Source: Candidatus Heimdallarchaeota archaeon B3_Heim (GTDB taxonomy: Archaea > Asgardarchaeota > Heimdallarchaeia > Hodarchaeales > Hodarchaeaceae). Taken from it: a DNA stretch of 32,000 nt. The notes beneath the pieces were generated by a model. It did no database searches and was not told the origin of the DNA. It worked only from the letters and a program-made list of their open reading frames with translations. Every line of letters starts with the position of its first letter. The stretch's first letter is position 1. The translations under genes were made by a program, and so were the position numbers. Below are positions 1-32,000 of this stretch, piece by piece. Location of the stretch: the NCBI GenBank assembly GCA_003144275.1, contig NJBF01000031.1:1-32000 (forward strand), written 5' to 3'.

Positions 1-39
1 AAATGAAAAGGGCAAACCCTGTGAAATGGATTTGCCCTT
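1..39 (-). terminator. Bacterial-style intrinsic terminator candidate (12-bp stem, 8-nt loop, U-rich tail)
   Basis: Minus strand reads AAGGGCAAATCC-ATTTCACA-GGGTTTGCCCTT-TTCATTT. Arms 8-19 and 28-39 pair with one G-U wobble. It lies about 200 nt downstream of the stop at 239. Confidence 0.6.
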
Positions 40-238
40 ATTGAAAAACAATATCCCAAAAATTATGAGGCCCTGATATTTGTGCCTTCATAGCAGCAAA
101 CTGTACCACCGACATCCTGAGAATGTTAATCCCATAAAAAAGACGGGGTCATTTCTGGCCCTACCCAGATTGTTCTTCGAGTATTATCTATCTTCGCTTC
201 GTCTGTCGGAATCAGCTTCCTCACGTGAAAAGTATAAT

Positions 239-1312
239 TTATGAAGCTCCGTGGCCGAGGAACTGATGATATTCATCATGTGAAAGTTTTCCGTCATCAT
301 TCAGATCGATTGCCTCAAACTTTACCTTATCGTCACCATAAATTTTCTTGAACTCTTGAAAGGTCACTTTTCCATCTTTGTCTGCATCAACAGTTCTGAA
401 ACAAATATGGCTTTTTTCTTCGTTACCAAAAACAAAGAATAGATTTCCAAATTCTTCTTTATGGATTTTTACCATTTCAGGTAATTTGGCAATAGGATGT
501 GATCCCCATAGAGAAAATCCGTAAAAATGTTTCTTCTCATTCTCTTGTAGGATTTTAAAAAGAGATGGTACTATTCTATACGATACTTTCGAGATACCTT
601 TGAAGAATGTACTTTGCACTTGTTCGACCACTTTTTTTACGATGTTGTTTTCATCAGTTAACAAGATTGTAGATTTAAACGTTAAAGCCAAACGAAAAAA
701 GTCAGCAATTTCTTGAATAGTATAGGGAGAGTATAGTATCAATGTGGGTGAAGCATTTTGTCTCTCAATAGGAGAAATTGAAAGTGATTTTTCCCCTAAG
801 CGTACTTTTATAGGTATTTTTCCGTTCTTTGTCTGATTTCCCCGTCTAACTTCTAAATATAAGTGAAAATTAGCTTTGGGATTATGAATAATATTTTTCT
901 TCCTTAATCGGTCAATAATGGCTTTCTTATGAAATGGAACGCGTCCAAAGGCCTGATAATTGACATCTACGTTAACGTTTTCCGTATGCTCAGAAATAAA
1001 ACTTTCCAAACTCGTTAATAATTGTGATAATGAATATGTTTCAAATTCAAATTGGTTTTGTAAAAAGACAACAAGGGTATTTACTCCTGGATTCTGGAGG
1101 ATTATGTCACGTACGTCTGACGCAAGGTAGGTGCTATTAAATAATTTAATTAATAATCGATATCGACTACCCCAAGTGTCATTTATAATACTGATTGATT
1201 TTGAATATTTGCGTAGAGTACGAGTTAAATCCTTTGCAATGGTTTCTTGTTCTTCATGAGTTACAAATCTAGCGAGCTTCACTAAAAGGAAAATCATCAA
1301 GGAATCGTCCAA
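239..1312 (-). CDS. THUMP-like + truncated SPOUT methyltransferase fused in frame to a two-EF-hand domain (possible chimera)
   Basis: IHNPKANFHLYLEV resembles the end of a THUMP domain. LILYSPYTIQEIADFFRLALTF and LFFVFGNEEK resemble SPOUT motifs 1 and 2. These are followed by EF-hand loops DADKDGKVTFQE and DLNDDGKLSHDE. Confidence 0.55.
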   Translation of the reverse strand: MDDSLMIFLLVKLARFVTHEEQETIAKDLTRTLRKYSKSISIINDTWGSRYRLLIKLFNSTYLASDVRDIILQNPGVNTLVVFLQNQFEFETYSLSQLLTSLESFISEHTENVNVDVNYQAFGRVPFHKKAIIDRLRKKNIIHNPKANFHLYLEVRRGNQTKNGKIPIKVRLGEKSLSISPIERQNASPTLILYSPYTIQEIADFFRLALTFKSTILLTDENNIVKKVVEQVQSTFFKGISKVSYRIVPSLFKILQENEKKHFYGFSLWGSHPIAKLPEMVKIHKEEFGNLFFVFGNEEKSHICFRTVDADKDGKVTFQEFKKIYGDDKVKFEAIDLNDDGKLSHDEYHQFLGHGAS

Positions 1313-1421
1313 AATCGTTCTAAAATGATTACAATTACTGAGGAGAATATATGGAGGTTTGAAATAAATCTTCGTTACCGATCCTCCTCCTCATATTTTA
1401 ACACTTCGGAGATAATTTAAG

Positions 1422-2483
1422 ATGAAATTAAAAATCAATGGAGAAGAAGTTGATTTACCAGCGGTCTGGTGGAATTCTGAGCAAAAATTGGTTCAGCTGA
1501 TTGATCAAACAAAGTTACCTTTTCAGATCTCAATTCATTCCTGTTCTACTTATCGCGACATAGTAGAGGCAATAAAGTCAATGAAGATTCGTGGGGCCCC
1601 CTCAATAGGTGCTACTGCCGCCTATGGATTGGCACAAGCAATAAACGAATTTTGGGGAGAGCCAGAATATTTGACAAAAGTTTCTTTAGCTTATGATCAG
1701 TTATTATTATCACGACCCACTGCTGTTGATTTGAAAAACGGTTTAGATCATGTAAAAAAAACTTGGGTGGTCTCTCCAGACGAAGCTATTGTACAAGCCC
1801 AAAAGTTTGCACACAATATATCTATGCAAGGAAAAAAAATAGGGGAAGTAGGAAAAAGTTTAATCAGAGAAAGTATGAACATTCTCACTCATTGTCATAC
1901 AGGCGCGTTAGCATTAGTCGATCACGGATCCGCTATAGCTCCATTAATAGCTTCTTGGGAGGATGGTATGCGTTTTCATGTTTATGTTGATGAAACACGG
2001 CCCCGGATGCAAGGAAGGCTTACTTCATGGGAATTGACTCAATATGGAATCGATCATACTGTTATCTGTGATTCAGCAAGTGGTCATCTTATGTCATCAG
2101 GCAAAGTAGATCTGATTATTTTAGGAGCAGATCGGGTAGCAAAAAATGGTGATATAGCAAATAAAATAGGAACTCATAATCTAGCTGTAATTGCCAATCA
2201 CTATTCTATTCCATTTTATTCTGCTTTTCCCGATACCACATTTGATATCAACACCTCTACAGGCGCAGAAATAACGATTGAAGAACGTAATCCTCAGGAA
2301 ATTTACGAAGTACGAGGATTATCTAAAACAAAGAGAACACGGATTTCTGTCTCAGTTTATAAGGAGAATACACATTTTTATAATCCTGCTTTTGATGTCA
2401 CGCCAGCTGAATTATTAAGTGGCTATATCACTCCTCATGGGATACTATCAAAGGAAGATCTTGGTCAAGTTTATTCAAACTAG
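1422..2483 (+). CDS. mtnA: S-methyl-5-thioribose-1-phosphate isomerase (MtnA / eIF2B-alpha-like family)
   Basis: Motifs IDQTKLP, IRGAPSIGATAAYG, SRPTAVDL, LTHCHTGALA, VDETRPRMQG, GADRVAKNGDIANKIGT, NPAFDVTP. Confidence 0.88.
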   Translation: MKLKINGEEVDLPAVWWNSEQKLVQLIDQTKLPFQISIHSCSTYRDIVEAIKSMKIRGAPSIGATAAYGLAQAINEFWGEPEYLTKVSLAYDQLLLSRPTAVDLKNGLDHVKKTWVVSPDEAIVQAQKFAHNISMQGKKIGEVGKSLIRESMNILTHCHTGALALVDHGSAIAPLIASWEDGMRFHVYVDETRPRMQGRLTSWELTQYGIDHTVICDSASGHLMSSGKVDLIILGADRVAKNGDIANKIGTHNLAVIANHYSIPFYSAFPDTTFDINTSTGAEITIEERNPQEIYEVRGLSKTKRTRISVSVYKENTHFYNPAFDVTPAELLSGYITPHGILSKEDLGQVYSN

Positions 2484-2589
2484 AGGAAATCGGAATAATG
2501 TTTATAGAACCTTTTTTATAAGATGAATCATAAATTCAACATAAGTAGCTCTGAAATCCAGCATAAAACAGCTGTGAGGTAGCATAATT

Positions 2590-2901
2590 ATGAAACAACT
2601 CATCAATCAAATTCGATCGACCGTTACTTTCTGTGGTTTTGAACTCGAAGCTATTACATCACATCAGAAATACATATCAATAGAATTACGCTCAAAGAAG
2701 AGATTTCGCAAAAAGAACTACACCCTAGGTGTTAGTAAGACCCTTACTGGGCTCTTAGCAGCAGAAAGAGAGCTATCTCGTGATTCTAAAAAGCAGATAT
2801 TACTTTTGGACCCGATTAACAATCTATTGGAACCAACATTATCAAAAAAAATAAAACTATTTCATGATTTTGATCAACTCCAAGTGTTTTTAAACCAATA
2901 A
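2590..2901 (+). CDS. Hypothetical protein, 103 aa
   Basis: ATG-started ORF that fills the gap between mtnA and the ATPase on the same strand. No recognisable motif. Confidence 0.6.
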   Translation: MKQLINQIRSTVTFCGFELEAITSHQKYISIELRSKKRFRKKNYTLGVSKTLTGLLAAERELSRDSKKQILLLDPINNLLEPTLSKKIKLFHDFDQLQVFLNQ

Positions 2902-2962
2902 CTCTTGTATTAATTTAGTAAACCAGCTGGTCGAATTATAACGAGAATTTGAGAGTTATAAT

Positions 2963-4375
2963 ATGGGCACATTTAGAAATATACTACCAGATGAATTTTC
3001 AAATTTTACAATTACAGATAAGAGTTATTCATTGCTGATTAAAGGACTGCCTGGAACTGGAAAATCAAGTTTGGCACTCGAGTTAATAGCTAGATCCCCT
3101 AATGCCTTTTTCATAAGTACTCGTATTGATCCAGAAGCGATTATTGAGGATGCTAGCTGGTTAGATGAAATTTTTCCTGAAGATCGTAAATACCCTTTTT
3201 TTATGGATGCTACACGGTCAGGTAAGGTTTCCAAAAATAAATCAATTCAGAAAATGAATTTTGAGACGATCCCCGAATTCGTTCAACAGCTTTTTACATT
3301 GGGATCAGATCTTCCTCATCGGATTTTTGTTATTGATAGTTGGAATGCAGTTATTGGGAATTTATCTGAAACTCAAATACACCATTGGGAGTCAGCAATA
3401 GTTCAAAGAGTTCAGGGAAAAAATGACAAAATAATATTCGTTGTAGAAGGTATTAAAGATTCTACACTTGACTGGATGGTCGATGGACATGCAATTTTAA
3501 GTAAAAGAAGTATTGTTTCTTCCCACGGTATTTCACGGCGAATTCGTGAGTTGTCTTTTCCTAAAATGAGAGGAATTGAGATTTATAACGAAACTTATCT
3601 CACGACATTAGCTAAAGGACGAATGAAGACATTTCCACCTTTTAAATATCGATTTCCAGCCATATTATTAAAATCTAAGACAATCCCCGACTCAGATGAA
3701 CAGCATATCTCGTCTGGATCGGTCGATTTTGACAACCTCCTAGGTGGAGGATTTCAGAAAGGATCCTATAATTTATTCGAAGTATCAACAATAGTCGGTG
3801 ATGGATTAGATATTATTCTATTTCCCCTCATTACAAACCATCTGAATAATAAACGCGCATTAATAAGCATACTGCGTGAGGGAATCACGTTTGATACTAA
3901 GAAACCATATTTTGATGTCTTTACTGGAAATAAGAATTGGGTCAAACAATCGATGAATTTTGAAAGATTTGTTCCTGGAGAAGAATCTCATAGAATCACT
4001 TTACCAGAGACCATTGAAGGATTACTAAATCGGATCGAAAATATCAAGGACGATTTTCGTAAGGATAACGGACAGACAATACTTATCAATATTGGACTGG
4101 ATGTCCTTGAAAATATGTACGGAATCCCAGCGTTAAATGAATTTATGGCAATTCTCGTTTCTAAAGCAAGGTTAGAGGGTGATGTTGTAGTGGGTTGGTT
4201 GAAGGAAAATCAAGAGTATCGTGGTGGAACAACAGCGGCCACATCGCATTGGAAAATTGATTTAATTAATCGTGCATTAGTTTTAGAAGGCATAATTCCT
4301 GCAACTGAATATTTTGCAATTGAATCAGTCCTAGTAAAAGGTTATATTGATTATACAATTACTCCTGTGCTTTAA
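2963..4375 (+). CDS. GvpD/KaiC-like RecA-superfamily ATPase with two domains, the second degenerate
   Basis: Walker A LLIKGLPGTGKS, Walker B IFVIDSW and KaiC-type RRIRELSFPKMRG. The second domain opens with ISSGSVDFDNLLGGGFQKGS but lacks the GKT/S. Confidence 0.8.
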   Translation: MGTFRNILPDEFSNFTITDKSYSLLIKGLPGTGKSSLALELIARSPNAFFISTRIDPEAIIEDASWLDEIFPEDRKYPFFMDATRSGKVSKNKSIQKMNFETIPEFVQQLFTLGSDLPHRIFVIDSWNAVIGNLSETQIHHWESAIVQRVQGKNDKIIFVVEGIKDSTLDWMVDGHAILSKRSIVSSHGISRRIRELSFPKMRGIEIYNETYLTTLAKGRMKTFPPFKYRFPAILLKSKTIPDSDEQHISSGSVDFDNLLGGGFQKGSYNLFEVSTIVGDGLDIILFPLITNHLNNKRALISILREGITFDTKKPYFDVFTGNKNWVKQSMNFERFVPGEESHRITLPETIEGLLNRIENIKDDFRKDNGQTILINIGLDVLENMYGIPALNEFMAILVSKARLEGDVVVGWLKENQEYRGGTTAATSHWKIDLINRALVLEGIIPATEYFAIESVLVKGYIDYTITPVL

Positions 4376-4400
4376 GAACAAACTATTAATTTAAGTTAAG

Positions 4401-6587
4401 GTGAGGAACTTGAACACTCCATCCCCACATATTAAAGAACTATCTGTAACCCTAAAAGGATGTATTGATTTATCAATCGAAAAAAAAACACAGGAAGCAA
4501 TTCATAATCTTTCTATTGATGAGAAATATCAGCTTTACTGGTTAATATCAAAGACAAAATTAGTCGATCATGACCTATTTGAAGTGGAAAATACCCTTTG
4601 GAATTCTATTAAAGGTATTTTTAATAGTGAATATTTACAAACCGTTCAGTTATTAGACCAACAGGATCGTGTATTAACCTTCGTTGAAATTGGGATATTT
4701 CTTGACTATCTGGATATTGAAGACTTCAGAAGCGTTGTTAGATACCTTTATACCCATAGTTTGGAACCAGAAATTACTATAACGAAGATTAATGGAAAAA
4801 TAGTTAATTTACTCATTTTTTTTGCATCCTCTGATGAAAATCCAATTGAAAAAACAATTTCCATGATTCGATTCATTGGAATTCCTCCTGCGGGGTTCGA
4901 TGAACTCAATCAAAAATTGTTAGCTACATTCCCGAAGCAGAAAAAGGCGCTGGAAGCCATTAATGAACTCCCGATCAGTGTATGTCAAAAATATCCAGAG
5001 TATATTCCAGAAATAGTCGAAAAGCTAGAATATGATTCAAATATTCCTATTCTAAAGCAATGGATTGATCACAACGCTTTAAATAACATCACTAAACAGA
5101 AAATAGCTCAGTTCACCAATAAATGGAATCCCCCAGATTATGAATCCAATGAAGAATTTTTTAAGAATCTATTAGTCCAACGGAAAGAAAATCAGATAGT
5201 ATCGATACCCCTTAGCCATGAAGCGTTTGTTAAGCCATTTATCAAAAAACTAAAGGCTAGTACGGTTCGTACCTCAGAATTACCTATCACGATCCCCACA
5301 GAACTTCTCCCTGGATATCTTGAAAAACTAGCTTATCCCATACTAAGCAAAGAAAAGATTATTGAGATTTTCTTTTTAGGGGGAGCACAAATTGGAACGA
5401 TGGGAATTTTAATTTCGACATCTCAGTCAAATATTTTGATAGATTATGGATTATCAGTAGCAAATTATCAAATTCCATTTTGGCATGAAGCTTTACCTAA
5501 TATTGATGCAATCTTCCTAACACATGCACATTTAGATCATTCGGGGGCTGTTCCTTTCCTGTTTAGTCAAGGTTATTCAGGGTACGTCTTTGGAAGTTCA
5601 ATGACCAAGCAATTGTCCAGTATTTTGTTATCAGATAGCCAAAAGCTTATGCAACAGAATTTCTCAACACCTGTTAATAGTTCAGATTATCGGTTCAAGA
5701 TTTTGTCACAGGAATCTAATGTTTATCAAATGTTAGAACGGTTCATTCCAATTAAATCAGGTGAAGAATATCAAATTACACCAGATATTACGATTAAACC
5801 ATTTAATGCACATCACATTCAAGGTTCATATTCGTACCAAGTTGAAAGTGGGAATAAGAAGGTTTTATTTACTGGTGATGTAAATTTTGATCCTTGTGCA
5901 TTGTTTCGTGGAAAAATGCCTAAAATACCCAAAGATTCTGATCTTTCAATTGTTGATAGTACTTATTACGGACAACCTGCGTTTGATCCCAGTGCACGAG
6001 ATAACCTTCTATTTCAAACAATAAGTGAATCAAAGAGAGTAATTATTCCTGCTTTTAGCGTAGGAAGAGCTCAAGAAATATTACTGAAACTTGAAAATGA
6101 AGGAATTACTAAAAATCATAAAGTCACCTTACTAGGAATGGCTTCAAAGGTTGCACGTTTATCTGGTCTCGTTACAAAAGCTCATTTCAGCGATCGACTT
6201 ATCCAACCCTTCGATAATGAGATAATTATTGCTGGAGGAGGTATGTTAAATGGTGGTCATGCTCGTAAGCTCGTTGAAGAAACAAAGGCTGATCCTGAAA
6301 CTTCTATTATTCTCTGTGGTTATCTTGCAAAGAATACCTTAGCATATCGCTTGCTTCACGGATTAGAGCCAAGTTACAAACAACAAATAGTTTATACACG
6401 ATTTAGTGCTCATTCGAGTAGTAACACATTGAAAAAATTTCTTTCTTCAGTGAAAGGAATGAAAGCCCTTGTCCATTTGGGTGAACTAACAAAAGATCCC
6501 TTTACACTTGCCAAGGAGAATAAACGTGGGCAACTTGGGGTGGGACCAATGCAAATTCCCCATCTTGGATCAAAAATAATAATTTAA
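4401..6587 (+). CDS. MBL-fold beta-CASP (CPSF-like) nuclease with a ~320-aa unknown N-terminal extension
   Basis: LGGAQIG, IDYG, THAHLDHSGA, NAHHIQGS, FTGD, DSTY, IPAFSVGRAQE, GGGML, GYLAKNTLA, FSAH, VHLGE. The catalytic domain starts near aa 321 (nt 5361). Confidence 0.85.
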   Translation: MRNLNTPSPHIKELSVTLKGCIDLSIEKKTQEAIHNLSIDEKYQLYWLISKTKLVDHDLFEVENTLWNSIKGIFNSEYLQTVQLLDQQDRVLTFVEIGIFLDYLDIEDFRSVVRYLYTHSLEPEITITKINGKIVNLLIFFASSDENPIEKTISMIRFIGIPPAGFDELNQKLLATFPKQKKALEAINELPISVCQKYPEYIPEIVEKLEYDSNIPILKQWIDHNALNNITKQKIAQFTNKWNPPDYESNEEFFKNLLVQRKENQIVSIPLSHEAFVKPFIKKLKASTVRTSELPITIPTELLPGYLEKLAYPILSKEKIIEIFFLGGAQIGTMGILISTSQSNILIDYGLSVANYQIPFWHEALPNIDAIFLTHAHLDHSGAVPFLFSQGYSGYVFGSSMTKQLSSILLSDSQKLMQQNFSTPVNSSDYRFKILSQESNVYQMLERFIPIKSGEEYQITPDITIKPFNAHHIQGSYSYQVESGNKKVLFTGDVNFDPCALFRGKMPKIPKDSDLSIVDSTYYGQPAFDPSARDNLLFQTISESKRVIIPAFSVGRAQEILLKLENEGITKNHKVTLLGMASKVARLSGLVTKAHFSDRLIQPFDNEIIIAGGGMLNGGHARKLVEETKADPETSIILCGYLAKNTLAYRLLHGLEPSYKQQIVYTRFSAHSSSNTLKKFLSSVKGMKALVHLGELTKDPFTLAKENKRGQLGVGPMQIPHLGSKIII

Positions 6588-6597
6588 AGATAATTTT

Positions 6598-7422
6598 CTA
6601 GTATTGATTTGGTTGACGAAGGTCTATCGTTGGGATAAATGACTTAGCGTCAGAAAGACAGGTCGGATCAAGAGTAGTGAATAATATTTCTTCTTGATCT
6701 GTACCTCTTAACAAAGTGTTGCCAAAGGGATCAATTACCATTGAATTCCCAAAAAATGAAGCTTCCTCATTTCCCCCAACACAATTGACTCCTGCTACGA
6801 AAATTTGATTTTCAATGGCCCTTGCTTTCAGCAATACTCTCCAAACATCATCCCTAGGTCGGGGAAACTCAGCCAAATAAATGAGACAGTCAGCACCTTT
6901 TAGTACTAAACGACGGCTAATTTCTGGATAGCGAATATCAAAACAAATAAGAACGCCAATGTTCATCCCATCGATATTAACAACTGCTTGTGTATTTGAA
7001 AGGCCAATCCTTTCACCGCTCATAAAGAAATTTGCCTCCTCCATCGGCTTCAGAGGAAATAGGTGGACCTTTCGATATTTTTTGAGTAATTTCCCAGAAG
7101 AATTAATAATTATGGCACAGTTATAGTAGAAACCTTCAAATTCCTCAATGATACTTGATATTAAATAAACTGAGTGTTTCTCTGCTAATTTTTGAAATAT
7201 TTGAGTTGATCTTCCTTCAGGGATTATTTCAGCAAGTTGCTTATAATTTTTTAAATCAAAACCAGTGGTACAGAGTTCTGGAAGGCAAATGATATGAGGA
7301 TTATCCCGTGAAACAGAGGTGATACTTTTTGCGATAAGAGAGTCAATTTTAGCTAAATTAACATCTTTTTGGCCAATTTTTATATCCATCTGCAATAAAG
7401 AAATACTAATTCTCTTTTTCAT
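6598..7422 (-). CDS. Carbon-nitrogen hydrolase (nitrilase superfamily, Nit/omega-amidase-like)
   Basis: E-K-C triad in LPELCTTGF, YRKVHLF and ICFDIRYPE; also ARAIENQ and FFGNSMVIDPFG. Confidence 0.88.
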   Translation of the reverse strand: MKKRISISLLQMDIKIGQKDVNLAKIDSLIAKSITSVSRDNPHIICLPELCTTGFDLKNYKQLAEIIPEGRSTQIFQKLAEKHSVYLISSIIEEFEGFYYNCAIIINSSGKLLKKYRKVHLFPLKPMEEANFFMSGERIGLSNTQAVVNIDGMNIGVLICFDIRYPEISRRLVLKGADCLIYLAEFPRPRDDVWRVLLKARAIENQIFVAGVNCVGGNEEASFFGNSMVIDPFGNTLLRGTDQEEILFTTLDPTCLSDAKSFIPTIDLRQPNQY

Positions 7423-8270
7423 AAAGAAACTTCTTCTGAGCTTTGATTTGGTTTCTTTTGGTAATTTTCAGCATAATAACGAACTATTAGAAAAATTACA
7501 AGCGCACCAATAGTCGAAGCACAAATTTCTATTATAGCTTGTAGCCATGTATCATAGATAAATTCAGCTTGAAAGATGAATAGAAAGAAGTCCCAGAACC
7601 CGTGAATGGCAACAGGGAAGATCAAATTGTAGCCTGTAATCTTGAAGGTATACGACAAAGTTAATCCAATAACAAAGGCACTAAATAGTATCGTAACCAT
7701 ATACCTTATTCCTCCATTACTCGCCGCTACTAGCCAGAAATGTAATAATCCGAATAGAAAAGCTGATATCAGGGCTGAATTCTGAAAAGAATATCGTGAT
7801 TCCAAAATCCTTTGTAAATACCCCCGAAAGAGAATTTCTTCACCGACTCCAATAAAGAAAATAGCTACAAATAGTGTTAGAAGTATCCCGAGTACATCAA
7901 GAAGCTCATTGATTATAATAATTTCAAAAAGCCACTCAATTATGACAGTAGGTATTAAACCTGCAAGAGCGATTGGAATACTTAGAAGGATCCATTCATT
8001 CGCCCTAGATTTATCCCATAGAAAACCAGTGCTTGTCATTTTAAGTCGATCCATCCTTAGAAAAACATACACAAGCCCGATACCCACGATCCCATTCATA
8101 GCTCGTTGAATATTCAACCTTATATTAAGGGGATAATCCTCTCCATTATTAAAGACCGTAGTTACTAAGGGGAGTACGAAGCTTTGAAAACTGAATATTA
8201 AAATGACACAGATCGAAAAGAAAAGAATGACACGAAGCCATAGGTCAAAAATTGAGTATTTCTTCATCAT
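7419..8270 (-). CDS. CPBP (CAAX protease/Abi-like) intramembrane metalloprotease
   Basis: Multiple hydrophobic segments with EEILFRGY, FGLLH and HGFWD motifs. Its stop overlaps the nitrilase start (ATGA). Confidence 0.85.
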   Translation of the reverse strand: MMKKYSIFDLWLRVILFFSICVILIFSFQSFVLPLVTTVFNNGEDYPLNIRLNIQRAMNGIVGIGLVYVFLRMDRLKMTSTGFLWDKSRANEWILLSIPIALAGLIPTVIIEWLFEIIIINELLDVLGILLTLFVAIFFIGVGEEILFRGYLQRILESRYSFQNSALISAFLFGLLHFWLVAASNGGIRYMVTILFSAFVIGLTLSYTFKITGYNLIFPVAIHGFWDFFLFIFQAEFIYDTWLQAIIEICASTIGALVIFLIVRYYAENYQKKPNQSSEEVSL

Positions 8271-8386
8271 TGATACCTCTGAACGACAAAAATGAGTCTT
8301 GTAGTCTTCTACAAGTAGTATGTTGAGTTATATTTTAAAGAGCTTGGGAATTAATAATTAATTGTGAACAATAGTAGTGGATAATT

Positions 8387-9949
8387 GTGGTCGCCCCTTT
8401 TATTGGTTTTGCAGGATTAACGGTTGCAGCGTTAATTAAAGCGGTTGTAGCGGAGTATACAGCTAATATTTCCCGTAAAAAAATAGCTCAGTCGTATTTG
8501 GTGGAGAGAGTAGATTCAAAATTAGAAACAAAGTTTGGAAAAGACTTTTTAAAGAATAAATTGACTCCTGATAGAATTAAAAACGTACGCGAGGTAATTC
8601 ATGAAGAATTAGGTGCATACTCTTCACGTCGTGACCTTGATCAGCTTATTACTAATTCTCTTTCACAATTAACAAACGAGCATCAACAAATATTAGATAA
8701 ACTTGAACGCGTAGAATCTTTACTTGAAAAAATATCCATTCCTTTATCTTACAGTATTGCGAAAGAAACAAATGAAGAAGTTCCTCAAGAATTGTTACAA
8801 GGATTACTAGAAGGAAGTATGCAAGGAAAACAGAAATCAGAAAAAGTACTTAATGAATTGGTTAAGGAATATAGAGTTCCTGAAGAGACACTCTCCTATA
8901 TTGATAATTACTCGTTTGTGAAACAAATCACTTCTGAGGGAGAGAAAGAGATGAAACGGATCGTAGAGAAGTTTTCAACCTCTCCACAAGAAATAAACAA
9001 TCTTAGTACATTGATGGATATTTCTTCTTTAATTATTGGCCCGAAAGAACATCTGAATGATGTTGTGTCTGAATTTGTTTTTAGATTAATTGAACAGGGC
9101 CTAGATACATCATTAGTAGAAGATTCCATTGTTGGATTCACATTTCTAATTCATCGTCTTGGAAAACTCGAACATCTCACTGAGAGTGATCGTTTACTAT
9201 TGTCCTCTTTTTTGAAAAAGCGATTAACAGATATCGATAATCCTACTCGAATCCTAGAATCTTATTTCTTGTTAACCGAATTGGGGTATTCACCGGAAAT
9301 TGAGCCTCAATTTGTACTCGAAATAATGGATAGGCATTATAAACAAGGATTAAGCTCAACACGTGAAATGTCAAATCAATTGAAGCTCAGTGGTAGATTA
9401 GCACGCTTTCTAAGACGTTTGGGAACCAAGACATACAAACCTCAGGCTTCCATGCGTACATTACGATTATTAGTCAAAAGATTGGACAAAAGGAAGTTTG
9501 TACGTAATACCCAGCTACTAACTTACCAATTAGAACGACTTACTACTGAAATAAATTTATTAGTCGCATATTTTGAGAAGAAAGATCCAGCTGAAGAGGA
9601 CTTAAATGAACTCGTAGAAATTCTACAACTCCTTTTAGAAATATTGAATCGTCCAAATATTCTGAATCTTGATTTGAAGACTAAAAAACAGATCGTTGAA
9701 TGTATGGATTCAGCTTACTACTTGTATGATCTGTTAGCGGTTCGTAATTCATGGAATTTACTGAATAATTATCAATTAGATATTAAATCTTTATATACTC
9801 CCACCTTAGGAAGTTATAAACGAATATCAGCAGACGAAGTCGCTCTCACGAATTCTCTTGCAAATTATTCAAAACGGAGATTGGAATTAACTGAACGAGA
9901 GTTACCCAGTCCTCCAACTAAACGACAGAAGAAGAAAATAACTGAATAG
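8387..9949 (+). CDS. Hypothetical, largely alpha-helical protein, 520 aa
   Basis: Long ORF rich in L/E/K with a hydrophobic N-terminal segment and no recognised catalytic motif. The GTG start is uncertain. Confidence 0.7.
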   Translation: MVAPFIGFAGLTVAALIKAVVAEYTANISRKKIAQSYLVERVDSKLETKFGKDFLKNKLTPDRIKNVREVIHEELGAYSSRRDLDQLITNSLSQLTNEHQQILDKLERVESLLEKISIPLSYSIAKETNEEVPQELLQGLLEGSMQGKQKSEKVLNELVKEYRVPEETLSYIDNYSFVKQITSEGEKEMKRIVEKFSTSPQEINNLSTLMDISSLIIGPKEHLNDVVSEFVFRLIEQGLDTSLVEDSIVGFTFLIHRLGKLEHLTESDRLLLSSFLKKRLTDIDNPTRILESYFLLTELGYSPEIEPQFVLEIMDRHYKQGLSSTREMSNQLKLSGRLARFLRRLGTKTYKPQASMRTLRLLVKRLDKRKFVRNTQLLTYQLERLTTEINLLVAYFEKKDPAEEDLNELVEILQLLLEILNRPNILNLDLKTKKQIVECMDSAYYLYDLLAVRNSWNLLNNYQLDIKSLYTPTLGSYKRISADEVALTNSLANYSKRRLELTERELPSPPTKRQKKKITE

Positions 9950-10180
9950 TTTGAAAAGTTTGTGTGAATTGCTCCTTACAACACAGATAGAATACGAAAT
10001 TACCAAAGTTTATAAAAAATTAATAGACAATGGTTTAAATCGAAAAGAAAATAAAACATATATTAGCAAGTTCAATTAGAAATAAAATCGTTAATAACAC
10101 ATGAACCTACCCAAATATCCTGTAGAATAGTAGAAATGCCCTTGATAAAGGTAAGAGTTAATTAAGCAAGTGATTTCCCA

Positions 10181-11203
10181 ATGTTATTTGAAGGCGTGCT
10201 TTTGTCCGTCATGGCTGATACAGGTCCAATCACAGAGATAAATCTCTCGAAATTAGATGATACCAGCTCAATGAAACTTAGCATAAGTCTTATGACAGCA
10301 CTTGGCTTGGGAGAAAGTCAAAATCAGCTAAATCAGTTACATGGCCCTTTTCCTGTTCCCAGTCGGAAGGAGCTAGCAATTGCCTATCCTTTTACAGTAC
10401 AATCTTCAAATTCCACGGATCCAAGAATACAGGAATACGGTCGCTATTGTACCTTATTTTTACTTTTTCTTCTTGATACAAAAAGCAGGGTGCTAGCGAA
10501 TTATAATCTAATTGAAAGAATTCTGATTCGAGATATAACCGCTATTAGCTCTCAGGATAATCTAACCCTAGATTTAATCAAAACAATTTACAAAAACATA
10601 GAGAGTATAATATCCTCCGCTGAGGGAAAAAGTACTCCCGCAGCCATTAAACAATCAACAACAGATTTAGAGCGTATTCAAATTGATCATGAGCGTCATC
10701 AAGTACTTTCGAGTATTATTCGAGACGTGACACAGATCCAAGCGTCATTAACAGCATTATTGGATGAATCTATGGTATTTACGGATACGCCTATCTTGGA
10801 AGGCGCATTTTACATGCGACCAACCGTAAAACCAGAGGATTTTATCAAAATTCTTCCTCAAATTTCTCGTTACGAAAAAATTCTAGCTCGTTTAGATGGG
10901 GAAGAGAAAGAGACCATGAAGGAAATAGTCGAAGTATCAGTTCTCGTACGAATCGGAAATTTATTCTATTGGAAAGCGATAAAATCTCAACAGGTTCTGG
11001 AGTACGAAAAAGCAGTTGAATTTTATATACGAGCCAACCAATTAAAGGATGACTCGGTGTTGTACCTAACTATCGGCTCGATATATCGTAAATTAGGTAG
11101 AGATCAAGAAGCAAAGAATTGGGTTGAAGGCGGCTTTTCACGGATGAGGGAACGAAAAGAATCTATTCGAATTTCACGAAATATGCTCTTTGGCGATATT
11201 TAG
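10181..11203 (+). CDS. Longin/uDENN-like N-terminal domain with a C-terminal TPR-like region
   Basis: The N-terminus has a beta-strand then GP (GVLLSVMADTGP), followed by MTALGLG, GPFPVP, YPFTV and DPRIQEYGR. The C-terminus has TPR-like helices (GNLFY...EYEKAVEFYIRANQL; YLTIGSIYRKLGRDQEA). Confidence 0.55.
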   Translation: MLFEGVLLSVMADTGPITEINLSKLDDTSSMKLSISLMTALGLGESQNQLNQLHGPFPVPSRKELAIAYPFTVQSSNSTDPRIQEYGRYCTLFLLFLLDTKSRVLANYNLIERILIRDITAISSQDNLTLDLIKTIYKNIESIISSAEGKSTPAAIKQSTTDLERIQIDHERHQVLSSIIRDVTQIQASLTALLDESMVFTDTPILEGAFYMRPTVKPEDFIKILPQISRYEKILARLDGEEKETMKEIVEVSVLVRIGNLFYWKAIKSQQVLEYEKAVEFYIRANQLKDDSVLYLTIGSIYRKLGRDQEAKNWVEGGFSRMRERKESIRISRNMLFGDI

Positions 11204-11248
11204 AAAAAGAAGATTTCGTCCTATGGTGGACGAATTCTCAATGACGTT

Positions 11249-12499
11249 TTAACCTGACGGCCGACTTCGAACCTGTTTCTTTTCAGAAGCTTCTGAAGAC
11301 TTCCCTTCTTTAGGAAAACCTAATTCTTTTGCAACTTCAAGAAACGGGATAACCATCTGTGCAATAGATTTATATGCATCTTGTCCTTCCCCAAGTAAGA
11401 TCATTTTGTCTACAGCAATATTCTTGAAAATTTCGGGAAGCATTTCAATGGCTTTCATTTGAATATACTTATCGTCTGCTTGGCTTAATGCTTTTGCCTG
11501 TTCTAAGATACCTTGGGCATAAGCGATCTGTTTTTGACTAATTTTAGCAGCTTCACCTTCTGCTTCCGCTAATAGTTGATCTTTATAAGCTAAAGCCCTT
11601 TGGCGTATTCGTTCGACTTCAACTCCTACTTCCTGAGTAATTTTCATATATTTTTGTGCTTCTGATTCGATCTGTTTCTGTTTTCGATCAGTTTCAGCTG
11701 CAATTACCGCTCTTTGTTGTTCTAGCTGTACAATTTGTATCTCGCGATCTTTGGCTTTTCTTTCAATAGAGAGTTTTACCGACTGATCTTGTTCACCAGT
11801 ACGTTGGCGGACAGTTAAGTTTCTCAGCTGAACACTCTCTTCCATTTCTGCTTGCCTTAACTGCGCTGTTTGAGCTTCCTCTATCTTTTTTACAGCCTCA
11901 AGGTTATTTTTTAAGGTTTCATCTAAAACTTCAACATCTCGTATTTCTACTGATTCAACTGTTATTCCCCAATCACCTGCGAGATGATGTAATTCACTTG
12001 TAACATTCTTGATGATCTCTGCACGATTACGGATAATTTGTTCAATTTTCATATTTGCACAAGTTGTACGTATGATTGCTTCGGTTGCATTCTTAATTGC
12101 TTTTTCCACATAATCTGATCGTGCAGGATTCCAACTCACTTTTGAATAAGATACTTCTGGATTAGTAACACGCCAATAAACGAACGCAGTTAATGCGACA
12201 TCTTGATATTCGTAACTAACTACTTTTTCTCTTGCTTCTAGCAATGTTTGTTGTACTGTAGTGGGAATAACAATTACTTCATCAAATACTGGCCATAAGA
12301 CAACCGTTCCACCTGTACCCGCCCTCTTAATCTTTCCACGACGAAAATGAATTACATATTCATTCGTTTTATATTTGCGATAGCGGGATACGAAAAATAT
12401 TATAAATAAGAAGAAGATTACAAACGCTAAGACAATTACCAACCAGAGATTGTCTATTAATGCGTTTCCTGTAGTTTGTAAAAAAAGTAAGTTTATCAT
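11249..12499 (-). CDS. Flotillin-like SPFH/band-7 protein
   Basis: N-terminal TM helix, SPFH core (YWRV, IRTTCANMKIEQII, WGITVESVEIRDVEV) and an A/E/Q-rich coiled-coil tail. Confidence 0.85.
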   Translation of the reverse strand: MINLLFLQTTGNALIDNLWLVIVLAFVIFFLFIIFFVSRYRKYKTNEYVIHFRRGKIKRAGTGGTVVLWPVFDEVIVIPTTVQQTLLEAREKVVSYEYQDVALTAFVYWRVTNPEVSYSKVSWNPARSDYVEKAIKNATEAIIRTTCANMKIEQIIRNRAEIIKNVTSELHHLAGDWGITVESVEIRDVEVLDETLKNNLEAVKKIEEAQTAQLRQAEMEESVQLRNLTVRQRTGEQDQSVKLSIERKAKDREIQIVQLEQQRAVIAAETDRKQKQIESEAQKYMKITQEVGVEVERIRQRALAYKDQLLAEAEGEAAKISQKQIAYAQGILEQAKALSQADDKYIQMKAIEMLPEIFKNIAVDKMILLGEGQDAYKSIAQMVIPFLEVAKELGFPKEGKSSEASEKKQVRSRPSG

Positions 12500-12534
12500 T
12501 TTATTATTTCACCCAATTTCAAATTTGTTTTGTG

Positions 12535-13296
12535 TTATTCCCAAGTAATCGATCCCTCTGGAGTAGTTTTTTTTGTTTTTTCCGTTGAAGGCCATTCATC
12601 TATTAGTAGTGAATTTTCTTTCACTTTTACAACGTAAGCAATCATACCTTTAGCAATAGCTCCTGATTCTGTTTTTGCTGACATTTTAACAGGTCCATGA
12701 ATCGAACTAGTATGGATAAGTACCAATCCACCTTCAGTATCGACAGTTGTTAGAGTTTTTACTTCATCGTCAACTTTCATTGTTTGCAAAGGTGTTTCAT
12801 AAATTTCTGAGACTGCAATTCTAGCCCATACCTTGGAAATGAAGTAAGTTGTCCCAATAGGAACCAGAAATAACACAGCTAATAGAACAATTATGTTAAT
12901 AGTGTTATCGATCATAATAACCCCTGTCCCTCCGAAGGAAATCATAAAAGTTCCTAATAAGAGCATTAAAGGGGCAGGAGTATCGGCGTCAAAGCCATGA
13001 TCATGTAAATCTAAGTTCTTATCCATACCTAAATGAATATCCTTATCTATGCCAACTGTCAGATCCGAATCGATATCTACATCAACGTCAAGATCAACAC
13101 CCCCGAGATCATGGTCTATTCCTACACCATGGTCGAAATCATGGTCAATATCATGATCTAAATCAGTATCATGATCAAATAGCTGACTTCCTTGTAGAAT
13201 CAATGTTAAAAAGAAGATCAATAGTCCTGAAATTAAACTTCCGAAGCAGATTTGCTTTAAAATGAGGAGAAGTAAGGGGACATCAAATTCAGTCAT
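12535..13296 (-). CDS. NfeD-like (YqiJ/YuaF-type) flotillin partner with an Asp/His-rich linker and a C-terminal OB-like domain
   Basis: TM helix, DHD-repeat linker, two more TM helices and a beta-rich C-terminus. Directly upstream of the flotillin gene, which is the canonical arrangement. Confidence 0.75.
   Translation of the reverse strand: MTEFDVPLLLLILKQICFGSLISGLLIFFLTLILQGSQLFDHDTDLDHDIDHDFDHGVGIDHDLGGVDLDVDVDIDSDLTVGIDKDIHLGMDKNLDLHDHGFDADTPAPLMLLLGTFMISFGGTGVIMIDNTINIIVLLAVLFLVPIGTTYFISKVWARIAVSEIYETPLQTMKVDDEVKTLTTVDTEGGLVLIHTSSIHGPVKMSAKTESGAIAKGMIAYVVKVKENSLLIDEWPSTEKTKKTTPEGSITWE
13105..13176 (-). repeat. Low-complexity DHD(x) coding repeat within the NfeD-like gene
   Basis: Encodes DHDTDLDHDIDHDFDHGVGIDHDL; atcatg(g/a)tc-type units recur on the plus strand. 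Confidence 0.7.
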
Positions 13297-13540
13297 GATA
13301 CTCGAGTACCTCAGGTTTAGCCTGCCTTTTATAATTTTAGTACTCGGAACAACGGTTGAAATAAACTTAAGATTTCATCTCAGTATTTTTAAAGGTTAAT
13401 AGAAAGATAATAATTACTTCACTATACTTGTGTGTATGGCTAAAAGCGAAACATTCCTATGGCAAAATAGGGATATAATAAGTTAATACTGTCAAGAAGC
13501 CCTTTCAGGCCCCCATTCCTTGCTTCTACACAGTGATTAA

Positions 13541-15250
13541 GTGATTAGTATGTTTAACCGTATTCTTATCGCGAATCGTGGAGAGATCGCGAGTCGGATA
13601 ATAGCATGTGCGCAAGAGATGGGGATTGAAACAGTCGCAATTTATTCTGAAGTAGATGAAGAATCTGTTCATGTTCATGCAGCTGATTTTTCTTATCCAT
13701 TAGGGAATCCTGTTCCCGCTGAAAGTTACTTAAATATGGATAAAATTATCAAAATTGCATTAGAAAGCAAATCAGAAGCTATTCATCCAGGATATGGTTT
13801 TTTATCCGAAAATGCGGTATTTGCTCGAAAGGTGCAAGAAGCAGGATTAATTTGGATTGGTCCTAGTCCCAAGGCAATTCATGCAGTGGGAGATAAGATA
13901 CAAGCTAAAAAAAGTATGAAAGCGGCAAGTATTCCTGTTATTCCTGGCTATCATGGTGGATCGACGAATAAGAAATTTTTGAAACAAAAAGCGAGAGAAA
14001 TTGGGTATCCTGTACTTATTAAGGCGACAGCTGGTGGAGGAGGTCGTGGGATGCGGATTGTAAACTCTGAACATGAATTTACGGCTGCGTATGAAAGTGC
14101 TCGTCGTGAAGCTAAAAATGCTTTTGGAAATGGTGATGTTTTTCTTGAAAAATACTTCACACATATTCGACACATTGAATTTCAAATTCTTGGGGATCAT
14201 TTTGGTAATATCGTACATTTAAACGAAAGAGAATGTTCTATTCAGCGTCGCCATCAGAAAATTATAGAAGAAACTCCTTCTACAGCTTTAGATGAGGATT
14301 TAAGAAAAAAAATGGGAGATGTCGCTATTGCTGCAGCTAGAGCCGTTAATTATACAAATGCAGGATCGGTGGAGTTTGTTCTAGACGAAAAAGATAACTC
14401 GTTCTATTTTTTAGAGATTAATGCACGGTTGCAGGTAGAACATGCGATTACAGAAGCGGTTACAGGAATCGACCTAGTACGATGGCAACTGAAAATAGCC
14501 GCTGGACAAGAATTACAGTTAAAACAAGAAGAAATTGTTAGTCGTGGCCACTCATTTGAATTCAGAATTTATGCTGAAAATCCAGAAAAGCAATTTCTCC
14601 CATCTTCTGGCAAGATAAGGACAGTTCAAGTACCTGTGGGCGTTAATATTAGAAATGATTTAGGGATTTCTACAACTGGTGGAGAAATATCAACGTTCTA
14701 TGACCCCATGATTGCTAAGCTAATAGTACACGCCGAGACCCGAGAGGATGCGATTCAAAAAATGACATGGGCATTGAGAAATTATGCCGCTCTGGGAATC
14801 CCTACAAATATCACTTTTCTACGAGAGGTCTTAACTCACCCTGATTTCCTCTCTGGTAATACTCATACAGATTTTGTAACGGAACACTATCACAAATGGA
14901 AAAATGGGAAAAAAGAAACTCCATTTCAAGTGTTATTAGCAGCTGCTCTTTTTGAAGTGATGGAACCGTTTATGGGGAGTAATAGTAATGGTGAAACGCT
15001 TACCATATTAGATGGAATTGATCCCCATTCCCCTTGGCAAAAGATCGGAACTTGGGGACGTGAAAGTCTTGATGTGCTCACTGACCGTGTTTCAGACACT
15101 TTAGGAAAAGGAAAAGCGGTTATTAAAAAGATCATCCCAGTAAAAAGTGATAACATAAAATCTTCTTTTATTAGAGATTTAGATCCTCATTCCCCATGGA
15201 AAAAAATTGGCCCATGGGAACATGATAAAAAGAGCAGTCGAAAATTTTAA
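13541..15250 (+). CDS. accC: Biotin carboxylase subunit of an acyl-CoA (methylcrotonyl-CoA-type) carboxylase
   Basis: ILIANRGEIA, IHPGYGFLSENA, KATAGGGGRGMR, ERECSIQRRHQKIIEE, FLEINARLQVEH, FYDPMIAKLIV. No biotinyl domain in this ORF. The start may be the ATG at 13550. Confidence 0.92.
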   Translation: MISMFNRILIANRGEIASRIIACAQEMGIETVAIYSEVDEESVHVHAADFSYPLGNPVPAESYLNMDKIIKIALESKSEAIHPGYGFLSENAVFARKVQEAGLIWIGPSPKAIHAVGDKIQAKKSMKAASIPVIPGYHGGSTNKKFLKQKAREIGYPVLIKATAGGGGRGMRIVNSEHEFTAAYESARREAKNAFGNGDVFLEKYFTHIRHIEFQILGDHFGNIVHLNERECSIQRRHQKIIEETPSTALDEDLRKKMGDVAIAAARAVNYTNAGSVEFVLDEKDNSFYFLEINARLQVEHAITEAVTGIDLVRWQLKIAAGQELQLKQEEIVSRGHSFEFRIYAENPEKQFLPSSGKIRTVQVPVGVNIRNDLGISTTGGEISTFYDPMIAKLIVHAETREDAIQKMTWALRNYAALGIPTNITFLREVLTHPDFLSGNTHTDFVTEHYHKWKNGKKETPFQVLLAAALFEVMEPFMGSNSNGETLTILDGIDPHSPWQKIGTWGRESLDVLTDRVSDTLGKGKAVIKKIIPVKSDNIKSSFIRDLDPHSPWKKIGPWEHDKKSSRKF

Positions 15251-15269
15251 TCTCGTACAGTGACTCCTC

Positions 15270-15803
15270 ATGAGTGAAGTTTTCAATTTTGACGATGGAA
15301 ATCAACGATTTGAAGTCCGGCTTCGTCGTGACGACAATGATGGGTATTACGTAGTCATCAAAGATCATGAGGATAATGAGAAAGAAATAACTGTAACAGC
15401 AAAAGTTCTTGGTACAGGTCAATTTCAATTTACTCTTGAAAATATTATCTATAAATGCTCAGTTGCAAAGGATGGAGATTTGAGGTTTATACATCTTGAT
15501 GGAGCAGATTACGAAATTCGTCGTGTAGATGAACTCGAGGAGGAAGATTTTGAAGAAACTGTGGATGAGGGTAGCTTGTCTAGCCCGATGCCTGGACGAA
15601 TAGTCAAACTAATAGTAAAAGTTGGGGATGTAGTTAAGAAAAGTGAAGATTTACTGGTAGTGGAGGCAATGAAGATGGAAAATAAGCTAATTTCTCCATT
15701 TGAGGGAACTGTGACCGAAATTTTCTACTCAGAGGGGGATCAGGTTGAAGCAAACGTTCCTTTAATGGAGATTCAACAATCTGAAACATCTGAAGAGAGC
15801 TGA
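15270..15803 (+). CDS. accB: Biotin carboxyl carrier protein with a BT-like N-terminal beta domain
   Basis: SPMPGRIV and the biotinylation motif VEAMKMEN, then EGDQV. Confidence 0.9.
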   Translation: MSEVFNFDDGNQRFEVRLRRDDNDGYYVVIKDHEDNEKEITVTAKVLGTGQFQFTLENIIYKCSVAKDGDLRFIHLDGADYEIRRVDELEEEDFEETVDEGSLSSPMPGRIVKLIVKVGDVVKKSEDLLVVEAMKMENKLISPFEGTVTEIFYSEGDQVEANVPLMEIQQSETSEES

Positions 15804-15913
15804 ATATTCTCAAAGGACACTATTGGAGTGAGTACTTTTGTCCAAGAAATTCTTTAAGTAAATAGTATAGAACATTTATCCTCCCTAGAGATGTTTCTTT
15901 CGAGGTTAAAGTA

Positions 15914-17518
15914 ATGGCTATAATTAAATCTAAAGTAGATGTGAAATCGTCGGATTTTCAAGAAAATTATAATCATTTTCAAATAATTCTTGAAAATCAT
16001 CAAGAGATTCTTGAATCAGTAAGATCAGGTAACCCCAAAGCAATGGAAAAGCATCTTGGAAGAGGGAAAATTCCTGCACGTCAACGAATAAAACTAATCC
16101 TTGATCCTGATACTCCCTTTATGGAATTGAGTTCATTAGCTGCATACAACTTATATGATAATGCTGCTCCGTATGCAGGAATTGTAACTGGTATTGGTTT
16201 AGTCGCAGGGAGAGAAATTATGTTTATTGCTAATGATGCGACCATCAAAGGAGGTACCTATTTTCCAATGACTGTGAAGAAACATCTACGTGCCCAAGAA
16301 ATTGCAGAACAAAACAATCTTCCCTGTGTGTATTTAGTTGATTCTGGTGGGGCATTTCTACCTCTTCAAGCTGAAGTATTCCCCGATAAAGAGCACTTTG
16401 GAAGAATATTTTATAACCAAGCCCAGATGTCATCAAAAGCTATACCACAAATAAGTGTGGTTATGGGATCGTGTACAGCTGGGGGAGCATATGTTCCCGC
16501 AATGTCAGATGAAACAGTTATTGTGAAAGGAACAGGTACTATCTTTCTAGGTGGACCTCCACTTGTTAAAGCAGCTACAGGTGAAGAAGTTACTGCAGAA
16601 GACTTAGGTGGAGCTGATGTTCATTGTCGTACCTCTGGGGTTGCTGATCATTATGCAACTAATGATGAACATGCATTACGGATAACACGTAATATCATTG
16701 AACATCTCAATTTACCTCCGAAAACAACTCTTGATTTTAAGTCTCCAGAACCTCCATTATACGAAATAGACGAAATATATGGTATTCTACCCAAAGATGC
16801 CCGACAAGCTTACGATGTTCATGAGATCATTGCTCGATTAGTCGATGGATCTCGCTTTCACGAATTTAAAGCATTGTATGGATCTACCCTTATATGTGGA
16901 TTTGCTCGTATTATGGGATATCCCGTTGGGATACTAGCAAATAATGGTGTATTATTCTCAGAAAGTGCATTAAAGGGTACTCATTTCATTAATTTATGTA
17001 CGCAGCGGAACCTGCCTTTGATTTTCTTACAAAACATTACTGGATTTATAGTTGGGAGTGAAGCAGAATCTGGAGGAATTGCGAAAGACGGTGCTAAGCT
17101 TGTTATGGCGGTAAGCAATGCTCAAGTACCAAAATTTACGATCATAATTGGTGGATCCTACGGTGCAGGAAATTATGGTATGGCGGGTAGGGCATATTCA
17201 CCACGATTTTTATTCATGTGGCCAAACGCTAGGATCTCTGTCATGGGAGGAGAACAGGCAGCTAATGTATTAGCTACTGTTAAAGAAACCCAATTTGCTG
17301 CGCAAGGAAAAACTTTGTCTCCTGAACAACGGGAGGAAATTATAAAACCCATTCTTGCTAAATACGATAAGGAATCAAGTGCTTACTATAGTACAGGTCG
17401 TTTATGGGATGATGGTATAATCGACCCCGCAGACACCCGCATCATACTGGCATTATGTATATCGGCTACTTTGAATGCAGATAGTCCCGATACGAAATAT
17501 GGTGTCTTTCGTATGTAG
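15914..17518 (+). CDS. liuB: Methylcrotonoyl-CoA carboxylase carboxyltransferase (beta) subunit
   Basis: [86 protein letters not shown]. These match the MCC-beta type. Confidence 0.88.
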
Positions 17519-17541
17519 TTCGAGGATTGGAAGGAATTCTG

Positions 17542-18354
17542 ATGACACAATATGAAACCATTATTTCAGAAGAGTTAGATCATGTCTGTATCATTACACT
17601 GAATCGTGCAAAAGTTCATAATGCATTCAATCCTCAAATGATCTCCGAACTTACTTCTGAATTCGCTAAACAAAACAATAACTCTACAATAAGGGCTATA
17701 ATTCTAACTGGAGATGGAAAATCCTTTTCTGCAGGCGCTGACCTAGTTTATATGGAGGCTAGCAAGGATTTCACATTGGAAGAAAATCAACAAGATGCAG
17801 TAAAGCTAGAGAAACTCTTTCACACAATTTACAATTTTTCCAAACCTGTTGTTGGTAGAATTAATGGTGCGGCCTTCGGCGGAGGTGTTGGACTCGTAGC
17901 ACTCTGTGATATAGCCGTTGCGATAGAACGAGCGGTCTTTGCGTTTCCCGAAGTAAATTTAGGTATAATGCCTGCTGTGATTAGTCCATATGTAATACCT
18001 AAAATTGGGTATTCACATGCTACAAGATATTTCTTAACTGGTGAGCGTATGGATGCATTAACTGCCATGAGGATTGGACTGATACATGAGGTTGCAGTGG
18101 ATCAGAATGAGTTGAATCAAAAAGTTATAGCCATTATTAGTCATCTTCTCACTAGTGGGCCATTAGCTATGTCTCAAATAAAGGAAATTCTTGATAAAAA
18201 TAAAACAGAAAGTTTTGAAAGTGTTAGACCTTATTTAATAGAGAAAATTGCTCAAATAAGGACCTCACCTGAAGGAAAAGAAGGTTTAAAGGCATTTTTA
18301 GAAAAACGAGCCCCTAAATGGAAAAAAGATGAATGGGAAGGACTTGAAACTTAA
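17542..18354 (+). CDS. liuC: Enoyl-CoA hydratase family, probable methylglutaconyl-CoA hydratase
   Basis: LNRAKVHNAF, FSAGADL, AFGGGVGLVALCD, FPEVNLGIMPAVI, EGLKAFLEKR. Follows MCC-beta. The ATG at 17542 is preferred over the TTG at 17527. Confidence 0.75.
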   Translation: MTQYETIISEELDHVCIITLNRAKVHNAFNPQMISELTSEFAKQNNNSTIRAIILTGDGKSFSAGADLVYMEASKDFTLEENQQDAVKLEKLFHTIYNFSKPVVGRINGAAFGGGVGLVALCDIAVAIERAVFAFPEVNLGIMPAVISPYVIPKIGYSHATRYFLTGERMDALTAMRIGLIHEVAVDQNELNQKVIAIISHLLTSGPLAMSQIKEILDKNKTESFESVRPYLIEKIAQIRTSPEGKEGLKAFLEKRAPKWKKDEWEGLET

Positions 18355-18376
18355 AAATCTCGTAGAACTAAATTAG

Positions 18377-19222
18377 TTGGTAGTAAAAGTGGTCGATAAT
18401 CTCGATTACGATCTAATAAAGCCCAAGAAAGGCTCTCTTCCACATTTAGTGTTTATACATGGTGCTGGTGGTGATAAAAGCCAGTGGGATTCACAAATTG
18501 ATTTTTTATCAGGAAAGGGATATGGAGTTCTCACGATAAGTTTACCAAATCATGGAAAAAGCATATCAGAACCTAATGTTTCTCTTACTCAAGATTCTGA
18601 TGGTAGGAAATCGCTAATTAATGACTATACAAATGATATTGTTGGATTGATATCATTCTTAGAGTTACAAAATTACAGTCTTGTAGGACACTCAATGGGA
18701 GGAGCCATTGTCTTAAACTTCGTCCTCCTAGCTGATAGAGGAGTAGTTAACGATTCTCAACCTTTACCTAAAACAATATTTCTGATTGGTACTGGAGCTA
18801 AACTGAATATTGCACCAGTTTTTTTCGATTTACTAAAGGATGATTTCAATGAGGCCCTAAAATTGATGAGTAAATTCAGCTACGGATCAAAGGCAGATCG
18901 ATCTATAAAGCTCAAAAATCAGAATATACTCACAAATAATGGTAAGAGCATATTATATGATGATCTTGAGGCTTGTCGACATTTTGATGTGAGAGAGGAT
19001 CTAAAGAAGATTAAAATTCCAACAGTCATTATATGCGGTGACCAAGATCAAATGACTCCCCCTAAGTTCTCACAATATCTCAATGAAAATATCTCTAAGT
19101 CCCAGCTTTTCCTCATACCCGATGCGGGACATTTTGTTTTTCAAGAGGCACCAACTCAAGTAAATACCGTTATTCACCAAACGATTTTATCTGGAATGGA
19201 TAATTACTCTTTCATCCAGTAA
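18377..19222 (+). CDS. Alpha/beta-fold hydrolase
   Basis: FIHGAGG oxyanion loop, GHSMGG nucleophile elbow, GDQD acid and AGH histidine. Confidence 0.88.
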   Translation: MVVKVVDNLDYDLIKPKKGSLPHLVFIHGAGGDKSQWDSQIDFLSGKGYGVLTISLPNHGKSISEPNVSLTQDSDGRKSLINDYTNDIVGLISFLELQNYSLVGHSMGGAIVLNFVLLADRGVVNDSQPLPKTIFLIGTGAKLNIAPVFFDLLKDDFNEALKLMSKFSYGSKADRSIKLKNQNILTNNGKSILYDDLEACRHFDVREDLKKIKIPTVIICGDQDQMTPPKFSQYLNENISKSQLFLIPDAGHFVFQEAPTQVNTVIHQTILSGMDNYSFIQ

Positions 19223-19386
19223 AAATGAGTCCTGAATTAATCTCAATAACTCCTGATTCCGCAGAGTGGCGTAATCAAGATTATGAAGCCTTTACGGATG
19301 CTTATCTTCGTGATCGTGTTGAAGAGCTTGATATAGCGGTTATTGATTATCGTGAAATTCGCGATACTATACGAAAACAAAAATAG
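19204..19386 (+). pseudogene. C-terminal remnant of a YdjC/ChbG-family deacetylase (53-aa ORF from ATG 19225; not in the ORF track)
   Basis: The frame reads LLFHPVKMSPELISITPDSAEWRNQDYEAFTDAYLRDRVEELDIAVIDYREIRDTIRKQK*. It resembles the YdjC C-terminus (HP motif, R-x-x-D/E, I-x-x-I-x-Y). An in-frame TAA at 19201-19203 closes it upstream. Confidence 0.5.
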
Positions 19387-19434
19387 CTTAGGTTTAATAG
19401 GGCGGATTTCCTGCTTAAAACTAAGGTATTGTAA

Positions 19435-20709
19435 ATGTTTAGTGTTTTAGAAATTCGTTTTGTAGATATTCATGGTAAGCTTAAAGCAATGAATGTTCCA
19501 GTCAACATTCATGACCTTCAAACGGCTCAATCAGATCCAATTTTTGCAGAAGGAGCAAATATTGATGGTAGTTCCATTGCTGGATTTACTCCTCTTGAAA
19601 ATTCTGACCTACATTTAATTCCAGAGGCGGATAGTATAATTGAGCTTTCCTATACAGAGGAACCAAAAATTGCAGCGATGTGTGAGGTTCGTCAGCACAA
19701 TAAAATTTTCGTTGGGGATACTCGTTCCCGCTTAAAAGCCATTATTGATGAAAAGTTAACTTCTCGTGGATGGACGCTAAAAGTTGGCCCAGAACCTGAA
19801 TTTTTTCTATTAAAAGATAACAAACCAGTCGATACTGGAGAATATGCAGATATTTTTCCTAATGCCATCGCAGAGGGGGTCATTAAACGTTTTCCCTCTC
19901 ATTTAGAAAAAGCAGGAATCACCTGCAAGGTGCATCATCATGAAGTAGGGTCAGGACAATATGAGATCGAGATAAAGCATTCTGAGGTATTACATGCAGC
20001 AGATTCAATTGTCACCTACAAAGCTATCGTGAGAGCGTTAGCAGCTAAAATAGGTTATTCTGCTACTTTTATGCCTAAGCCATTTGGAGACGCAAATGGG
20101 AATGGTATGCATTTTCACCTCTCTCTTTGGGAGGGTGAAGACAATCTCTTTGCGACGGAGAATCCAAGCGAAGTATCAACGATGGGACAACAATTTATGG
20201 CTGGAATACTTGATCATGCGGAAGCTTTAACTGTAATAGTAGCACCCACAGTGAATTCGTTCAAACGGTTGGTTCCTGGGTTTGAAGCTCCTGTTTATGT
20301 TGCATGGGCTCCCTTAAATAGATCTGCATTATGTCGGGTTCCAATGTTCCAAGATCCATATACTGCTCGGTTTGAATATCGTTGTCCCGATCCAAGCACC
20401 AATCCGTACTTAGCATTAACAGCTGTGATCGCCGCAGGTGTAGATGGTATAGATCGTAAGCTAGATCTTCCTCCTCTCGTCAAATCAAATATCTTTAAAT
20501 TGACCTCTGAAGAGCGAGATAAGTTGGGAATAAAAACTCTTCCAGGAAATCTCTTCCAAGCCCTCACTTGTTTGGAAAATGATCGTGTAATTCAAGAAGC
20601 TATGGGGATACATATTTTCAATCATTTCCTGAAGATTAAGAAAAATGAATGGCTTCAATATTCAACACAAGTTACCGATTGGGATTGGAAGGAATATATT
20701 GACATTTAA
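19435..20709 (+). CDS. glnA: Glutamine synthetase type I
   Basis: DGSSIAGF, GPEPEFFL, HHEVGSGQYEI, FMPKP, GNGMHFHLSL, NSFKRLVPGFEAP (flap Glu present), NRSA, RFEYRCPDPSTNPYLA. Confidence 0.93.
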   Translation: MFSVLEIRFVDIHGKLKAMNVPVNIHDLQTAQSDPIFAEGANIDGSSIAGFTPLENSDLHLIPEADSIIELSYTEEPKIAAMCEVRQHNKIFVGDTRSRLKAIIDEKLTSRGWTLKVGPEPEFFLLKDNKPVDTGEYADIFPNAIAEGVIKRFPSHLEKAGITCKVHHHEVGSGQYEIEIKHSEVLHAADSIVTYKAIVRALAAKIGYSATFMPKPFGDANGNGMHFHLSLWEGEDNLFATENPSEVSTMGQQFMAGILDHAEALTVIVAPTVNSFKRLVPGFEAPVYVAWAPLNRSALCRVPMFQDPYTARFEYRCPDPSTNPYLALTAVIAAGVDGIDRKLDLPPLVKSNIFKLTSEERDKLGIKTLPGNLFQALTCLENDRVIQEAMGIHIFNHFLKIKKNEWLQYSTQVTDWDWKEYIDI

Positions 20710-20718
20710 TAAATAGTA

Positions 20719-21558
20719 GTGATTATATTGAAATTTCGAATAGCCTTAGCTCAGACTCAGTCGCATCAAGCAGATCCCACATCTAATCTACAAGTCATTT
20801 CTGAAATATGTTCAAAAGTTGAATTAGACGAAGAAATCCCTACTATCGTAGTCTTTCCCGAATTATCAGTAACAGGCTATTTGATGCATGATGATGTATA
20901 TCAACTGGCTGAGCCAATTCCGTCTGGACCATTTAGTCAGGAATTAGCCCGTATATCACAAAAAAATAGTTGTTATTTAATTGCAGGTATGCCAGAGTCC
21001 TCTATCCCGGGATTATTATACAACACTGCAGTAATGTTTGGTCCAGAGGGCTTTATTGGAAAAAGTCGCAAAATATTTCTACCTAATCACTCTGTCTTTA
21101 ACGAAAGACGATATTTCAGAAGTTCTCCAACAATAAACGTAATTAACACTCCGATGGGAAAGATCGGAATGCAAATTTGTTATGATATTTTTTGTCCAGA
21201 AATTACCCGCGCTCATGCTCTCTTAGGAGCGCACACGAGCATTTGTATCTCTGCATCTCCAGGTGTACGAAGACAATATTTCGAAACATTTATCCCCGCA
21301 AGAGCAATGGAAAATACTATTAATTTTGTTTATGTAAACCAATCTGGAATTCAAGACGATTTGATATTCTGGGGAGGATCAGAGGTTCGTTCTGCTACAG
21401 GAAAACAAATCGCAAAACTTGAATATAATAAACCTGATTTTGAGGTTTGTACACTATCAACAGATAGCTCACAGAGTGCTAAAAATTTTGTACCTACCTT
21501 GAAGGATTTACCCTCTTGGATATTTAAAACGATAGAAGAGAGTTACTATGACATCTAA
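20719..21558 (+). CDS. Nitrilase-family glutaminase, probable glutaminase subunit of NAD synthetase
   Basis: Triad FPEL / SRKIFLPNHSVFNERRYF / ICYDIF. The K-x-x-LP-x-x-x-x-F-x-E-x-RYF pattern matches the NadE glutaminase domain. It overlaps nadE by 11 nt. Confidence 0.8.
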   Translation: MIILKFRIALAQTQSHQADPTSNLQVISEICSKVELDEEIPTIVVFPELSVTGYLMHDDVYQLAEPIPSGPFSQELARISQKNSCYLIAGMPESSIPGLLYNTAVMFGPEGFIGKSRKIFLPNHSVFNERRYFRSSPTINVINTPMGKIGMQICYDIFCPEITRAHALLGAHTSICISASPGVRRQYFETFIPARAMENTINFVYVNQSGIQDDLIFWGGSEVRSATGKQIAKLEYNKPDFEVCTLSTDSSQSAKNFVPTLKDLPSWIFKTIEESYYDI

Positions 21559-22405
21559 ATCAAGAATTCGCAGTATACCATCTCTTGATGTTACTGTGAC
21601 TAGCGAGCTCATTCAAGATTTTGTAAAGATACGAGTGACTGAAGCCGGAGCAGAAGGAGTGGTAATTGGATTAAGTGGAGGAATAGATTCAGCAGTAGTT
21701 GTTACTCTTGCTGCTAAGGCTTTAGGGTCAAAAAATGTCATTCCAATCTTTCTACAGAATATTAATTCTTCTGAAGCTGATATTACAGATATTAAAGCCC
21801 TGTGTAAAAAATTAAAGCTTGAACTAATCCAATATAACATTCAAGGAGTTATCGACCAATTTTCAGAAAGCATAAGCGAAACAGAAGATTCTTCAGAATT
21901 AGCATGGATGAATATTAAGCCTAGGCTTTTGCAAACATACCTTTATTTTCATGCTAATAAGAAAAATTATTTAGTTTGTGGAGCTGGTAATAAAAGCGAA
22001 ATAATGATTGGATATTTTACTAAGTATGGTGATGGTGGCGTCGATATCCTCCCCATTGGAGATGTTTACAAAACTCAAGTTTATCAACTTGCAGAGTATC
22101 TTAAACTACCTAAATCAATTCTAAAAAAGGTTCCGAGTGCAGGATTAACTAAAGGGCAAACAGATGAGGCTGAAATTGGTATGAGCTATACAGAACTTGA
22201 TTCAGTCTTATATGGCCTAGAAGTATTTCAAACTGATGAACAAATTACCGAACTTACCCAGATTCCACTTTCAACGATTAAAAAAGTCAGATCTATGATT
22301 TATAAAAGTGAACATAAACGACGAGGCCCCATTTTATTCAAATTAGGGGTAAGAACACCCAGTATAGATTGGCGTATACCTTTAATAAAACCCAAGCATA
22401 TCTAA
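21548..22405 (+). CDS. nadE: NAD+ synthetase, synthetase subunit
   Basis: PP-loop GLSGGIDSAVV, GNKSE, GYFTKYGDGG, PIGDVYKTQV, PSAGL, GQTDE, SEHKRR. Confidence 0.92.
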   Translation: MTSKSRIRSIPSLDVTVTSELIQDFVKIRVTEAGAEGVVIGLSGGIDSAVVVTLAAKALGSKNVIPIFLQNINSSEADITDIKALCKKLKLELIQYNIQGVIDQFSESISETEDSSELAWMNIKPRLLQTYLYFHANKKNYLVCGAGNKSEIMIGYFTKYGDGGVDILPIGDVYKTQVYQLAEYLKLPKSILKKVPSAGLTKGQTDEAEIGMSYTELDSVLYGLEVFQTDEQITELTQIPLSTIKKVRSMIYKSEHKRRGPILFKLGVRTPSIDWRIPLIKPKHI

Positions 22406-22442
22406 ATTACATAAAAACAATTATCCACTACTTGGTGTAAAT

Positions 22443-23204
22443 ATGTGTCGTCTTCTTGGGATTTATGGCCCAGTGAAATCGTGGCGGGAAATTCTGAGTG
22501 ATTTTCAAGAATTATCAGAGAAGGGAAAAATCCCAAATATTCCTAACGTGCTACCAGGCCACAAGGATGGATGGGGAATGGCATGTTCTAAACACGATGG
22601 GTCAGGAATGGATCTAGTAGGTAAATATCTCGGTTCTGCACGAGAAGCTCCAGAGTATAGAGAAAAAGTTCACAATTTTCAAAGTCAACCACATACCTTT
22701 CTGTGCCATTTGAGGAAAGCAAGCCCGAGCATTCCGATTTCTTTACCAAATTGTCATCCTTTTCTTTCTGCAGGCTGGGCATTTATCCATAATGGCACAG
22801 TTTACAAGGCAGAAAATTTGGAAAATGCCTCTAGGTTCCAAATGACATCTGATAATTCTGATTCAGAGTTTTTATTCCATTATCTACTGAGACATATACT
22901 CGAAGAAGAAAGTATAGAACATAGAATAGAGAGATTGATTGAAAGTCTTTTGAAGATGAATTTGAAGTTCTCATCACTAAACTCGATATTAAGTAATGGA
23001 TCAGAAATGTATGTTATTCGGTATGCCGCTGAACACCATGATTATTTTACACTGTTTTATAATGAAACTGGATCAGGAGTAATTGTTAGTTCTGAATTAA
23101 TAGGTGTGCAAGAAGTACGAGAAGGTATCTGGACTGAGATGCAAAACCGAAGCGTTTTATCTATCTCCAGTGATTCTCCTAAAGCAAAATTGACCAGATT
23201 CTAA
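22443..23204 (+). CDS. Class II glutamine amidotransferase (YafJ/EgtC/Dug3-like Ntn hydrolase)
   Basis: N-terminal nucleophile MCR, HKDGWG, HLRKAS, NCHPF, FIHNGT, SDSE, LNSILSNG. Confidence 0.85.
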   Translation: MCRLLGIYGPVKSWREILSDFQELSEKGKIPNIPNVLPGHKDGWGMACSKHDGSGMDLVGKYLGSAREAPEYREKVHNFQSQPHTFLCHLRKASPSIPISLPNCHPFLSAGWAFIHNGTVYKAENLENASRFQMTSDNSDSEFLFHYLLRHILEEESIEHRIERLIESLLKMNLKFSSLNSILSNGSEMYVIRYAAEHHDYFTLFYNETGSGVIVSSELIGVQEVREGIWTEMQNRSVLSISSDSPKAKLTRF

Positions 23205-23210
23205 GTTATA

Positions 23211-24986
23211 TTATGGTTCAATCTTTGCTCGAATTCTCATCAAGCCTGTACCAATATTCTTCTGTTTTTGAATGGTAAATGTGCCAATTTCTTTGGTGTT
23301 TTTTACATGAGGACCAGTACAAATCTCTTTGGAAAAACTTCCAATTGAATATACAGAAACGTTAGTTTGGTATTTATCTTCAAAGAATCCTAGTGCCCCA
23401 CTTGCCTTTGCTTCTTTAGGGGTGAGGATTTCGCTTTTAACGGCTAGTCCCTCTTTGATCTTTTTGTTTACAAGTTGTTCTACTTTCTCGATTTCTGCTG
23501 GCAAAAGTTTTTCAGAATGAGTGAAATCGAATCTTGTTCTTTCTGGGGTAATGTTACTACCTTTTTGTTCAACATGATCCCCTAACACCTCTCTTAGTGC
23601 TTGTTGTAACAGATGAGTAGCTGTATGCAGTCGAGTTGTTTTTTCTGTATGGTCTGAAAGGCCACTCTTGAAAGTTCCTGAAGTTGCTTTCCGTGATAGA
23701 TCTTTATGATGGGTAAATTCTTTTTGAAATGCTTGGGTGTCAATTGTAATATTCTTTTCATTCGCAATTTCCAACGTCATTTCTAGTGGGAAACCGAAAG
23801 ATGTGAATAGAAGAAATGCATCTTGACCTGTTAATGTCCCTGTTTCATCTAATATTTTACCCAAACGTTTAAGTCCACGTTTTAATGTGGTAGAAAACTT
23901 ATTTTCTTCTTGGGTTAAATTAATCATAATAAAATTCTTATTTCTTTCTAGCTCGGGATAGATATCTGAATATAAACTCATGACAATTTCTGCCAGTGTA
24001 GGGAGAAAGCGTTGTTTGATATTTAATAAATTCCCTTGACGAATAATCCCTCGAATAAATCTTCTAAGGACGTAACCCTGCCCTAAATTGGAGGGGGAGA
24101 CACCTTTGTCATCTCCTAATATAAAGGTTGCAGATCTTATGTGATCTGCAATAATGTTTATCGATTTACGTTGTTCTTCGGTAGGCTCAGTATTAATTTT
24201 TGCAAATCGCTTTATACGCTCATTAATGGGTTGAATTGTATCTATCTCGTGAATTGTTGTTGCACCATTAAGTACAGCAATTGTGCGTTCAATACCCATT
24301 CCTGTATCAACATTGTGTTGAGCTAATTTCCCAAACGAACCATCTGCTAACTTATTATAGCTCATAAAAACATCGTTCCAGATTTCAAAGTATTTTCCAC
24401 AATGACAGCCAGGACGACATGTCTTTGAGCAGGGGACTTTTCCCGTATCAAAAAACATCTCCGTATCAGGACCACAAGGGCCCGTAGCTAACCCCCACCA
24501 ATTATCTTCTCTTGGTAATAAATAGATTCGGGCTTCTGGTATGCCCAATGACTTCCAAATTTCATAAGATTCAGTATCTTGAGGTACTTCATCATCTCCA
24601 GCGAATACAGTGACTGAAAGACGATCAACATCTATACCTAACCACTTTGGATCCGTAAGGAATTCCAAACTCCATTTAATTGCATCTTCTTTAAAATAAT
24701 CACCCAAAGACCAATTTCCAAGCATTTCAAAGAAAGTAAGATGAGTTGGATCACCCACTTCTTCGATATCACCAGTTCGGATACATTTTTGGCTATTCGT
24801 AAGCCTTTTCCCAGAGGGGTGAGGTTGACCTTTGAAGTAGGGTTGCAAAGGGTGCATCCCTGCAGTGGTAAAAAGAACGGTAGGATCATTTTCCGGAAAA
24901 ATAGATGCAGATTGAAGGATTGTATGCCCTTTCTGTCTGAAAAATTCAAGATATTTTTCTCGCAGTTCATTAGATTTCATATACAT
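23211..24986 (-). CDS. alaS: Alanyl-tRNA synthetase, short form (aminoacylation and editing domains, no C-Ala)
   Basis: LFTTAGMHPL, QKCIRTGDIEEVGD, HLTFFEMLGNWSLGDYFKE, EIWNDVFM, VDTGMGIER, IIADHIRS, editing HTATH and CTGPH. It ends shortly after the editing domain. The start may be the second Met (24980). Confidence 0.93.
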   Translation of the reverse strand: MYMKSNELREKYLEFFRQKGHTILQSASIFPENDPTVLFTTAGMHPLQPYFKGQPHPSGKRLTNSQKCIRTGDIEEVGDPTHLTFFEMLGNWSLGDYFKEDAIKWSLEFLTDPKWLGIDVDRLSVTVFAGDDEVPQDTESYEIWKSLGIPEARIYLLPREDNWWGLATGPCGPDTEMFFDTGKVPCSKTCRPGCHCGKYFEIWNDVFMSYNKLADGSFGKLAQHNVDTGMGIERTIAVLNGATTIHEIDTIQPINERIKRFAKINTEPTEEQRKSINIIADHIRSATFILGDDKGVSPSNLGQGYVLRRFIRGIIRQGNLLNIKQRFLPTLAEIVMSLYSDIYPELERNKNFIMINLTQEENKFSTTLKRGLKRLGKILDETGTLTGQDAFLLFTSFGFPLEMTLEIANEKNITIDTQAFQKEFTHHKDLSRKATSGTFKSGLSDHTEKTTRLHTATHLLQQALREVLGDHVEQKGSNITPERTRFDFTHSEKLLPAEIEKVEQLVNKKIKEGLAVKSEILTPKEAKASGALGFFEDKYQTNVSVYSIGSFSKEICTGPHVKNTKEIGTFTIQKQKNIGTGLMRIRAKIEP

Positions 24987-25062
24987 ACTACCTCGGGAAA
25001 TTTAGCTTACAGGATTCTATTTGACTTGATTCAAAGGTGTTAATTATGTTAAATTCTAGAAC

Positions 25063-25075
25063 CAATTTTGCAATT
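25063..25075. repeat. Left copy of a 13-bp inverted repeat (caattttgcaatt) flanking the 1180-aa gene
   Basis: Exact reverse complement of 28766-28778. Confidence 0.5.
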
Positions 25076-25147
25076 CTGTTAACACTGTTGCAGAGGGTAT
25101 TAGAAACGTCTAAGCCACCATTTTTTATGAATAATGATGACAAAAGA

Positions 25148-28100
25148 TTATTCTTTGGGGAAGATTGGATAATAATCTGAAAACAGTTTATCACCATAGT
25201 AACTTAGAAGCTTTATTACTGAGTTTTTCAAGAAAGTCCCTTCCCCTTTAGCTCTTATTGCTTCAGGTAGGAATTGATCAATGATACGCGTTGTCGGAGA
25301 GTCTGTTTGCGAAATTTTCATTCCTGAATGAGTCCTCTTCTCAAGGTTCTGAATAACTAGCTCTTTAAGCTCTTCTTCAGAGAAATTTTGCTTTTTCTGT
25401 CGTTTGAAGTTAATAACGTGTATTGCTGAAATAACCTCCATAAATCGTCCAATTTCTTCGACAGTATTCCCCCAATATGAAATAATTATTGCATTGTGAT
25501 CTTTTGCAATATTTGTGAGTCCATTTAAAGACACTCCACTGGGGATAAATTCCAGTTGTAGATTATTGATTGAATAATTTATCGGATCGTAATTTCCTGC
25601 TGTTTTCAACCAATCAAGTAAATAAATTTCTGCATTAATTTCGTTTTTATTTTTCCCAATTGGTCGTAATAATTTATTCTGAAATACGTCTGAACCTATG
25701 TGACCTATTTTTGTAATTCCATCAGGGAGTGGTATTAGATGTTCTGGTGAGACAGTATCATGACCTGTCATTTCAGTAAAGACAGCTTTGCTTAGATTTA
25801 ATGGACTCAAGTCTGTATCTTTGTTTGTGAAATTTACTAATAATTCCCTTACCTCTTGATTTTCCATGAGTGCAGCTGCTAATCCAGAAAAACCATTGTT
25901 ATATGTTTCACTCCAAAATCGAACAGGGTCTATTGTTAATGGGCCAAATCTTGAAGTCGTAGCCTCAGAAAACTGGTAGCAAATAGCAGTCTTTTTAATA
26001 GGTGCGATATAAGTAGCTTTAAGTAAAGATTTAGCTAATTCTTTGACAGTAATTTTACTTCCTATTAATTCCCACCATTGTTCTAAGTTCTTGCATTCTG
26101 CTTTATAATAGTCTGCAATTTCTTGTAGCTCTGAAAAAAGATGTTTGAAAAGAGAGCTTGATTTATCGAATAGGAATACATCAAAATTTTCTTTGATATC
26201 AATGGTAACTACCGAATCATCAACTTTCCTCTCCATATAATATTCTTTCAAGCGTAATAATATAGGACGTGTCTTATCAATCTGTTTAATGGTCTTACGC
26301 TCTTCATTCCATAATTTTTCAAAGAAATTATCAATTGTTTCTGGACTTATCCTTAATTTATACGCTTGCTGGAATACAGCACCATTAGGTATCGAAGTTT
26401 CTGAAAATAGAGCATTAAGTATTGATTTCTTGATAGAATAAGGCATATATCCCTCAATTTCACCCAATTTGATAATAGATGATTTTTCCCTGGAGAATTG
26501 CCACTTCTCAAAAAATTCAGATGATACAAATCTTTTCTCGGCAGAGTTGTTTTTGAATGGAAGTCCTTCTGGATTCCATACAGAATTTTTATTTCTGATC
26601 AACCACAGTTCTTCTTCAAGAGTCAATGGGTTCTTAATTCTAACTTCAATTAGAGGGTTTTTACCATCAATTTTCTGACTGAATTTTAACCACTCCGCTA
26701 TCAAAGTGGTATTTTTGAGATTTGGGAATGCTGCAATTGTCTTATCGTGTAGAATTTCCGCTTCCTTGATGTCTTTTTTTAACCTGAGTCTTGGGTGATC
26801 ATCCTTACGATGGATATAGAGTAATGGGGAATCGCATTGCCTTTGTATCTTATTATATATTCTCCACATATCAATAGAAGGTTTATTTTTTGAATCTACA
26901 AATTTATTCCATGCTTTCACGAAGTTCCTTTGTGAATTATCATCATAATTGAAAATTTTACTATTCAAGTGAAGTCTCTCAAGAATGGTATCCAAATTAA
27001 CTTTCACACTATTTGAGTCTTCTTTCCTGAAGAATCTTTTATTTCTCCTCTCATTACTCCCTTGTTCATTAACGACCTTGTTTCCTTTAGCTCTTACTTG
27101 TTTTTTTGCGACATCCGGCTTGTTTATTTGATGGTATCTATCTGTAGTTAAGGGAATTATCTTTGGAGCATAATTTTGCAGGAACTTGACAAGTGATTTG
27201 TATCCTCCCTTCTCCAGATCATTTTTCCCCTTTCTGCTTAGATTGTTGTAATAATGCCAAAATGAACCTATCAATGAATATTCAATAGCTTTTTTAGAAT
27301 AATTTGGTTTTAACGCTTTAATAGCCGGTCTGTTCTTAGCCTTTAATCTTATTTCTGAAGCAAAAACAGATTGGAATTCGTTCCATATTTGTCTCATTGC
27401 TTTTTCATATGAATGTCGAGTAACCCCTGTGAAAACTGAAAATTTATTTCTTTTTCCAAACAGAATATTCATCAAATCGTTGAGTGAATTTCCATGTAAT
27501 TCTCTCTTTGTGGGTGAGAAGTAGTTCCATTTTGGTTCATTCTTAATAACCCATACCCGCTTCATATCTGAAGGAAGCTCAGCTACTTGATTTTTTGTTA
27601 AATCCAATAAGAAGAGCCTACGTTGATTTTTTGCGTTAGTTTTTTTTTCAAATCCAGTAAACCAGTCACGATGCCACTCTAATCTGAAACCTGGCTTGTT
27701 CTGGTTTTTTATTAGCTGGTTGAACACCTTTTCATCTAATAATTGTAATGATCTTTGATTATCTTTCTTGTAGACAAATGATAAATTAGGATAGGTTCCA
27801 GTAGCACTAAATTCAGCTAATTTGTTATATATTTGCGAATCTATGGGTATTTTTGACTGTAATTGCGTATTTACTTCACTAATTAACTGGTTAACGTGTT
27901 TCTGCTTATTAAATGCCTTTTCTTTCTCCTGTACATCTGTAGAACTTCTCTTTTGATTTTTTTCCAGTGATGTTTCTTGTTTACTGCAATTTTCCCCCTC
28001 GTCTTCAATATTTTGTTTTTTGACCTGTATATCTTTTTGACCTGTTCTTAAAGATTTTTTTTCAGAAAGAGGTAATAATCTTTTTTCATTACCTTCTTGA

Positions 28101-28690
28101 GAGGTTAAGGGCGCATATTTATCATTATTATGTGAGTTTCCAATTTGTAGACTCTCATCTATTTTCTCTCCTTCCTGTACTCTCTCCTCAATTTGATCAA
28201 GATATTTATCCTCACTATGTAGAATTTCTTTCTCTTTTCTGAATTTTTCAGAATGATCATTAATCTGTTCCTCTAAATGTTCCTCTTCCTGCTTCCACTT
28301 CATTTCCTCCTCGGTATGCTCCCTTGACAGCCCCTCCTGCAAACTAACTAGCTTACTTTCTGTTACCTCATCGTGAAGTACTTGTTGATCGTTAAATCCC
28401 TCCTTAGCCATCGTTACTAAGCTAGCTTCTCTCTCTTTGATTTCTTCCTTTTGATTCCCTCGCTGTGCGTACTCCTCAATACTCTGCTCCTCCTTGTCAT
28501 CAATAGGTCTCTCAGTTATCTCTTCTCGAGGGGATAATAATAGATTGTCTTTTGTCTCTTCGTCAATTACGATTTGATCCTCATATGGTCCTTCAGCAAG
28601 TAATTTTTCCTCTATTTCGTCAATTTTTTCTCTCTGCTCTTCTGACTGCTTTTCTCTTTGCTTCCATTGCATATTCTCTTCTGATGACAC
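25148..28690 (-). CDS. Large hypothetical protein, 1180 aa: acidic low-complexity N-terminus, two copies of a ~100-aa unit, unknown C-terminal domain
   Basis: Uninterrupted 3.5-kb ORF. Residues 1-260 are E/Q/K-rich, and internal similarity is visible between aa 287-389 and aa 611-706. Confidence 0.75.
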   Translation of the reverse strand: MSSEENMQWKQREKQSEEQREKIDEIEEKLLAEGPYEDQIVIDEETKDNLLLSPREEITERPIDDKEEQSIEEYAQRGNQKEEIKEREASLVTMAKEGFNDQQVLHDEVTESKLVSLQEGLSREHTEEEMKWKQEEEHLEEQINDHSEKFRKEKEILHSEDKYLDQIEERVQEGEKIDESLQIGNSHNNDKYAPLTSQEGNEKRLLPLSEKKSLRTGQKDIQVKKQNIEDEGENCSKQETSLEKNQKRSSTDVQEKEKAFNKQKHVNQLISEVNTQLQSKIPIDSQIYNKLAEFSATGTYPNLSFVYKKDNQRSLQLLDEKVFNQLIKNQNKPGFRLEWHRDWFTGFEKKTNAKNQRRLFLLDLTKNQVAELPSDMKRVWVIKNEPKWNYFSPTKRELHGNSLNDLMNILFGKRNKFSVFTGVTRHSYEKAMRQIWNEFQSVFASEIRLKAKNRPAIKALKPNYSKKAIEYSLIGSFWHYYNNLSRKGKNDLEKGGYKSLVKFLQNYAPKIIPLTTDRYHQINKPDVAKKQVRAKGNKVVNEQGSNERRNKRFFRKEDSNSVKVNLDTILERLHLNSKIFNYDDNSQRNFVKAWNKFVDSKNKPSIDMWRIYNKIQRQCDSPLLYIHRKDDHPRLRLKKDIKEAEILHDKTIAAFPNLKNTTLIAEWLKFSQKIDGKNPLIEVRIKNPLTLEEELWLIRNKNSVWNPEGLPFKNNSAEKRFVSSEFFEKWQFSREKSSIIKLGEIEGYMPYSIKKSILNALFSETSIPNGAVFQQAYKLRISPETIDNFFEKLWNEERKTIKQIDKTRPILLRLKEYYMERKVDDSVVTIDIKENFDVFLFDKSSSLFKHLFSELQEIADYYKAECKNLEQWWELIGSKITVKELAKSLLKATYIAPIKKTAICYQFSEATTSRFGPLTIDPVRFWSETYNNGFSGLAAALMENQEVRELLVNFTNKDTDLSPLNLSKAVFTEMTGHDTVSPEHLIPLPDGITKIGHIGSDVFQNKLLRPIGKNKNEINAEIYLLDWLKTAGNYDPINYSINNLQLEFIPSGVSLNGLTNIAKDHNAIIISYWGNTVEEIGRFMEVISAIHVINFKRQKKQNFSEEELKELVIQNLEKRTHSGMKISQTDSPTTRIIDQFLPEAIRAKGEGTFLKNSVIKLLSYYGDKLFSDYYPIFPKE

Positions 28691-28765
28691 CTTTTGATCC
28701 CTTATAGAGAAATTTTTTTTGATATGAATAAGCTCACTAATATAGATTGATTATTTCCTTTAAAT

Positions 28766-28778
28766 AATTGCAAAATTG
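28766..28778. repeat. Right copy of a 13-bp inverted repeat (aattgcaaaattg) flanking the 1180-aa gene
   Basis: Exact reverse complement of 25063-25075. Confidence 0.5.
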
Positions 28779-28916
28779 TGAAAAAACAAACTATCAGAAA
28801 GCTTTGATTCAGTTATGGGATTTTTCAGGTAGGAGATTAGTAAGATAAAATTTGCTTGAAGGACTTATATTTCATTTAGAACTTAGCTATACACTCATAA
28901 GTTCGTGGTGTTGATA

Positions 28917-29630
28917 CTATTTTAATCGATTTTTCCGACGGAGGATTATAAGGGTTATAGAAATCAGGAGGAATATTCCTCCTGAAAACCATCTAAAATT
29001 CGTTGTGGTAACAGGTGCAGGGGAATATGATAATCGAATGAGATCGTATTGATAGTATAGATACGTGTTTTTGTAATGGGTAAAGTTTTCTTGCTCAATC
29101 CAACCAGAAATATAATTGAATTTTCGAAATTCTCTATTGTACATAAGTTCAGCAGGCGTATAAATGTAAATACGACTGGCATTTTCTCCCAAGATTTTGT
29201 ATCCCATTTTTGTCCAATAAGTCGTATCATTTGTTGTTGGTATAACAAAGGTGAGAGGAGGGATTGATAACCAGACATTAAAATAAGATTCATTATTAAT
29301 CAGAATAGTCCCAGAAGGAGGGTTGTCTATCTCTACGGAAGTAATTGTGATTGTGATTGTTGACCCATTACTGAAAGAAACAGGGATTTGTGTACCATTA
29401 GTCAATGTGATATTGCTCTGGAGTTGGTTGACCTTTGAAACCTCTCTATTATTAAATTTAGTTAGTCGATATGTGCTACTGGAACCTGGTTGAACTTGCC
29501 AAGAAGGAGAAGTAGTAGCAGTAACCAATCTTGTCCCAGGTTGAGAGTAGATTATTGATACAGATAAAAACAATATGATATAGAACATTATTTTGGACAA
29601 AGAGTTCCTCTCGTGATACTTATGAATCAC
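28917..29630 (-). CDS. Secreted/surface protein with a signal peptide and a C-terminal membrane anchor
   Basis: Hydrophobic N-terminus (MFYIILFLSVSIIY; likely start at 29588), a T/S/N-rich beta-like body with many N-x-S/T sequons, and a C-terminal TTT linker + TM helix + RRKNRLK. Confidence 0.7.
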   Translation of the reverse strand: MIHKYHERNSLSKIMFYIILFLSVSIIYSQPGTRLVTATTSPSWQVQPGSSSTYRLTKFNNREVSKVNQLQSNITLTNGTQIPVSFSNGSTITITITSVEIDNPPSGTILINNESYFNVWLSIPPLTFVIPTTNDTTYWTKMGYKILGENASRIYIYTPAELMYNREFRKFNYISGWIEQENFTHYKNTYLYYQYDLIRLSYSPAPVTTTNFRWFSGGIFLLISITLIILRRKNRLK

Positions 29631-29727
29631 GTTTTTTATAATATTTACTGATATTTTTCGTTAAGTGGAGTCAAATTTCAAAGAGAAAAAAGGGAGAAGA
29701 GGGTAAATGGATTGAATGTCTATTTAA

Positions 29728-32000
29728 TCATGATTCAATGGTGATAGAAACGTTCCGTGTTTTTCCTTGAGGATCTTGGATCGACCATTCCTTTTCAAAT
29801 CCTTTTTTACCTGCTGAAAAATCCAGATTGGTTGCTAAGACTTCTTCTTGTATTAAAGAAGAGTATTCTTTAACAATTTTCTTTGTAGTCGCATCTAATT
29901 TAGTGAGATGCACTGATATGTTTGCATCATATACTAACTCTAAATCTTTACGCATAGATTGTATCCTGCGGATTAGATCTCGAACAAACCCCTCATGGAT
30001 TAGGTCTTCAGTCTGGGAAAGATTGAGAAAAAGATCTCCTTCTTTGAAGCTAGCTCCACCAAAGCCTTCTTTCTCTGTGATTCTGACTTCAAGGTCATCT
30101 TTACTTATGGTGAGTTCTGCTCCATCTATAGTTATTTGATACTCACCGTCATTACTTAAAATCTGAGCAATTTCTTTTGCTATTGAACCTTTTTGGGCTT
30201 TCATCCATGCAGCAACCTCATTTGCATTTTTCTTGAATTTTGGCCCAAGCTGTTTGAAATTTGGTGCAAATTCAATGTCTTGGAATTCCAAGGGATCATC
30301 AGAAAATTCTAATGATTTTACATTAAGCTCCTGCATAATTAAGTCTTTACATGAAGTAATTGCCTTCTTTCCAGTCTCATTACTAACTAATATTACCTCT
30401 TGAAGAGGCCAACGTGCTTTTAGATCTTTTTTTGCTCTGATAAATCTTCCGTTAGTGATGACTTCACGTGATATTGCTACACTTTCTTCGATTTTTAGTT
30501 TTATTTTCTTTAAATCTGAAACGGGATAGCTCTCTAAATGAACACTGTCTAAGCCATTTCCTTGACTTCGCACTAAAATCCTATACATCTCTTCAGATAG
30601 GAATGGTATAAGAGGGGCCAAAACCTTAGACAAGGACTCCAATATTTCATACAGTGTTGAATATGCTGATTTTTTTGATATGGTTAAGGATTTCTCCCAA
30701 AATCGACGTCGTGACTGACGTATCCACAGATTCGATAAGTCACTCGTTAAGAACGTCTTCAATGCTTTCGTGGCCTGGTGGATTGATAGATTATCAAATG
30801 CTGCATGAACCTCTGTTAGAGTATTGTGATATCTCGACAAGATCCAGCGATCTAAGAGTGGTCTTTTAGAATATACAACCTTATATTTCTTAAGGTTGGG
30901 AGAATATTCATCAAGATTTGCGTAAGTGATGAAAAATGATAATACATTCCACAAGGGGAGAATAAATTCCTTTATTTCATCCTCTAATAAACCAAAACCA
31001 AATCGTACATCATTCCAAGTCGGTCCGCTAAAGAAGAGCCATCGTACTGGATCCGCTCCATACTTCTCGAATGCTTCCTCAGAATAAATAGCACTCCCTC
31101 TTGACTTGGACATCTTCTTTCCTTCCGCGGTAAGCACATGTCCCATCGTCAAACATGATTTATAGACTAACTGATCAAAAACTACAGTCGAAATTGCTAG
31201 AAGGGAGTAAAACCATCCACGTGTTTGATCAATAGCCTCGGTTATAAAATCTATAGGAAAATGCTTATCAAACTCGTCTTTATTTTCAAAAGGATAATGC
31301 CATTGGGCAAAGAATGCTGACCCTGAATCATACCAAGCATCGATTACATACGGTTCACGTATTGCTTTGGCCTGACACGTGGGACAGTGAACTTCTATAC
31401 TGTCAACATCAGGTTTATGAAGTGAAAAGCCTGTCGGTAAACCTCCCTTTGTAAGCTTGTTTAATTCCTCTCTACTTCCAACTACGAATTCATGCCCTTT
31501 TTCACATGTCCATATTGGTAATGGTGTGCCCCAATATCGAGAGCGAGAGAGAGACCAATCCTTAAGTTCATCAAGAAAGTTTCCAAATCGACCATCTTTC
31601 AAGTGTTTAGGAACCCAACGAATTTGTTGGTTCAATTCTCGTATTCGCTCACGTACTTGGCTCATACCAATAAACCAAGATTCCATGGCATAATAGAGTA
31701 GGGGTGAATCACATCTCCAGCAAAATGGATAAGTATGAGTAATCGTCTCTACTCTCAGAAGTTTATTTTCTGTTTTCAATTGTTCCATGATATGCGGATC
31801 TGCAGTTTTAACATGCATTCCTCCAAAATTTGGCATATCGTCGAAAAAATTTCCATTTTCTAAAACAGGATTAAACATATCTACTCCAATTTCTTGACAG
31901 AGTTCGTAATCTTCAACACCAAATGCAGGAGCACAGTGAACTATCCCAGTACCATCCTCCATAGAGACAAAATCTGCCGCTACTACAAAATGAGCTTTAC
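29728..32000 (-). CDS. ileS: Isoleucyl-tRNA synthetase (type 2, archaeal/eukaryote-like), 5'-truncated by the window edge
   Basis: DGTGIVHCAPAFG, YPFCWRCDSPL, DWSLSRSRYWGTPLPIW, DAWYDSG, EAIDQTRGWF, KMSKS. The frame stays open to the window edge (KAHFVVAADFVSMEDGTG). Confidence 0.95.
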   Translation of the reverse strand, partial: KAHFVVAADFVSMEDGTGIVHCAPAFGVEDYELCQEIGVDMFNPVLENGNFFDDMPNFGGMHVKTADPHIMEQLKTENKLLRVETITHTYPFCWRCDSPLLYYAMESWFIGMSQVRERIRELNQQIRWVPKHLKDGRFGNFLDELKDWSLSRSRYWGTPLPIWTCEKGHEFVVGSREELNKLTKGGLPTGFSLHKPDVDSIEVHCPTCQAKAIREPYVIDAWYDSGSAFFAQWHYPFENKDEFDKHFPIDFITEAIDQTRGWFYSLLAISTVVFDQLVYKSCLTMGHVLTAEGKKMSKSRGSAIYSEEAFEKYGADPVRWLFFSGPTWNDVRFGFGLLEDEIKEFILPLWNVLSFFITYANLDEYSPNLKKYKVVYSKRPLLDRWILSRYHNTLTEVHAAFDNLSIHQATKALKTFLTSDLSNLWIRQSRRRFWEKSLTISKKSAYSTLYEILESLSKVLAPLIPFLSEEMYRILVRSQGNGLDSVHLESYPVSDLKKIKLKIEESVAISREVITNGRFIRAKKDLKARWPLQEVILVSNETGKKAITSCKDLIMQELNVKSLEFSDDPLEFQDIEFAPNFKQLGPKFKKNANEVAAWMKAQKGSIAKEIAQILSNDGEYQITIDGAELTISKDDLEVRITEKEGFGGASFKEGDLFLNLSQTEDLIHEGFVRDLIRRIQSMRKDLELVYDANISVHLTKLDATTKKIVKEYSSLIQEEVLATNLDFSAGKKGFEKEWSIQDPQGKTRNVSITIES

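Follow-up and report, generated by a model that had tools for sequence, protein, structure and literature searches.

RNA 2'-O-methyltransferases of the TrmH/SpoU (SPOUT) family, among them TrmL, TrmJ and YibK, resemble the intact Asgard relatives of the gene described here in possessing SPOUT motifs 1 to 3 and in the fold predicted for those relatives. They are unlike the open reading frame (ORF) as assembled, which is without motif 3 and the knot, and the Asgard family differs from them in lying barely at the threshold of the Pfam SpoU model. The predicted fold of the intact relatives also matches THUMP-domain tRNA enzymes (ThiI, Trm14/TrmN and Trm11). For the other end of the ORF, the closest counterparts are small secreted bacterial proteins with a pair of EF-hands, annotated as "Ca2+-binding EF-hand superfamily protein" and 84 aa in length. 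The tail of the ORF is 95% identical to such a protein, and 96% identical at the DNA level, with the same two canonical 12-residue loops, but its signal peptide (codons 1 to 21) has been replaced by 295 codons of an archaeal methyltransferase. Inter-genome chimeric contigs, as encountered in metagenomes and metagenome-assembled genomes (MAGs), change abruptly from one parent to the other at a short word common to both, a few hundred bases from a contig end, both parents being found separately and the displaced sequence being located at another contig end of the bin. All of these properties were observed here. The present case differs in that the word is only 19 nt long and in that the join is in frame within a conserved catalytic motif, so that the product mimics a plausible domain fusion. 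On the sequence comparisons described below, the 357-aa ORF is very probably an inter-genome assembly chimera at the end of a contig and not a fusion protein.

The fused reading frame at the contig end

The window, meaning the whole 32,000-nt stretch of DNA analysed, corresponds to positions 1 to 32000 of contig C63 (57.5 kb), and nt 1 of the window is base 1, the physical end, of this contig. The contig belongs to a Hodarchaeales (Asgard) MAG consisting of 103 contigs, with a completeness of 94% and a contamination of 3.9%. The relevant features, numbered by window position except for the last, are as follows.

239 to 1312, minus strand: fused ORF (P0001), 357 aa
413 to 1297, minus strand: 5' part of a Hodarchaeales THUMP-like plus SPOUT (TrmH/SpoU family) methyltransferase gene, codons 1 to 295; 88.7% DNA identity to positions 6001 to 6885 of L002, the syntenic locus of the nearest relative
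413 to 431, minus strand: shared 19-nt word TTTTGGTAACGAAGAAAAA, identical in both parents and encoding FGNEEK in both; site of the probable false join
239 to 431, minus strand: 3' part of a bacterial standalone 84-aa signal-peptide EF-hand gene, codons 22 to 84 plus stop; 96% DNA identity to the bacterial locus L003
1 to 412, no strand assigned: foreign (bacterial) contig tip, absent from the relative's syntenic locus and from the rest of the MAG
1 to 59, minus strand: terminator-like hairpin repeat ending the contig, with a stem from 39 to 8 followed by TTCATTT, on the sense strand of the gene
C15:26324-26389, minus strand: 3' end of the methyltransferase gene, last 22 codons; exactly the terminal 66 nt of contig C15

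In P0001, the residues LFFVFGNEEK are followed directly by SHICFRT and then by the EF-hand loops DADKDGKVTFQE and DLNDDGKLSHDE. Nucleotides 421 to 410 of the minus strand read GAAGAAAAAAGC, which places an A6 run at the junction, and 413 nt separate the junction from the physical end of C63. This ORF, its junction and its two canonical loops had been described in a sequence-only reading of the window and were confirmed from the sequence. Pfam searches detected two EF-hands in the tail with E values of 2e-12 to 2e-14, and five EF-hand models scored above their own cut-offs. Both 12-residue loops followed the canonical pattern of D/N as residues 1, 3 and 5, G as residue 6 and E as residue 12 between flanking helices. 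Matches of P0001 to the NCBIfam models for XopAW, a transaldolase and lanmodulin were all far under the cut-offs and reflect only generic EF-hand loops.

The SpoU match of P0001 was below threshold (16 bits versus a cut-off of 29.7) and ended at position 106 of the 142 in the Pfam model, which means that P0001 lacks SPOUT motif 3 together with the knot. An alignment with nine homologues likewise demonstrated that P0001 is without G-LPL...SEPLRASQAAAYALG after GNEEK. As assembled, therefore, the ORF has neither motif 3 nor a knot after motif 2 and does not qualify as a SPOUT/SpoU-TrmH protein; the missing continuation reported in the sequence-only reading is genuinely missing. Since a homopolymer run is located exactly at the junction, a frameshift or sequencing error in the A6 run might hide an intact SPOUT gene with its C-terminus in another frame. 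This explanation was rejected because both alternative frames downstream of nt 421 were stop-rich and were without G-L-P...SEPLRAS... and motif 3. DNA similarity to the nearest relative also ceases at the junction, and an error of this type is regarded as exceedingly improbable.

The archaeal and bacterial parents

A protein search with P0001 detected 40 homologues, each of which spanned only ~83% of the query. All were from Hodarchaeales or from Heimdall-type or Thor-type Asgard archaea, and almost all were 333 to 345 aa in length. Homology was tight through F-G-N-E-E-K/T, after which the relatives continue with G-LPL-VRK-I-...-IG-KASEPLRASQAAAYALG while the window diverges. The start codon of the homologues corresponds to the ATG at 1297 and not to the TTG at 1312. 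Whether relatives encode a full SPOUT domain had been put forward as a check on the ORF, and all of the homologues were found to terminate in full SPOUT motif 3, with no EF-hand being detected in any of the 40.

The nearest relative, P0002, exhibited 85% amino acid identity and is located in the syntenic locus L002, which has in common with the window a gene of the IF-2B family, a 103-aa ORF, a KaiC/GvpD-like ATPase, a beta-CASP nuclease and a CN hydrolase. From nt 1400 down to nt 413 the window matched this locus with 88.7% DNA identity, and the similarity ended abruptly at nt 413. No match to nt 1 to 412 was found in the 13-kb syntenic locus.

The bacterial parent was sought by searching with the tail peptide among one genome per prokaryotic species. 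The best match, at 95% identity, was in SAG AM-311-M20, a single-amplified genome of the Thermodesulfobacteriota, and the next best match was at most 58% identical. At the DNA level, window positions 431 to 223 were 96% identical to positions 3997 to 4205 of the SAG locus (L003). Positions 3935 to 4189 of this locus constitute a standalone 84-aa ORF with a signal-peptide-like N-terminus, containing ...ALCFGNEGKSHICFRVVDADKDG..., and the gene natively encodes ...CFGNE(E/G)KSHICFR. Its neighbours are bacterial genes encoding a PAS protein, a protein with a SET domain and the ATPase of a type II secretion system (T2SS). A search with the 84-aa ORF detected 29 relatives (P0042 to P0070; 65 to 98 aa) from many samples, with the consensus ...ALCFGNEEKSHICFR. 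The combined SPOUT-EF-hand architecture was present in none of the 40 archaeal homologues, which were found among proteins of 196 to 625 aa, and all 29 of the EF-hand relatives were standalone. The 84-aa secreted family has an invariant H-I-C-F before loop 1 and a C-terminal H-x-x-Y-H-x-x-L-G-H-G, and the additional His and Cys residues conserved in it might coordinate a second metal.

The tip had a GC content of 0.40 versus 0.33 for the adjoining archaeal gene. Its tetranucleotide likelihood fell at the 23rd percentile among same-size windows of the MAG and was uninformative. The contig ends with a repeat (nt 1 to 59) that has a fold energy of -22.4 kcal/mol (z -4.5) and was also detected in a terminator scan. 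At least 35 copies of this repeat, with 76 to 100% identity, are present in the SAG genome, including three within ~2 kb around the EF-hand gene (L003:3101-3158, 4248-4283 and 5095-5153), and it recurs on hundreds of short contigs from four sediment or marine metagenomes. No other copy was found in the MAG, and an Rfam search returned no family. The repeat is ~55 nt long, with a conserved AAGGGCAAA...TTTGCCCTT followed by a T-rich tail, and lies downstream of genes in the Thermodesulfobacteriota SAG; it resembles a terminator or a REP-like element specific to this lineage. Such an ending, in a high-copy repeat of the other organism, is consistent with a tip that was joined wrongly.

The junction word and the displaced 3' end

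When the window was aligned jointly with the archaeal relative and the SAG, it tracked the archaeal sequence as far down as nt 413, and at nt 431 and below it tracked the bacterial gene. Each side therefore corresponds at high identity to a different organism, with an abrupt break at the shared word. The FGNEEK encoded by this word is SPOUT motif 2 in the archaeon and the end of the signal peptide in the bacterium; its presence in the consensus of the standalone EF-hand relatives indicates that it is native to both parents by coincidence.

Independent samples were also compared with the window. Among the public runs searched, none contained the archaeal part, and the best-matching runs shared at most 0.17 of the words of the query. 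Logan contigs from four runs, each from a different study (one cold seep, two sediment and one marine), were aligned to nt 1 to 1400; only nt 72 to 431 were covered, with 96 to 99% identity, and the depth over nt 432 to 1400 was zero. Two of these contigs (X3 rec24 and X4 rec32) matched the window as far as nt 431 and carried a further ~40 and 152 off-window letters, respectively. The differences of the X3 contig from the window were all within nt 234 to 394, and its copy of the shared word must therefore be identical to that of the window. The occurrence in four metagenomes of the bacterial piece but not the archaeal part indicates that the EF-hand piece exists in nature without the archaeal gene. 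Searches of JGI metagenome contigs for the exact junction word and for its bacterial version produced no matches, each being weak evidence either way.

To locate the missing 3' end, the C-terminus of the relative was used as a tblastn query against the MAG. This search detected the SPOUT C-terminus DKASEPLRASQAAAYALGILNI, followed by its stop codon, with 95% identity at the very end of C15, where motif 3 is encoded. In reverse complement, the terminal 6 kb of C15 were collinear with L002:6935-12937 at 93.5% identity, and no foreign DNA was detected at the C15 end. This collinearity with the downstream genes of the relative indicates that C63 and C15 abut in the real genome, with the methyltransferase gene split between them. 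By comparison with P0002, about 48 nt, or 16 codons equivalent to residues 296 to 311, are unassembled between the two contigs. The true continuation of the archaeal gene is thus displaced but present elsewhere in the same assembly, and the gene is most likely intact in reality.

These analyses established both parents, the breakpoint with its abrupt switch, the 19-nt word and the place where the missing end lies, and showed that none of the relatives has the fusion. In the proposed explanation, C63 would represent the Hodarchaeales archaeon down to nt 413, while its final 412 nt would derive from a co-occurring Thermodesulfobacteriota-type (sulfate-reducer-type) bacterium and would comprise the 3' two-thirds of the gene for the secreted 84-aa EF-hand protein plus the downstream terminator-like repeat. 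The switch between parents would have occurred inside the shared word, with the join being in frame by chance. As to how the join arose, the hole of 48 nt points to a local gap in the coverage of the archaeal gene, and we infer either that this gap was bridged at a small k-mer, the dead end having been extended through the shared word, or that a chimeric library molecule was formed at the microhomology. Two points count against a chimera. The smallest k-mer usual in metagenome assemblers is 21, and the 19-nt word is 1 to 2 nt below this minimum; furthermore, C15 begins ~48 nt past the breakpoint and not at it.

A join that is in frame and at a microhomology is also what illegitimate recombination would give. 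A recent event of this type in an archaeal sub-population could have replaced the SPOUT knot with the bacterial EF-hand pair, the intact C15 allele co-existing. Were this the case, the ORF would encode a protein with a THUMP and half-SPOUT region and a Ca2+-binding EF-hand tail, and would represent a snapshot of an inter-domain gene fusion in an Asgard archaeon. However, the intact 3' end is present in the same MAG free of bacterial DNA, the bacterial piece matches free-living bacterial sequence with 96 to 99% identity and terminates in the bacterium's own high-copy repeat, no archaeal homologue has the fusion, and the exact junction word was not recovered from the JGI contigs. The product would, moreover, be without the SAM-binding motif 3 and the dimer helix and is hence predicted to be a dead enzyme. 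We consider recombination unlikely, and markedly so, and an assembly chimera remains the preferred explanation.

The sequence-only reading had raised the same two possibilities and had judged an artefact at least as likely as a real fusion; it is the artefact that is supported. Its proposal that a small standalone EF-hand gene had been joined in frame, as a chimera, near the contig end is supported in nearly every detail, and the microhomology that it recognized as a shared EEK/A-run extends further than supposed, to the 19 nt from 413 to 431. It had also named a near-identical standalone bacterial EF-hand gene as a finding that would refute a real fusion, and such a gene (95% protein and 96% DNA identity) exists. 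Its other proposal, of a new RNA-binding Ca2+ sensor derived from a dead methyltransferase, is not supported.

The archaeal gene and the meaning of the probable chimera

The AlphaFold model of P0002 was generated from a 34-sequence alignment and had a mean pLDDT of 87. The predicted fold matched structures of TrmL, TrmJ and YibK, with TM scores by target of 0.63 to 0.75, and also matched, in full-length alignments, the THUMP-containing tRNA enzymes PH1313/ThiI, Trm14, TrmN and aTrm11. This comparison of an intact relative's model backs the interpretation of the archaeal part as THUMP-like plus SPOUT that had been made from the window alone. P0002 just passed the Pfam SpoU threshold (30.0 versus 29.7 bits). 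When C63 and C15 are taken together, with ~16 codons unassembled between the contigs, the real gene has the three SPOUT motifs and, according to the model of the relative, the SPOUT fold. It most likely encodes an Asgard 2'-O-methyltransferase that acts on tRNA or rRNA and has an RNA-binding, THUMP-like module at its N-terminus. The family to which it belongs (relatives P0002 to P0041) has members of 333 to 345 aa and is restricted to Hodarchaeales and to Heimdall-type and Thor-type Asgard archaea. The predicted structure suggests a fusion of the N-terminal THUMP-like module to the SPOUT domain, and the family is a candidate for a new THUMP-guided 2'-O-methyltransferase.

The Ca2+-sensing dead methyltransferase is almost certainly no real feature of this locus. 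For quality control, this would mean that the deposited MAG has a bacterial tip on C63 and a false fusion ORF, and that C63 should be cut at about nt 431 and set adjoining C15. Automatic annotation would describe the ORF as a TrmH protein with EF-hands from an Asgard archaeon, a lineage in which "eukaryote-like" domain combinations draw attention.
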